In this document: positions 1 to 64,000 of the stretch, one piece after another
Layout of the letters: each line of letters opens with the position of its first letter
Position numbering within the stretch: the stretch's first letter is position 1
Source: an uncultured bacterium
GTDB taxonomy: Bacteria > Zixibacteria > MSB-5A5 > CAIYYT01
Direction: 5' to 3'
Length of the DNA stretch: 64,000 nt
Assembly: GCA_963726455.1 (NCBI GenBank)
Contig: CAVSCK010000004.1
Coordinates: 1,735,676-1,799,675 of the forward strand
Notes under the pieces: model-generated
The model's database searches: none
Seen by the model: the letters and a program-made list of their open reading frames with translations, nothing else
Told to the model about the DNA's origin: nothing
Translations under genes and position numbers: made by a program

Positions 1-76
1 AGGTCGGATTTTCACGGCAAAAAAGCGCCGTAGCAAACCGGGGGATCAACACCGCCGCGACACGCTTGGTCAGCAT
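1..76 (-). CDS. imuB: ImuB-like Y-family polymerase, N-terminal fragment (runs off the window start)
   Basis: Manual translation of the minus strand from ATG at 76 gives MLTKRVAAVLIPRFATALFCRENP, which resembles ImuB N-termini. The start overlaps the 3' end of the upstream RecA-like gene (stop at 70-72). Only 25 codons are visible. Confidence 0.55.
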   Translation of the reverse strand, partial: MLTKRVAAVLIPRFATALFCRENPT

Positions 77-726
77 GGCAACAATTCCGCCTTTGTGCCT
101 TCGCGTGTGAGACGGCTCTTGGTGGTAACGATTTCGGTAGCTCCACCGCGGCTGCGGGTCACTGTCAACTGCAAAGAAATTGAACTCGCAGGAAGAGTTC
201 GTGAAACGCCCTCTGTCAGAAACAGCGCCACGGCTTTACTGCGGAGAACCAGTTGACGCAAACGATGCAGCAGGATGTGAGATATTTTTTCTTCCCTGCC
301 GGCCAGGTCGAATACCACGCACCTGATTCTGCCCTGTTGCAAGTACAGTTCGGCTGCGCGCATACCGGTATTGATCGACTCGGGTTGCAGCACCAAGATC
401 TTTCCAACATCAATGCCGGTGGCTGCGGCCGCGGGCGGAAAGAAAGTCCGCCCAAAATCGATATAGAGAATATCCGTGCGTTGCGATATGCCCGTCAGAA
501 GTTGCAGCAACACTGACGTTTTGCCGCAGGAAACACCGCCGGTGATTTCCAGCAGTTGTCCGGCCGGAACTCCGATATCGGGAAACAACGGCTGTAATAC
601 CGGACTGTTTACCGGAAAGCCCTCACCTTGGCTGACATCGCCGACATACAGTGCCTCCGGCCATTGTTGGCTGACCAGCTCCTGAATTCGGCTGACTGTT
701 GAAGTTTTTGATTCGGTGGCAATCAT
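70..726 (-). CDS. imuA: ImuA-like RecA-superfamily P-loop protein
   Basis: Walker A GGVSCGKT, RecA-like motifs (LYIDFGRTFFPPAAAATGIDVGKILVLQP; VVFD), about 218 aa. GGAGG RBS supports ATG at 726 rather than the ORF-track start at 765. Confidence 0.75.
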   Translation of the reverse strand: MIATESKTSTVSRIQELVSQQWPEALYVGDVSQGEGFPVNSPVLQPLFPDIGVPAGQLLEITGGVSCGKTSVLLQLLTGISQRTDILYIDFGRTFFPPAAAATGIDVGKILVLQPESINTGMRAAELYLQQGRIRCVVFDLAGREEKISHILLHRLRQLVLRSKAVALFLTEGVSRTLPASSISLQLTVTRSRGGATEIVTTKSRLTREGTKAELLPC

Positions 727-750
727 TTCATTCCTCCGCTGATTGTATAC

Positions 751-764
751 TGCACAAATGTGCA
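751..764. promoter_or_regulatory. Palindromic operator TGCACAAATGTGCA, candidate LexA (SOS) box
   Basis: Perfect inverted repeat TGCACA-AA-TGTGCA between the promoter and RBS of imuA. It matches the TGCNC-N4-GTGCA LexA box described for Fibrobacter succinogenes. Confidence 0.7.
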
Positions 765-772
765 CTACACTA

Positions 773-799
773 ATTATACGGCAGAGGCAGGGCTGTCAA
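773..799 (-). promoter_or_regulatory. sigma70-like promoter for imuAB
   Basis: Minus strand TTGACA (799-794), 15-nt spacer, TATAAT (778-773). Both hexamers are consensus but the spacer is short. Confidence 0.5.
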
Positions 800-871
800 T
801 CACATCAATCTTCTTTTTCTCAAAAAACCGGCGGCAACTTGGCAAACAGCCGGAAAACGTGTACCAATTGA

Positions 872-900
872 TTGACAAAGAGACATAAAATTCCTATGGT
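872..900 (+). promoter_or_regulatory. sigma70-like promoter for galT
   Basis: TTGACA (872-877), 17 nt, TATGGT (895-900); GGAG RBS before ATG 937. Confidence 0.55.
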
Positions 901-936
901 GCAGGCACTGAAGACGATACCATCAAAGGAGCAGAG

Positions 937-1935
937 ATGCCGGAATTTCGCCAGAATTTGGCAACAAAGGAGTGGGTGATACTAGCCACCGAGCGAGGCA
1001 GAAGGCCATCCGACTTTAGCAAAGATCGACAACCTAGACCGTTACCACCATCATTCAAGGATGACTGCCCGTTTTGTCCCGGCAACGAAGACAAAACGCC
1101 GCCGGCTACGTATGTCTATCCCGATAAAGGCGATTGGCAAGTCAGAGTGGTGCCAAACCGCTTTGCCGCCTTGCAGCCGAATCTGGCGACAACGCGCTCC
1201 TATTCCGGCAGATTCCTTTCCGCCAAGGGATTCGGCGTTGCCGAGGTCCTAATCGAAAGCCCAAGGCACGACCAGACAATTGCCACCATGGATATCAAGG
1301 AAATCGGAAACGTTCTTCGCGCTTACCGCCAGCGCATTGTCGAGATTCGCAAGAACGACAAGATCAACCTGATAACGGTGTTTCGCAATCATGGCCCGCT
1401 GGCAGGCACCTCGCTGGAACATCCGCATTCGCAGATCATTGCCACACCGATTGTCCCGCCGCATGTCCGGTACCCGATGGAACAGGCGGTACTCCATTAC
1501 GACAAACATGGCACCTGTGTCTATTGCGACATGATTGATGAGGAATTGCGCCAGAAGGAACGGATCGTCGTCGAGACGGACTACTTCCTGGCAGTCTGCC
1601 CTTATGCCGCCCGTTCGCCCTTTGAGTGCCGCATCTATCCCAAACGGCATATGGCCAGTTTCGCAACCGTGGATGGCGAGGAGATTATGGAATTGGCCAC
1701 GTTGTTGCGCGAATTGCTGGCGAAGATATACACCGGATTGGGAAATCCGGATTACAACTATGTTATGAGATCCGCGCCGATCGGCGACGAAGACACGCGG
1801 CACCTGCACTGGTATATTGTGGTAATTCCCAAGATTTCGATTCCGGCTGGATTCGAAATCGGCTCGGGGATTTACATCAATACGGTAGCCCCTGAGGAAG
1901 CGGCGTCGTTTTTGAAGAGCGTGGATATCCGGTAG
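937..1935 (+). CDS. galT: Galactose-1-phosphate uridylyltransferase
   Basis: N-terminal WVILATERGRRP, CPFCPGNE Zn site, VVPNRF, and active-site NHGPLAGTSLEHPHSQ (HxH). Confidence 0.92.
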   Translation: MPEFRQNLATKEWVILATERGRRPSDFSKDRQPRPLPPSFKDDCPFCPGNEDKTPPATYVYPDKGDWQVRVVPNRFAALQPNLATTRSYSGRFLSAKGFGVAEVLIESPRHDQTIATMDIKEIGNVLRAYRQRIVEIRKNDKINLITVFRNHGPLAGTSLEHPHSQIIATPIVPPHVRYPMEQAVLHYDKHGTCVYCDMIDEELRQKERIVVETDYFLAVCPYAARSPFECRIYPKRHMASFATVDGEEIMELATLLRELLAKIYTGLGNPDYNYVMRSAPIGDEDTRHLHWYIVVIPKISIPAGFEIGSGIYINTVAPEEAASFLKSVDIR

Positions 1936-1947
1936 TTCAGTAGTCTG

Positions 1948-3057
1948 CTATTTGTTGACCAACGTAAACACCACGATTTCCGGGCGATTTCCCGTGCGCA
2001 ACGGCGGACCCCAGGTTCCAGCGCCACTGCTGGTGTAAATAGAAAAATCCCCGTCGGTGTGCAGACCATAGTCATAGTTGTTGTAGACCTTGTGCGTGAT
2101 GTAATTGAATGGCCACATCTGACCGACATGAGTATGACCGCACAACAGCAGGTTCACGCCGCTTTCCTGAAACGGCTCGAACCCGACAGGGGGATGGAAG
2201 AGCGCAATCGTTGGTCTGCCCTGCACGATTCGCTTGAGTGTCGCATCCATTGCGTCTCGGTTGCCTCCAGTCGGATACTCGATACCCACCAGTTGAATAC
2301 TGTCCAGATCGATGATCTCGTTTCGAAGCACCCTTACCGGAAGTTCCTCCAGCGCTTTCAGGCATTTGTCGACGCCGACGTAAGTCTCGTGATTGCCGGT
2401 AATAAAATAGGTTCCCAATTTCGGCTTTAGGCGCGCCAGCGGATAAGCCAGACTGTTTAGATCAGGACTGGCGCCGTCGAAAAGATCGCCGGTGATGAAC
2501 ACAACATCGGGATTGATCTTGTTGATCTTGGCGACAATCCGGGTCATGAACGACTCGCGGTTTATCGCGCCGAGATGAATATCTGAAATCTGAACGATCT
2601 TGCGATTATGCCAGTTTCCGGGCAAATTCTTAATCGGAACGGTCACATACCGCACCACGGGATTGGCGGCATTAACCAGACCGTAGGTGGAATATCCCAC
2701 TGCGCACAAAAGAAAGAACGCACCGATGATCCGCCAGTGGGCCGAATGAAATATCAGCGCGCTCAATCCACCGCCGATCCAGGTCAGGATCACTGACATA
2801 GTTATATATAGAAATGCTCCGAGCCAGATTCCCGAAATCAGATAGAAACTACCGGTGAAAAAATTCTCCCAACGATGTACCAAGAGTGAAGCGCAGATAA
2901 AACTGGCCGATAGCAGCAGGATCGTAATCCCGAGGCCGCGCTTGAAAAGTGGATCAGTAATATGGAAGAATTTCACCCACGAGAAATAGAGTCCTGCGTG
3001 AAACAGGAATATTAGCGTAAATCCGATCGCGATAAAGGTGTGAAACTGTAATCTCAT
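1948..3057 (-). CDS. Membrane-anchored metallophosphoesterase (YkuE-like)
   Basis: N-terminal TM helices, then calcineurin-like motifs SDIHLG, TGDLFD, GNHE, HPP, GHTHVGQ. Confidence 0.9.
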   Translation of the reverse strand: MRLQFHTFIAIGFTLIFLFHAGLYFSWVKFFHITDPLFKRGLGITILLLSASFICASLLVHRWENFFTGSFYLISGIWLGAFLYITMSVILTWIGGGLSALIFHSAHWRIIGAFFLLCAVGYSTYGLVNAANPVVRYVTVPIKNLPGNWHNRKIVQISDIHLGAINRESFMTRIVAKINKINPDVVFITGDLFDGASPDLNSLAYPLARLKPKLGTYFITGNHETYVGVDKCLKALEELPVRVLRNEIIDLDSIQLVGIEYPTGGNRDAMDATLKRIVQGRPTIALFHPPVGFEPFQESGVNLLLCGHTHVGQMWPFNYITHKVYNNYDYGLHTDGDFSIYTSSGAGTWGPPLRTGNRPEIVVFTLVNK

Positions 3058-3071
3058 GCGGGAATAATTAA

Positions 3072-3097
3072 ACCGGCGTGCGTAATTGCACGCCGGT
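3072..3097 (-). terminator. Hairpin, probable terminator after the cytochrome gene
   Basis: ACCGGCGTGC-GTAATT-GCACGCCGGT, a perfect 10-bp stem followed on the minus strand by a T/A-rich tract. Confidence 0.5.
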
Positions 3098-3141
3098 CGG
3101 ACATTTGATGTTATAGATGCAAGAAAGACCTGGAGCCGTAA

Positions 3142-3723
3142 CTAGCCCTTCTTCACTTCGGTCGCCTTCGGGAACAACTGGTGCATTCCCTTCGGGTCTT
3201 TCACGTACTTGTCGAAATCGAAGCCCTTAAAGGTCGGGGACTTCTCGTTATGGCATCTCACGCAGATTTCCTTGGTCGGCTGGGTCAGGCCATTGGCCAT
3301 CGCGGCTTTCACGTCTTTCATGATCGCCTGGGTCTTATAAGCAGATCCAGCGCCGTGGCAAACTTCGCACTGTACTCCGGTCAACATTGCGCCGGCTGCA
3401 TCTTTACCAGTGGAATGGCAACCGATGCAATCCTCTTTCTTCTGTTCTTCCGGTTTCAGAGCTTCCCATGCCTTGGCATGCACGGTCGTCATCCATGAGT
3501 CATACTGCTTCTTGTGACAGAGCTTGCATTTGTCTTTGCCGACGAATTCAAACTTGCCGGCGGCCGGTTTGGCGGCAGGGGCTTTTGCCTCGCCCTTGGC
3601 CGGAGCAGCGGTCTCAGTCTTGGCAGGAGCGGTCTTGGTCGTATCTTGGGCCATCAGGTTCCCAAAGACCAAGGCGAACGCAGCCACCAGAACAACGGCC
3701 AAAACGAATAACTTCTTGCTCAT
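3142..3723 (-). CDS. Periplasmic tetraheme cytochrome c (c554-like)
   Basis: Signal peptide, Ala/Pro/Lys-rich linker, four CxxCH motifs (CKLCH, CIGCH, CEVCH, CVRCH). Confidence 0.88.
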   Translation of the reverse strand: MSKKLFVLAVVLVAAFALVFGNLMAQDTTKTAPAKTETAAPAKGEAKAPAAKPAAGKFEFVGKDKCKLCHKKQYDSWMTTVHAKAWEALKPEEQKKEDCIGCHSTGKDAAGAMLTGVQCEVCHGAGSAYKTQAIMKDVKAAMANGLTQPTKEICVRCHNEKSPTFKGFDFDKYVKDPKGMHQLFPKATEVKKG

Positions 3724-4116
3724 TCCTAGTCTCCTCCTGAGAGTTAACGTTTGTTACTTTTTGTACAATCTTCTGCCTTACTAGTTGCCCGAATATATGC
3801 CGAAGTCAGCGGCTGTCAAGAAAATAAATGTAAATTTGACTCCTCTTCATCCGATCTAATTAGGGTGAATCCGTTCGCCTCGGTGCACACGATGATTATA
3901 CATTCGACACCCAAAAACCTGCTAACTCCAAGTCGTGAAATAAAATGTTTTTTTGTTGATTTCGAATTGAGGAGATTTTACATTTTCGCTTCACTGGTCC
4001 GGAAGAATTATGTCCGGTCTGCTCTGGGATAATGAGTTTCCATGGAGGGATTCGTTGCACTTATTCCCCTCTGAGGATGAAATAGTAATTAAACCCTAGT
4101 TGGGAGGGAACAAACT

Positions 4117-5613
4117 TTGCGTAAAGCGATCGTATTCATCATGATGCTTGCTTTGGTAGCTGCTATAGCAGCGCCTGCGTCTGCCTATGACGAGACCGGC
4201 AAGCTCGGCCTGAGCTACCGCTTCGGCTTCCATACCGTGACCAAGAGCCCCTGGAAACTGAATTTCATGCACGGTGGTGAGATAAAGTGGGGCGTCCATA
4301 AGAACGTGGCCATTGCCCTGACCGGCGTTTATGGTCGCACTCATGGTGGGATACTGGAAACGGGAGCGACCAAATTCACCAAGATGGACGACAAGAACGG
4401 CCTGAAGACCTACAGACTTCGCAACTACATTGCCGAATTGGGTCCCGTTGTTAATCTCATGCCCGACAAGAACTTTAATGTCTACTTGACGGCGGGCGCC
4501 GGTGTCGGTGGCTGGACGATCAGAGACCCTATGAATCGCAACAACATTGTGTCCGTGAATTACAAGGGCAAGAACTACATGCTGCAGGATCAGCAGTTTA
4601 CTCTGATGTTCGGCGCCGGTTTTGAGTACTTTCTGATTCCTGAATTCTCGATCGGAGCAGCGGCCCGCTATCACGCGTTCACCAAAGTGCTTTCGGATTT
4701 CAGGGACGGCGACGCTAAAGACCTTGCCAGTTCCACGAACCTTGATCTTCACAAGGGGTTGCTTGAAGTAGGCGGCGTACTCACCGCTTACTTGGGAAGA
4801 TGCGTTGACTCCGATGAAGACGGCGTCTGCGACAAAGATGATAAGTGCCCTGACACGCCGAAAGGTTGCAAGGTTGATGCCAATGGCTGTCCCCTTGATG
4901 CCGATGGCGACGGCGTTTGCGACGGCTTGGACAAATGCCCAGACACTCCGAAGGGCTGCACGGTCGACATCAACGGATGCCCGATGGATACCGACGGTGA
5001 CGGTGTTTGCGATGGCGTAGATAAGTGCCCGGATACCCCGAAAGGCTGCAAAGTCGACGCGGTAGGTTGCCCGATTGATTCCGATCACGATGGTGTTCCT
5101 GACTGCCTCGACAAATGCCCCGACACGCCTTCCTGTTGCAAGGTCGACGTCAACGGTTGCCCGATTGATTCCGACGGCGACGGCGTTTGTGACGGCTGCG
5201 ACAAGTGCCCGGGAACTCCGGCTGGTATGAAGGTTGATGCAGATGGTTGCCCGACCGAATACAAGATCGAAAAGGAAATGGAACTGACGGAAGTTCAGTT
5301 TATCGTGAACACCTGGACATTGACTGACAAGGCAAAGAAGTCGCTTGATGAAGTTGCCAAGTCATTGGCTGCGTTCCCGCACGTCAATCTTGAAGTTCAG
5401 GGATACACCGACATTTCCGGCCGTAAGGGTTGGAACGACACGCTGTCACAGCGTCGTGCGGATGCCGTGGTTGACTACTTCGTATCGAAGGGCTTGGACA
5501 TCGCCAGATTCACCACAAAGGGATTTGGCTCAGAGAATCCGAAATACGACAACAAGACCGTTGAAGGTCGTGTCAAGAATCGTCGCGTGGAGATGATTCG
5601 CTTGAATCAGTAG
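4117..5613 (+). CDS. OmpA-family protein: N-terminal beta-barrel, TSP type-3 repeats, C-terminal peptidoglycan-binding OmpA domain
   Basis: Signal peptide MRKAIVFIMMLALVAAIAAPASA; amphipathic strands; five DxDxDGVxD repeats; C-terminal VQGYTD...NDTLSQRRA...NRRVE. Confidence 0.9.
   Translation: MRKAIVFIMMLALVAAIAAPASAYDETGKLGLSYRFGFHTVTKSPWKLNFMHGGEIKWGVHKNVAIALTGVYGRTHGGILETGATKFTKMDDKNGLKTYRLRNYIAELGPVVNLMPDKNFNVYLTAGAGVGGWTIRDPMNRNNIVSVNYKGKNYMLQDQQFTLMFGAGFEYFLIPEFSIGAAARYHAFTKVLSDFRDGDAKDLASSTNLDLHKGLLEVGGVLTAYLGRCVDSDEDGVCDKDDKCPDTPKGCKVDANGCPLDADGDGVCDGLDKCPDTPKGCTVDINGCPMDTDGDGVCDGVDKCPDTPKGCKVDAVGCPIDSDHDGVPDCLDKCPDTPSCCKVDVNGCPIDSDGDGVCDGCDKCPGTPAGMKVDADGCPTEYKIEKEMELTEVQFIVNTWTLTDKAKKSLDEVAKSLAAFPHVNLEVQGYTDISGRKGWNDTLSQRRADAVVDYFVSKGLDIARFTTKGFGSENPKYDNKTVEGRVKNRRVEMIRLNQ
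4807..5256 (+). repeat. Five tandem 90-bp (30-aa) coding repeats, TSP3-like Ca-binding units
   Basis: Unit consensus D(S/A/T)DGDGVCDGxDKCPDTPKGCKVDxNGCPx, five copies read directly from the translation. Confidence 0.9.
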
Positions 5614-5636
5614 TGAACATTACCAATTAATGGCAG

Positions 5637-5669
5637 AAGCGCCGGTCAAACGACCGGCGCTTTTGTTTT
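5637..5669 (+). terminator. Rho-independent terminator of the ompA-like gene
   Basis: AAGCGCCGGTC-AAAC-GACCGGCGCTT followed by TTGTTTT. Confidence 0.85.
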
Positions 5670-5716
5670 GCCGACGGGGCGGATGTGAACTTGGGGGAAA
5701 ACCTGTAATCTATTGC

Positions 5717-7855
5717 CTATTTGTGTTTCTTCGCCGATTTGACAGGACGGTTGGCGGCGCCTACGTTGAACTCGCTCGTGACGCGACGCTGATTACCGCA
5801 GCGGTCGGTAACTCTGATGTCGAGCAGGTGCTTGCCGGCGGAAAGATCGAAGTACGGAGTCGATGTCAGCGTGGATGCTTCGGGATCATATACCGGTATG
5901 CACCAGCGCCCGTCTATCCTAACCTCGAATGAGTCGCGAACACCCGATAGGTTGTCATTTACTTTACATCTAATTGTCGGACGGACCGACATCACCGACG
6001 CCTTGGAAGCAGGCACAACCTGGCGAATTGTCGGCGGGATGGTATCAATGCGCATAATCACCGTCCCCGGGCGGTAGGACTTGGCCGTTACTGCGACGGC
6101 TGCGCTGTCCATGTCATTGCCCAACCAACTTAGTTGATTCGATGACCCAAGATAAAGAGCTGCTCCCCGTGGAATTGTTGTATCGAACTTGTAGGCGAAT
6201 GTTACCTGCTTGGCGAAGGGGAAATCGTTCGGAATAAGCGTGTATGAAAGCGCGTTTGAGCCCTTGCCAGTCTCAATTTCATAGTAGTATTGACGATCGA
6301 GCGGAAAACAGGCATCAGCCAGAGGCGGCAACGTGACTGCAAGCCTTCCGTCAGCGGACACGACGTTGCCTTTCGCCTTGTCATTGGATAACCAGGCGCG
6401 ACGAAAATCCGTCTTAATGGAATCCTGTTGCGAAGAACCATCGGTAGACTTGAGTGACCAATACACGTAAAGAGTCTCGCCACCACTCAGATAATCTTTG
6501 CCGCCAACCGAGTCAACCAAACCGAGCCAATACCCGCCACCAAGGTCAGTGAAACCGCCTGACTCAGCCACCGATCTCCGGGCAGAGGTGAAACTAAGTC
6601 CGTTAGCATGGGGCTTAAGCGTGCGAATCAAAGAGTAGAGCCGGTTGCCCGCGGGGATGAAGCTTAATGTCAGGTCGCCATGTGCGGTTCCTAACTTGTC
6701 CGACAAAGCGGCGAGTCGGGCGAAGTCGGGTTTGGTACTCAATTTCCACGGATCGTGATTTACTTTGCGCACCGGGACTACGGCGCGACTTTCGTTACCG
6801 GCAATGTCGCGTGCCACCAGAGTAAGAGTGTAAACTTGGTCTCCGCCTTCACGGCAAAGTCCCGTGCCTTCGTCGGCTTGTTTGTAAGACACCAGATTAT
6901 GGAAGTCCGTCGCTCCGTGTATGGCCATTTGGAAGTTACGCTCCATATCGACCAGATACGTGTTGTCGAAACTGAGACTGTCGTAGGTCATTTGATAGAG
7001 CAATTGACTGCCCTGACGTAATTCCAGTGAGTAGATTGACCGAATCCAGGGACTCGTGTCCATGTGGTCGATGGCCTCGACCGAGAGCCAGAAGTCAAAA
7101 CCGTCACATTCTAAGGTATCGTTCAGCACATATTCCGACGACCGCGGTTTCTTCACGAAGCTGTAATCGAGTTTATGTCCCAGCGCCCGTTCCAGTTCTT
7201 CGTTCCAATTCCCGATCAGATGCAGCCGGCGAAATTCTGGTGCTTCGGTATCGGTTTGCTTCAGGCCATCAAAACCGAGCGGATTGAGCGGAGTGTTTTC
7301 CGGAGTGCGAACCTCAAAATGCAAATGCGGCGCGCCGACTCCGGTCTGGCCGCTGTAACAAATTGTGTCGCCGCGATGGTAGCGGAATTGAGTTGCGTCC
7401 AGAAATATGTTCTGATTGTATGACTCTGATTTGATCTGCCGCTCCTGGACGTATTTCTCGACCTCCGGACGAAAGTGATCGAGGTGCCCAAACACCGCCA
7501 CTTTGCCGTCAACCATCTGAAAATAGAGCGCCTTGCCGTAGCCATAATATGCCATCGAAATCCGCATGACGTAGCCGTCCGCCGGAGCCAGAACGGGCAA
7601 ACCGATCTTTCCGCCCGTGCGGACATCGAGCCCGGCATGGTAATGGCGCGTGCGCCAATCGCCAAACGAAGACGACAATTCCTTCCCGTACGGCAACGGC
7701 CACAAGTATTCGGAGTGAGCTACCTCACTGAGAAGAATCGAGACTAGTAGCAGAAGCGTCCAGAATGAAGAGGACTTTGATGCGCGGGATATATACTTGG
7801 TGAGAAATTTCAAGTTGCCTGACTGAGTCTGACTGCCAATATCAGAACAGCTCAT
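5717..7855 (-). CDS. M23-family peptidase with long C-terminal extension and Ig-like end
   Basis: HYHAGLD (HxxxD) and PHLHFE (HxH) Zn motifs after a hydrophobic signal/anchor. The start is placed at ATG 7855, overlapping the upstream gene end; the ORF-track start at 8068 lies inside the MBL gene. Confidence 0.82.
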   Translation of the reverse strand: MSCSDIGSQTQSGNLKFLTKYISRASKSSSFWTLLLLVSILLSEVAHSEYLWPLPYGKELSSSFGDWRTRHYHAGLDVRTGGKIGLPVLAPADGYVMRISMAYYGYGKALYFQMVDGKVAVFGHLDHFRPEVEKYVQERQIKSESYNQNIFLDATQFRYHRGDTICYSGQTGVGAPHLHFEVRTPENTPLNPLGFDGLKQTDTEAPEFRRLHLIGNWNEELERALGHKLDYSFVKKPRSSEYVLNDTLECDGFDFWLSVEAIDHMDTSPWIRSIYSLELRQGSQLLYQMTYDSLSFDNTYLVDMERNFQMAIHGATDFHNLVSYKQADEGTGLCREGGDQVYTLTLVARDIAGNESRAVVPVRKVNHDPWKLSTKPDFARLAALSDKLGTAHGDLTLSFIPAGNRLYSLIRTLKPHANGLSFTSARRSVAESGGFTDLGGGYWLGLVDSVGGKDYLSGGETLYVYWSLKSTDGSSQQDSIKTDFRRAWLSNDKAKGNVVSADGRLAVTLPPLADACFPLDRQYYYEIETGKGSNALSYTLIPNDFPFAKQVTFAYKFDTTIPRGAALYLGSSNQLSWLGNDMDSAAVAVTAKSYRPGTVIMRIDTIPPTIRQVVPASKASVMSVRPTIRCKVNDNLSGVRDSFEVRIDGRWCIPVYDPEASTLTSTPYFDLSAGKHLLDIRVTDRCGNQRRVTSEFNVGAANRPVKSAKKHK

Positions 7856-8909
7856 AGTTCTGCCCGTGAGATGTGTCTCTCCTGGATGCGCGCTCGGTGG
7901 CAACCCTGCCAGCTGAATGCTCTTTGGAGGGAGTGTGATGGGCAGGGACTTGATCGCTGCGAAATCCTTTGGTGAGATATTCGGCGTCGAATCCGAGATC
8001 GCGCAGAAGCTCGGCGAACCGGGCCTCGCCATGCAACGTGTAAATCTTGCGAGGACCGCATTGCTCAATATACGAAAGTAGCTGCGTGTAATCGGCGTGA
8101 TCAGAGAGAGGCAAGCCGTCGGCTCCGACGGTAAAGCTCTTCCTGGCGCCGACAGACCAGCCGCTGAGAAAGAGGGTCTTCTTTCGTTTCAACTGCTTGA
8201 ATTCGTCCTGACGCGTGGTCTGCGGCGCGACAACCACCACTTTGCCGTCCAAGGAAGTATGAAGATAATGGCTGGTCGGCTGGAGCTTGACGCCCGCGGC
8301 GCGATAAAGCTGGTTCATTTTGGATATGGAAGTATCGACGCAAACAGTGAAGCCATGTTGCTGCATCAGCATGACGGCCTCTTGTGATTTGCCCATCGTA
8401 TACCCGATCAACACCGGGATGTTGCGGTCGGCGAGGACGCGTTTCACGAAGCTAATAATACGAGTATATACCTCGTTCTGCGGCGGAAAGGAATAGCTCG
8501 GATCTCCGTACGTTGATTCCATGATCAGTATGTCGCAGCGACGTGTTTCCAGCGGAGGACAGGTCAGATTGGGATAGATTTTGAAATCGCCGGTGTAGAC
8601 GATGCGCGTATGATTGACTTCCACCATGATTTGCGCGGCTCCCAGCATATGTCCGGATGGGAAAAGCTCCACCGAGGCGTCGCCGAATTTGACACTCCGA
8701 CCGAACGGAAGAACGCGCGTCGGCACATTCGGGAAACGTTGCCGATAGAGCAGAGCCGTTTCCGCCGTGGCGAGAATACGACCATGCTTGCGGGCGTGAT
8801 CGAAATGAGCATGGGAGACATACGCAAAATCGGCGGTTCTGCCCGGATCGAGCAGGAAGTCGAGTCCCTCAATGGCAATGCCATTGTCGTAAGTTATTAA
8901 TGGTGGCAC
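7842..8909 (-). CDS. MBL-fold/beta-CASP nuclease (ligase-associated DNA damage response exonuclease-like)
   Basis: SHAHFDH, SGHMLGAAQ, TGDFK, MESTYG and SDHAD motifs. Confidence 0.8.
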   Translation of the reverse strand: MPPLITYDNGIAIEGLDFLLDPGRTADFAYVSHAHFDHARKHGRILATAETALLYRQRFPNVPTRVLPFGRSVKFGDASVELFPSGHMLGAAQIMVEVNHTRIVYTGDFKIYPNLTCPPLETRRCDILIMESTYGDPSYSFPPQNEVYTRIISFVKRVLADRNIPVLIGYTMGKSQEAVMLMQQHGFTVCVDTSISKMNQLYRAAGVKLQPTSHYLHTSLDGKVVVVAPQTTRQDEFKQLKRKKTLFLSGWSVGARKSFTVGADGLPLSDHADYTQLLSYIEQCGPRKIYTLHGEARFAELLRDLGFDAEYLTKGFRSDQVPAHHTPSKEHSAGRVATERASRRDTSHGQNYELF

Positions 8910-8935
8910 AATAGATTGCGAGTAAATGTCGTCCG

Positions 8936-9418
8936 CTAAAGTTTGTAACCGATCTTTCTCAAGAATTCGTGGCGCTTCTTCTTGGCGGCATCATCTTCGA
9001 TTCCCAGCGGCTTTTCGCCGTCGACTACGCCCAGAATTCCATTACCCTGTTGCGTGCGAGCCACCAGCACTTCCACCGGGTTAGCGGTCGCACAGAACAG
9101 ATTCACCACTTCATATACGTTCTTGAGACTCGTCAGAATGTTCACTGGAAAAGCATCTTTCATGAAGATCAGGAACGAATGCCCGGCGCCTATCTTAAGA
9201 ATAGTATCGGCTGCTGCTTTCGCCAGCACGGGATCGTTTCCCGAAAAGCGCACCAGCCGGTCGCCGGAGGCCTCACAAAACGCGACACCAAACTTGACGG
9301 TCGGCACCGAGTTGACCATCAATTCATGAATATCTTCAACGCTCTTAATGAAATGCGTCATGCCGAGCACCAGATTGCACCCTTCCTGCATGTCGATCTT
9401 AATGGTATCTATGTCCAT
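8936..9418 (-). CDS. Adenosine-specific kinase family (DUF355) protein
   Basis: NLVLGMTHFIKSVEDI, FGVAFCEASG, GHSF, CATANP and GVVDG are characteristic of this family. Confidence 0.85.
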   Translation of the reverse strand: MDIDTIKIDMQEGCNLVLGMTHFIKSVEDIHELMVNSVPTVKFGVAFCEASGDRLVRFSGNDPVLAKAAADTILKIGAGHSFLIFMKDAFPVNILTSLKNVYEVVNLFCATANPVEVLVARTQQGNGILGVVDGEKPLGIEDDAAKKKRHEFLRKIGYKL

Positions 9419-9426
9419 AACTGCTC

Positions 9427-10290
9427 CTACTTTGCATCGCCCGAAGAGAAATATCGGTGATCAAAGAGCGAATCGGCAATCGAATTGTCGCAAGTATATG
9501 AGGAGTATTCTTCGATCACACCGAATCTCCCTTTGAAGAACAAGAAGCCCGCCTTGCCCTTCAACTCGAATCGCTTGGGCAGATACAGTGTGCTGTCGTT
9601 GTCCGTGACCACGGCGTAGTCCATTTGGAAGTCCAGCATATCAACAAAATGAGGAAGTTTGGCCGGCGCGAACGTCGTCCTAAGTACGCCAAACGTCTTG
9701 GCGTCAATCCAGTAGGTTGCCATGAGATGACGTGAATCGGAGGTTTTGGAACGTGCCATCACAACATAATAGCTCATAAGCTTTTCGACCGACTGATCGA
9801 CAGCGCCCCGGGCAGTCGCAATGGTTGAAGGAACAACATCAAAAGTCGAGTCCCCCTGCCCGATCAAGTAATAGTCATAGGCGGCCATTCCTTCGATGGT
9901 CATCGGATCGACGAAGTTTTCCTTCGAGCCCTCCTGCTTATCCTTGTCCTTCTGCTCCTCCTGCCATTTCTCGTTCAAGTCAGCGACACGTTTTTTGATC
10001 TCGTCGGGAGGCAATTGCTTACCGTCTTCTTCGATCGATAGAATCTCTTCCGAGGTTCGATCACCCCAGACATACATCTTGCGTTTGGTGATAGTAGTTT
10101 CATCCGGCTTCATGTTCTTGTCATACTTGATCTTGTTGGTCGTAGCCAGAGCCGTGTACTTGTCGCAATGCTTCTTGTCCTGCTCCTGCTTCGCAATCAC
10201 AGACTTGATTATGTCCTGAGGAGACGGGTTCTGGGCCAGAAGAGTTCCGACAAACAACAGCGATATTGCCAGGGCAATCAAGCTCTTCAA
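9427..10290 (-). CDS. Secreted hypothetical protein (possibly LolA/RseB-like beta-rich fold)
   Basis: Clear signal peptide MKSLIALAISLLFVGTLLA. The start overlaps the upstream stop by 4 nt. The fold guess rests only on general resemblance (YWIDAKTFGVLR). Confidence 0.6.
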   Translation of the reverse strand: MKSLIALAISLLFVGTLLAQNPSPQDIIKSVIAKQEQDKKHCDKYTALATTNKIKYDKNMKPDETTITKRKMYVWGDRTSEEILSIEEDGKQLPPDEIKKRVADLNEKWQEEQKDKDKQEGSKENFVDPMTIEGMAAYDYYLIGQGDSTFDVVPSTIATARGAVDQSVEKLMSYYVVMARSKTSDSRHLMATYWIDAKTFGVLRTTFAPAKLPHFVDMLDFQMDYAVVTDNDSTLYLPKRFELKGKAGFLFFKGRFGVIEEYSSYTCDNSIADSLFDHRYFSSGDAK

Positions 10291-12272
10291 TGTTTCTCCC
10301 TCGGCTGGATAATCTTGATGGTTTGTATCATATCACCGACTTCGATCTGAGTCACTACGTCCATGCCCGAAAGCACGCGGCCAAACTGTGTGTACCGGCC
10401 GTTTAGGTGCGGCTGCGGCGACTGACAAATGAAATACTGGCTGCCGCCGGTGTCTTTGCCGGATGTTGCCATACCGACCGAGCCGGTATTATACGGCAGA
10501 TCGTTGTATTCACAACGTATTTCGTAGCCGGGTCCACCCCAACCATCTCCGCGTGGATCGCCATCTTGAATCACGAAATCAGGTACGACACGGTGCCACG
10601 ATTTCTTGTCATAAAAACCGCTTTTCGCGAGCTTGATGAAATTGGCGACCGTCTTGCGCGCAAACTTTCTCAACAACTCGATGCGGATGGTTCCCTTGGA
10701 GGTAATGATCTCGGCGATGGGATTTGTTCCCTTGAAGTTGTAGATGCTGGAGTATGTTGCAGCACTAATTGACGTCCGATACTGATTGCCGGTATCAACA
10801 ACTTCGAGTCCCAGGAGTGGGGCAATCTTCCTGGCTCGAATCCGAATTGCATTGTTTGTATCTTCGACTGCGGATTTTATCAACGGCACTAGATAAGTTT
10901 GTTGACGCAGCGAATCCCCGTATTCCAACATGCAATCGAGGATGGTAGTCCTGATATCCGGTTTGGCTGAATACAGGTACATTCGAACAACGAACGGAAG
11001 CAAGTCGGTCATGCGACCGCCAAAGATTTGACTACAAGCAAGATAGACCGGAACAATATCGGAATCACCCAATGCCTGATTAATGTATCTGATCCGCATA
11101 GTGTCTGGGCTGGCGGTTGTCAGGATTTCAAAGGCCGCACCTCTTACGACGGCTATCGGATCCTGGGCCAGACTTGAGAGCAGATTCCACCGACTGTCAC
11201 CGGTGAGGTATCCGCAAGCAGTTGCGGCAGCAGCCCGACTGCTTGAGTTCTCCGCAGTGGCAAAGTTCTCAATTTGCGAAAAGACATCGTCCTTCCTGAG
11301 TTTCGCCAGAGCCAGGAGCGCCTCGTTGCACAGATTCGGGTCGGCATCCGACAGTTCCATCGTCAAGCGATCAATGGCTTCAGCGCCACCGATTTCTCCC
11401 AGAGCTTTGATAGCGGCCTGCCTCACGTATGGGTGCTCTCTGGCGCCGGCCATCGCTACAACCTGGGGAATCAGCACCTGGGCATTGAGCTTACCGGCGG
11501 CTTGGAGGCAATAGTATTTGACCCGCCAATCGGTCTCCGATAGTCGTCGTTTGATCTGAGGAATTACTGAGGCGTCGCCCACCTTGGCCAGAGCACTCAG
11601 CGAGAAGATTCGAATTTGCCGAACTGAGTCGGCTAAACCTAACAGATATATGGGCAGCGCATCCTTGTCGGCGCGCCGCGACAGAGCATAGAAGACCTTC
11701 TCTCTAATCAATCTATTCTTGTCACCTGCCCGTGCAAAGAGTGCGCCAAAAGACGTCCGGTCACCCAGTCGTACCATCGACTCCGCCGCAAGCGCGCGAA
11801 AATGCGGTTTTTCGAGTGAGTCCGCGAGAATGTAGATCAATTGCGTGGCGGCTGCCGGCGAGCCAATCTGACTAAGAGCAACGATGGCGTGCGCTTTGAC
11901 AGTCGAGTCACCGTCCGCCGAATAGCGCGTCAACTCTGCGGTGAAACTTGTGTCGCCAAGTTGACCGGCGGCAAAGATCGCCTGCACAAGAACTTGCTTT
12001 GACTCGTCTTCCAGAAGCTTGGCAAGAAAGGGTCGGTATATTCGGTCGCCGACAATGCCAATCATGTACGCAGTTTGTTCGCGCACATCAGGGTTCGGGT
12101 TGGCAATCCACTTCGAGACTCTGCCGGTGTCGACAGAACGCTCGTCCTCAAGAATGGCTATCGAAACCAGATTGCTGTCCGGTGATGTCGATTGGCAGAA
12201 TGCTCGGCCAGTCCAGAGAAGAACCGCTGATGTAATGCACAAGCTGAACCACAAGAATCGCCGGGTTTTCAC
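10287..12272 (-). CDS. HEAT-repeat protein fused to a cyclophilin-type peptidyl-prolyl isomerase, exported
   Basis: Signal peptide; many HEAT-like repeats (VR..AI.ALG.IG); C-terminal WHRVVPDFVIQDGDP, GSVGMA, GSQYFI, HLNGRYTQFG. Confidence 0.88.
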   Translation of the reverse strand: MKTRRFLWFSLCITSAVLLWTGRAFCQSTSPDSNLVSIAILEDERSVDTGRVSKWIANPNPDVREQTAYMIGIVGDRIYRPFLAKLLEDESKQVLVQAIFAAGQLGDTSFTAELTRYSADGDSTVKAHAIVALSQIGSPAAATQLIYILADSLEKPHFRALAAESMVRLGDRTSFGALFARAGDKNRLIREKVFYALSRRADKDALPIYLLGLADSVRQIRIFSLSALAKVGDASVIPQIKRRLSETDWRVKYYCLQAAGKLNAQVLIPQVVAMAGAREHPYVRQAAIKALGEIGGAEAIDRLTMELSDADPNLCNEALLALAKLRKDDVFSQIENFATAENSSSRAAAATACGYLTGDSRWNLLSSLAQDPIAVVRGAAFEILTTASPDTMRIRYINQALGDSDIVPVYLACSQIFGGRMTDLLPFVVRMYLYSAKPDIRTTILDCMLEYGDSLRQQTYLVPLIKSAVEDTNNAIRIRARKIAPLLGLEVVDTGNQYRTSISAATYSSIYNFKGTNPIAEIITSKGTIRIELLRKFARKTVANFIKLAKSGFYDKKSWHRVVPDFVIQDGDPRGDGWGGPGYEIRCEYNDLPYNTGSVGMATSGKDTGGSQYFICQSPQPHLNGRYTQFGRVLSGMDVVTQIEVGDMIQTIKIIQPREKH

Positions 12273-12390
12273 GCTAGAAGATTACAGCGATTTTGCCCCG
12301 AAGACAAGCGGAAATCGCTCAGAAGTGGCACAGGTTGGATGCCAGTTAGAGAGGTATTGGATTTCGAAATCAGACTAGCGCAGGTGATAG

Positions 12391-15300
12391 CTACTTCAGG
12401 AGAATCATCTTCCTGGTCTGTGCAAAATCATCCGTCTTCAGGCGATAGAAATATATTCCGCTGGCAACCGGCTTTCCCTCATCGTCGGTGCTGTTCCAGA
12501 CGATCGAGTGTTCGCCGGCGCCTTCGAGCTGATCTACAAGCGTCGCGATCTTCTCGCCCAATACATTAAAGACGGAAACATTCACCTGGCCGGTGTGAGG
12601 TATCGAGTAACTGATGACTGTCTGCGGGTTGAACGGGTTGGGACGGTTCTGATCAAGTTTATAAGCCGACGGCAGATTGACGCCGCCACCGTCTTCCACC
12701 GGTGTGGCCTGACGATAATGATTCTTGGCCGAAAGCGCTGCTGCCTGAAGTGCACTCAGATTTGCGCCGCCGATCATGGCGAATGCGACTGTATCTGAAG
12801 CACCGGGAGCCAGATTAAACGGACCGGTGGCAATGCAGTACGACTGATCATACGGAGTAGAACTGGCGGTGTCTTCGAAGCCATGTGTGAGAAAACGAAA
12901 CTTGGTTCCCTCACTGACAAGCCCTTCCGAGGGGGGGGGAGTGTACACATTACCAAGATTTCGAATAGCATAGAACGTGCTGACGCCTTCGGCATTGAGC
13001 ACCGAAGTCCCGCGATAACTATTGAGAAGAGGTCCGTTCTGGTACATGTAGCCCAGCCCATAGGAACGTGAGAAGCCCGACCAGTCATAGCCGCCGCTTC
13101 CCCATGGAAAATCCCAGTCGCAGTAGAGGCCGGCATAGACGCCGTTGATCTGTGACGCAGTCGTATTCGTAATCACGAATTCCATGATGGCATATTGTGC
13201 GTCGGCAAGATCGGTATAGTTGGCGGTTCGTTGTTCAACCAAGAGACCTAACGGCCGTGAGGCGTTATTGTCATTGAAGCGTGAAAGAGTCTCATGATCT
13301 CCCAGCGTACCGCCCGAAGTGCTGACCGTCAGGTTGCCTTCCAAAGCGACAGCAAAATCCTCGTCTGGAGAGCCGAGCAAATTAACGACTCCATCGGAAA
13401 CATGAGTGCTGTCGGTGGCGATCATCAGTCCGCACTGGAACAAATTATTGGTGGCTCCCTGCGGGAAAGTAAAACCGGCGCCGCCTTTGTTAAGAATTGA
13501 ACCGGGGGCAAGGCCATAGGTGCCGTAGTTGCTGACTGTAAATCGGCAACTGTCGGTCGTCTGGGTATATGATGACTTGACCAGGGCAGTTCCGACGGTG
13601 AAGTACAACTTAATCGTCCGCTCATAGCTGGACCCGTCGTGAATTATCAGATCGACGGTAATGATTGTTCCCTCAGCGATTGAATTCGAGAAGGAAATGC
13701 TATAGGGATTGCCGAAATTGCTGGCAGAAGAATTCCCAGGCATCGTGCCAAAGCTGGAGTATCCCTGCAAAATCGAGACACCGGCCGGAGGATTCGAAAG
13801 TACTCCGGTAACACCGACGGTGCCAGCTCCGGAGTTGCGGAGCGTAACGGTAACGCTGACAACATCGCCCGGACTAATGGGAGCGTGCGACGCCTCCTTG
13901 ACATAGATGTAGACCTGATTGTTGGGCGCCAGTAAACGCTTGGCGGCCGGTAGATCAATCACGCCCCAACCAAAGTTATTATCCGGACCCGGCGCACCTT
14001 TGTCTACCGCTGAACGCATGAGGGCGGACTTTATGGAATCGACAGGTGCATTCGGGTTGTACTGTCTCAGGATAGCAACTGCTCCGGCGACATGTGGCGC
14101 CGCAAACGAAGTACCATCAGCAAGACTGTAAGACGCAAGTGTATCGGCGCTGATTACCAGCACCTGATAGCCCGGCGCCATGACCTGCGGTTTGATTGAA
14201 ACACTATCGCAATCGGACGGGCCGCGGCTGGAGCGCTGATAGATCGAGTCCTCATTAGTCGCGGAGACTCCGCCGACAGCGAAACTATTGTATAGGGTCG
14301 TGGCACGGTTGGCTGGGTTACGCAGCGACATTGGCGCGGGACCTTCGTTGCCACAGGCAAACACGACGACGGTGCCGAGCGCTTCCAGGTTATCAATAGC
14401 TTTCCAGAAAATATCAAGACAACTGATGTTACTCTGCTTGAAACCCCAGGAATTATTCAGCACGTCAGGTACGTCGTCGACAGTATTAGGATCGCCATCC
14501 GGATCAGCCGCCCATTGAAATGCCTCGAGATAATTGGCGCCGGGAATATCAATCACGGCCGCACTGATCCAATCCGCTCCGAATGCGACTCCAAGGGTGT
14601 CGCCGGTAGCGTCATTTTTACCGACCATGATTCCCATAGTGGCGGTACCATGCTGCCAGCCCTCAGGCAGGTCAGCAGGGGGTGCATTGTGTGGGTAGGT
14701 TTCCCCGTAGACCGGATCAAACCAACACTGGGAGGACGGGAAACCGTGATTACCGTGATATGAATTTCTGAGAGCGGGATGCAGTCCGTTGACGCCCGTA
14801 TCAAAGGAAGCTATCAGGGTTCCGGCGCCGGTCAGCCCTTGCGCCCACATACTGTCGGCATGAATCAGTCGCAGTCCGGAAGGCACGCCGATGTGTTGGG
14901 CGGATGTTGCCGTCGAATTGCTCGGCGGATAATATAGTGACTGCATCGGCAAGTCTTCGATCATGGCTTCAATATCGGGGCGATTCCTGAGTGTCTCGAT
15001 AAAGGACTTAGTAGCTTCAATTTGAAGAGCATTCGTAATCCAGTATGTTTGGTACGAGCGAACTTCACCGCGCGATTTGGCTTCATCAAGAACTTCTGTA
15101 AGCGACGCCTGGCTCGCGCCAGCGAAATCCCGCAATTGCTCCATCAGTATCTTGTGAGACGCCTGACGGGTGAAGGTGGCGAGCTTGTAGTTCCTCTGTA
15201 GTGACTCTACATCTACTTGATCCTGCAGGAAGACCAGCACCGACACGAATTCTCCGCTCGTCCTGGCAGAGAGCGTAGACTCCAGTTGGTCAGAGAGCTG

Positions 15301-15396
15301 TGCCGAAATCGCCGAGGAAACATAGGGTAAAGAGCCCAGCAGAAGGAGGGCCACTAACGTCGTAAAGATCATAGGGACAGAAACGCGTTGCCTCAT
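12391..15396 (-). CDS. Secreted S8 (subtilisin-like) serine protease with C-terminal FlgD-Ig/T9SS-like sorting domain
   Basis: Catalytic D (FDTG), H (HGTATMG) and S (GTSFAAPHVAG); C-terminus LDQNRPNPFNPQTVISY...ASGIYFYRL...KMILLK. Confidence 0.92.
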   Translation of the reverse strand: MRQRVSVPMIFTTLVALLLLGSLPYVSSAISAQLSDQLESTLSARTSGEFVSVLVFLQDQVDVESLQRNYKLATFTRQASHKILMEQLRDFAGASQASLTEVLDEAKSRGEVRSYQTYWITNALQIEATKSFIETLRNRPDIEAMIEDLPMQSLYYPPSNSTATSAQHIGVPSGLRLIHADSMWAQGLTGAGTLIASFDTGVNGLHPALRNSYHGNHGFPSSQCWFDPVYGETYPHNAPPADLPEGWQHGTATMGIMVGKNDATGDTLGVAFGADWISAAVIDIPGANYLEAFQWAADPDGDPNTVDDVPDVLNNSWGFKQSNISCLDIFWKAIDNLEALGTVVVFACGNEGPAPMSLRNPANRATTLYNSFAVGGVSATNEDSIYQRSSRGPSDCDSVSIKPQVMAPGYQVLVISADTLASYSLADGTSFAAPHVAGAVAILRQYNPNAPVDSIKSALMRSAVDKGAPGPDNNFGWGVIDLPAAKRLLAPNNQVYIYVKEASHAPISPGDVVSVTVTLRNSGAGTVGVTGVLSNPPAGVSILQGYSSFGTMPGNSSASNFGNPYSISFSNSIAEGTIITVDLIIHDGSSYERTIKLYFTVGTALVKSSYTQTTDSCRFTVSNYGTYGLAPGSILNKGGAGFTFPQGATNNLFQCGLMIATDSTHVSDGVVNLLGSPDEDFAVALEGNLTVSTSGGTLGDHETLSRFNDNNASRPLGLLVEQRTANYTDLADAQYAIMEFVITNTTASQINGVYAGLYCDWDFPWGSGGYDWSGFSRSYGLGYMYQNGPLLNSYRGTSVLNAEGVSTFYAIRNLGNVYTPPPSEGLVSEGTKFRFLTHGFEDTASSTPYDQSYCIATGPFNLAPGASDTVAFAMIGGANLSALQAAALSAKNHYRQATPVEDGGGVNLPSAYKLDQNRPNPFNPQTVISYSIPHTGQVNVSVFNVLGEKIATLVDQLEGAGEHSIVWNSTDDEGKPVASGIYFYRLKTDDFAQTRKMILLK

Positions 15397-15584
15397 ACAA
15401 GTACCTCTTGGAGCGAACTATGTGCCGAAAGCGTTGGCTGGATTGCCGGTATTTGTGGTACGTCCAACCTGTTGTCGTTAAGCATGATAGCTGACGCAGC
15501 GATCGGGAGCCGCATTGGAGTGGGGTTGTGTTGTCATGTCGTTGTTAGTGCAATTACCTGCATTAAGTGTGCTCGGGAATTCAA

Positions 15585-15896
15585 CTACAATCTAACTGCC
15601 GTTCCGGCAGCAGTAACGAGAAGCATCCCCTGGCGCACCACTTCGTAATCGATATCAACAGAAAGAACCGCATTAGCGCCGAGCCGTTCGGCTTCCGTTT
15701 CCATCTCTTTAATTGCAATCTTTCGCGCCTGCATCAGTTCGTTTTCATAGGCGCCAGACCTTCCGCCGACGATGTCGGTCACGGTGGCAAAAAGATCCTT
15801 GACGATATTGGCTCCCAAAACCGCCTCCCCGGCGACAATACCAAGGTACTCCCGCACCGGCTTCCCTTCTATAGACGGCGTCGTGCTACTAATCAT
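15585..15896 (-). CDS. YbjQ/UPF0145 family protein
   Basis: STTPSIEG...[17 protein letters not shown]...GGRSGAYE...LGANAV...GTAV. Confidence 0.9.
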
Positions 15897-16019
15897 CCAT
15901 TATTCTCCGCAAATCCAGTACATTCTGAAGCATTATAAGCCGTGGCTACCAAATATGCAATTGGTTAAGTTGAGGTAACTGGCGAGATTAGCACGTAAAC
16001 TTAATCGCAGCGATTGGGC

Positions 16020-16047
16020 TTGACAAAATTTCGAAGAATTATAAATT
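16020..16047 (+). promoter_or_regulatory. Promoter for the tRNA
   Basis: TTGACA (16020-16025), 16 nt, TAAATT (16042-16047). Confidence 0.5.
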
Positions 16048-16075
16048 CTCTGCCCAATGGTTGAACGTTTGTGAT

Positions 16076-16149
16076 GGCGGTGTAGCTCAGCTGGTTAGAG
16101 CAGCGGAATCATAATCCGCGTGTCCGGGGTTCAAATCCCTGCACCGCTA
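16076..16149 (+). tRNA. tRNA with CAT anticodon, non-initiator (most likely elongator tRNA-Met); CCA not encoded
   Basis: Acceptor GGCGGTG/CACCGCT plus A73; D-arm AGCTCAGCTGGTTAGAGC; anticodon stem GCGGA/TCCGC with loop ATCATAA; T-loop GGTTCAAATCC. Ile2 (lysidine) cannot be excluded. Confidence 0.93.
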
Positions 16150-16214
16150 TATCACTAAGTTCAGGAACTCCTTCGCACCTGTACCACACGCGAATCGGTG
16201 AAGTCTCTGCTGCC

Positions 16215-16837
16215 TCACGCGACTGTAATTTTGAATTTGCAGCGTTTGTCCCCCATAAAGGCACTGCTGACAAGTTCAACCTCGACAGGGCGATCAAGCA
16301 GTTGCTCATGCATCGCCTTCACATAGCCGAGCGAGCAGAGACAATAGGTACCCGACAATCCTGCGGGTTTGTTTTCCACTAACGGGCAGAGGTAGGCGCC
16401 CTCGGCCGATGCCTGGCCTGTCTCGGCTGCGTTCAGATACTGGAAATAGATCACATTTCCGACGACGCGGTACGATTCGTCCTTGACACTTTTCTTGACC
16501 CGCTCAGTGAATTGCTCCAGTGTGATCGGCTTGATCTGCCGCTTGGTTTCGGCAATCCAGGCCAAATAGCAGGCCTTGCCATTGGCTATCATCAGTTTAC
16601 TGCGGGTCTCTTTGTCGAGCGTGCTGTCCACTACACCAAGAACCTCGTGACCCATCCCTCGGCGAATTTCATCCGCGCTTCCGATCGCGGGGCTTCTGCC
16701 GGTTTGACCGGCGCCTGCGATGCCTCCTCGGCATGTACCTGCCCTATGTCTCCCACCATGGCACAAACACATGCGCCGACGCAGGTCTTTCCCACGTTGG
16801 CAAGAAACTCCTTTCGATTCATCGAGCCGTGTTTCAT
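16215..16837 (-). pseudogene. Tat-like-signal V4R/DUF6144-like protein, split by a frameshift near 16640 (or a sequencing error)
   Basis: GGAGG RBS before ATG 16837. Frame 1 reads MKHGSMNRKEFLANVGKTCVGACVC...VHA|EE...EGWVTRFL. After one missing base, frame 2 continues GVVDSTLD...LCPLV...YCLCSLGY...GDKRCKFKI. Confidence 0.6.
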
Positions 16838-17038
16838 CTCGGTTGCCTCCAGGATTACTCCACCTATTTCCAGTTTCTTTCCGATTGACTACTGTCTTGA
16901 TTACGTTCCAATTGGAGAGGAAGTTGCGGCGGGCACTGGTAGTGAATTTTTCGAGGTAAGCGATTGCGTCATCTGTCTTTTTATTGACTTTAGACGCTCT
17001 AGTTGCCATAGTAGGAATCACAAATTTGTAGACGGTGA

Positions 17039-18520
17039 TTGATGCTTTCGGTTTTTCGCAGAAAATCGGTCGACGAACTTCTTGGCGAGGCCAAGCAAGG
17101 CTCGAAGCAACTCAAGCGGGTCCTGGGTCCGGTTGACGTAACCATGATCGGGATTGGCGCCATTATCGGCGCCGGCATATTTGCGATGATAGGTGAGGCC
17201 GCCGTAGGTGCATCAAGTGGCTATCCGGCGGGACCGGCTCTTCTAATTTCCTTCCTGCTAACAGGTATTGCCTGCGGTTTCAGTGCCCTTTGCTATGCCG
17301 AGCTGGCGGCCATGGTGCCGATATCGGGGAGCGCCTACACTTACGCCTATGCAACTATGGGCGAATTAATCGCCTGGATCATCGGTTGGGATTTGATCAT
17401 CGAGTACGCGATCGGCAACGTCGCCGTGGCGATTAGCTGGTCGGGGTATTTCAATGATTTCGTTCATACTACTTTCGGCCTCGATATCCCTTATTGGCTG
17501 CGAATGGATTATCGAACCTTTGTGCAAAAGGGAATCGATCTGACCACGGCTCCACATTTGTTTTCCATCCCGATTATATTCAATCTCCCGGCGGTTCTAA
17601 TCGTCGCCGTTCTGACTGTGGTTCTGGTCATCGGAATTCGCGAAAGCTCGCGGCTCAACGATATCATGGTGCTGATAAAACTGGCGGTACTCGCGCTGTT
17701 TATCGGCGTCGGTCTGTACTACTTCAAGGCGGACAATTGGAAACCGTTCGCGCCCGGGGGGTGGCGCGGAATTCAAGTCGGGGCGGCTACCGTCTTCTTT
17801 GCCTATATCGGATTTGATGCCGTCTCAACTGTCTCGGAGGAAACTCGCAATCCGAAGCGTGACATGCCGCTGGGAATCATCGCATCGCTGGCGATATGCA
17901 CTGTGATTTACATTCTCGTGTCGGTCACGCTAACCGGCATGATTCCGTTTCTTGCACTGCGTTCCAAGATAGCGGAACCACTGGTTGCCGGCCTTGAATA
18001 CAATCAGGTTGCATCCTGGTTGATCGCAGTAATATCTCTCGGATCGGTGATCGCGCACACGGCTGTACTACTTGTATTTCAGATGGGACAACCGCGAATA
18101 TTCTTCTCGATGAGCCGTGACGGTTTATTGCCGCCCTATTTCTCGAAAGTACACAAGCGTTTCCGGACTCCATATGTCACAACCATCTGGACAGGCGTGG
18201 CCGTGGCCGGACTGGCGGCTTTCTGCAACATCGATGAGATGGCGAATCTGTGTAACATCGGAACTCTTTTCGCATTTATTCTGGCCTGTGCCGGTGTCAT
18301 AATCTTGCGGATACGCGAACCGAATCGGGAAAGGCCATTCAAGGTTCCCGGCGGAATCGTCAGCGCGTCTTTGGGCATCCTGTTTTGCATCTGGTTGGTG
18401 TTCGGCCTGGACAAGATTACCTGGATGCGATTTGTAATCTGGCTGGCAGTTGGTGCAGTGATCTACTTCGCTTACGGAATTAAGAGAAGTCGAATTGGGG
18501 CTCGAAAGCGCTCAGAGTAA
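17039..18520 (+). CDS. APC-family amino acid permease (cationic amino acid transporter-like)
   Basis: GIGAIIGAGIF, YAELAAMVPISGSAYTY, FAYIGFDAVST, RERPFKVP; about 12 TM segments. Confidence 0.93.
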   Translation: MMLSVFRRKSVDELLGEAKQGSKQLKRVLGPVDVTMIGIGAIIGAGIFAMIGEAAVGASSGYPAGPALLISFLLTGIACGFSALCYAELAAMVPISGSAYTYAYATMGELIAWIIGWDLIIEYAIGNVAVAISWSGYFNDFVHTTFGLDIPYWLRMDYRTFVQKGIDLTTAPHLFSIPIIFNLPAVLIVAVLTVVLVIGIRESSRLNDIMVLIKLAVLALFIGVGLYYFKADNWKPFAPGGWRGIQVGAATVFFAYIGFDAVSTVSEETRNPKRDMPLGIIASLAICTVIYILVSVTLTGMIPFLALRSKIAEPLVAGLEYNQVASWLIAVISLGSVIAHTAVLLVFQMGQPRIFFSMSRDGLLPPYFSKVHKRFRTPYVTTIWTGVAVAGLAAFCNIDEMANLCNIGTLFAFILACAGVIILRIREPNRERPFKVPGGIVSASLGILFCIWLVFGLDKITWMRFVIWLAVGAVIYFAYGIKRSRIGARKRSE

Positions 18521-18583
18521 TGGCCCTGACGCAATCCGACGATATCCCGACCACTTCCGACGCGACGGACTTCACCTCCAAGA

Positions 18584-19699
18584 TCAGAAGATAGAATAGA
18601 GTCCTGCGTTTGCCCGTAAATGGAAGTGATTCTGGCCAGCGTCAGGGTCGCTCAACCAGAGGGGCAAACTGAGATACATGACTTTCATGATTCGGAATTC
18701 TATGCCGGCGTCGGACAGGACTCGGTTTGACAGTCGAGACTGCATCGGACTACCAATACGTCCCACATCATAGAACAGCACTGGAGTGATTGACGGAAAC
18801 GACCAGTCGAGTCTTTCGGTGCTCAGCTCGAGATTGACTGCCCACAAGCGATTGCCAAGCACGGCCTCGTTTTGATATCCTCTGACTCCACCACCATCAG
18901 TCGCGATAAACTTGTTAATTGGATCGACAGACGATCTCGGCACGCCACGAGCGATGCAGAGCTGATCTTGCTTGGGAGCATGGCCTGACAGCCCTCCAAC
19001 TGATCCTGAAATCGTTGAAGTCAATTCACCGGTGCGAATCAGGCGCAAGTCCTGGCTGAAACCAGCAAACCCTCTGGTGAACGAAAGAATCGCTCCATCC
19101 GATGTCCAGCCGTCATCGAAGGAATAAGTAATCCGGGTCAGTCCCTGATAACCGCGTTGAATATACTCGCCACGAATTCCCGCGACGGTCGAAATACCAA
19201 GACTGAACCACTTGGGATCGAAATACTTGGCATCGTATTTGTCGCTGTACCTGAGGAAGAGAGTGTTTCGGAATTGTGGATACGTCGGCAATCCCGGCGA
19301 AAAGACTTGAAGAGGTAGCGGCATCGATTTGCCGCTGGAAATTTCCAGACCGTAGTTTCGCATTCCCGCATAATTATCAGTATTAGCAGCTAGTTGAATT
19401 CGCCCATTCGAGACCAGCGTTGAATAATTAAGGTAATACCCTACTTTGCGCGAGCTGAGACCGTAATTGAATCCGCCGGAGATCTTGTGGTACATCATCA
19501 GGTAGCTGCTGCGAAAATTCAGTCCGATGAGCCATTTGTCGGCATCGTTGTACCAAAGAGTGGGGTTTATCATCGCCACATAGTGAGTCGGATCCTCCAA
19601 TGCACTTGGGAACAACGGCCGGACGAAGCGAAGCGGCGTACGCAACCTAACAGGTCTCGAACCGGTCCGGCAAGTATCCGAGGCAGACGGATCCGACAC
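18584..19699 (-). CDS. Beta-barrel-like domain, probably the detached C-terminus of the upstream M1 peptidase
   Basis: Amphipathic strands ending in an aromatic residue (LRANAGLYSIF). No convincing RBS or signal peptide; overlaps the M1 ORF end in another frame. Confidence 0.5.
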   Translation of the reverse strand: MSDPSASDTCRTGSRPVRLRTPLRFVRPLFPSALEDPTHYVAMINPTLWYNDADKWLIGLNFRSSYLMMYHKISGGFNYGLSSRKVGYYLNYSTLVSNGRIQLAANTDNYAGMRNYGLEISSGKSMPLPLQVFSPGLPTYPQFRNTLFLRYSDKYDAKYFDPKWFSLGISTVAGIRGEYIQRGYQGLTRITYSFDDGWTSDGAILSFTRGFAGFSQDLRLIRTGELTSTISGSVGGLSGHAPKQDQLCIARGVPRSSVDPINKFIATDGGGVRGYQNEAVLGNRLWAVNLELSTERLDWSFPSITPVLFYDVGRIGSPMQSRLSNRVLSDAGIEFRIMKVMYLSLPLWLSDPDAGQNHFHLRANAGLYSIF

Positions 19700-21341
19700 G
19701 AAGGAGCTTACGTCGGATGAACGGCTCGATGGATCCGGGAGGCATTGTCGGCAAGTTGGGGCGCGAGTTGCGGTAACAATTGCCGTCGAAGAAGCAGCTC
19801 AGATCTTTGCCACTGACTTCATCAACTGTCCTCTCAAAATCTGCAATGGTGACGTGCTTGAACTTGAAATCGGAGTAGTACTTCCTCATGGCATTGGCGA
19901 ATACGGAATCTCCCAATTCAGTGCGAAGACTTTCCAGCACCGACTCCCCTTTGGAATAGACTCCGGCATGATATTCCCATTCATTCCTGAACCGCCAAGC
20001 GGGTTGCGCCACCGGCGGATCGTAGCCATGCTTCAATGAAATGCGGTAATCAAGTTCGTGCGTCCAGCGATAGGGTATATCCGCAAAAATCGAAGCCCAC
20101 CTCGGCAATGCAATGACCGAACCGTCCTTGTGGCTGAGTTCGGCATATTGGAAGGTGTAGTACTCGGCAAAACCCTCATCGAGCCAGGGATCATCCAGTT
20201 CGTTGTTCGCAATAGCTCCATAGAACCAATTGTGCCCAACTTCGTGGACGGTGACATATTCAAGAGCGTGTGAATAAGGAATGCTGGCCGCCGGATCAAG
20301 CATTTCCAGCGTCGGATATTCCATGCCACCGGCGAGGAAATTGTACGCTTCAGCAACCGTGAGCGTCTGATAGGGATATGGCCCCACTCTCTCCGAGAAG
20401 AATCTCAACGCGGCCAATTCGTACGAGAGCAGGTTTTTCCATCTTGTTTCGATGTCGCTGTAAAGTACCAGCGCAGAGACTTTGACGCCGTCCCAGAGGG
20501 TATCGTCCCTGACATAGTCAGGCGAAGTCACCCAGGCAAAATCGTGTACGTTGTCAGCATGGAAATGAAGTGTCTTGGTGGCAGACACGCTTCCGTCAGC
20601 AATCTTACGCAACAGTCCGTCTTTTGCTTTCCGCGCATTGATTTCCCCATCCGCCAGCAATGGTATATCGTTGTTTCCTGATTCTCCCCTCACGTATGCG
20701 CCCGTCGCTCCGACATAGAATTGTTGCGGCAGAGTGATGCTGACGTCATACGTCGCAAATTCGCCGTAAAATTCCCCGATCAGATGATAAGGATCGTTAT
20801 GCCAGCCCGATTGATCGTAGACAGCCATCTTGGGATACCATTGGGCAATCGAATATTCATCTTTGTCAAAGCGGAAACGTCCCGGCAGCGTCGGTATTTT
20901 GGTCACAAAAACCGTGTGAAGAATCAGGGAGTCACGCGGCGCCAGCGGTCCCGGTAATTTGACTCTAAGAGATGTGTCATCGACAGAGAAAGGGCAATCG
21001 GTGTTATTAACCGTCAGGTGAGTGATGTCCAGATATCCCAACTCTCCTGAACGCGCCTGAGCGAACGTGAAATCGCGATAGATTTGTTCGGCCTCGCGAG
21101 CCATAACGCTGTTGCCATTTCGGTAGGCGTTGGGATACACATGCAGATACAGGTCGCTTAGAGCGGTATCGGCCCCGCTCCTGTAAATTATCGTTTCCTC
21201 GCCGAACAGCCGCTTGGTCTCGGTGTCGAGTCTGACCTTGATCTCGTAGCGCACAGTTGGCGGCACTACTGCGAAAGCGCTTTGCTCGCTGATTGACAGC
21301 AAGAGGATCAGAAGGGTCGCTGCTATTCGAAAGCAGACCAA
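19647..21341 (-). CDS. Secreted M1-family zinc aminopeptidase (C-terminus probably disrupted)
   Basis: Signal peptide; GGMEYP; HEVGH-x18-E (WLDEG). Family similarity appears to end at KDLSCFFD near 19790. Confidence 0.85.
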   Translation of the reverse strand: MVCFRIAATLLILLLSISEQSAFAVVPPTVRYEIKVRLDTETKRLFGEETIIYRSGADTALSDLYLHVYPNAYRNGNSVMAREAEQIYRDFTFAQARSGELGYLDITHLTVNNTDCPFSVDDTSLRVKLPGPLAPRDSLILHTVFVTKIPTLPGRFRFDKDEYSIAQWYPKMAVYDQSGWHNDPYHLIGEFYGEFATYDVSITLPQQFYVGATGAYVRGESGNNDIPLLADGEINARKAKDGLLRKIADGSVSATKTLHFHADNVHDFAWVTSPDYVRDDTLWDGVKVSALVLYSDIETRWKNLLSYELAALRFFSERVGPYPYQTLTVAEAYNFLAGGMEYPTLEMLDPAASIPYSHALEYVTVHEVGHNWFYGAIANNELDDPWLDEGFAEYYTFQYAELSHKDGSVIALPRWASIFADIPYRWTHELDYRISLKHGYDPPVAQPAWRFRNEWEYHAGVYSKGESVLESLRTELGDSVFANAMRKYYSDFKFKHVTIADFERTVDEVSGKDLSCFFDGNCYRNSRPNLPTMPPGSIEPFIRRKLLRVGSVCLGYLPDRFETC

Positions 21342-21522
21342 CGTGAGAGACCTCCGTTTGGAAGCGTTAAGCTCTTTGGGATTGTACGCTCTTAGTCGAG
21401 TACTTGCACCACAAATTCATACATTCATGCAGAAGGTCGCCATGCCAATCAAGTGATGCGCATCAGCGGACCATCTCTAGTCACTTAGCAGCTTGAATAT
21501 GAGGAAGCGAGTAGCTGGGCAA

Positions 21523-22743
21523 TTATTCGTGGCGGAGAGCGTCAATCGGATCAAGGACGGCCGCTTTGCGCGCGGGATAGAAACCGAAAAAGATGCCGAC
21601 GGCCGCGGAAAAGACGAAGGAAAGAGCGACTGTCTCCGGTGTGATAATTGGCTGGAGCGTCGTCCACTTATTCAGGCCGGCTACGACACCTGCCGACAGG
21701 GCGATGCCGATGATCCCGCCGCTGAGACTAAGAACCACGGCCTCAGTAAGGAATTGAACGAGAATATCGCTTTCCCGGGCGCCGACGGAAAGTCGAATGC
21801 CGATTTCACGGGTTCGCTCGGTGACGGAGACGAGCATGATGTTCATGATGCCGATACCGCCGACCAATAGACTGACGGCGGCGATCGACCCGAGCAAAAG
21901 AGTCATCGTCTTGGTAGTCTCGGTGGCGGTGTCCATGATTTCGGCCTGACTTCGGATGGTGAAATCGTCATCCTGGCCTTCGTGCAGATTGTGGGTCTTC
22001 CTGAGGGACGCCCGGATTTCCTCGATGGCGTTACTTACTTTATCAGGTGAGACGGCGCTGGCGTTAATCATGTCAATGTGCCGATCCCCTTTGAGACGAT
22101 AGAGCACGGCGGTGGCGGGAGCCAGGATGATGTCATCCTGGTCCTGGCCCATGCCGGTCTGGCCTTTTGCTTTGAGGACACCGATGACAACAAAGGGGGA
22201 GTTTCTGATTCGAATGTTTTGACCGACCGGGTTGATATCGGAAATAAATTATCGACCACGGTTTTGCCAAGTAGGGCTACATTTCGGCGACCAAGAACGT
22301 CCCTATCGGTAAAGAACTCACCGTAATCAATTTGGTAGTTGCGAATATCGAAGTACGATGGGTATACTCCCATGACCGACGTAAACCAGTTGTTTCCGTT
22401 AGCGATTATCTGTCCGCCCGAGCGGACAATCGGGGAAATTTCATCGATGTACACCTTGTCTCGATCGATTGCCTCAATGTCATCGAACGTAAACTGGCTT
22501 GAAGTACCTGCACCCATTCTCACGCCACCCGTGCTGACACTTCCGGGAAAAGCGATCAGCAAGTTAGTTCCGAGCGACGCTAATCGTGGCTTCGATCTTC
22601 GCCTGCGAACCTTCGCCGATGGCTACCATGACAATTACTGCACCCACACCGATAATGATGCCGAGCGAAGTCAGCAGGCTTCGCATACGATTGCGCAGAA
22701 TACTCCGTGAGGAGGCTTTCAATAGACGCGACAGGGAAATCAT
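21523..22743 (-). pseudogene. MacB-like ABC exporter permease with two frameshifts (or sequencing errors)
   Basis: ATG 22743 overlaps the ATPase stop (ATGA). [17 protein letters not shown]...; one extra base near 22581 (ATT-A-GCG TCG CTC GGA ACT AAC = IASLGTN); one missing base near 22241 (FP-DINPVGQ); C-terminal GGIGIMNIMLVSVTERTREIGIR...P.DALRHE. Confidence 0.85.
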
Positions 22744-23492
22744 GGCACAACCTCCGGCTCTTCCGGCTGCAGTGAGGCAAGGTCGGCGATGGCATCGTGA
22801 CGTTCGGTTACGGGAATGTCACGCACAATCCTTCCGTCATGCAAACTAACCAGACGTTTGGCATAACGAGCGACGTCCGATTCATGGGTTACTAATACAA
22901 CGGTAACGCCTTCATTATTCAACTCCTGAAAAAGAGCGATGGTCTCAACTGAAGTGCGACTATCGAGATTTCCGGTCGGCTCATCCGCCAGCAGCAGGGC
23001 CGGTTTGTTGACAAGTGCGCGCGCTATAGCAACTCGTTGCTGCTGGCCTCCAGACAGTTGGTTGGGCGTATGCTCCAATCTGTCGCTCAAGCCGACGCGA
23101 GTAAGAGCATCAACAGCCGCTTGAGTATGATTTCGAACATGATTATTGCGGTCATAGAACAGCGGTAATTCGACATTTTCCAGAGCGGTCGTGCGTGGCA
23201 GCAGATTAAATCCTTGAAACACAAAGCCGATTTTGCGATTACGGACGGCTGCCCGCTGATTTCTGCTGAAACTGTCGACACGTTCTCCATCCAGCAGGTA
23301 CTCCCCTGAGGTGGGCGAGTCGAGACAGCCGATCAGATTCATCAATGTCGACTTGCCGGATCCGGATGCACCCATGATCGCCACAAAGTCGCCCGGCTCG
23401 ACGATTAGGTCGACACCACGCAAGGCGTGAACGGCTATGTCTCCCACCTGGAAAGTTCTGACCAGCCGATGTATTTCAATGACCTTATTCAT
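22740..23492 (-). CDS. ABC transporter ATP-binding protein (MacB/LolD-like)
   Basis: [39 protein letters not shown]. Confidence 0.95.
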
Positions 23493-23537
23493 GATTGCAA
23501 GTCACCTCTCGACATCAATTACGCGCGGAGAGCCAAA

Positions 23538-24859
23538 TTAGAATCCACGCATTCCACCGAAACCGCGCATCGGCTGTGAAGCGGTCGTGGGTTTCGTTGA
23601 CTCTGTAGGTGAGCCCACGATAATCTTCATACCTTCCTTGAGCACCCGTGACGAGACGACTTCAGTGTTAGTGTTGTCCGTCATGCCGGTTCGAACTGGA
23701 GCGGCGGCCAATTGCCCGAGGGAGTCCAGGTACCACACCATTGGGATAGTCCGGGGCCCATTGCCGTTGCGACCCTGTCGATCACCGCCCATTCCTTGTC
23801 CCATGCCCTGGCCCATACCCGCACCCATCCCCGATCCCGTTCCCTGTCTACCGGCAAATGACTCACGCCCACCTGGTGTGTTGAGTCGCCGCGATCTCCT
23901 GCTCGCTGCTGTTGCCATTTGGCTCTCATCGCAGCCACAACTTTGTCAGGCGGCTGGAAACGCAACGCCTTGCTGGGAATCAACATGACACCGGTGTGCT
24001 TTTCGGTGACGAAACTGACAGTAGCGGTCATGCCTGGCAGCAGAAGGCCTTCGGTGTTATCCGCCGCAATCACAACCGTGTAAGTTACGACGTTGGAGAC
24101 AGTGCGCGGCTGGAGACGTACTTGCTGGACACTGCCCTTGAATTCCTTGTTCATATATGCGGCAACTTCAAACTGCACGTCCTGTCCATCCTTGATCTGC
24201 CCGATATCGCTTTCGCCAACATCAGCCAGAATTTGCATGCGCGTAAGGTCCTCGGCAATTTCGAATAGAGTCGGTGTTGACAGACTAGCGGCGACGGTTT
24301 GTCCGCCCTCCACGTTTCTGTTTGTAATGACACCACTTATAGGGGCGCGGATGACAGCGTACTGCAAATTCCGCTGAGCCCTGTCTAGCGCGACTTTCGC
24401 CGATTTCAGATTGGCTTCCTGAACCTTAACGTTTACCACGGTCGGCAAATAGTCGGCGTCCGAGATCAAACTGGAGTCGAACAGCCGCTTGGCCCGATTG
24501 TATTCTATCTGCGCTTGTTCCAACTGTGCCTCAACGCGCTGCTGACTTGCTTGCGCATCCATTACGGAAGATCTCAGCAGTGTAGTATCCAGAACAGCTA
24601 GGATTTGCCCTTCTCTCACCCGATCGTTGAAATCTACATAAATTGAATCGATGATTCCCGAGACCTGCGTTCCAACTTGTATGGAGGTAACGGGCGCCAA
24701 TGTACCTGTTGCCGAAACGGTGCTCTGGATATCGCCAAGCGTCACCGTCGCGAAATCGTAACGAGGATCTGAGGCGTCAAGACTCCTAAAGAAGATCAGG
24801 TATGCCGCCACGACAACGACTACTACCGCACCAACATATATCAGGATTCGCTTTCGCAT
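23538..24859 (-). pseudogene. MacA-like periplasmic adaptor subunit, frameshifted near 23878 (or sequencing error)
   Basis: VSATGTL...VGTQVSGII, IRAPISGVI, TPTLFEIAEDL, LLPGMTA. The C-terminal GMGQGMG linker and VRTGMTDNTNTEVVS lie in another frame. Confidence 0.85.
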
Positions 24860-24979
24860 TTGTCTTTCTCCACGCGCATGTTATTCCTCGGTTGAGTACC
24901 CTTTGTACAGGTCGATATTCCGTCCATACTTCACTATGTTTTCTGACAGTGTTTCCACGCTTTAACTTGTGCCCTGAAT

Positions 24980-24997
24980 TCGACTCCAAGGAGTCGA
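24980..24997. promoter_or_regulatory. Palindrome TCGACTCC-AA-GGAGTCGA upstream of the exporter operon
   Basis: Perfect 8-bp inverted repeat about 120 bp upstream of the adaptor start codon. Confidence 0.35.
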
Positions 24998-25149
24998 TTT
25001 GTAACAGCACTAACAGTTTAGCATCTATCGGCGGCCAAAAGCAATGGGTATTTGTCCGGAATGGCGCGGTTTAGAGGCCGGTGAGGAGGTCGTCGAGTAA
25101 ACATCTAAAGTCCAGATGATTACGATGGTATCCGCCCTACTGCTCCCCT

Positions 25150-25197
25150 GACCACGAGGATTCTCTTGGAAAACGCTTATTAAATGTTGTGCACTAC
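25150..25197 (+). repeat. Direct repeat copy 1 (48 bp), left of the DHFR-family gene
   Basis: GACCACGAGGATTCTCTTGGAAAACGCTTATTAAATGTTGTGCACTAC; 38/48 ungapped identity to 25898-25945 by manual alignment. Confidence 0.75.
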
Positions 25198-25281
25198 TTC
25201 GTAACAGAATATTTGAGACTTCGTTTACCTACTTTGAACGAGGCATACAGATAGTGATCCAGATGCTGGAGGAACTCAGTC

Positions 25282-25875
25282 ATGCGAAGAGTTATTGTGC
25301 TTGAACATATCTCCCTTGATGGTGTCATACAAGCCCCAGGCGGGCCTGACGAGGACACTAGCGGCGGCTTCGCGTATGGCGGGTGGATAAGTTCATATTC
25401 CGACCCTATTCTTGCAGCAGTCATAAGAAAGGCGATGAACATGCCGTTTGACCTGTTGTTAGGGCGCAAAACCTTTGATATTTGGGCGCCATACTGGCCG
25501 CAACATTCGGACGCCTGGCCGGGCGTTAACACGGCGACCAAGTATGTCGCCTCGAATACCATGACTTCTCATGAATGGCAGCCGTCCGTATTTTTGAACG
25601 GAGATATTGCAGAAAAAGTGGCCAAAATCAAGCAACAGCAAGGGCCGGATTTGCACGTTTGGGGAAGTGGTAATCTCATTCAGACGCTTATCAAGCATGA
25701 TTTGGTCGATGCGTTCTGGCTGATGATATATCCGATAACGTTGGGCGGCGGAAAACGGTTGTTTGCCGACGGCACGATGCCGGCCGCGTTTACGGTGACG
25801 GAAAGCAAAGTCGGCTCGAGTGGCGTTATCTTCGTGAATTACGAGCGTGCAGGCGCAATCACAATTTGCACTTGA
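25282..25875 (+). CDS. Dihydrofolate reductase-family (RibD C-terminal-like) protein
   Basis: [44 protein letters not shown]; GGAGG RBS. Confidence 0.9.
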
Positions 25876-25897
25876 TGTAAGACAATGGGAGTCAACC

Positions 25898-25945
25898 GAC
25901 CACGAGGACTCTTTTGGAAAGCGCCGGCTAAATGGGGAGCACTAC
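25898..25945 (+). repeat. Direct repeat copy 2 (48 bp), right of the DHFR-family gene
   Basis: GACCACGAGGACTCTTTTGGAAAGCGCCGGCTAAATGGGGAGCACTAC. Confidence 0.75.
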
Positions 25946-26072
25946 ACTGCTTGCTAAAAATATCTTCAGCAAAGCAGTAATGATCCGTCGTAAGGAATAA
26001 GAAGGCCGTTATATTTCAGACGAAAAGCGGCCCAATGTCTGTGGCAACGGATCGTCGTAAGGCAAAAAGGAC

Positions 26073-26100
26073 TTGACAGATTCGGATTAACGACTATATT
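26073..26100 (+). promoter_or_regulatory. sigma70-like promoter of the aromatic amino-acid operon
   Basis: TTGACA (26073-26078), 16 nt, TATATT (26095-26100); the leader ATG follows after 8 intervening nt. Confidence 0.7.
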
Positions 26101-26108
26101 GGATCAAC

Positions 26109-26213
26109 ATGACGAACTCGACCTACATATTGGTAACCCTCTGCTCCGCTATCGCCAGTCTCTATTATTGGTGGTATTCTTTTGATATGGACGGTGGGTT
26201 AGTGCCGGTGTAG
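26109..26213 (+). CDS. trpL: Attenuator leader peptide, 34 aa, with a YYWWYSF control-codon cluster (absent from the ORF track)
   Basis: Manual translation MTNSTYILVTLCSAIASLYYWWYSFDMDGGLVPV*; TAT TAT TGG TGG TAT at 26163-26177. Confidence 0.85.
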   Translation: MTNSTYILVTLCSAIASLYYWWYSFDMDGGLVPV

Positions 26214-26274
26214 CCGAGTCACGCATAGGCAAAATTGAACCCACTGTCCAGCAGGACAGTGGGTTTTTTGTTTT
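26188..26274 (+). terminator. Attenuator: antiterminator segment plus intrinsic terminator
   Basis: Terminator AACCCACTGTCC (26238-49)-AGCA-GGACAGTGGGTT (26254-65)-TTTTGTTTT. Leader segment TGGACGGTGGGTT (26188-26200) can pair with the same 5' arm (13 bp, one G-U), so the two structures are mutually exclusive. Confidence 0.88.
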
Positions 26275-26285
26275 AGGAGCAAGAA

Positions 26286-27755
26286 TTGAACATCTTCGAA
26301 GTACTTAGTCAGACAGACGGACCCAGGCACGTTCTGGACATCGAGGAGATCGATCTGCCCGGTGACCTGGAAACACCGGTGTCCGCCTTCCTCAAATTGC
26401 GGAATCATGGTGCCCGGTTCCTGCTTGAATCCGCAGAGGATCCCAAGTCCATTGGTCGCTATACTTTTATTGGCATCGATCCGCTGTTGCGGCTGGAAAT
26501 CGGACAGGAATCGACTGCTGTGTCGAGTGGGACGACGAAACTGAACATCCCGCATTCTGAGAAATACACGCCATTTGACGGATTGAAGCGACTGCTCGAT
26601 CGGTTCGAAATCAAATCTGCGGGAGCCGAAATTCCACTTCTGGGAGGAATCGTCGGTTTCACATCCTTCGAAATCGTCGGCTTCTTTGAGCCGCGTCTGA
26701 AACCGCTGCTTCCGCCTTCCGACTGGCCCATGGCTCTTTACTACTTCGTCGATACGCTTCTGGTGTTCGATCATTTTACCCGTCGCATGCGCCTGATGAG
26801 ACTTCGATCGCAGGGGCAAGACCTGACTGCCGACAGTCCGCGTGTAAGTCTGCGACAGATTGCGGAGGCACTGGCGGCTGAGAGCATCGGCTCAAATCAC
26901 AGCAGCACAATTCCGGGAAACGGCTACCGCTCGAATTTCTCGGCGGATGGCTTCGAAGAAATGGTTCGGCAGACCAAGGATCACATCGTCAAAGGAGATG
27001 TTTTCCAGGCAGTTGTCTCTCAATGTGAGACGCGAAAATCTAACGCCGAGGGATTTCATCTCTACCGCGCCCTGCGTATGCTGAACCCCTCACCATATAT
27101 GTACTATCTGAATTTCGGAGACATCGAGTTGATCGGTTCCTCACCGGAGGCACTGGTCAAGCTGCAAGATCGTCGCGCCCTGATACGTCCTATCGCGGGA
27201 ACAAGGCGCCGCGGCAGATCGCCCGAGGACGATCGCCGTATGGCGGAGGAGTTGCTGGCAAGCGAGAAGGAACGCGCCGAACATGTGATGCTGATCGACC
27301 TGGCACGCAACGATCTCGGCAGAGTATGCCGCTTCGGTTCGGTCGCAGTACCGTCGAAATTTGAACTCGAATATTATTCCCATGTTATGCACATGACCTC
27401 GGAAGTCACCGGTGTGCTCCGCGATGACGTCAACTACTTTGATCTATTTCGCGCCGCCTTTCCGGCAGGGACTGTTTCCGGTGCGCCCAAGTTGCGCGCA
27501 ATGGAGATCATCGCTGAGTTGGAGGGACTCGCGCGGGGTCCGTACGCGGGCGCCGTGGGCTACTTCTCACTCTCCGGCGACCTCGACATGTGCATCACTA
27601 TCAGAACGATCGTCAAGCGCGGTGAATCACTTTTCATTCAGGCAGGCGCCGGCATTGTCTCCGACTCAATCCCGTCTGAGGAATACCTCGAAACGCGCAA
27701 CAAGATCGCCGCCTTGAAAGAGGCGGTGAAGACTACGGAGGAGGGACGGCTGTGA
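26286..27755 (+). CDS. trpE: Anthranilate synthase component I
   Basis: FLLES (Trp feedback site), NPSPYM, IAGTRRRG, KERAEHVMLIDLARND, FPAGTVSGAPK; TTG start with AGGAG RBS. Confidence 0.92.
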   Translation: MNIFEVLSQTDGPRHVLDIEEIDLPGDLETPVSAFLKLRNHGARFLLESAEDPKSIGRYTFIGIDPLLRLEIGQESTAVSSGTTKLNIPHSEKYTPFDGLKRLLDRFEIKSAGAEIPLLGGIVGFTSFEIVGFFEPRLKPLLPPSDWPMALYYFVDTLLVFDHFTRRMRLMRLRSQGQDLTADSPRVSLRQIAEALAAESIGSNHSSTIPGNGYRSNFSADGFEEMVRQTKDHIVKGDVFQAVVSQCETRKSNAEGFHLYRALRMLNPSPYMYYLNFGDIELIGSSPEALVKLQDRRALIRPIAGTRRRGRSPEDDRRMAEELLASEKERAEHVMLIDLARNDLGRVCRFGSVAVPSKFELEYYSHVMHMTSEVTGVLRDDVNYFDLFRAAFPAGTVSGAPKLRAMEIIAELEGLARGPYAGAVGYFSLSGDLDMCITIRTIVKRGESLFIQAGAGIVSDSIPSEEYLETRNKIAALKEAVKTTEEGRL

Positions 27756-28321
27756 TTCTGTTCATCGACAACTACGATTCGTTCATTTACAATTTGGTGC
27801 AGGCCATCGGCACGCGCACCAACAGTCTGCACGTGTACCGTCCTGACCAGATTACTATCGACGACATTGAACGCCTGCACCCGGACAAGATCATTATTTC
27901 ACCGGGTCCGGGCCATCCGCGCGAGGCGGTATTGTCCACAGAAGTCATCAGACGATTTCACAGATATATACCGATACTCGGTGTATGTCTTGGCCACCAG
28001 TGCATTGCCGAGGCATTCGGAGCATTGGTGCGTCCGGCCGATCGTCTGTTGCACGGAAAGACGTCCGACATCTATCATTTCGGCAAAGGCATAATGACCG
28101 GCCTGCCCAAACCATTCAAGGCCGCGCGCTACCACTCGCTGGTTGCCAGCGAAGAGACTCTGCCTCCCGAACTCAAAGTCGCCGCTTATACCTCGGAAGG
28201 CGAGGTCATGGGACTTATGCACGTATCGTCCCCTCTTTTCGGAGTGCAATTTCACCCGGAGTCAATTCTAACGCCCGACGGGATGAAGATTCTCGACAAT
28301 TTCCTGGAGGTGCAAGTATGA
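27752..28321 (+). CDS. trpG: Anthranilate synthase component II (glutamine amidotransferase)
   Basis: IDNYDSF, ISPGPG, LGVCLGHQ, RYHSL, QFHPES. Confidence 0.94.
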   Translation: MILFIDNYDSFIYNLVQAIGTRTNSLHVYRPDQITIDDIERLHPDKIIISPGPGHPREAVLSTEVIRRFHRYIPILGVCLGHQCIAEAFGALVRPADRLLHGKTSDIYHFGKGIMTGLPKPFKAARYHSLVASEETLPPELKVAAYTSEGEVMGLMHVSSPLFGVQFHPESILTPDGMKILDNFLEVQV

Positions 28322-29334
28322 TCAAGGATTGTCTGCAAAAGCTGATCGCTGCTGAATCGCTGTCGACCGATGAGACAATACAGTGCGTCGAGGAGATTGT
28401 CGATGGCACGGCATCCGACGCTCAGATCGCGGCATTCCTAACAGCTCTGCGCCAAAAAGGTGAGACCGGCACCGAACTCGCGGGATTGGTAACCGCATTC
28501 AAGAGGCATGCGGTCAAAGTTCCCCATCATCAGAATCAAGTATTTGATTGTTGTGGAACCGGTGGTGACGGATCGCAATCCTTCAACATCTCGACAGCGG
28601 CAGCGATAGTGATTGCTGCCGCGGACGTGCCCACCGCGAAGCACGGTAATAGAGCCGTGAGTTCGGCTTGTGGCTCGGCGGATCTACTGGAAGCGGCGGG
28701 CGCCAGGATCGGCGTTCCGCCTGAACATTCCGCCGCGATGCTTGACGAGATAGGTTTCTGTTTCTTGTTTGCTCCCCTCTATCATCCGGCAACAAAACGC
28801 GTGGCTATCGTCAGGCGCGAACTCGGATTTCGCACTGTCTTCAATCTACTGGGGCCGTTGTTGAATCCTGCGCAGACAACTCATCAGATGATCGGCACGT
28901 CGTCTGCCGCAAACGGCCGTCTAATTGCATCGGCAAACATGCACCTGACGGGCCTCAAGATGGTGGCGTTCCATAATTCTCACGGATTGGATGAATTGCT
29001 GCCCTCAGGAATCAATTACAGTTTCTGGGTGCAAGACGGAGTCCTGCAAGAAGCGAATGTTGAGTTGCCCGCTTTTATCGCGAACGGTCTGATGCCCGAG
29101 TCAATTCGTGGAGGAGACAGCGATACTAATGTGCGATTACTCCGGCAGGTACTGAACGCAGAGGAGTCGGCAATTACGAAAGTAACTTTGCTCAACTCTG
29201 CATTCGGTCTGTTGTGTGCGGACAGGGTCAAGTCCATCACTGACGGATATCGATTGGCTGAGGAAACACTTCGCTCCGGCACGGCAAAGAAGCTGTTTGA
29301 GCGATACATAGAATATTCGAACGCGAGCGTGTAA
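28318..29334 (+). CDS. trpD: Anthranilate phosphoribosyltransferase
   Basis: DCCGTGGDGSQSFNIST, AKHGNRAVSSACGSAD, RTVFNLLGPLLNP. ATG 28318 forms an ATGA overlap; the ORF-track start at 27985 is an extension. Confidence 0.94.
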   Translation: MIKDCLQKLIAAESLSTDETIQCVEEIVDGTASDAQIAAFLTALRQKGETGTELAGLVTAFKRHAVKVPHHQNQVFDCCGTGGDGSQSFNISTAAAIVIAAADVPTAKHGNRAVSSACGSADLLEAAGARIGVPPEHSAAMLDEIGFCFLFAPLYHPATKRVAIVRRELGFRTVFNLLGPLLNPAQTTHQMIGTSSAANGRLIASANMHLTGLKMVAFHNSHGLDELLPSGINYSFWVQDGVLQEANVELPAFIANGLMPESIRGGDSDTNVRLLRQVLNAEESAITKVTLLNSAFGLLCADRVKSITDGYRLAEETLRSGTAKKLFERYIEYSNASV

Positions 29335-30104
29335 TGCTGGATCAGATCGTCAAAAGCGTAAAGCGAAGTATTGAGGATCGTAACCGGACTGAGTGGGAAC
29401 GACAGGTCAATGAGCGTCTGGATCGTTGCGGCGATTCATTTCGGCTCTCAAGCTCATTAAGGCCAGGTGGCTTCGGATTCATTTTCGAAATCAAGCGAAA
29501 GTCGCCGAGTTCCAATGGTATTGCCATCGAGTGCGACGTTTCCGAGATAGCGAGAACCTATGAAACGCTGGGAGCCAGTGCCATCAGTGTCCTTACCGAG
29601 TACAATTACTTTGGCGGCAGTCTGGCCGATCTCGCTGCAGTCAGAAAGGCCGTGTCATTGCCGTTGTTGCGAAAGGAATTTATCGTCGACAAATTGCAGG
29701 TCGGTGAGGCAAAGATTCATGGCGCCGGCGCGGTACTATTGATAACGGCCATCTTGGACGATATCAAACTGCGAGAGTTCATCGGCTACGCCGAATCCAT
29801 CGGGCTGGATTCGCTGGTGGAAGTGCACGACGGTGATGAACTCGCGCGAGCCGTAGGCGCCGGTGCAAGGATCATAGGGGTCAATAACCGCAATCTGCAA
29901 ACCATGGCTATCAATCTCGAAACCTCTGAGAGACTCCTCCCCGCTATTCCTAAAGGCGTTCTGCGAGTGGCCGAGAGCGGTATAACTAATCGCCACGATG
30001 TGACACGCATGCGTGAAGCCGGGGCCGACGCGGTGCTCGTTGGTACCTCAGTTATACGATCTGCGGACATGACCGCCAAGATCAAGGAGTTGACGACGGT
30101 ATGA
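29334..30104 (+). CDS. trpC: Indole-3-glycerol phosphate synthase
   Basis: IFEIKRKSPS, ISVLTE, LLRKEFI, LVEVH, IGVNNRNL, VAESGI. Confidence 0.94.
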   Translation: MLDQIVKSVKRSIEDRNRTEWERQVNERLDRCGDSFRLSSSLRPGGFGFIFEIKRKSPSSNGIAIECDVSEIARTYETLGASAISVLTEYNYFGGSLADLAAVRKAVSLPLLRKEFIVDKLQVGEAKIHGAGAVLLITAILDDIKLREFIGYAESIGLDSLVEVHDGDELARAVGAGARIIGVNNRNLQTMAINLETSERLLPAIPKGVLRVAESGITNRHDVTRMREAGADAVLVGTSVIRSADMTAKIKELTTV

Positions 30105-30697
30105 CGAAAGTGAAGATTTGCGGAATTACCCGCGTGCCTGACGCCGTGACGGCCATTGAAGAAGGCGCGGATATGATCGGATTCATCCTTTCGGAATCAC
30201 CGCGGCGTACTGGCTTCGATCAGCTTCCCGGCCTCCTATCAGCCGCTGCTGGACGAGTGAATACCGTCGGCGTATTCGCCAAGCCTCAGGATTTGATTCA
30301 TTTCAGCGAATCCACTCAGAACTGCTTTGATTATTACCAGGTGTATTTCCCCTACCGCGCATTGACAGTTCGGCAGCCGAAGATCGGCTGGATTCGCGCC
30401 TCGTTTATTGACTCACAGGCCAGCGCCGTGGAGGCAAACTCTTCTGACCTGGTGCTGTACGATTTCAAGAACGTGGGACTCGACGTGCAATCCAGATTGT
30501 TTGCCGGTCGCTCCGGCGCACTCAGTATCAACGGATTCTTGGCCGGCGGCCTGACAGTCGACAATGTTGCGGATATGGTGAGGCGCTATTCACCTTACGG
30601 GGTTGATGTGGCACGAGGCACCGAATCACAACCGGGTATTAAAGACGCGTTCTTGATCCGTCGGTTTATTGATGAGGCGAGACATGCCAACGGTTAA
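30101..30697 (+). CDS. trpF: Phosphoribosylanthranilate isomerase
   Basis: VKICGIT, GFI...[26 protein letters not shown]. Confidence 0.88.
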
Positions 30698-31865
30698 AAA
30701 GCGCGGTTACTACGGTAACTACGGAGGGCAATTCGTTCCGGAGACTCTTGTTGGGGCGTTACAGGAGCTTGAGCAATGTTTCGCCGCTGCACGCCGCGAT
30801 AAGATATTCCGCAAAGAGTTCGAGGCACTCCTGCGGGACTTCGGTGGGAGACCAACGCCACTTTACTTTGCACAGAACCTCACTTCGCGTTGGAAAGGCG
30901 GTCGAATCTACCTTAAACGGGAGGACCTGAACCACACCGGCGCACATAAGATCAACAACACGATCGGTCAGTTGCTCCTGGCGAAACGTCTTGGCAAAAG
31001 CCGCATCGTGGCTGAAACCGGAGCCGGTCAGCACGGCACGGCCACCGCAGCGACCTGCGCCATGATGGGGCTGCAATGTGTGATCTATATGGGAAGCCAC
31101 GACGTTGCCCGCCAATATCCCAACGTCCAACGCATGCGCTACCTCGGCGCAGAAATCCGTGAAGTCAATGCGGGCACCAAGACTCTGAAAGAAGCAACTT
31201 CGGAAGCGATTCGCGATTGGGTGACGAACGTGAGGTCGACGCACTACGTCATCGGTTCTACCGTCGGACCCCATCCTTATCCGATGATCGTGCGGGAGTT
31301 TCAGTCAGTGATTGGCAAAGAAACAAAGAGTCAATGTCGGAAGTCATTGAAGAAGCTACCTGATATTGTCGTGGCCTGCGTAGGCGGCGGCTCTAACTCG
31401 ATGGGGATCTTCTCAGCGTTCCTGCGTGATTCCAAAGTACGGTTGATAGGCGTTGAATCTGCCGGCAAGAGCTTGGTGCCGGGGTTACATGCCGCGACGC
31501 TTGCCAAGGGTTCCCCCGGTGTACTTCATGGTGCGCATACATATATACTTCAGGACGCTGAGGGCCAGATCGAATTGACCTCCACCATTTCAGCGGGACT
31601 GGATTACCCCGGAGTGGGTCCCGAACACTCTTTCCTGAAAGATAACGGACGGGTTCAGTACGTCACCGTGACCGACAAAGAGGCGGTGAACGCTTTTCGC
31701 GAATTGTGCCTCCACGAAGGGATTATCCCGGCGTTGGAATCGAGTTTCGCATTGGCCTACGCGAAGAAACTTGCTCGCGAAGTCGGAAAGACCAAAACCA
31801 TTGTCGTCAACCTGTCGGGAAGAGGCGACAAAGACATGCAGAGCGTGGCGGAATATGAAGAATAA
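30684..31865 (+). CDS. trpB: Tryptophan synthase beta chain
   Basis: [52 protein letters not shown]; GAGG RBS before ATG 30684. Confidence 0.96.
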
Positions 31866-32658
31866 TCTGGAACAGAAGTTGTCGCAGCTAAAGCAGTCCG
31901 GACGCAAGGCGCTGATCCCCTTTGTCACGAGCGGCTTTCCCGACCAAACACGGTTTGGGCAATTGGCAGCCGCCTTGCTTGAAACCGAGCCGGACGTTCT
32001 CGAAATCGGACTCCCCCACTCTGATCCTCTTGCCGATGGGCCGGTTATTCAACACTCCTCGCACGTCGCAATTGCAAATGGATTCAAACTCGAACGGGCA
32101 TTTGATCAGATTACCGAGATGACTACAACGCACAGCGTCCCAATAGTCATTATGTGCTATTCCAACCTGATCCTGAGAATGGGCGCCAAGAAGTTCGTCA
32201 AACGAGCAAGCGCTGCTGGAGTGAGCGGCTTGATTGTCCCCGATATGATTATAGAAGAAAGTGCAGAGCTGCGTTCACTGTGTGCGGAGCGTGAAATCGC
32301 ATTCATCAATTTGATAGCGCCAACCACGACCCGTGAAAGAATTCAAAAGATTGTCCCGCTCAGCAGCGGCTTCGTCTATCTGGTCAGCGTCACGGGCACC
32401 ACGGGCATGCGCGATCATTTCGATGCACATATTGACCGGACGATTCGTGTAATTCGAAAAACAAGCCATCTGCCGATCTGTATCGGTTTCGGAATATCAT
32501 CGCCCGAGTTGGCGGCAAGAGCGGCAGCCCAGGCCGACGGTGTGATTATCGGCAGCAAGTTGCTGCAACTGGCAACGGAGTGTAACGGCGACAGTCGATT
32601 TGAGAAAGTACGATCATTCCTGACGGAGGTCAAAATGAGATTAGGAGAGCTTTCATGA
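31855..32658 (+). CDS. trpA: Tryptophan synthase alpha chain
   Basis: [46 protein letters not shown]; start at ATG 31855. Confidence 0.95.
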
Positions 32659-33023
32659 TTCGAGGCGTTCGAGGCGCGATTTGCGCGGCGGCTAACTCAC
32701 GTGAGGCAATCTTTGATGCCACCAAGACATTGCTGCTTCACATGTTTGCAAAAAACGATATCGAGCCGGAGAACATAGCTTCGATCTTTATGACGGCGAC
32801 ACCTGATCTGAATGCCGATTATCCCGCCTACACTGCGCGCGAAATGGGACTGACTCAGATTCCACTCATGTGTGCGACGGAAATCAGTGTGCCCGGAGCG
32901 TTGCAGAGAGTGATTCGGATATTGATACATGTGGAAACGAATAAGAAACAGAACGAGATCAAACATCTATACATGGGAGATGCCGCTAGACTTCGACCCG
33001 ACCTGGCGAGAGAGAACGAATGA
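32655..33023 (+). CDS. aroH: Chorismate mutase, AroH class
   Basis: [48 protein letters not shown]. Confidence 0.93.
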
Positions 33024-34036
33024 TGATCATAGTAATGAAAAAGAATGCCACCGTTCGCGAGATGGCCTCAGTCATAAAGTATATCGAGGAACTGGGACTG
33101 AAGCCGCATATCTCCGAAGGTGAAGAAAAGACCATTGTCGGGGCAGTGGGCAATGACAGGACTATCGACAAAGAAAAATTGCTGGCTCTCGACGGCGTCG
33201 AGGCCGTCATGCCGATCCTCAAGCCCTACAAGCTGGCATCGAGGGAGTTCAAGCCGGAGCGCACGATCGTCAGTCTCAACGGCACCAAGATCGGTGGTGA
33301 TAACGTCGTGGTGATGGCGGGCCCGTGCGCGGTGGAAAGCTATGAACAGGTTCTGGAGGCAGCCATAGCTGCCAAACAGGCGGGCGCCAAAATCCTGCGT
33401 GGCGGCGCATTCAAACCGCGAACTTCTCCCTATGCATTTCAAGGGCTCGGCCGCCAGGGTTTGGAAATTCTCGCGCGCGTCCGCGAGGAAGTCGGAATTC
33501 CCATTGTGACCGAATGCCTGTCGCAAGACGACGTCAATTTGCTTTCTGATTACGCCGACATCATTCAGATTGGTGCGCGCAACATGCAGAATTTTTCCAT
33601 GCTGGAAAAGGTCGGCAAACAGTCGCGACCGGTTCTACTCAAACGCGGGATGATGTCGACGATCGAGGAGTTACTGATGTCGGCCGAGTACATACTCTCC
33701 AACGGCAACTATAATGTTATCCTGTGTGAGCGCGGCATCCGCACGTTCGAACCGTTGACGCGCAATACCTGCGACATCGCCGCCGTACCGGTATTGAAAT
33801 CACTAACGCATCTCCCGGTCATTCTTGATCCATCTCACGCCACAGGTGAACGTCACTTGATATCTCCCGTATCGCTGGCGGCCGTTGCGGCAGGAGCTGA
33901 CGGATTGATTATCGAAATCCATCCGCATCCGGACAAAGCGTTATGCGACGGGCATCAGTCGCTCAATCTGACGCAGTTCGCCCAATTGATGCAGACACTC
34001 AAACCGGTGGCACAGGCCGTCGGCAGAGACGTATGA
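33020..34036 (+). CDS. aroF: DAHP synthase type I-beta with N-terminal regulatory (ferredoxin-like/ACT) domain
   Basis: [56 protein letters not shown]; the N-terminal 70 aa resemble Thermotoga-type regulatory domains. Confidence 0.94.
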
Positions 34037-34866
34037 CGAACGGCTCAAAGTTGCGTGTCGGCATTCTCGGCCTGGGACAAATCGGCGGATCGATAGCGCT
34101 TGGCTTGAAGAAGCAGCAATCGTATTTAGTCGCCGGTTACGACATAAATCATTCCCTCATGCAAGCGGCGCAGGGCAGGCAGGCAGTTGATTTGGTCTGC
34201 TCGTCAGCCGCGGAGTTGATTGAACAGAGTCAGATTCCGATCATTGCTTTGCCGATCGCCGGCATAATTGAAACTCTGCGTGAATATCGCAAACCGTTAC
34301 TCTCAAAACTGGCGGTTAGCGACACAGGATCGCTCAAGAGTGCGATTATGGCGGAAGCGGCGAATCTTGGAATCAACAACTTCATCGGTGGACACCCCCT
34401 CGCCGGAACCGAACTGCGCGGAGCCGAATCCTGGAACGCGGCATTGTTCGAAGGCGCCAATTACTTCATCACGCGAAACAACGACACAAGGCCCGAGAGT
34501 CTAAGTCATATCATCTCGCTGATCGAAGCTCTGGGCGGCGTGAAAAGGGAAATCGCAGCAGACGTTCATGACATGATATTCGCCACCACCAGCAACCTGC
34601 CACATGTACTCGCTTATGTGCTCAGACACTTGTATTCGGAGAGGAAATCTCAGCACTCAGTTGCAGAACTATTCGCCTGCCCCAGCTTCAACGGCATTAC
34701 GCGCGTCGCGAAATCCGACCCCGAGATGGTGTTTCAGATGCTCTGGCACAACCGGGATAATCTCAGGCGCGCGCTGGCGGAATTGAACTTTAGATTGACA
34801 GACATCCAAAATGCCATAGATAACACAGATGAAGTTCAGTTTCGTCGACTGTTCAATATCGGCTGA
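34033..34866 (+). CDS. tyrA: Prephenate/cyclohexadienyl dehydrogenase (no ACT domain)
   Basis: [37 protein letters not shown]; ATG 34033 overlaps the aroF stop. Confidence 0.88.
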
Positions 34867-34887
34867 GCTTTCTGGAGTCTAACAACA

Positions 34888-36147
34888 GTGCCAATAAGAG
34901 GAACACTTGCTCTTCCCGGCGATAAATCGCTGTCACATCGAGCGATCATGTTTGCCGCTCTGGTAAGAGGAACATCGAAGGTGACGAACCTTAGCAGAGG
35001 CGCGGATGTTTGCACAACCAGAGAGGTGTTCTCGAAACTCGGAACAGTTTTTCACACTGAAGGTGAAGCGCTCTTAATAGATGGCGGCGGCATCGAATCA
35101 TTCTTCACAGACAACTCCCGACTTTACTGCGGCAACTCGGGTACTACACTGAGACTGCTGCTCGGGATATTGGCAGGAAGCAGGGTCTCGTGTGAACTTT
35201 ACGGCGATGAATCACTCAATCGGCGTCCCGTGAAGCGAGTGATCGACCCGCTCACGCTGATGGGCGGCGATCTGCATTCGGTTGACGGAAGTGATCGACC
35301 GCCGGTGCGCGTAAGGGGAGCGTCGCTGCACGGAATTGATTATGAGTCGCCGGTGGCGTCGGCGCAGGTGAAGTCCGCAGTCCTGTTGGCTGCAATCAAC
35401 GCGTCAGGCGTCACGCATTACCGCGAACCGGCCAAATCGCGCGATCACACCGAACGATTCCTTGAATGGCAAGGTTACCCCATTGCGGTAGCTGGAACCG
35501 AGATCACGATGGCGCCCGGGGGAATTTTGACGCCATTTGAATATAAAGTGCCGGGCGACATTTCCACGGCGGCATTCTACATCGTGGCCGCCTTACTCAC
35601 TGCGGGCAGCGAGCTATTGCTGCAGAACGTCCTGCTCAATCCAACCCGCACCGGCGCACTGGAAATTCTGGAAAAGATGGGCGCCGAAGTCAAGTACGAG
35701 AATTGTCAGGTGCGAAGCGGTGAACCGGTTGGTGACGTGCTGGTGAATCACTCGCCCTTGATCGGACGGGACGCTACCGGAATTGATACGGCACGTTTCG
35801 TTGATGAAGTCCCCATACTTGCAGTGGCAGCAATGTTTGCGCAGGGCACGACCGTCTTCCACAATATTGGCGAATTGCGCGTCAAAGAATCTGATCGCGC
35901 GCAAGGTATAGTTGACGTGCTGGCATGTTATGGCTGCAAGTCCGAGATTCAAGGAGACAAATTGGTCATCGAAGGAGGAGTAGACGCCAGGCAGAAAGCT
36001 CCATCGCACCAGAATGATCACAGATTGGCAATGATGATCGAAATCATCGAGCTGGTTCGCAGGGGGCAGGTGTCCGGCGAATACCGCAACACGATCGCAA
36101 TTTCAGCTCCGGAGTTTTACGATAATCTTAAGAGAATAATTCATTAG
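34888..36147 (+). CDS. aroA: EPSP synthase
   Basis: LPGDKSLSHRA, CGNSGTTLR, SAQVKSA, SRDHTE, PGDISTA, ELRVKESDR, DHRLAM. Confidence 0.93.
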   Translation: MPIRGTLALPGDKSLSHRAIMFAALVRGTSKVTNLSRGADVCTTREVFSKLGTVFHTEGEALLIDGGGIESFFTDNSRLYCGNSGTTLRLLLGILAGSRVSCELYGDESLNRRPVKRVIDPLTLMGGDLHSVDGSDRPPVRVRGASLHGIDYESPVASAQVKSAVLLAAINASGVTHYREPAKSRDHTERFLEWQGYPIAVAGTEITMAPGGILTPFEYKVPGDISTAAFYIVAALLTAGSELLLQNVLLNPTRTGALEILEKMGAEVKYENCQVRSGEPVGDVLVNHSPLIGRDATGIDTARFVDEVPILAVAAMFAQGTTVFHNIGELRVKESDRAQGIVDVLACYGCKSEIQGDKLVIEGGVDARQKAPSHQNDHRLAMMIEIIELVRRGQVSGEYRNTIAISAPEFYDNLKRIIH

Positions 36148-36188
36148 GTCATGAGGACTTCTGACTAGAGTCAACGAAGGAAGACGCC

Positions 36189-37085
36189 ATGCAATACTTG
36201 TATATCAATGGGAAATATCGGTCTACCGCCCTTGACAACATTTCGACGATGGTGCAGGCGTTCAACTACGGAACGGCCGCGTTTGAAGGCATGAAGGCAT
36301 TCTACAATCCTGCAACCCGGAAATCTTATGTATTCAGGCCAGATCAGCATTTTCAGCGGCTCACCAAGAGCGCGGAGATGATTGACATCGAATTGAAACT
36401 GACATTGGATCAGTTTGTGGGTGCGATTGCGACATTGATCCGAAAGAACAAGATTGCGGATGACACTTACATCAGGCCCATCGTCTATCGTGATTTCAAG
36501 GGAGTGGGCCTGTCCAAACCATCTGGCTACGGCGTCTCCATCTTTACGCAGCCGTCTCCGCACTCATCCGGCAACCGCCTGCGCGCTTGTTTTGTATCAC
36601 AGCGGCGACCGGTGGACGGCACATTCTCCGTAAAATTGACCGGAAATTATCTGCTATCATATTTTGCCTATCGCGAAGCCAACCGAAAAGGATATGACGT
36701 GGGCATTCTGCAATCCTCTGACGGATACCTCTCGGAAGCCACGGTTATGAATCTGTTCCTTGTTCGTAAAGGGCAGCTCTTAACTCCATCTACGGATTGC
36801 GGCGCGTTATCGGGCATTACTCGCCTAAGCGTAATGCAAGTTGCGAAGGGACATCTTGGTCTGCGAGTGTCCGAAGGCAAGTACCGCAAGGAAAGTTTGC
36901 TCGATGCCGATGAGGCGTTTCTAACCGGCACCGGTTCGGGGGTCAATTTCATTGCACAGATCGAAAAGAAGAAGCTCGGCGGGTCGGGAAAGAATGGTGT
37001 TTCAGCCCAAGTCGCCGCGACGTACGAGGACTTGGTGCGCGGCCGGCTCAGCGAATATTCCGACTGGCTGGTGCCCCTCAAATAG
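36189..37085 (+). CDS. Fold-type IV PLP enzyme (IlvE-like aminotransferase), candidate aromatic aminotransferase
   Basis: YGTAAFEGMK, YIRP, catalytic K in VKLTGNY, YLSEAT.MNLF, LSGITR.SV, EAFLTGT. Confidence 0.8.
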   Translation: MQYLYINGKYRSTALDNISTMVQAFNYGTAAFEGMKAFYNPATRKSYVFRPDQHFQRLTKSAEMIDIELKLTLDQFVGAIATLIRKNKIADDTYIRPIVYRDFKGVGLSKPSGYGVSIFTQPSPHSSGNRLRACFVSQRRPVDGTFSVKLTGNYLLSYFAYREANRKGYDVGILQSSDGYLSEATVMNLFLVRKGQLLTPSTDCGALSGITRLSVMQVAKGHLGLRVSEGKYRKESLLDADEAFLTGTGSGVNFIAQIEKKKLGGSGKNGVSAQVAATYEDLVRGRLSEYSDWLVPLK

Positions 37086-37255
37086 CGCCCGTCGCGGGCA
37101 ATTGCATCTCCCAGATTCCTTCAGATTCCCGCCACAGAACTCCAAATTCTGTTGCGATTCTTCGTATTCTAACTGGAAATGGTGGGCACAAATGGTGAGA
37201 AAGTCCTTTGCTGAATCTAGGAAATCGTAGCAATTAATCTTAAGAGGATCGGGGC

Positions 37256-39667
37256 GTGGATAGTTATCGCGGTGATCGTTTAGCATTCGGACAACCGGGA
37301 ATTGAGCCACGTTGGACGCGTGGAAACAAGGATGGGGTCGGCACCGCCTATTCGGCGGCCAGCCGGATCTGGTTTACCTTGTGGAATGGAATCTTGACGG
37401 AGGTTTACTATCCGACAGTCGATCGGCCGCAGTTGCGCGATATGCAGTATCTCATCAGTGATGGCGAGAGCTTCTTTCACGACGAAAATCGCCATCTGGT
37501 CACGGAAATGGAACCGCTGTCTCCACTGGCTCTGGGATATCGAATTATCAACACCGACAAACGCGGCCGTTATTCCATCACGAAAGAAGTGATCGCCGAT
37601 CCTCACCTTTCCTGCATTCTGCAGAGGACCCATCTGTCAGGAGATGAAGACTTCCTGTCGCGACTTCACCTCTATGTACTATGTGCCCCACATTTGAATG
37701 TCGGCGGAGCAAACAATAACGCCTACGTGATTGAAGTCTCTGGAAGAGAAATTCTCATCGCCGAAAAGCAAGGCACCTGGATGGCATTAATGGCGTCCAT
37801 TCCGTTTTGCCGGCTGTCTGTCGGCTACGTCGGCCGCAGTGACGGTTGGACTGATATTGCCCGCAACTATCACTTGGATTGGGAATTTGACCAGGCCACC
37901 AACGGTAACGTAGCACTGACCGGCGAGATTCCGCTGGATGGCCAACGGGAATTCACGCTGGGTCTGGCATTGGGCGAAAGTCTGCACAGCGCCGTGACTA
38001 CACTGTTCCAGTCCTTGGGAGTTCCGTTCGAGACTCAGATGACGCGTTACGTTGAGCAGTGGAGCCGTCCCTGGCGCAATATCCAGCCACTGGAAAAAGT
38101 GTCCGGTGACGAAGGCCGCTTGTATCGCAAGAGCTACACTCTTCTTATGTCCCACGAAGACAAGACGTATCCCGGAGCTTTGATTGCATCTATGTCGATA
38201 CCCTGGGGGGAGGCCAAGGGCGATGAAGACATGGGCGGCTATCACCTTGTCTGGACGAGGGATATTGTCAACAGCGCTACCGGCTTACTCGCTGCCGGAA
38301 ATAAGGAGACACCTCTGCGAGTCCTGATTTATCTCGCAGCCAGCCAGCAGGAGGATGGCGGTTACCCCCAAAATTTCTGGATCGACGGACAGCCATACTG
38401 GAGCGGCGTCCAACTTGATGAGGTTTCCTTTCCGATCTTGTTAGCGTGGCGATTGCGCAGAGAAAACGCCCTTCAGGACTTCGATCCTCTGACCATGGTT
38501 CTACGTGCAGCCGGGTATATCATAAAACATGGCCCGGCTACTCAGCAGGAACGCTGGGAAGAAGCGAGCGGCTATTCGCCGTCTACACTGGCAGCCAATA
38601 TTGCCGCCTTGATCGCGGCAGCTCATTTCGCCGAGGAACGCAAGGAATTGTCCACTGCTCTGTATCTCAAAGAATATGCCGACTTCCTGGAGCAGCGTCT
38701 CGAAAAGTGGACGGTAACGACCGAAGGCGTGCTGCATCCCGCCATTAGCAGGCACTACATCAGAATCAAACCGGTTGACGTAGACGATCCCTTTCCGGAT
38801 GAAGATCCGAATCATGGGATGCTGACTATTCCCAACCTCAAGCCCGGCGCCGACAATCATTTCTCTGCCAAGGATATCGTTGATGCCGGCTTCCTGGAAT
38901 TTGTCCGCTACGGAATCCGCAGACCGGATGATCCACTAATAGTAGATTCGCTGAAAGTGGTCGATTCGGTTCTGAAAGTTGAGACACCGGCGGGACCGTG
39001 CTGGCATCGGTACAATCACGACGGCTTTGGTCAATGTGAAGATGGGGGGCCTTATCATGGCTGGGGAAAGGGTCGCGCCTGGCCATTACTAACAGGTGAG
39101 CGCGGACATTATGAACTGGCAGCGGGCGGAGATGTAAACCTGTACTTGCGCACTATCAATCGCCTCGCGTCACCGGCGGGACTTCTTCCCGAACAGGTTT
39201 GGGATGAACCGGATCGCCCAAAGATCCACATGTATTTTGGCAAACCAACCGGTGCTGCCATGCCGCTCATGTGGGCGCACGCCGAGTACATCAAACTATT
39301 GCGATCGGCATTTGACGGGGTGGTCTTCGACTACATTCCGGAGGTCGGCGATCGCTACCGCACTCGCTCGGGCTGCAAGTCGATCGAAATCTGGAAGCAT
39401 AATCGGCAGGTGACACAGGTTGTTACGGGATCAACCTTGCGCATTCAGGCCACGGGCGCATTCCGTCTTCACTGGACAGCAGACGAATGGCAGACTGTCC
39501 AGAACACTGATTCAACCTCCGTTGCTCTCGGCATCGACTACGTGGATGTACCGATCCGCCCCGATCAGCGCGCGCCTATCCGATTCACGTTCCTGTGGTT
39601 AACGGACATTCGCTGGGAAGGGCGTGACTACAGAGTCAACGTCACACTAAAGCCCCACGGGGACTAA
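37256..39667 (+). CDS. GH15 glucoamylase (glucan 1,4-alpha-glucosidase) with C-terminal carbohydrate-binding-like domain
   Basis: AFGQPGIEPRW, YHLVWTRD, QLDEVSFP, QERWEE, WHRYNHDGFG, WPLLTGERGHYE, LPEQVW, PLMWAHAEY; no signal peptide. Confidence 0.9.
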   Translation: MDSYRGDRLAFGQPGIEPRWTRGNKDGVGTAYSAASRIWFTLWNGILTEVYYPTVDRPQLRDMQYLISDGESFFHDENRHLVTEMEPLSPLALGYRIINTDKRGRYSITKEVIADPHLSCILQRTHLSGDEDFLSRLHLYVLCAPHLNVGGANNNAYVIEVSGREILIAEKQGTWMALMASIPFCRLSVGYVGRSDGWTDIARNYHLDWEFDQATNGNVALTGEIPLDGQREFTLGLALGESLHSAVTTLFQSLGVPFETQMTRYVEQWSRPWRNIQPLEKVSGDEGRLYRKSYTLLMSHEDKTYPGALIASMSIPWGEAKGDEDMGGYHLVWTRDIVNSATGLLAAGNKETPLRVLIYLAASQQEDGGYPQNFWIDGQPYWSGVQLDEVSFPILLAWRLRRENALQDFDPLTMVLRAAGYIIKHGPATQQERWEEASGYSPSTLAANIAALIAAAHFAEERKELSTALYLKEYADFLEQRLEKWTVTTEGVLHPAISRHYIRIKPVDVDDPFPDEDPNHGMLTIPNLKPGADNHFSAKDIVDAGFLEFVRYGIRRPDDPLIVDSLKVVDSVLKVETPAGPCWHRYNHDGFGQCEDGGPYHGWGKGRAWPLLTGERGHYELAAGGDVNLYLRTINRLASPAGLLPEQVWDEPDRPKIHMYFGKPTGAAMPLMWAHAEYIKLLRSAFDGVVFDYIPEVGDRYRTRSGCKSIEIWKHNRQVTQVVTGSTLRIQATGAFRLHWTADEWQTVQNTDSTSVALGIDYVDVPIRPDQRAPIRFTFLWLTDIRWEGRDYRVNVTLKPHGD

Positions 39668-39781
39668 AAGTTTTGCAGATTCCAAGAGTCCTTCGTAATG
39701 TTAACTTGTGCAGCGCTTTCTATAAATGTAAAATTGAAGTCTGCTAAAGTCGGACGAGACAGAAGACGGAACTTACTTTGA

Positions 39782-41440
<1,659 letters not shown>

Positions 41441-41497
41441 CGTGCGTTTAAGATACACAGTCCTCACTCACGTACATTATGCTGAAAGGGAAATCAA

Positions 41498-43597
41498 ATG
41501 AACGTATCCGAAGATCCAGTCCCTGCTGCTACTGATACAGCTAAGCCAGCCGCTTCACCGTCGAATTCGAGAATCCCGAAACATCCCAGCCAGTCCGACC
41601 TTGACGAATTATGCATAAATACTATCCGTTGCCTGTCGATGGACGCCGTCCAAAAAGCGAAGTCCGGACATCCCGGCATGCCGATGGGGATGGCGCCCGC
41701 GGCTTACGTTCTGTGGACCAAGCACCTGAGATTCAATCCGCAACATCCCAAATGGGTCAATCGTGATCGCTTTGTCCTGTCGGCCGGACACGGATGCATG
41801 CTGCTGTATTCGTTGTTGCACTTGACCGGATACGATCTGTCGCTCGACGAAATCAAGAATTTCCGTCAGTGGGGCAGCAAGACACCGGGACATCCGGAAT
41901 ACGGACACACTCCGGGAGTCGAGGTCACAACCGGGCCGTTAGGGCAAGGCATATCAAATTCTGTCGGCATGGCCATCGCCGAAAAGTATCTCGCCTCTTA
42001 TTTCGATCGCGATCAATTCCCAATTATAGATTACCGTATCTATGTGATTGCCGGGGACGGTGACTTGGAAGAGGGCGTGGCCTCAGAAGCTTGTTCGCTT
42101 GCGGGACACCTCGGCCTCAACAATCTCGTCGTGATCTATGATGACAACCACATCACGATCGATGGCAACACTTCCCTCTCTTTTGGAGAAGACGTTGCCA
42201 GGAGGTTTGAGGCCTACGGCTGGTTTGTGCAAACTGTCGGGGGCGACGGCAACGATATTGCGGCAATTGACAAAGCAATAGTCGCCGCGAAAAATGAAAA
42301 GAATCGTCCTTCTCTCATCAAGTTGCGCACTCACATTGCCTATGGCAGCCCCAACAAGCAGGACACCAAAGATGCTCACGGCTCGCCGCTGGGAGACGAG
42401 GAGATCGCGCTAACGAAGAAACGATACGGTTGGGATCCTGAGAAGAAATTCTATGTACCCGAAGAAGCGCTCAAGGCGTTCAAAGTTGCCGTTGACAGAG
42501 GCGCCCTACTGGAAAAATCATGGAAAGAGCTTTTCGAGAAATTTGCAGCAACTTATGCCGATCTTTCACGCGAATTCCGAAATGCAGCCGCGCGGAAACT
42601 TCCCGACAATTGGCAGCAGGTCTGGACGGAATCTGCTCCGAAATTCGACCCTGCTACATCAATTGCGACTCGTGAAGCCCAGGGCAAAATTCTGGACGCG
42701 ATCATGCCCAAGCTGCCGCTCGTTGTTGGCGGATCGGGAGATCTGACACCGTCCAACAATACATTCTTCAAAGGTGCAATAATTTTCGACGCCGGCAATC
42801 GCGCCGGACGATACATCCACTACGGAGTGCGAGAGCATGGAATGGGCGCCATCCTCAACGGTATAGCCGTGAGTGATATGCTGATTCCGTACGGTGGTAC
42901 CTTCTTCTGTTTCTCCGACTACATGCGCCCGTCGATTCGGTTGGCAGCGTTATCGAGATATCCGACGATCTTTATCTATACTCATGACAGCATCGGCCTT
43001 GGCGAGGACGGACCCACGCATCAAGCAGTTGAGCATCTGGCGGCACTGCGCGCAATACCGGGATTAGTCATACTTCGCCCCGCAGATGCCAATGAAACGG
43101 CATTCGCCTGGAAATATGCCCTTGAACATCGAAACGGTCCGACTGTTATGGCCCTGACCAGGCAGAAACTTCCGGTTCTCGATCAGACACGTTATTCTTC
43201 CGCAGCCAACGTGGAAAGAGGTGGGTACGTACTCACTCAGACTGCAAATCCTCAAGTGCTGCTGATCGCCACCGGATCTGAAGTACATCTGGCACTACGC
43301 GCATTCGAAAAGCTCACTGCGGAAGGAGTTCGTGCCTCAGTTGTAAGCATACCTTCGTGGGAATTGTTCGAAATGCAGTCGCAGGAATATCGTGATAGCG
43401 TTCTACCCCCTTCTGTCACTGCAAGAGTGGCGATTGAGGCGGGCGTGAAACTTGGCTGGGAGCGCTACCTGGGTCCTAAAGGCGAGTTTGTGGGCATGAA
43501 ATCCTTCGGCGCTTCTGCACCTGCTGACGTTGCGTTTCGGGAATTTGGCTTTACGGTCGAAAACGTGCTCGCGGCAGTCAAAAGGACCATGGGATGA
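41498..43597 (+). CDS. tkt: Transketolase
   Basis: [56 protein letters not shown]. Confidence 0.96.
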
Positions 43598-44043
43598 AGG
43601 TGGCGATTGCCTGCGACCATGCCGGCTTCGCGTTGAAGCAGGAATTGGCGGTGGCTCTGCAACAGGACGGGCATGAGGTGCATGACTTGGGCGCTTATGA
43701 CACACGACCCTCAGATTACCCCGATTACGCCCGCGCCATCGGCAAGGCGGTAGTGTCCGGCCAGGCAGAACGCGGTATTCTAGTGTGCGGCAGCGGCATT
43801 GGTGCATCGGTTGCCGCCAATAAGATCAAGGGCATCCGCGCCGGTTTGGCACATGATACATATTCGGCGCACCAAGGCGTTGAACACGACAATGCCAACG
43901 TATTATGTCTTGGTTCGCGCGTCATCGGTACGGCCCTCGCCCTCGAAATTGCGCGGGCATTCCTAAAAGCAACTTTTTCGAACGAGGAGCGGCACATTCG
44001 ACGTCTCCAGAAGGTTCTAGATATAGAGAAACAGCAGAGCTGA
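43594..44043 (+). CDS. rpiB: Ribose-5-phosphate isomerase B
   Basis: IACDHAG, DYPD, CGSGIG.S.AANK, HDNANVL, RH.RRL. Confidence 0.95.
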
Positions 44044-44055
44044 GGAGAATCGATA

Positions 44056-45189
44056 ATGAATGCAATACAACAGCTTGACAAATTTGGCCAGAGCATCTGG
44101 TTTGACAACATCAGCCGGAAGTTGATCAGCAGTGGCAAGTTAAAGGAAATGGTTGGCGAGGGCCTGCAGGGCGTCACCTCAAATCCGACGATTTTTGACA
44201 AAGCTATTGCCGGCACCAGCGACTACGACGACCAGATTCGCGAATTGACGGATGCGCATCCTGATATGGCTACCGCGGATATCCTGAGGGAACTCATGAT
44301 ATCCGATATAAAGACGGCCGCAGATGTGTTGCGTCCCGTATATGATCACACAAATGGGCGCGATGGGTACATCAGTATCGAGGTCAATCCGCACAGCGCA
44401 CATGATACACGGGCAACGGAAGAGGAAGTGCGCTATTTCTGGAATCGCATCACCCGACCCAATCTCATGGTCAAGATCCCGGCGACCAAAGAAGGTCTGC
44501 CCGCGATCGAACAGATGACTTCTGAAGGAATCAACATCAATGTGACCCTCATATTTTCGCAGGAACGTTATTGCGAAGTCGTGGACGCTTATTTGCGCGG
44601 AATTGAAGCCCGGCTAACAAATGGAAACCGAGTCAATCAAGTTACTTCGGTTGCCAGTGTTTTCGTTAGCCGTGTTGACACGCTCGTGGATAGTCTGCTG
44701 GAAAAGAAGATCCAGGAGGCAACCGATTCGAAAACGGGAGACGAACTGCGGAAGCTGCTCGGAACTGCCGCGGTTGCAAACGCGAAATTGATCTATCAAT
44801 CATTCAAGGAGATATTCGGTACACCCCGGTTTGTATCGCTGCAAAAGAGAGGGGCAAGAATTCAGCGTCCTCTGTGGGGCAGCACCGGGACCAAGAACCC
44901 GGCTTATAGTGAATTGAAATACGTCGAGAATCTTGTCGGTGCGCAGACTGTCAACACGGTCCCGCCACAAACATACGCCGCGATGCTCGACCACCTCACT
45001 CCTACGTTGACGATCGAGAGCGATCTCGACACTGCAAAGGCGTTGCTGCAAGAACTTTCAAAGCACGGCATCGACTTGGGATGGGTGATGCAGAAACTGG
45101 AGGATGACGGTGTCGCAGCTTTCGAGAAATCATTCGACGATCTGTTGGGAAGTCTTGCCGGTAAGCAAGTGACATTGCTTCACGCTTGA
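44056..45189 (+). CDS. tal: Transaldolase
   Basis: SIWFDN, GVTSNPTIF, SIEVNP, MVKIPAT, NVTLIFS, SVFVSRVD, LWGSTGTKNP. Confidence 0.95.
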   Translation: MNAIQQLDKFGQSIWFDNISRKLISSGKLKEMVGEGLQGVTSNPTIFDKAIAGTSDYDDQIRELTDAHPDMATADILRELMISDIKTAADVLRPVYDHTNGRDGYISIEVNPHSAHDTRATEEEVRYFWNRITRPNLMVKIPATKEGLPAIEQMTSEGININVTLIFSQERYCEVVDAYLRGIEARLTNGNRVNQVTSVASVFVSRVDTLVDSLLEKKIQEATDSKTGDELRKLLGTAAVANAKLIYQSFKEIFGTPRFVSLQKRGARIQRPLWGSTGTKNPAYSELKYVENLVGAQTVNTVPPQTYAAMLDHLTPTLTIESDLDTAKALLQELSKHGIDLGWVMQKLEDDGVAAFEKSFDDLLGSLAGKQVTLLHA

Positions 45190-45228
45190 CGACCGATAAC
45201 CTTTCGTGTTGAACTTATAGAGGGGACT

Positions 45229-45840
45229 TTGGCTAAGATCACAACCATGTTTTGGGATATCGGTGGTGTGATTCTGACCAACGGCTGGGAGTTGGAATCC
45301 CGACGGGCAGCGGCGTCGCGTTTTGGCCTGAACTGGGAGGAATTTGAGGACCGGCACGGGCTGGTGGTCGACGACTTCGAAACGGGTCGAATCACACTGG
45401 CCGAATACCTGGACCGCACGATCTTCTACCGGCAACGGGAATTCACCGCGGAAGAAGTCAAGTTGTTCATGTTCGAACAATCACAGGCAAATGTCGAGAC
45501 ACTTTCGATTCTGGCGAAACTGTCAAACAGTGGCGATTACTTTCTGGCGGCACTAAATAATGAAGCACTCGAACTAAACCTGTATCGAATTGAGAATTTC
45601 GGACTTCGCAACTACTTTGCCGACTTCTTTAGTTCATGCTTTCTTGGCGTCAGAAAACCGAATCGCGCCATATATGATATTGCCTTGCAGGTCACGCAAC
45701 GTCGTCCCGAGGAATGTCTTTACATCGACGACCGGCTGCTCAATCTCGAATGCGTCAAGCATCTGGGCATGGCAACGATTCATTATCAAAACCCGCAACA
45801 GTTAGCGGCGGAAATGCACGAGTATGTTGCGTTTGAATAG
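45229..45840 (+). CDS. HAD-superfamily phosphatase (YihX-like)
   Basis: FWDIGGV, LNN, RKPN, YIDDR..N. Confidence 0.85.
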   Translation: MAKITTMFWDIGGVILTNGWELESRRAAASRFGLNWEEFEDRHGLVVDDFETGRITLAEYLDRTIFYRQREFTAEEVKLFMFEQSQANVETLSILAKLSNSGDYFLAALNNEALELNLYRIENFGLRNYFADFFSSCFLGVRKPNRAIYDIALQVTQRRPEECLYIDDRLLNLECVKHLGMATIHYQNPQQLAAEMHEYVAFE

Positions 45841-45865
45841 AAGATTCAAAGGAGGAAGCTGAATT

Positions 45866-46774
45866 ATGGAGCTTGGGATGATCGGTTTGGGCCGAATGGG
45901 TGCCAACATGGTGTTGCGATTATTGAGTGGTAAACACAAGGTGGTGGCATACAATCGCAGTCCTGACGCGGTGCAGCGGGTTGTCGACAAGGGAGCAACT
46001 AGCGCCAAGTCGTTACAGGATCTGGTCGGACAATTGGCTTCCCCGCGAATCTTGTGGCTGATGATACCGTCCGGCGCGCCAGTTGATGACGCGTTGGCGC
46101 AATTGGTAACAATGGTCTCGCGCGGTGACATAATCATTGATGGCGGAAATTCCTATTACCGAGATTCATTGCGTCGGGCAAAGATGCTCAAAGAAAAGGG
46201 AATCGACTACGTGGACGTGGGCACCAGCGGCGGCATCTGGGGACTGACCGAGGGGTACAGCATGATGGTCGGTGGCGACGCACAAATCGTCGACCGCCTG
46301 CGGCCGATCTTCGAAACACTTGCTCCGGCGCCCGACAAGGGCTGGGGACGCGTCGGGCCGGTCGGCTCAGGCCATTTCGTCAAGATGGTACACAACGGAA
46401 TCGAGTACGGCATGATGCAGGCCTATGCCGAAGGTTTTGCGCTGATGAAACAGAAAAAGGAATTCGCTCTTGACCTCCACCAGGTGTCCGAAATCTGGCG
46501 CAGCGGCAGCGTAGTGCGGTCGTGGTTGTTGGACCTGACGGCAGAGGCATTGCAGGAAAATCCCGATCTGAAAGATATCGCTCCGTTTGTGGCCGATTCC
46601 GGCGAAGGTCGCTGGACTGTCTCGGAGGCGATTGATCTCGATGTGCCGGCGCCGATTATTACGCTATCGTTACTGGAACGCCTACGCTCCCGTGTCGATG
46701 ATTCGTTTGGAGACAAACTGCTTGCGGCCATGAGGCAGAAATTCGGCGGCCACGCCGTCAAGCGGAAGGAGTAG
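45866..46774 (+). CDS. gnd: Decarboxylating 6-phosphogluconate dehydrogenase (short type)
   Basis: GLGRMG, IDGGNS, DVGTSGG, GHFVKMVHNGIEYG, DSGEGRW, FGGHAVK. Confidence 0.95.
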   Translation: MELGMIGLGRMGANMVLRLLSGKHKVVAYNRSPDAVQRVVDKGATSAKSLQDLVGQLASPRILWLMIPSGAPVDDALAQLVTMVSRGDIIIDGGNSYYRDSLRRAKMLKEKGIDYVDVGTSGGIWGLTEGYSMMVGGDAQIVDRLRPIFETLAPAPDKGWGRVGPVGSGHFVKMVHNGIEYGMMQAYAEGFALMKQKKEFALDLHQVSEIWRSGSVVRSWLLDLTAEALQENPDLKDIAPFVADSGEGRWTVSEAIDLDVPAPIITLSLLERLRSRVDDSFGDKLLAAMRQKFGGHAVKRKE

Positions 46775-46776
46775 CC

Positions 46777-48235
46777 GTGCCTACAGGTCAAGTTGAACCT
46801 CATCTGTTCGTAATCTTCGGAGCCACCGGCGACTTAATGAAGCGCAAGCTGCTCCCGGCGATTTACCAATTAACTGCCGAAGGATTTCTCCGTGACAATT
46901 GCTACATCCTGGGAGTGTCGACTCAGTCGGGACTGACGGATGATGGCTTTCGCAAGTGGGCAAACCAGGCCTTGATCGACGCCGGAATAAAGACTGAGGA
47001 TCTCGAAAAATGGTGTACCAATTGCCTCTATTACCAGCCCGTCGCCGACGAATTCGACGTCCTCGCGCGTCGCATCTCCGAAATCGAGGCGCAGAATGAT
47101 CTTCCCGGCAACCGGATCTTCTACTTGGCTTTGCCGCCGGCAGTATTTCCCTCGACAATCACCGCACTGGGCCAATGTAAACTCAACCACTCCTCGGGTT
47201 GGACGAAACTCATCATCGAAAAGCCGTTTGGCCGTGATCTCACCTCGGCTCAGAAGCTGAATGCCCTGGTTCACCAGTATTTCGACGAGAGCCAGATCTA
47301 CCGAATTGATCACTACCTCGGAAAGGAAACGGTGCAGAATCTCCTGGCCTTTCGATTTGCGAATTCGATTTTCGAATCGCTTTGGAATCGCGATCGCGTG
47401 GAGAGCGTCAAGATTACAGTCGCTGAAGAGCTAGGTGTTGAACACCGGGGTGCCTACTATGAACAAGCCGGCGCACTGCGTGACATGGTACAAAATCATC
47501 TCACACAGTTGCTCACACTTGACCGCAATGGAAGTGCCGAGTTCGTTCAATGCCGATTCGATCCGTTACGAGAAGGTCAAAGTTCTGCGCTCGATAAGGC
47601 CGATTCGAATCTCCGACGTTGTCTTCGGGCAGTACGCGCAGGGTCACATCGACGGTCAATTGGTGCCCGGATACTTGGAGGAGCCGCGCGTCTCCGCGAC
47701 TTCTACGACAGAGACTTACCTGGCAATGCGCGTGGAAATCGACAACTGGCGTTGGCAAGGCGTTCCCTTCTACCTGCGAACCGGCAAGAGATTACCACGC
47801 CGGTTGACGCAGATTGAGGTCACATTCCGTCACCCGCCTGTTTCAATCTTTCATCCGGTCGAAACCGGAGATCCACATCCAAACGTCCTGAAAGTGATTC
47901 TTCAGCCGGACGAAGGTTTCGAGTTGTCGTTCCAGGTTAAAGCTCCCGGGCAGGGGATCAATTTGGAGACACAGCGGATGCATTTTCGTTACGCAGAAGT
48001 GTTCGGCCCGCTTCCTGAGGCATATCGAACGCTGCTGCGAGATATCGTCATCGGTGACCAAACTTTGTTTGTCCATGCCGACGAAGTCGAGACATCTTGG
48101 CAACTCTATACGCCATTGCTCGAATCACAGCATTCGGTCTATCCGTACGAGGCAGGAACCTGGGGGCCCGAGGAAGCCGACAGACTCTTGGAGGAGATTC
48201 ACGGAACGTGGAAAAACGCAAACTCCGGGAAGTGA
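46777..48235 (+). pseudogene. zwf: Glucose-6-phosphate 1-dehydrogenase, frameshifted near 47519 (probably a sequencing error)
   Basis: FGATGDL, EKPFG, RIDHYLGKETVQN, RDMVQNHL in one frame; after one extra base (ACA-C-TTG ACC GCA ATG GAA) WQGVPFYLRTGK and Y.AGTWGP follow in another. Confidence 0.9.
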
Positions 48236-48945
48236 TAGTCTGTTCGGATTCCGACGATCTGAAAAGACGTGCCGCAGCAGAAATTGCCGAGCAAATTGGC
48301 AAAGCGCTTGATTCGAATAGACCGTTCTCAATTGCGCTGTCCGGTGGACATACTCCTCGGACATTGTATCGCCTCCTCGCTAAAGACTATCACGACCGAA
48401 TTCGCTGGAATATTGTTCATCTCTTCTGGAGCGATGAACGCTTCGTGCAATACAGCAGTCCACTTAGCAACTTTGGAATGGCACGCGATGAGTTGATTGC
48501 ACGCATTCCCATCCCCCCCGAAAATGTACACCCAATGCCAACTGATTTTGAATCCCCGGAACTGGCCGCGACAAAGTATCAAGAGTTGTTGGAGAAATGG
48601 TTTTCCGCAGAATGGCCGAAGTTCGACTTGGTGCTTCTCGGTGTCGGCACTGATGGCCATTCGGCATCGCTATTCCCGGGTTCGCCGGTTCTAAGCGAAA
48701 CTCAGCGATGGGTTGCGCATGTAAAAGCTACCTCCGAGCCGCCTATGCGCCTCACCCTGACACTTCCGGCGATTAATGCCGCGCGACAAATCATTCTCTT
48801 GGCAGCTGGCAGGGAAAAGGCGGAAATCGTCAAAGCGGTACTTGCAGATCAGGATCGCGGCGGCAAGCTCTACCCGGCAAGCATGGTCGGCGGACAAGCT
48901 GCTCTCATATGGTTGCTTGACCGCGATGCAGCCGCCCTGCTCTAG
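48208..48945 (+). CDS. pgl: 6-phosphogluconolactonase
   Basis: ALSGGHTP, FWSDER, LLGVGTDGHSASLFP, RLTLTLP; GTG 48208 chosen as start. Confidence 0.93.
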   Translation: MEKRKLREVIVCSDSDDLKRRAAAEIAEQIGKALDSNRPFSIALSGGHTPRTLYRLLAKDYHDRIRWNIVHLFWSDERFVQYSSPLSNFGMARDELIARIPIPPENVHPMPTDFESPELAATKYQELLEKWFSAEWPKFDLVLLGVGTDGHSASLFPGSPVLSETQRWVAHVKATSEPPMRLTLTLPAINAARQIILLAAGREKAEIVKAVLADQDRGGKLYPASMVGGQAALIWLLDRDAAALL

Positions 48946-49264
48946 TCGGTAAGCACACCCTCACTTTATTCTCCTACCAAATATCTGGGCCCACGGCACA
49001 ATCGCCGACAGGTTCTGTCTATTCCTGCAACTACGCATCGGCAATGACGGATTTCCGGTTCTTCTTTGTGTATTTGAGCACTCTGCTTATTCCAATTCGC
49101 CAATAAAGAGCTTGCGTGTCCATTAGGTTTGGTATAGCTTTTGATCGTCTCGTTGACAGAATCCTGGATGGAACGTAGTCTGATCTCTCGACGGGAACTA
49201 ACGAAGACAAATGATTCACAGCGGACTCAATTAACTCTCACCCAAAAGACAAGGAATAGCGCAG

Positions 49265-50791
49265 ATGTCAAGATGTCGATTTCCTATGGCAATTGCCATC
49301 GTCACGCTTCTGGTGTCATTAGCGCAAGCGCAGACGCCCGACGTGCGCCTGGACGTCAAGAAGCACACGCTGGCCAACGGTATGAGGATACTGGTTCTCG
49401 AGAATCACTCGGCGCCGGTCTTTTCCACGATCATTCGCTTCAACACCGGATCGGTTGATGAGCATCCCGGCATTACCGGTTCATCACACCTGCTCGAACA
49501 CATGTTGTTCAAGGGAACAAAGATTGTCGGCACGAGCAATTACGAGGCCGAGGTTCCCATCATGGCCAAGATTGATACCCTGGCACATCGGCTTTATGCA
49601 GAGCAAGCGAAGATTCAGAGTCCGCTCAACCCTCAGGACTCCACAAAAATCAAGCAGTTGCGGCAACAAATGGCTGACCTGCAATCCGAGGAAAAGAAGT
49701 ACGTAATTAAGGACGAGCTCTGGAGCACCTATCTGCAGAGCGGCGGCTCCGGTTTGAATGCCTCCACTAGTAATGACGGCACTCAATACTATGTCTCACT
49801 GCCTAAGAATCGGCTCGAATTGTGGGCGTTTCTGGAAAGTGACAGAATGGCGAATCTCGTGCTCAGAGAGTTCTACTCGGAACGTGATGTCGTCATGGAA
49901 GAGCGCCGATTGAGTGTCGAGAACCAGGTGAGAGGCCGGCTCGGCGAAGCATCATCTTCCGCTTTTTACAGCGCCTCGCCTTATTCCTGGCCGGTCGTCG
50001 GTTGGATGAGCGACCTGCAGACGTTGCAGCGCGAGGACGTCGAGGACTATTTCCGATCCCATTACTCGCCTTCAAACGCTGTGGTTGTAGTAGTCGGCGA
50101 CGTAACTGCGGATGCAGTGTTTGCGATTTGCGAGAAATACTTCAGCAAGATTCCGGCGCAGCCGTTGCCCCGTCCGGTGGTCACCCGTGACGCCCCGCAG
50201 GCAGGCGAAAAGAGAGTTGAAGTCGAATACGACGCGAATCCCGTCGGTGACATTTCCTGGCACGTGCCACAAATTGGGCATCCTGACCTCGCCGCTCTTG
50301 ATGTTGCGGCGAATATACTGTCGACCGGGCGCACTAGCCGCTTTTACAAGAACATTCGCGAGAAGAAGCTCGGGACAGCCAATGCCGGCGTTGATTACGG
50401 CCGCTATCCCAGCGCGTTCTCCTGTTCGATCACACCATACGGCGACCACACGATTCAGGAAATGGAAGCCGCGGTCTATGCTGAGATCGACAGACTCAAG
50501 ACTGAGAAAGTGAGCGATTGGGAACTGCAGAAGGTTCGCAATCAGGTGGACGCCCAGTTGCTTCGCTCCCTGGAAAATAATCGCGGACTGGCATCGCGAA
50601 TTGCATCCAGCGAAGCCATGACTGGTGACTGGCATGACTTCATCAGTCGCGCTGATGCAGTAAAGAAAGTGACGGCTGACGACGTTATGCGAGTGGTCAA
50701 CAAGTATCTGGTCAAAAGCAATCGCGTCGTGACCTACGTTGTGAGGCCGACCGCGGATCAACCGGCTGCCTCCGGCCCCAAGACGAATTAG
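49265..50791 (+). CDS. M16 (pitrilysin-family) metallopeptidase, catalytic subunit, exported
   Basis: Signal peptide; HLLEH (HxxEH); NAST; E...V.EERR; PVVGW..D. Confidence 0.92.
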   Translation: MSRCRFPMAIAIVTLLVSLAQAQTPDVRLDVKKHTLANGMRILVLENHSAPVFSTIIRFNTGSVDEHPGITGSSHLLEHMLFKGTKIVGTSNYEAEVPIMAKIDTLAHRLYAEQAKIQSPLNPQDSTKIKQLRQQMADLQSEEKKYVIKDELWSTYLQSGGSGLNASTSNDGTQYYVSLPKNRLELWAFLESDRMANLVLREFYSERDVVMEERRLSVENQVRGRLGEASSSAFYSASPYSWPVVGWMSDLQTLQREDVEDYFRSHYSPSNAVVVVVGDVTADAVFAICEKYFSKIPAQPLPRPVVTRDAPQAGEKRVEVEYDANPVGDISWHVPQIGHPDLAALDVAANILSTGRTSRFYKNIREKKLGTANAGVDYGRYPSAFSCSITPYGDHTIQEMEAAVYAEIDRLKTEKVSDWELQKVRNQVDAQLLRSLENNRGLASRIASSEAMTGDWHDFISRADAVKKVTADDVMRVVNKYLVKSNRVVTYVVRPTADQPAASGPKTN

Positions 50792-50807
50792 ACTGGAGTG
50801 TAATAAC

Positions 50808-52265
50808 ATGAAGAAATTATTGTCACTTACGATAGCCCTATTACTACTCACGATGGCTTCGCTGGGAGCACAGACTTCGCCGGCAAAGTCCGCCGGTTCG
50901 AAGACCATCGACAATCTCATGCAGGGCAAAATCGATATCACTATTCCCAAGGTTGGCTCCGGAGTCGAGCGCATCGTGCTTGGCAACGGACTTACACTCT
51001 ATTTCTATCAGGACAACAAACTTCCGCTCATCAACGCCTCAGCCATGATTCGTTGCGGAAGTATTTATGATTCGCCGGACAAGAACGGTTTGTCCGGATT
51101 GGTCGGCAATGTCATGCGATCGGGCGGGACCAAAACGGTCAGCGGTGACTCGCTGAATACGCTGCTCGAATACGTCGGCGGATCACTGGAACTCAACATC
51201 GGCTCCGAATCCGGCTCGGCGAATCTCAGCGTTCTATCTAAGGACATGGATCTGGGATTGCAGCTTCTTGCCGACATGTTGCGCAATCCGGCGTTTCCGC
51301 AGGACAAACTCGACCTGGCCAAGACTGACGTCAAGAATCAGATCAGGCGTCGCAACGATGACCCCAATCGTCTGGTCAACATGTATTTCGCGAATACCGT
51401 ATACGGCGATCACCCGTTCGGCCGAATTCTGGATTGGTCAACCGTGAAAAGCATTACTGTGCAGGACCTCGCCGACTATCATCAGCGTTTCTTTACTCCC
51501 AACGGAATTATTTTGGGAATCTCCGGTGACTTCGACAAGACCGACCTGCTGGCGAAGGTGCAGAAATACTTCGGTGACTGGAAGAAGTCATCGCAGACCG
51601 TTCCGGATGCGCCGGCCGTCACGATGAGTTACAAGCCGGGTGTCTACCAAGTCAAGAAAGACATCAACCAGGCCTATCTCGCTATCGGCGAACTGGGCAT
51701 CAAGCGCGACAATCCTGACCGATATGCGGTTGAGATTCTCAACTACATCCTCGGCGGCGGCTCGTTCACTTCCCGTTTGACCAGCCGTGTGCGGTCGGAT
51801 GAGGGCCTTGCCTATCATGTTGGTTCCAGTTTCGACGTTGGTTCGCGTGATTACGGAACCTTCGAGGCCGACTGCCAGACGAAGAGCTCCACGGCATACA
51901 AGGCCACCAAGATTATTACCGAGGAAATCGAAAGCATCCGAAATGACGGTGTCACTGAACAGGAACTCAAGGAAGCACAGAGCGCCATCGTCAACCGTAT
52001 GGTTTTCAACTTCGACACCGCTTCCAAGATCGTTCGCAGTCTGATGGGGCTGGAATATGACGGCTATCCGGCTGACTACTATGCAAAGTACTCGGACAAC
52101 TGCCTCAAAGTGACGCAAGCCGATATTAAGCAAGTTGCTCAGAAATATCTCAAACCCGATCAACTCACTTATATCGTGGTTGGCAAACCGGAGACGTTTG
52201 AGAAGCCGCTCACCGAATTCGGAACGATTACAAATATCGAACCTAAGAAGCCGGTGACGGACTAG
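50808..52265 (+). CDS. M16-family peptidase, non-catalytic partner subunit, exported
   Basis: Signal peptide; M16 fold with ILGGGSFTSRL..RVRSDEGLAY; HxxEH is absent. Confidence 0.88.
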   Translation: MKKLLSLTIALLLLTMASLGAQTSPAKSAGSKTIDNLMQGKIDITIPKVGSGVERIVLGNGLTLYFYQDNKLPLINASAMIRCGSIYDSPDKNGLSGLVGNVMRSGGTKTVSGDSLNTLLEYVGGSLELNIGSESGSANLSVLSKDMDLGLQLLADMLRNPAFPQDKLDLAKTDVKNQIRRRNDDPNRLVNMYFANTVYGDHPFGRILDWSTVKSITVQDLADYHQRFFTPNGIILGISGDFDKTDLLAKVQKYFGDWKKSSQTVPDAPAVTMSYKPGVYQVKKDINQAYLAIGELGIKRDNPDRYAVEILNYILGGGSFTSRLTSRVRSDEGLAYHVGSSFDVGSRDYGTFEADCQTKSSTAYKATKIITEEIESIRNDGVTEQELKEAQSAIVNRMVFNFDTASKIVRSLMGLEYDGYPADYYAKYSDNCLKVTQADIKQVAQKYLKPDQLTYIVVGKPETFEKPLTEFGTITNIEPKKPVTD

Positions 52266-52274
52266 TATAATCAA

Positions 52275-52310
52275 AGTCCGGTGGGCCAAATGGCCTGCCG
52301 GACTGCTTTT
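52275..52310. terminator. Probable bidirectional terminator between the convergent M16 and qNor genes
   Basis: AGTCCGG-TGGGCC-AAAT-GGCCTG-CCGGACT followed by GCTTTT. Confidence 0.65.
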
Positions 52311-52371
52311 CAATACTGACTTTCACAGTTTCCGCGCTCAGGCAAAGCGATCGATTTCCCTTATCACATTG

Positions 52372-54666
52372 TTAGTTAACGCGAATTCCGCCGCGCGCAT
52401 TCTCTCGTGAATACAAGTACGATTTCAAACCTGCATACACCAAAGGCAGAATGCCTATGGTGATGAAGACCACATCACCCGGCAGTCTCAGCCACTCGAT
52501 CGTCTTCACGAATTCCTGATCCAGAAACTCAGGGCTTCGGGCATGCCAGTATCCATTCTTCAGCACATCCAGGAGTTGAACGACCCCACCCGGAAACAGA
52601 TTGGTTATCACCATAAGCGCCAATCCGGCATTAAGTCCCCAGAAAGATAAACGAACATATTTCTGGATCGTTGCCCATTGCGCGTCTGTCACGACCTGAC
52701 GAAACGAAAATACCATCAAGGCAACGGCCAGCATTCCGAATACACCCATCATGGCCGCGTGACCGTGATTCGGCGTCAGCATCGTCCCTACTTCAAAGTA
52801 GCTCACAATCGGCAGGTTGATCAGGAAACCGAAGATACCTGCGCCCACGAAGTTCCAGAAGCCGACCGCCATCAGAAAATAGAAAGTCCATTTGTGCGGA
52901 ACGGATATGACCTGATTGCAGATATCACATCGTCCCCGGGTGAGTTTGATGAAATCCCAGGCGTCGAGAGTTAGCAGCGTCAGCGGCACGGTTTCCATTG
53001 CCGAGAACATTGCCGCCAACGCAAGGGTGACCTCGGATTGTCCGGTCCAATACCAGTGATGGCCTGTGCCGACGATTCCACTGCCGAGGTATAGTATCGC
53101 GTCCAGATAAACGACTCGAGTTGCTGTGGTGTGTGTCACGAGTCCTAGTTTGAAGAAGATTACGGCTACCATCGCGGTCACGAAAAGCTCGAAGAAGCCT
53201 TCGACCCACAGATGGATGATCCAGAAACGCCAGGTGTCGACGACCGTGAAATTGGTCGTGCTACTGAAGAACATCGCGGGCAAGTAGAAGATCGGAATGG
53301 CGATGGCTGAATACAGAAACAGAGAGGATATCTCAGAGGTTTCGATGGCAGACCTCGCCGGTTTCAGCGCCCGAAATAGCAGAATCAGCCATAGCACTAG
53401 TCCGGCAGCCAAAAGGATTTGCCATGCTCTTCCCAGGTCAAGATACTCCCAACCCTGGTGACCAAACCAAAACCACACATTGCCCAGGAGCTGATTAATT
53501 CCCAGAATCTCTCCGAGCAGGCTCCCAGCCACAACGATCACCAAGGCTCCAAAGAGCAGGTGTACTCCCCGCGATTGTCCTCGGGGTTCGGTTCCACCGA
53601 CTGCGGGCGCCAGCAAAAGCCCTCCGCCGACGTAAGCCGTAGCGATCCAAAATATCGCCAATTGCAGGTGCCAGGTTCGCAGGATGTTGCTGGGAAATAG
53701 ACTGGATATGTCGATACCGTAGAAGCTGCCCGGGTCGGCGCGGTAATGTGCGGTTGCGCCTCCGACTACTGCTTGTGCTAGAAACAGCACGGCTGCAATC
53801 AGGAAATACTTAATCGTGGCTCGTTGACTTGCTGTGGTCACTAGCGGCACCATCTGCGGATGAACGTGAGTGTTGTGGCCTTTCCAGCCAAGGTAGTCGA
53901 ACTTCCCTACTATGAACAGCACAAGGCCTGTGGCCCCGAGGAGAGTAATCAGACTTAGTGTGCTCCAAAGATAAGAACCGGTCGTTGGCCGATTCCCCGA
54001 TTCTGGAGCATAAGGAAAATTGTTAGTATAGGAGGAATTGAATCCGGGTCGATCGGCAACGGATGCCCAGGCAGCCCACGCGAAGAACGCCGTCAACTGT
54101 TTCAAATCGACTGAATCACGAATTGTCTTTGTCGTCAATCCCCGGTTATTCTGTGGCGTTGAGAAATATCCCGCCCAGTACCCGACCTGCTCGGAGAAAG
54201 CCGCCACTTCTGACGGAGTAAGTACTAGTATACGACCGGCTGGATCGTAGCGATTTTGCTTCAACAGGCGCTCCGTCTCCCCCTGCGCACTCGATAGCTC
54301 CTCATCGATTAGCTCCGACGGGCTCTTGTTATAGCGCGTCAGGGCGACGTCTGATAACATTCGGATCGTGAGCGCATGGAGATATTGCGCTGAGAAGTCG
54401 GGACCCAAATAGGCGCCGTGCCCCCAAATCGTACCATTCTCCATCAAACCGTATTTCAGGAAGACGCTCTGTCCCGCGGTTACGTCATCTCCGGTCCAGA
54501 TCAGCTTGCCTTCTGTCGAAATCGCTTTTTCGGGAATTGGTGGGGCGTTTTCGTAGCTCCGTACCGACACCCAGATTAGAATCGCCAGGCCAATCACGAT
54601 TGTTACAATCGTGGCCTGTTTCCACAATGGGGAAATGCGGTCGTTTACCTTAGCGACTGACTCCAT
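52372..54666 (-). CDS. norZ: Quinol-dependent nitric oxide reductase (qNor)
   Basis: WGHGAYLGPDFSA, RTWHLQL, IHLWVEGFFE, GTGHHWYW, METVP, NHGHAA, RLPGD; GGAGG RBS. Confidence 0.95.
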   Translation of the reverse strand: MESVAKVNDRISPLWKQATIVTIVIGLAILIWVSVRSYENAPPIPEKAISTEGKLIWTGDDVTAGQSVFLKYGLMENGTIWGHGAYLGPDFSAQYLHALTIRMLSDVALTRYNKSPSELIDEELSSAQGETERLLKQNRYDPAGRILVLTPSEVAAFSEQVGYWAGYFSTPQNNRGLTTKTIRDSVDLKQLTAFFAWAAWASVADRPGFNSSYTNNFPYAPESGNRPTTGSYLWSTLSLITLLGATGLVLFIVGKFDYLGWKGHNTHVHPQMVPLVTTASQRATIKYFLIAAVLFLAQAVVGGATAHYRADPGSFYGIDISSLFPSNILRTWHLQLAIFWIATAYVGGGLLLAPAVGGTEPRGQSRGVHLLFGALVIVVAGSLLGEILGINQLLGNVWFWFGHQGWEYLDLGRAWQILLAAGLVLWLILLFRALKPARSAIETSEISSLFLYSAIAIPIFYLPAMFFSSTTNFTVVDTWRFWIIHLWVEGFFELFVTAMVAVIFFKLGLVTHTTATRVVYLDAILYLGSGIVGTGHHWYWTGQSEVTLALAAMFSAMETVPLTLLTLDAWDFIKLTRGRCDICNQVISVPHKWTFYFLMAVGFWNFVGAGIFGFLINLPIVSYFEVGTMLTPNHGHAAMMGVFGMLAVALMVFSFRQVVTDAQWATIQKYVRLSFWGLNAGLALMVITNLFPGGVVQLLDVLKNGYWHARSPEFLDQEFVKTIEWLRLPGDVVFITIGILPLVYAGLKSYLYSRENARGGIRVN

Positions 54667-54811
54667 AACTATCCTCCCGATATCGAATGACTCTGCTTAA
54701 GAAAACACTCTTTCGCGGTTCTGGACAATCAGTATTCATGCGACTGAATCTGCTTGGAAATTTCCGGTGCTTTTCTCTTTGGTGCACAAACTTTGGCCTC
54801 AGCGGCCGTGA

Positions 54812-55990
54812 TCAGGTTCCAATCCGCCCTTTGAGGTTTGCAGCAGTGAACGGACCTGGCTCCGCTATTAACTTACGCGCCTGTTCAACCTGTCCCCAGA
54901 CGTTCCAAAGCAGCACTCCCCTGACTCTGCCGCTACTCAAGTAGTAGACCACGCCCTTCTGGAATTCTTCCTGCCAATCCTCGACCATCTCCAGCCGCGA
55001 ATCGAGTTCACCTATTGCTTCGTAACCCAAATCAAACAGGTCTGAATAGAAAAATGGCAAGTATTTGTACGCCCGTTGAGCGCCCGCCATGTTTGCGCCC
55101 GCCGCCCTGCCGCTGACATTCGCATTGTCTTCATGCTCGACTCGAATTCTCCTATTGAGATGGGGACTGAAGAAATTCGCCACGTCACCGGCAGCGTAAA
55201 TTCCCTGATGACTGGTCTGCAAAAACTCATCGACGAGAATGCCGTTTTCCACCTTGACACCGATTGACTCTGCCAATGACGTCTCCGGCTCGATTCCGAT
55301 TCCAGCCACGACACAATCGAATGTCCGTACACTTCCGCCGGACATCGTAATTACGAATTGCGAATTTCGCCGAATGAGTTTGGCGACTTTCTCGCCTGCG
55401 ATAATCTCTGCTCCCTTTGACTCAAAGTAGCCCGACAGAAATGCGGATAATCTCTTTGGATATACATGATCTCCCAGAGTCGCGCTGGGGAAGATCAAAG
55501 TTACCAACCTGCCGTTCATAGCCAACGCAGCCGCGATTTCCGAGCCAATGAATCCACCCCCGATGACGGCAACATGTTGCTCACCATTGCTCAGGTCACG
55601 CAATCTTTGATAGTCGTCCAGCGTGCGAAAATAGATTACGCCATCATCTGCAGACGACAGGCGCCGTACTTTGCCGCCAGTGGCGAGGAGCAATTTCGAA
55701 TACGTGTATGCAACTCCCCGGTTATCGGTCACTCGCCTGTTTGCCACATCGATGCCAATCGCAGTCGTCGACAAATGCAATTCGGCATGATCGGACGCAA
55801 ACGGGCGCCAGACCTTTTCAATTGGGTCCCCTTTCCATAGTCCTTTTGATAGCGGTGGACGGTTATACGGCGGGTGGCTGTCGCTGCTGATGATTCCGAT
55901 TGTCCCCTGTTGGTCGACTTCACGGATGCCCTGGACTGCTGCATCGGCCGTCATCCCGCCACCAATAATCAGGTACTGGTAGTCAGGCAT
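54812..55990 (-). CDS. FAD/NAD(P)H-dependent oxidoreductase (ferredoxin reductase/MDHAR-like)
   Basis: IIGGG, PPYNRPPLSKG, LLLATG, VIGGGFIGSE, IYAAGDVA, PFFYSD. Confidence 0.9.
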   Translation of the reverse strand: MPDYQYLIIGGGMTADAAVQGIREVDQQGTIGIISSDSHPPYNRPPLSKGLWKGDPIEKVWRPFASDHAELHLSTTAIGIDVANRRVTDNRGVAYTYSKLLLATGGKVRRLSSADDGVIYFRTLDDYQRLRDLSNGEQHVAVIGGGFIGSEIAAALAMNGRLVTLIFPSATLGDHVYPKRLSAFLSGYFESKGAEIIAGEKVAKLIRRNSQFVITMSGGSVRTFDCVVAGIGIEPETSLAESIGVKVENGILVDEFLQTSHQGIYAAGDVANFFSPHLNRRIRVEHEDNANVSGRAAGANMAGAQRAYKYLPFFYSDLFDLGYEAIGELDSRLEMVEDWQEEFQKGVVYYLSSGRVRGVLLWNVWGQVEQARKLIAEPGPFTAANLKGRIGT

Positions 55991-56068
55991 ATGCTCCTCC
56001 TTATGAATATGTTACGTGGTCTCTACCCTGCATCTTAGTGATTATCGCCTGGCAAATGCAGGAGATGT

Positions 56069-56097
56069 TTGCACGGTATGGCAGAACAGCGTATCTT
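56069..56097 (+). promoter_or_regulatory. Candidate selD promoter
   Basis: TTGCAC (56069-74), 17 nt, TATCTT (56092-97); ATG follows 11 nt later with no SD. Confidence 0.45.
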
Positions 56098-56108
56098 GGT
56101 CAGTCGTT

Positions 56109-57164
56109 ATGAAGAACAGTAAAGATGAGATATCGGTCAAGCTAACGGCACAGGTTTCCTGCGCCGGCTGAGCATCGAAATTGGGGCCAAAGTTTTTGGC
56201 CGAAGTACTAAAATCGTTACCGCCGAACTCGAACTCGAACTTGTTGGTCGGATTTGAGACATCTGATGACGCAGGCGTGTACAGAATTAACGATCGGCAA
56301 GCATTGGTGCAGACGGTGGACTTCTTTCCGCCGATCGTCGATGATCCATATTATTTCGGCCAGATCGCGGCGGCAAACGCCTTGTCCGATATCTACGCCA
56401 TGGGAGGCAAACCGCTGACGGCATTGAATATTGTTGCTTTCCCATCAAGCTCAATGCCGGGGGAAATTCTGGCCCGCATACTTAGAGGTGGCGCCGACAA
56501 GATCAAGGAGGCCGGTGTTGTCATCGTCGGCGGCCATTCGATCAAGGATAAAGAGTTGAAGTACGGCGTGGCAGCCACCGGAATTATCGATATCGACAAG
56601 ATCGTGAGAAACGTCGGCGCGCAGGCCGGCGACCGCTTGTATCTAACTAAACCATTGGGGACGGGCATAATCACTACTGCCCTAAAACATGATGCCGCAG
56701 ATCCGGCTGATGTCAGCGCGGCTACAGAATCAATGACACGCCTGAACGACAAAGCGTCCGAGCTCATGGTTAAATACTGTGCGCATGCGGCAACGGACAT
56801 TACCGGTTACGGGATACTCGGCCACGCGTACGAGATGGCAAGCGGCTCCCGGGTTACATTCAGTTTGACGTTCGATAAATTGCCCCTGCTTCCCAACGTG
56901 CTCCAATACGCAGAGGCGGGGCATCTTACAGGAGGCGCTTCAGCAAATCGCGAGTATCTGGAAGACAAGACAATGATTTCCAAAGAGCTGTCTGGTCCGC
57001 AAGTTGATCTTCTGTTCGATGCTCAAACCTCGGGTGGCCTGCTGATCGCGTTGCCGAAGGCAAGTGGTGACCTGCTGATGCAGGAGGCCATGTCTCTTGG
57101 CTTGTCAGTCTGGGAAATCGGCTATGTCGCTCCACAGGGAGCGTTCGCGATTGAAGTCGTTTAG
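56109..57164 (+). CDS. selD: Selenide, water dikinase, selenocysteine-containing (UGA at 56169-56171)
   Basis: In-frame upstream extension MKNSKDEISVKLTAQVSCAG-U-ASKLGP places UGA at the catalytic CxxC/U position; downstream SDDAGVY, TVDFFPPIVDDPYYFGQIAAANALSDIYAMGG, GGHS, LTKPLGTG, DITGYG, DAQTSGGLL. Confidence 0.93.
56185..56201 (+). promoter_or_regulatory. Candidate bacterial SECIS hairpin
   Basis: GGCCAAA-GTT-TTTGGCC, starting 13 nt after the UGA; the apical-loop G is 21 nt downstream of the UGA. Confidence 0.6.
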
Positions 57165-57185
57165 GAGATTAACCCTCGGCTCTTG

Positions 57186-58673
57186 TCACTCGCCAAATAC
57201 CAGGGCTTGAAACTTGTGAATCACGGCATCCGGGTTCTTGTATGCGTCGCTCGGCAACCCCGCCTTCTCACATGTTTGCTCCAGAAACTGCGTGCGATTC
57301 CAGCCATAGTCCGTCGCCACCTGAGGCAGCAACAGGCCCCGATTGTTTCCGAGAGAAATCATGAGGCCATCGCGACCGACTTGGATGTCATCCAGCGACT
57401 CTACCTGCACCAGCGGCGTCAGAACCGAAATCTCAAGCTTTAGTTTCGGCACTTCAGAAGCGACGACCGGTACGAAACGAGGGTCCGAGACAGCCGCTTT
57501 AACTGCACAATCGGAGACCGTCTTGTAAAGCGGCTCGACTGCTATCGTGTAGCCGATGCAGCCGCGTAGTTGCCCATTCTCGTTCAGAGTGACAAACGCA
57601 GCGCCCGGTGCCTTGAGTCTTTCCGACACGTCGAAGTCAGGCACTGTTCCTTTGGCCAAGTAGCTCTCAATCGACCTGCGGGCAATTTCCAGGAGCATCT
57701 TCTTGTCGCCCGCCGACAGCGCGGTCGATTGCTCCTCAGGTGTCTTTTCAATCTGTCCCTGTTTCTCGGGATCAGTCTTCTTCGTAGGAGACGACGACTT
57801 GTAGATCGCGGCTGCAACATATCCGACCACTGTGGATTTGTCTCCGGTGATGTCACCGGAATCGCCATACCGCAATATCTTCACTTTGTCGGCGCCCATC
57901 GCCTTGGCGGCTTTCAGCACGGCAAGAACGGGGCCACCGCCACACATTTCCACCTGCCCCGTGCTCAGATATTGCTGAAGCTTCGCTATTTTGAATTTGT
58001 CCAGGCAGTCCATGCCCAGCGAATCCATTTTGTAGCCCTCTTTCGCCGGGCGATAATGTTGCCAATCCGAAGATGCGATCATAACTGAATGATTATCCAG
58101 CTTCAGGGATGCCAGAGCTTTCGCGGTGAGATCAATTTCCATTGCGCTCTGCGTTCCCATAACCAGCGGCACAATACGGAAATCCTTCAGTACCGTCTGC
58201 AAGAACGGAACCTGCACCTCCAGCGAATGCTCGCGCTCATGCGGTTGAGATGCAACTGCGAATAGTTCGTTGAATGCGAGAACCTTGTTGCAGAGAGAGT
58301 CGTCGCACGCAACGTTTCCCAATGGCGTTTTCCATATGATGCCCGGTCCATAGACCGATACGCCCTGGTATCGAACGTAATGCGATGGTCCACAGAGAAT
58401 GACCTTCTTAATGCCGGAATCTTGCAGGAGCTTGTATGAATATGCGGCCACCGGACCTGAGTACGGATAGCCCGCGTGCGGAACGACCAGCGCGATAAGC
58501 CGTCCTTCGATGGCCGGCTCGCTGACCTTGCCTAGAAACGACTCGACCGCTCCTCTCAATTCCGCGCTATCTGCCGGATAGAATTGGCCTGCCACCGCCG
58601 GCTGCCTTATTGTGGCGCTTTGTGAAACGGCAACGGCGAATATCAACGTGCAGAGTATCACGAATCTTTTCAT
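57186..58673 (-). CDS. amrB: AmmeMemoRadiSam protein B (Memo-like) fused to protein A (AMMECR1), with N-terminal signal peptide
   Basis: GGAGGAG RBS before ATG 58673; MKRFVILCTLIFAVAVSQS then RQPAVAGQFYP, PHAGY.YSG, GPSH, EHSLEVQ.PFL, SSD..HY, MCG; linker; then AAFVTL...LRGCIG, EISVL, GLLLPQV, KAGL. Confidence 0.92.
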   Translation of the reverse strand: MKRFVILCTLIFAVAVSQSATIRQPAVAGQFYPADSAELRGAVESFLGKVSEPAIEGRLIALVVPHAGYPYSGPVAAYSYKLLQDSGIKKVILCGPSHYVRYQGVSVYGPGIIWKTPLGNVACDDSLCNKVLAFNELFAVASQPHEREHSLEVQVPFLQTVLKDFRIVPLVMGTQSAMEIDLTAKALASLKLDNHSVMIASSDWQHYRPAKEGYKMDSLGMDCLDKFKIAKLQQYLSTGQVEMCGGGPVLAVLKAAKAMGADKVKILRYGDSGDITGDKSTVVGYVAAAIYKSSSPTKKTDPEKQGQIEKTPEEQSTALSAGDKKMLLEIARRSIESYLAKGTVPDFDVSERLKAPGAAFVTLNENGQLRGCIGYTIAVEPLYKTVSDCAVKAAVSDPRFVPVVASEVPKLKLEISVLTPLVQVESLDDIQVGRDGLMISLGNNRGLLLPQVATDYGWNRTQFLEQTCEKAGLPSDAYKNPDAVIHKFQALVFGE

Positions 58674-58757
58674 TGGACTCCTCCGGACTGATTCAGGCCC
58701 AAAGTGGTGCGGGCAAAAACCGTACCCCTTCCGCCAGTAAGGGTGTATATTCAGTAT

Positions 58758-59678
58758 ATGAGCCGGGTCGTTGTGGTCAAGTACATTGGCGACCAGCGAA
58801 ATCGCCCTCTTTCTCAATCGGATTACGAAATTCTTCTCAATTCCGCCTTCCTGACGCTTTCTGGTAACGGCGATTTGCAGGCCGCCATTCGAAAGTATCT
58901 GCCCGACGGTGTAGTTGGTATGAAGCCGAACTGCCTGGCGCACAAATGGAATGCGACGCCGGTGCCTCTTATCGACGCTCTCTCGAATCTGTTGACATCG
59001 ACCGGTTTGCGCGACAAAGACATTGTCGTCTGGGAGCGCAGCAACCGTGAATTATCTGCCTCCGACTACAAACTAAATGCGACCTCGACCGGTCGGCGCT
59101 GCTTCGGCACTGATGCCACCATTGCTGGCTATAGCAGCGATTTCTATTCGTTTGGCGAGGTCAACTCGTTGGTTACGCGCATCTTGACTGAAATCGTCGA
59201 CGTCAACATCAATCTGCCCGTATTGAAAGACCACTCCGTCGCGGGTTTGTCGGGCGGCATGAAGAATATGTACGGCGCTATCAACAACCCTAACAAGTAC
59301 CACGCCGACAACTGCAATCCGTTCTGTGCCCATGTCAATCTCTTGGAGCCGATTCGTACGAAGAACCGGCTGACCATTATTGATGCCGTGCGCGTCCAGT
59401 ACAATGGCGGACCCGGCTTTGTGGAAGACTATATCGCCTACTTCGGCGGAATCGTCGTAAGCGACGACCCGGTTGCCGCCGATCGAGTGGGTCTCGAAAT
59501 AATCGAGCATTTTCGTGCGGTTAACGGCTTGCCGACTCTCGATAGGGTCGAGCGTCCCGTGAAATACCTGGCGACGGCGGAGAAACTCGGCCTGGGGACT
59601 GCTGATATGAAGAAGATTGATTTGCAGGTTCTGTCTGTCGACAAAAGCGGTCGACATAACTCGGAGACACTATTCTAA
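58758..59678 (+). CDS. DUF362 domain protein
   Basis: GMKPNC, VVWER, LPVLKDH..AG.SGGMKN.YG, IIDA....YNGGP, DPVAAD; start placed at ATG 58758 (track start 58704). Confidence 0.85.
   Translation: MSRVVVVKYIGDQRNRPLSQSDYEILLNSAFLTLSGNGDLQAAIRKYLPDGVVGMKPNCLAHKWNATPVPLIDALSNLLTSTGLRDKDIVVWERSNRELSASDYKLNATSTGRRCFGTDATIAGYSSDFYSFGEVNSLVTRILTEIVDVNINLPVLKDHSVAGLSGGMKNMYGAINNPNKYHADNCNPFCAHVNLLEPIRTKNRLTIIDAVRVQYNGGPGFVEDYIAYFGGIVVSDDPVAADRVGLEIIEHFRAVNGLPTLDRVERPVKYLATAEKLGLGTADMKKIDLQVLSVDKSGRHNSETLF

Positions 59679-64000: not shown

Follow-up and report, generated by a model that had tools for sequence, protein, structure and literature searches.

A conserved candidate leader-peptide attenuator with mixed tyrosine and tryptophan codons upstream of an aromatic supraoperon in Zixibacteria

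In Escherichia coli, the trp operon is preceded by trpL, a short open reading frame (ORF) with tandem Trp codons set among four RNA segments that pair in alternative ways (1:2, 2:3 and 3:4), and a ribosome stalled in this leader selects the antiterminator over an intrinsic terminator located directly before trpE. Multivalent attenuators are represented in enterobacteria by thrL, with Thr and Ile codons, and by ilvL and ivbL, with Ile, Leu and Val codons; in each case a single leader combines codons for more than one end product of the downstream pathway, giving OR-type control. In Bacillus subtilis, the supraoperon aroFBH-trpEDCFBA-hisC-tyrA-aroE joins trp genes to those of the common pathway and the Tyr branch in a single transcription unit, preceded by a terminator/antiterminator switch, and is controlled by the Trp-activated RNA-binding protein TRAP together with internal promoters. 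To our knowledge, published leader-peptide attenuation is almost wholly confined to Proteobacteria, Actinobacteria and a few Firmicutes and Deinococcus. The element described here, which precedes trpE in a member of Zixibacteria, has the tandem Trp codons, segment organization and terminator placement of trpL, in which a stalled ribosome would likewise select the antiterminator; like thrL and ilvL/ivbL it mixes codons for several pathway end products, with a predicted OR-type control, and as in B. subtilis the switch stands before a single unit of trp, common-pathway and Tyr-branch genes, a supraoperon in the sense already in use (PMC1173090).

Multi-amino-acid attenuators and an aromatic Phe-Tyr-Phe leader are therefore not new in themselves; both are already known. 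The aromatic example is aroR of Corynebacterium glutamicum, a mixed-aromatic leader-peptide attenuator of a DAHP synthase operon that precedes aroF and belongs to a class of transcripts that are often leaderless. It is reported to respond to Phe limitation, whereas Tyr availability had no effect on read-through (PMC11802643, citing Neshat 2014), so that the presence of a codon is not sufficient for a response to its amino acid. Regulatory ORFs that begin without a 5' untranslated region (UTR) have been recognized elsewhere: in Deinococcus deserti, 14 leaderless leader-peptide ORFs, that of trpEGD among them, have been predicted (PMC4007540), their start codons lying no more than about 1 nt from the transcription start, and the poly-Cys ORFs of mycobacteria are leaderless (bioRxiv 10.1101/834739), translation likewise beginning without a 5' UTR.

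The window analyzed here is a stretch of 64,000 nucleotides from contig CAVSCK010000004.1 (assembly GCA_963726455.1), to which all coordinates refer. We consider it reasonably probable, from sequence comparison and structure prediction, that the element upstream of trpE is a ribosome-mediated (leader-peptide) transcription attenuator of a 12-gene aromatic supraoperon that senses both Trp and Tyr. Its parts are as follows.

26073-26100, + strand: sigma-70-type promoter (TTGACA at 26073-26078, 16-nt spacer, TATATT at 26095-26100)
26109-26213, + strand: leader ORF of 34 codons plus TAG (ATG at 26109, TAG at 26211-26213), peptide MTNSTYILVTLCSAIASLYYWWYSFDMDGGLVPV
26133-26148, + strand: region 1, the anti-antiterminator 5' strand GUAACCCUCUGCUCCG, which pairs with region 2
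26150-26176, + strand: local hairpin in which the Trp codons pair with CGCCAG and Tyr19 and Tyr20 lie in the loop; UUCUUUUGAU comes next
26163-26177, + strand: regulatory codon cluster UAU UAU UGG UGG UAU (Y19 Y20 W21 W22 Y23)
26181-26183, + strand: codon F25
26189-26200, + strand: region 2, the antiterminator strand GGACGGUGGGUU, codons 27-31
26237-26274, + strand: intrinsic terminator (5' arm 26237-26249, loop AGCA, 3' arm 26254-26266, U-tract to 26274)

The first-pass annotation of this DNA had proposed a 34-codon leader with a YYWWY cluster, an antiterminator nearly identical to the terminator 3' arm and a strong U-tailed terminator before trpE, and each of these was recovered at the positions it had given. 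Region 2 (GGACGGTGGGTT, 26189-26200) and the terminator 3' arm (GGACAGTGGGTT, 26254-26265) are identical at 11 of 12 bases, and region 2 can form with the 5' arm (26238-26249) a 12-bp duplex containing one G-U pair (dG -21.9 kcal/mol). The terminator itself is a 13-bp GC-rich stem (26237-26266) followed by the tail TTTGTTTT that ends at 26274, with a hairpin energy of about -22.8 to -24 kcal/mol. No other upstream segment forms as stable a duplex with region 2 as region 1 does (dG -15.8 kcal/mol), and this pairing also appears in the minimum free energy (MFE) fold, while 88% of region 2 is paired in the untranslated nascent transcript. The MFE fold further contains the hairpin at 26150-26176, a terminator-like structure of 10 pairs that may serve as a pause signal or an auxiliary structure. 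The leader as a whole folds at -65.6 kcal/mol (z = -3.3 against 200 shuffles).

A promoter 5' of the leader ORF was absent from the first-pass annotation. The site in the window matches the consensus at 11 of 12 positions and is the sole promoter-like site within 25500-26600. Its -10 box ends 8 nt before the leader ATG, leaving the ORF essentially without a 5' UTR. The same spacing recurs in relatives, and 13 of the 14 loci compared (see below) carry TTGACA-16-TAxxxT with an ATG 6-9 nt past the -10 box and no Shine-Dalgarno-like motif. The closeness of the ATG to a near-consensus -10 box, together with the lack of a Shine-Dalgarno motif, suggests that the leader is probably translated leaderless, its transcript being leaderless or nearly so if promoter geometry is a reliable guide to the transcription start. 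Unlike the leader ORF, trpE is preceded by AGGAG (26275-26279), with a TTG start at 26286.

Protein database and contig look-ups yielded 13 further distinct trpE-upstream regions, making 14 loci with the window; the relatives were assigned to Zixibacteria by the names on their TrpE matches, and their TrpE proteins are 49-69% identical. All 14 loci possess a short ORF with two to three Trp codons (W21 and W22 in the window leader), a strong terminator (-17 to -31 kcal/mol) and an antiterminator strand showing covariation with the terminator arms; the ORFs at the 13 other loci, 29-35 codons in length, carry the same aromatic cluster. That the arrangement recurs before trpE at 13 separate loci elsewhere in the phylum indicates that it is more than chance. 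Covariation in the leaders of relatives, put forward by the first-pass annotation as a check, was found for both the antiterminator helix and the terminator stem. In every one of the 14 loci, region 2 changes in step with the terminator 3' arm, base by base, and region 2, the 5' arm and the 3' arm show three-way covariation. In the antiterminator helix 84% of cells are paired, against 30-50% in slid controls, with three compensatory pairs and a covariation score above all 500 shuffles, and the terminator stem has compensatory changes at three columns.

These data also bear on whether a ribosome is needed at all. A terminator that is constitutive, or controlled by a protein or ligand in the manner of a T-box, a TRAP-like system or a riboswitch, with the ORF fortuitous, would agree with the observation that equilibrium folds always favor the terminator. 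However, Rfam cmscan, run over 24000-38000 with a threshold of E <= 10, returned no match to Trp_leader, any other leader, T-box or riboswitch, and in the 14 loci the ORF length (29-35 codons), frame, ATG/-10 spacing and Trp codons are kept as the rest of the peptide diverges, the sole indel in the coding part of the group A leaders being one of 3 nt. We regard a ribosome-independent switch as very improbable.

For the ribosome-dependent switch that we favor, the proposed sequence of events is as follows. Transcription would begin at the leader AUG or a few bases away from it, and the ribosome would then load on the 5' end without a Shine-Dalgarno sequence to translate the leader ORF, as its conservation implies. 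With an ample supply of charged tRNA-Trp and tRNA-Tyr, translation would continue through codons 27-34, carrying the ribosome across region 2 (26189-26200), and with region 2 covered the terminator at 26237-26274 would form and stop transcription before trpE. A stall with Y19, Y20, W21, W22 or Y23 in the A site would split regions 1 and 2 and leave region 2 uncovered, free to pair with the emerging terminator 5' arm, such that RNA polymerase would read through. If the leader were not translated, region 1 would hold region 2 and termination would be the default. Since a stall at any Trp or Tyr codon should free region 2, the leader is proposed to act as an OR gate for starvation of either amino acid; stalling at the Tyr codons, and the response to starvation in vivo, are what the model predicts.

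The geometry of the leader is consistent with this scheme. In a footprint scan, with a stalled ribosome taken to cover the A site plus 12 nt, stalls as far as Y23 leave region 2 exposed, Y23 being the last codon to do so, whereas those from codon 24 onward cover it, as does translation to the stop codon; the first-pass annotation had anticipated both outcomes. It had also suggested weak Phe sensing through F25, where a stall would indeed cover about 6 nt of region 2; F25 as a Phe sensor is not supported by the relatives, Phe at position 25 occurring only in the window. In groups A and B alike the interval in which the antiterminator is free closes at the last aromatic codon, and all flanking Tyr codons fall inside the permissive footprint window. 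Of the eight group A leaders, all but L165 place their last flanking Tyr 13-14 nt from region 2. Across the loci, 53-98% of region 2 is paired in untranslated nascent RNA. At equilibrium, 1:2 pairing is not favored over 2:3 in several members; with 2:3 often the more stable, equilibrium folding cut at the ribosome edge separates the ribosome-free and stalled states poorly, and the model therefore relies on the order of folding and on the occupancy of region 2 in the nascent transcript.

Trp is almost certainly sensed by this element. Sensing of Tyr alongside it, judged from codon conservation and stall geometry, is in our estimation probable. The first-pass annotation had made its Tyr proposal depend on conservation of these codons in relatives, and the proposal came through that comparison: Tyr (sometimes Phe) codons directly flank the Trp run in 12 of the 14 leaders, with TrpE identity down to 49%. 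Tyr occupies 31 of 56 flanking positions and 15 of 357 positions elsewhere in the leaders, against a background of 2.5% in the operon proteins, and synonymous variation is evident in the use of both UAU and UAC at the flanking positions. No deep clade of the TrpE tree, the basal L174 included, lacks the flank, which is missing only on two terminal branches, L165 (NWSWWR) and L172 (KWWWL). Group B leaders have five to six Tyr codons against two for Trp (YYWWYGYKY). TrpE scans of genomes and metagenomes gathered 160 loci, only one of which (L001) came from the same lineage; scanning their upstream regions for Trp-containing short ORFs revealed a few unrelated Trp-only leaders, and those of other phyla lie before trpE without a Tyr flank (RQWWWSMN, ENWWWQNS, SWWWWNNP).

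The same codons might nevertheless be retained in an attenuator that responds to Trp only, either as the CUAY of region 1 that opposes GAUAG, itself obliged to match the terminator arms, or through effects on elongation speed or hairpin stability near the Trp codons. The RNAalifold consensus for group A makes the 5' Tyr codons (CUACUAUU, CUAUUA) the region 1 partner of GAUAG in region 2, and it pairs the Tyr/Trp codons with GGAUAGUGG. The best region 1 duplexes of L161, L162, L168, L170, L173 and L175 also use the 5' Tyr codons, CUAUUA being placed in region 1 of L168, L173, L175 and L170. Because the 5' Tyr codons (CUAU) pair with GAUAG in most relatives, their conservation could be partly at the level of RNA, and a four-way interlocked RNA could freeze Tyr codons without selection for Tyr. 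That L165 and L172 do without the flank points in the same direction, as does the aroR precedent, which is reported to have shown no response to Tyr (PMC11802643). In addition, Tyr is about eight times commoner than Trp in the operon proteins, and three Tyr codons are few for that.

Several observations are harder to accommodate in this way. The Tyr codons that follow the Trp run (Y23 in the window; Y17, Y19 and Y21 in group B) lie outside the 1:2 helix, the Tyr after the Trp run being in a loop of the consensus fold, yet are conserved; the window retains YY even though its region 1 has shifted upstream and these codons no longer pair with region 2; the five to six Tyr codons of group B exceed pairing needs; and the Trp leaders of other phyla lack the flank. 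Moreover, unless otherwise controlled, an operon containing tyrA, chorismate mutase and DAHP synthase would be off in cells replete with Trp and starved of Tyr. Retention of the Tyr codons without Tyr sensing is therefore a possibility to be taken seriously, if a distinctly less likely one than combined Trp and Tyr sensing.

A third explanation is that the peptide itself has a function, either as a small membrane peptide with a hydrophobic N-terminal half, an aromatic belt and a DSGxVPV tail, or as a TnaC-like arrest sensor of free aromatic amino acids. Arrest peptides of the TnaC type have conserved Trp and Asp residues and a C-terminal Pro just before the stop codon, and their read-out is Rho-dependent. 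In the present leaders Pro is at position -2 (VPV-stop) and not the last residue, it is restricted to group A, being absent from groups B, C and L174, and the read-out is an intrinsic terminator; assignment to that type was rejected. As to a membrane peptide, the N-terminal half is hydrophobic in group A and L175 (Kyte-Doolittle 1.15-2.2), although its sequence is unconserved, codon position 2 is 82% pyrimidine compared with 34% at position 1, and VPV-stop changes only synonymously in most of group A; a trans-acting leader peptide has a precedent in peTrpL of Sinorhizobium meliloti (PMC7298713). Against this, groups B and C and L174 keep the same RNA switch but have neither the hydrophobic half nor the VPV tail, and a complete terminator/antiterminator with correct stall geometry requires no such function. 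The leader peptide matched nothing in Pfam or other protein families, and an exhaustive HMM search with it found just two called homologues among 1.8 billion representatives. A peptide-borne function as the explanation of the locus thus appears improbable.

The operon under the control of the proposed attenuator was delimited by NCBIfam and Pfam matches, with start codons checked.

26286-37085, + strand: aromatic supraoperon of 12 genes
26286-27755, + strand: trpE
27752-28321, + strand: trpG
28318-29334, + strand: trpD
29334-30104, + strand: trpC
30101-30697, + strand: trpF
about 30672-31865, + strand: trpB
31855-32658, + strand: trpA
32655-33023, + strand: aroH-type chorismate mutase
33020-34036, + strand: DAHP synthase
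34033-34866, + strand: tyrA
34888-36147, + strand: aroA (EPSP synthase)
36189-37085, + strand: class IV aminotransferase

The chorismate mutase, DAHP synthase and tyrA genes overlap their neighbors, all lie behind the one attenuator, and the same gene order is found in relatives. It had been argued that a sensor of Trp and Tyr suits an operon with tyrA and without pheA. The gene content is as described, no pheA being present in the operon, but the association of Tyr flank with tyrA is imperfect, which again favors retention of the codons for reasons other than Tyr sensing. Both aroH and tyrA are in the operon at 12 of the 14 loci; L172 has tyrA and no flanking Tyr, L174 lacks aroH and tyrA yet has RYWWWY, and L165 has neither tyrA nor flanking Tyr, giving a two-by-two table (11, 1, 1, 1) that is too small and not clean.

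The aromatic cluster varies among the loci, with YYYWRW and KWWW in sister genomes, YYWWYGYKY with six Tyr, and FYYWWWF. More speculatively, and with little confidence on our part, lineages across the phylum might tune the sensitivity of the supraoperon to Trp, Tyr and Phe by swapping UGG, UAY and UUY codons within a fixed stall window, the leaderless peptide of group A perhaps also acting in its own right as a conserved hydrophobic micro-protein. Tuning of this kind would constitute an undescribed way to govern aromatic supraoperons by a single leaderless leader.

The analysis documents a conserved attenuator family in a candidate phylum without cultured members, and its design is unusual in a leader ORF that is probably leaderless and in a stall site that combines Tyr and Trp codons ahead of an operon for the synthesis of the two amino acids and of the precursors they have in common. 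Tyr sensing, if real, would explain how a fused Trp-Tyr-shikimate operon can be run safely from one switch near the promoter, and would bring an aromatic pair into the short list of multivalent attenuators. For annotation of Zixibacteria, the family provides a motif consisting of TTGACA-16-TAxxxT, an ATG 6-9 nt later, [YF][YF]WW[WY], GGAUAGYGG and a terminator, and for synthetic biology it offers a compact candidate two-input sensor.

A literature search found no Trp+Tyr attenuator and no attenuator from Zixibacteria, and the described systems differ from the present one in several respects. In contrast to E. coli trpL, the leader has 34 codons instead of 14, is apparently leaderless and lacks a Shine-Dalgarno sequence, its Trp codons are flanked by Tyr, and the ribosome translates wholly through region 2 before reaching the stop codon; the operon adds chorismate mutase, DAHP synthase, tyrA and aroA to the trp genes. 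It would work like trpL but, showing neither sequence similarity to it nor a covariance-model match to Rfam Trp_leader (RF00513), is not in that sequence family. Compared with thrL and ilvL, the amino acids are the pair Trp and Tyr, the regulatory codons number five as opposed to 12 or more, and the phylum is a different one. The aroR leader, as summarized in the source cited above, has no Trp codons, a single Tyr codon and no trp genes under its control, whereas the Zixibacteria leaders place three to six Tyr and two to three Trp codons before a trp-tyrA supraoperon. The D. deserti and mycobacterial ORFs, whose transcription starts were mapped experimentally, involve other regulatory codons and other phyla than the Zixibacteria (FCB group) leader, for which the start is deduced from promoter geometry. 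Finally, the B. subtilis supraoperon differs in gene order and is controlled by TRAP, while the Zixibacteria supraoperon would be controlled by a translated leader.

The element before trpE is a genuine, well-conserved and previously unannotated attenuator, and we have very little doubt about the attenuator itself. The leader ORF, its YYWWY codons and the terminator are all present exactly as described in the first-pass annotation, and the near-identity it had noticed between the antiterminator and the terminator 3' arm comes down to a single differing base. The features are as follows.

26073-26100, +, promoter TTGACA-16-TATATT (no other promoter-like site in 25500-26600)
26109 (ATG) to 26211-26213 (TAG), +, leader ORF, product MTNSTYILVTLCSAIASLYYWWYSFDMDGGLVPV
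26163-26177, +, regulatory codons 19-23, UAU UAU UGG UGG UAU
26189-26200, +, antiterminator strand (region 2), GGACGGTGGGTT, one base off the terminator 3' arm
26237-26266, +, 13-bp stem of the intrinsic terminator, loop AGCA, U-tract to 26274
26254-26265, +, terminator 3' arm, GGACAGTGGGTT
26275-26279, +, AGGAG, then the trpE start TTG at 26286, 3' of the terminator
ending at 37085, +, tightly packed operon: trpE, trpG, trpD, trpC, trpF, trpB and trpA first, then AroH-type chorismate mutase, DAHP synthase, tyrA, aroA and class IV aminotransferase genes

Region 2 can form 12 bp with the terminator 5' arm (26238-26249); this duplex is worth -21.9 kcal/mol and the terminator hairpin -22.8 kcal/mol. 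For the whole 196-nt leader the folding energy is -65.6 kcal/mol (z = -3.3 relative to shuffles), and no Rfam family was matched across 24000-38000 at E <= 10. The promoter ends 8 nt from the leader ATG, which, in contrast to that of trpE, has no Shine-Dalgarno sequence before it; these two features suggest that translation of the leader ORF is leaderless or nearly so, an arrangement that the first-pass annotation overlooked.

TrpE relatives of more than 50% identity are labeled Candidatus Zixiibacteriota, candidate division Zixibacteria or GN15, the remaining matches, chiefly Chloroflexota, reaching at most 49%. The comparison set comprised 13 further distinct trpE-upstream regions (L001 from a genome match, the rest from relatives' contigs) with TrpE 49-69% identical. 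All 13 carry an ORF of 29-35 codons, 2-3 of them Trp; shortly before trpE lies a U-tailed terminator (-17 to -31 kcal/mol), and its 5' arm pairs with a segment 3' of the aromatic codons.

Leader peptides of the window and the 13 related loci
Window: ..ASLYYWWYSFDMDGGLVPV
L001: ..TMGYYWWWYTSAMDSGAVPV
L161: ..FTVYFWWYRRLCDSGPVPV
L162: ..SVFTYWWYRHTLDSGLVPV
L163: ..TMGYYWWWYTSAMDSGTVPV
L164: ..MGFYYWWWFTHTKGSGTVPV
L165: ..TLINWSWWRLYTRDSGVVIVK
L170: ..TYGYYWWWYARTADSGAVPV
L166: ..HKLQYYYWRWCMLPTMIG
L172: ..FALHKWWWLSHNIGSDGV
L168: ..FSHYYWWYGYICDRIAESAY
L173: ..LSRYYWWYGYKYDRIAASAY
L175: ..LSCYYWWYSYRYDRIAASAV
L174: ..INRYWWWYRDTRVPDRGPGCVLSTR

The promoter geometry (TTGACA, 16-nt spacer, TAxxxT, then ATG after 6-9 nt, without an SD-like motif) recurs at 13 of the 14 loci. 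The sole exception is L174 (9760-9923; RYWWWYR), the deepest-branching member, in which 52 nt separate the -10 box of a consensus promoter from the ATG, so that this leader does not count as leaderless. L174 also has a weak antiterminator (-12 kcal/mol), and DAHP synthase is the last gene of its operon, aroH and tyrA being absent. The sister genomes L166 (9810-9911) and L172 (9807-9914) share synteny and a near-identical terminator but read QYYYWRW and HKWWWL, respectively, at the stall site, and Tyr and Trp codons have therefore been exchanged rapidly inside one clade.

The RNA switch is real. Read outwards from the terminator loop, region 2 mirrors the terminator 3' arm base for base at 14/14 loci and changes with every change in it, one position passing through U-A-U, U-G-C, C-G-C and A-U-A triplets. 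In an alignment of group A (eight leaders, including the window and L165), 84% of antiterminator helix cells are paired, compared with 30-50% in controls with a shifted partner strand, and three pairs show compensatory changes, with a covariation score above all 500 shuffles. The RNAalifold consensus contains the terminator, in which three columns are compensatory, and a helix between region 2 and an upstream strand (region 1); this helix joins the very aromatic codons (C/UACUAUUGGUGG) to ..CCGCCAUGGAUAGUGG. In untranslated nascent transcripts region 2 is 53-98% paired over the 14 leaders (88% in the window). The pairing of regions 1 and 2 is displaced in the window, where region 2 pairs best with 26133-26148 (-15.8 kcal/mol) and a local hairpin (26150-26176) has Tyr19/Tyr20 in its loop. 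That hairpin (10 bp, within 26150-26186), in which the Trp codons are paired with CGCCAG, is followed by TTCTTTTGAT; it lies inside the leader ORF and was listed as terminator-like, and it might make RNA polymerase pause and so synchronize ribosome and polymerase.

Stalling was modeled with a ribosome covering mRNA to 12 nt beyond the first base of the A-site codon, asking for each codon whether the terminator 5' arm is captured before the 3' arm exists. Antiterminator probability in the window stays at its maximum up to and including Y23, then drops to 74% at S24, 53% at F25 and 4-29% at M27-V34, in agreement with the earlier proposal that stalls as far as Y23 leave region 2 free and full translation covers it; a terminating ribosome would have passed over region 2. 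The partial cover predicted for F25 is borne out in this model, but its proposed role as a Phe sensor is unsupported because F25 is not conserved. In groups A and B, the latter another leader set of the family, the edge of the antiterminator window is the last aromatic codon, and in 7/8 group A leaders (L165 being the exception) the last flanking Tyr/Phe codon begins 13-14 nt from region 2. In this model the position of the flanking Tyr codons is thus no less suited to antitermination than that of the Trp codons.

Trp sensing by the leader is highly probable; co-sensing of Tyr, judged from leader comparisons, is the moderately favored reading. Tyr occupies 31/56 positions lying no more than two codons from the Trp run versus 15/357 elsewhere in the leaders (22/44 versus 12/282 with one representative per distinct group), and makes up 2.5% of operon protein residues. 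Both UAU and UAC serve as flanking codons, and group B has 5-6 Tyr codons to 2 Trp. Trp codons occur at all loci, and on the TrpE tree the Tyr flank is found in every deep clade, including basal L174, and is absent on two terminal branches only (L165 and L172), with the peptide outside the flank and Trp run diverged beyond recognition. The Trp leaders found before trpE in other phyla lack a Tyr flank; short WWW/WWWW ORFs without it upstream of trpE on three unrelated metagenome contigs (L128, 553-639; L153, 413-487; L160, 828-986) are likely ordinary Trp-only leaders of other phyla. Conservation of Tyr could be owed in part to structural freezing of the RNA, since region 1 of most members includes the 5' Tyr codons and is complementary to GAUAG in region 2, and region 2 must itself match both terminator arms. 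Tyr codons 3' of the Trp run are looped in the consensus structure, and the window retains its YY though unpaired with region 2, both of which favor sensing. Against Tyr sensing, L172 carries tyrA yet lacks the Tyr flank, L174 has RYWWWY although aroH and tyrA are missing, L165 has neither tyrA nor the flank, and only three Tyr codons would serve for a fairly common amino acid. The one mixed aromatic leader that has been tested, C. glutamicum aroR (Phe-Tyr-Phe), is a further counter-argument, as it is reported to respond to Phe and not to Tyr (PMC11802643). In L161 and L164, flank positions have Phe in place of Tyr.

The seven consecutive UNN codons at 26163-26183 (UAU UAU UGG UGG UAU UCU UUU) are all read in E. 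coli by tRNAs with i6A37-type modification, so tRNA modification status might be a further input to the switch. Two features of the group A peptides are superfluous to the switch model. Their N-terminal half is hydrophobic and transmembrane-like (26112-26162; codons 2-17 of L001, L161-L165, L170 and L175; Kyte-Doolittle 1.15-2.2) but itself unconserved in sequence; 82% pyrimidine at codon position 2 versus 34% at position 1 points to peptide-level selection. It is missing from L166, L168, L172, L173 and L174. The VPV-stop tail (26202-26219, GTGCCGGTGTAGCCGAGT) varies only synonymously in group A (CCG/CCT, GTG/GTA, TAG/TAA), and a 4-bp mini-hairpin, CGGU-GUA-GCCG, round its stop codon may slow peptide release or have an RNA role. 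Groups B and C share neither feature.

Most adjoining operon genes overlap by a few bases, and the operon includes tyrA, while pheA was not found in it, as noted previously. DAHP synthase (33020-34036) has an N-terminal ferredoxin-like domain (Pfam DAHP_snth_FXD in orthologues), which in Thermotoga-type enzymes mediates Tyr/Phe feedback inhibition; by analogy, Tyr may act on the operon at the enzyme and attenuator levels alike. The last gene, after aroA, encodes a class IV aminotransferase (36189-37085, Pfam Aminotran_4); candidate functions are aromatic aminotransferase, branched-chain aminotransferase and aminodeoxychorismate lyase.

A literature search found no description of a Trp+Tyr leader or of any Zixibacteria attenuator. 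The family alters no concept: its mechanism is classical, with apparently leaderless translation, Trp and probable Tyr input and a supraoperon target as new traits. Its mode of action is like that of E. coli trpL, although the window element has no match to Rfam Trp_leader, and multivalent leaders are known in thrL and ilvL. An aromatic Phe/Tyr leader is already known in aroR (PMC11802643), and leaderless leader ORFs are known in D. deserti (PMC4007540) and mycobacteria (bioRxiv 10.1101/834739).

Follow-up and report, generated by a model that had tools for sequence, protein, structure and literature searches.

The question raised by this locus is whether a gene for SelD begins at the start codon that ordinary gene calling assigns to it, or extends further upstream through an in-frame UGA that is read as selenocysteine (Sec, U). 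Within the window (the whole stretch of 64,000 nucleotides that was analysed), a mechanical list of open reading frames reports a frame of 327 amino acids running from a TTG at 56181 to 57164. The same frame is open upstream of 56181 as far as an ATG at 56109, with a single TGA (56169-56171) inside it. When this TGA is read as U, the selD product has 351 amino acids and the N-terminus MKNSKDEISVKLTAQVSCAG-U-ASKLGPKFLAEVLK, and across the UGA it reads MKNSKDEISVKLTAQVSCAG-U-ASKLGPKF. The coordinates of the gene, of its hairpin and of the related genes found elsewhere in the genome are collected in Table 1.

Table 1. Features of the selD locus (window positions) and of related loci (contig positions) in the same genome.
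Feature	Location	Strand	Remarks
selD CDS	window 56109-57164	+	ATG 56109; 351 codons including Sec21; stop TAG 57162-57164
20 codons 5' of UGA	window 56109-56168	+	missed by ordinary ORF calling; conserved in congeners
Cys18 codon TGC	window 56160-56162	+	read from sequence; clade-specific C-x-x-U arrangement
Sec codon UGA, residue 21	window 56169-56171	+	aligns with Cys17 of E. coli SelD
Lys24 codon AAA	window 56178-56180	+	counterpart of E. coli Lys20; AA invariant (columns 16-17 of the 60-sequence alignment)
bSECIS hairpin (predicted)	window 56185-56201	+	5' arm GGCCAAA 56185-56191; loop GUU 56192-56194; 3' arm UUUGGCC 56195-56201
tRNA-Sec	contig 3 131305-131394		Rfam RF01852, 70.9 bits; ARAGORN tRNA-SeC, anticodon TCA
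selA	contig 3 129929-131269		TIGR00474, 515 bits
selB	contig 3 128061-129908		TIGR00475, 303 bits; 632-aa open frame
HesB/IscA-like (probable selenoprotein)	contig 4 TGA 42234	+	GVG-U-SG; Pfam Fe-S_biosyn spans U
DUF1573/OS_HP2 (probable selenoprotein)	contig 4 TGA 603761	-	PG-U-GC-T
DUF1573/OS_HP2 (probable selenoprotein)	contig 4 604880-605566	-	PG-U-GC-T
DUF1573/OS_HP2 (probable selenoprotein)	contig 5 TGA 467839	+	PG-U-GC-T
Secreted thioredoxin-fold + TPR (probable selenoprotein)	contig 5 TGA 620151	+	W-U-V-W-C at CxxC position; thioredoxin domain spans U

The read-through protein scores far above the cut-offs of the selD family models, with 398.4 bits against the equivalog TIGR00476 (cut-off 125) and 351.9 bits against NF002098 (cut-off 299), and it contains both an AIRS domain (PF00586, 103 bits) and an AIRS_C domain (PF02769, 57 bits). 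In phmmer searches it aligned end to end with the E. coli SelD structure 3u0o (E 2.7e-73), and an end-to-end alignment was likewise obtained with the Aquifex SelD structure (E 2.5e-67); its identity to the solved structures is 42-47%. E. coli SelD is thus a full-length homologue sharing the AIRS and AIRS_C architecture. In the alignment to 3u0o, codons 1-20 of selD match E. coli residues 3-16, U21 falls on Cys17 and K24 on Lys20. The E. coli protein differs in carrying Cys17 where the window protein would have Sec21, and its gene is without a SECIS. Cys17 and Lys20 lie in the mobile glycine-rich N-terminal loop of SelD and are catalytically essential. We infer that 56109-57164 on the forward strand encodes a full-length SelD, with ATP-dependent selenophosphate synthesis as its predicted activity. 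The initial annotation had pointed out that a frame starting at 56181 loses the catalytic N-terminus, and the alignment bears this out, for such a protein would be without both U21 and K24.

The residues that the initial annotation had quoted as a CxxC/U motif, SCAGUASK, are indeed present. The motif that defines SelD is a different one, the glycine-rich loop G-x-G-[U/C]-x-x-K, and the cysteine at position -3 (C18-x-x-U21) is specific to the clade reading SCAG before the UGA and is not kept in all Sec-containing SelDs. Apart from this C-x-x-U arrangement, the loop resembles that of the Aquifex aeolicus Sec-SelD (PDB 2yye/2zod), a member of the same family with Sec at the same place in its G-x-G-U-x-x-K loop. 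The natural Aquifex loop, SSGUAAK, corresponds to CAGUASK in the window gene.

An alternative reading holds that the TGA at 56169 is a true stop, so that SelD would start at TTG 56181 as a protein of 327 amino acids lacking the glycine-rich loop, and the 20 upstream codons would be untranslated or form a tiny open reading frame. This is what mechanical ORF calling yields, and TGA is the commonest stop in this genome, ending 666 of 1730 long open reading frames. The latter observation argues against any global reassignment of the code, since TGA serves as the most frequent ordinary stop. Against termination at this particular TGA stands the loss of the counterparts of Sec/Cys17 and Lys20 that a start at 56181 would entail, and so does the behaviour of the codon among relatives. 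Homologous loci were gathered by a six-frame search of 40 genomes, supplemented with 80 loci from a scan of a species-representative genome collection. SelD was present in all 40 of the relatives' genomes (each more than 52% complete), and many carried genes with exactly one in-frame TGA. Across the homologous loci codon 21 is TGA in 92 cases and TGT or TGC in 26. Two congeners, at 71% identity, read MNNSREEITVKLTAEVSCAG*ASKLGPKFLVE, and because they keep MNNSREEITVKLTAEVSCAG, conservation at the protein level extends to the 20 codons that precede the UGA. Together with a covarying hairpin at the SECIS position and the presence of a Sec machinery, both set out below, this conservation makes termination at 56169 very improbable, and favours decoding of the UGA as an amino acid.

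The initial annotation had coupled the in-frame UGA to a downstream SECIS-like hairpin, GGCCAAA/TTTGGCC, with its loop G 21 nt past the UGA, and each of these elements was found where it had been placed. The hairpin has a perfect 7-bp stem that starts 14 nt 3' of the UGA and is closed by an A-U pair. Counting from the A of the TGA, the first base of its loop, G56192, comes 21st, which leaves 20 nt between UGA and loop; as a simple hairpin the element has a dG of -8.0 kcal/mol. A published model of the bacterial SECIS (bSECIS) specifies an apical loop of 3-9 nt, an upper stem of 4-16 bp, a G in the first two loop positions, mostly followed by G or U, a spacing of 16-37 nt between UGA and loop, and a minimum free energy of -7.5 kcal/mol or lower (PMC13188914). 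The selD hairpin lies within every one of these limits (loop 3 nt, stem 7 bp, G then U, 20 nt, -8.0 kcal/mol).

Folding of the single sequence gave no signal: 66 nt around the element (56160-56225) folded no better than shuffled versions (z = 0.37). A search of 55900-56500 against Rfam at permissive thresholds returned two matches at chance level only (E 3-8) and no matching SECIS family. Support for the hairpin must therefore be comparative. Among the relatives, the best simple hairpin 3' of the UGA had a median of -8.0 kcal/mol in the 92 Sec forms, compared with -3.2 kcal/mol for the corresponding hairpin in the 26 Cys forms (Mann-Whitney p = 4e-7). Sec-form hairpins occupy a few fixed spacings, with the loop starting at 18, 21 or 34 nt, and have loops of GUU, GGU or GGA; those of the Cys forms show no preferred position, and none is comparably stable. 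The GUU triloop, with its closing A-U pair and a constant spacing of 20 nt, is common to a clade of genomes labelled Zixibacteria or Ignavibacteria.

Covariation was analysed in an ungapped alignment of 60 distinct downstream sequences, taken from 62 Sec genes chosen from the spacing class of selD. Within this set 94.5% of the cells of the 7-bp helix are paired, and shifting the 3' partner by 1-3 columns lowers this figure to 21-57%. Compensatory changes on both sides were seen in five of the seven pairs (for example GC/CG, GC/UA/CG/AU and AU/GC), and the covariation score was reached by none of 500 column shuffles. Because the stem overlaps the G-P-K-F-L codons, protein conservation alone cannot account for the compensatory changes.

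The reference bSECIS bound by SelB, that of E. coli fdhF, carries a bulged U. No such bulge is evident in the window hairpin, which is shorter and simpler, with its perfect 7-bp stem, and whose binding by SelB is predicted. In common with fdhF and the bSECISearch model, it is a stem-loop that follows closely on the UGA; its small apical loop begins with a G followed by U (or G), and its spacing is inside the 16-37 nt range (PMC13188914).

Decoding of UGA as Sec requires dedicated factors, and the initial annotation had predicted a Sec-decoding trait (selABC) in this lineage. The genome to which the window belongs (3.64 Mb in 5 contigs) is rated 100% complete, and we located tRNA-Sec, selA and selB contiguously on one strand at contig 3:128061-131394. 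With this cluster present in a complete genome, an objection from missing selABC genes does not arise. The arrangement is that known for the Sec-SelD family, in which the bSECIS lies directly downstream of the UGA inside the coding sequence and selA, selB and selC are needed; the same holds here (PMC1794560, PMC4561486, PMC9312934).

It might still be supposed that a near-cognate tRNA, for Trp or Cys, reads the UGA, with the hairpin merely slowing termination. This reading is at odds with a complete selC-selA-selB set, with a hairpin that fits the SelB-dependent bSECIS model in having G then U in its loop, and with the position of the UGA at the very site where SelD carries its catalytic Cys or Sec; we consider it extremely improbable. 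Taken together, the alignment of the UGA with Cys17 and the covarying bSECIS hairpin 3' of it uphold the proposal that this SelD is itself a selenoprotein, and we are highly confident that residue 21 is selenocysteine and that the downstream hairpin is a bacterial SECIS. SelB binding to the hairpin, the actual insertion of Sec and the activity of the enzyme are predictions from this comparison. In the mechanism we propose, SelB with Sec-tRNA(Sec) would bind the hairpin (56185-56201) during translation, Sec-tRNA(Sec) would be delivered to the UGA instead of release factor 2, and translation would then proceed into the AIRS-fold body of SelD. The finished enzyme would convert selenide and ATP to selenophosphate, with which SelA would turn Ser-tRNA(Sec) into Sec-tRNA(Sec). 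Because SelA needs selenophosphate as its selenium donor, SelD would feed its own synthesis as well as that of at least five other selenoproteins.

A further explanation to be weighed is that the TGA results from a sequencing or assembly error, the real codon being TGC or TGT and the protein an ordinary Cys-SelD. The assembly does contain local frameshifts. Short stretches out of frame, with frame slips at their edges, were found in dnaA (contig 5 ~546081), in an Obg-like GTPase gene (contig 3 ~410176) and in an aminotransferase gene (contig 4 ~681066). The most conspicuous case is a second SelD, a fusion of a NifS-like cysteine desulfurase to a SelD with a catalytic Cys (GLGCACK), at contig 3 ~644140-646360. 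This fusion is intact at 734 amino acids in three congeners and is the sole SelD in most family-level relatives; in the gene here, seven insertions (1-2 nt each, all of them G or C) and no deletions break the frame. Since other genes show similar frame slips, the breakage of the fusion gene is probably an assembly error rather than a very recent pseudogene. The slips in housekeeping genes point to indel errors scattered over the 5-contig assembly and therefore call for caution with apparent pseudogenes of this genome.

Errors of this kind do not account for the TGA in selD, for those seen are insertions and not substitutions. TGA stands at codon 21 in 92 independent assemblies, including those of two congeners, and it is very unlikely that a substitution error should have hit just the codon at which 92 relatives have TGA. 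In addition, the selD hairpin is of the type found in Sec forms, and Cys forms have none of comparable stability. A search of sequencing runs returned only two metagenomes, sharing 6-7% of the sampled words and thus holding relatives at best. An erroneous codon is an explanation to which we attach very little weight, and we retain Sec at residue 21.

The initial annotation had expected other mis-annotated selenoproteins in this lineage. We performed three home-made genome-wide scans for coding frames spanning a TGA, based on codon/dicodon log-odds and a hairpin filter. Their output was noisy, and selD itself was not among the matches. Its first 25 codons past the UGA receive a non-coding score, and choosing the earliest in-frame upstream start may also have reduced the score of its upstream part. 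What the scans give is therefore a minimum list of the other selenoproteins. It has at least five more probable genes of this kind (a HesB-like one, three of the DUF1573/OS_HP2 type and a thioredoxin-like-TPR one; Table 1), and the expectation was thus borne out with five more genes whose TGA breaks ordinary ORF calling. For the HesB/IscA-like gene the best family is NF038090 (IscA_HesB_Se), followed by TIGR01911, both below their cut-offs. The three DUF1573/OS_HP2 '(seleno)protein' paralogues carry the published U-G-C motif and are adjoined by Cys paralogues, and in all three congeners the orthologues keep this TGA. HesB-like and DUF1573 proteins are listed selenoprotein families, as is thioredoxin in general (PMC9312934, PMC13188914). 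The TGA of such genes stands at known Sec positions, which adds to the case for Sec in SelD.

Two of the gene classes that had been named as candidates for interruption by UGA proved to be ordinary. Both molybdopterin oxidoreductases are free of in-frame stops, and no Sec-containing formate dehydrogenase was found among the two molybdopterin enzymes checked in the genome. The large subunit of the NiFe hydrogenase ends in DPCISC, with Cys. Its match at contig 5:100926 was one of several from the scans that were rejected as ordinary gene ends with another gene following in the same frame, in this case one resembling the maturation protease of this subunit; matches in dnaA, the Obg-like GTPase and the aminotransferase were rejected as local frameshift regions. 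Besides SelD, the selenoproteome seems to be made up of small redox, Fe-S and secreted proteins. A search of the genome for a tRNA 2-selenouridine synthase (SelU/YbbB) found none, so selenophosphate appears to serve selenocysteine only. Selenium would then be used solely through selenocysteine in this lineage of uncultured bacteria, the relatives of which carry the labels Zixibacteria or Ignavibacteria.

In a tree of 117 SelD sequences, at least eight switches between Sec and Cys are needed. The fused Cys forms make up one well-supported clade, apart from the stand-alone Sec forms, and those Sec forms that belong to this genus cluster with metagenome-assembled genomes (MAGs) labelled Zixibacteria and Ignavibacteria. 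We considered horizontal transfer of the Sec-SelD and dropped the claim, the tree mixing Ignavibacteria- and Zixibacteria-labelled MAGs whose labels look unreliable. Frequent exchange of Sec and Cys in SelD has already been described, as have NifS-SPS fusions (PMC4561486, PMC1794560). The second SelD of this genome is such a fusion, and the window gene is a stand-alone Sec form from another clade. As to why the genus should have two SelDs, it is conceivable, although we think it unlikely, that they share the work in a bootstrap arrangement. The Cys fusion, supplied with selenium by its own desulfurase/Sec-lyase-like domain, would produce the first selenophosphate at a time when Sec-SelD has yet to be made, and the Sec form, being more reactive and perhaps under the control of a C18-U21 selenenylsulfide, would take over once selenium is available.

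SelD is reported to be among the two selenoprotein families with the widest distribution in bacteria (PMC9312934). The finding is for this reason correct but ordinary and brings no new principle: nothing in it departs from the known system, the arrangement is long known and very common, and its novelty is low. Its practical value lies in correcting annotation, because in ordinary ORF calling the SelD frame is cut at the catalytic loop, and at least five more selenoprotein genes are split.

Two genes flank selD in the window. On the reverse strand at 54812-55990 there is a divergent gene of 392 amino acids that, judged by eye, has the look of a FAD/NAD-disulfide-oxidoreductase, and at 57186-58943, also on the reverse strand, a gene for a protein of 585 amino acids is convergent with selD. 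Neither adjoins selD in about 120 related loci, and there is therefore no conserved selenium gene neighbourhood; with adjacency in 0 of 120 loci, both were rejected as selD-linked genes. Within selD itself, GAACTC/GAACTT occurs three times in tandem at 56225-56242, encoding N-S-N-S-N. Because the congeners have AESNPN at this place, the stretch is read as a small repeat, particular to this lineage, in a surface segment that varies.
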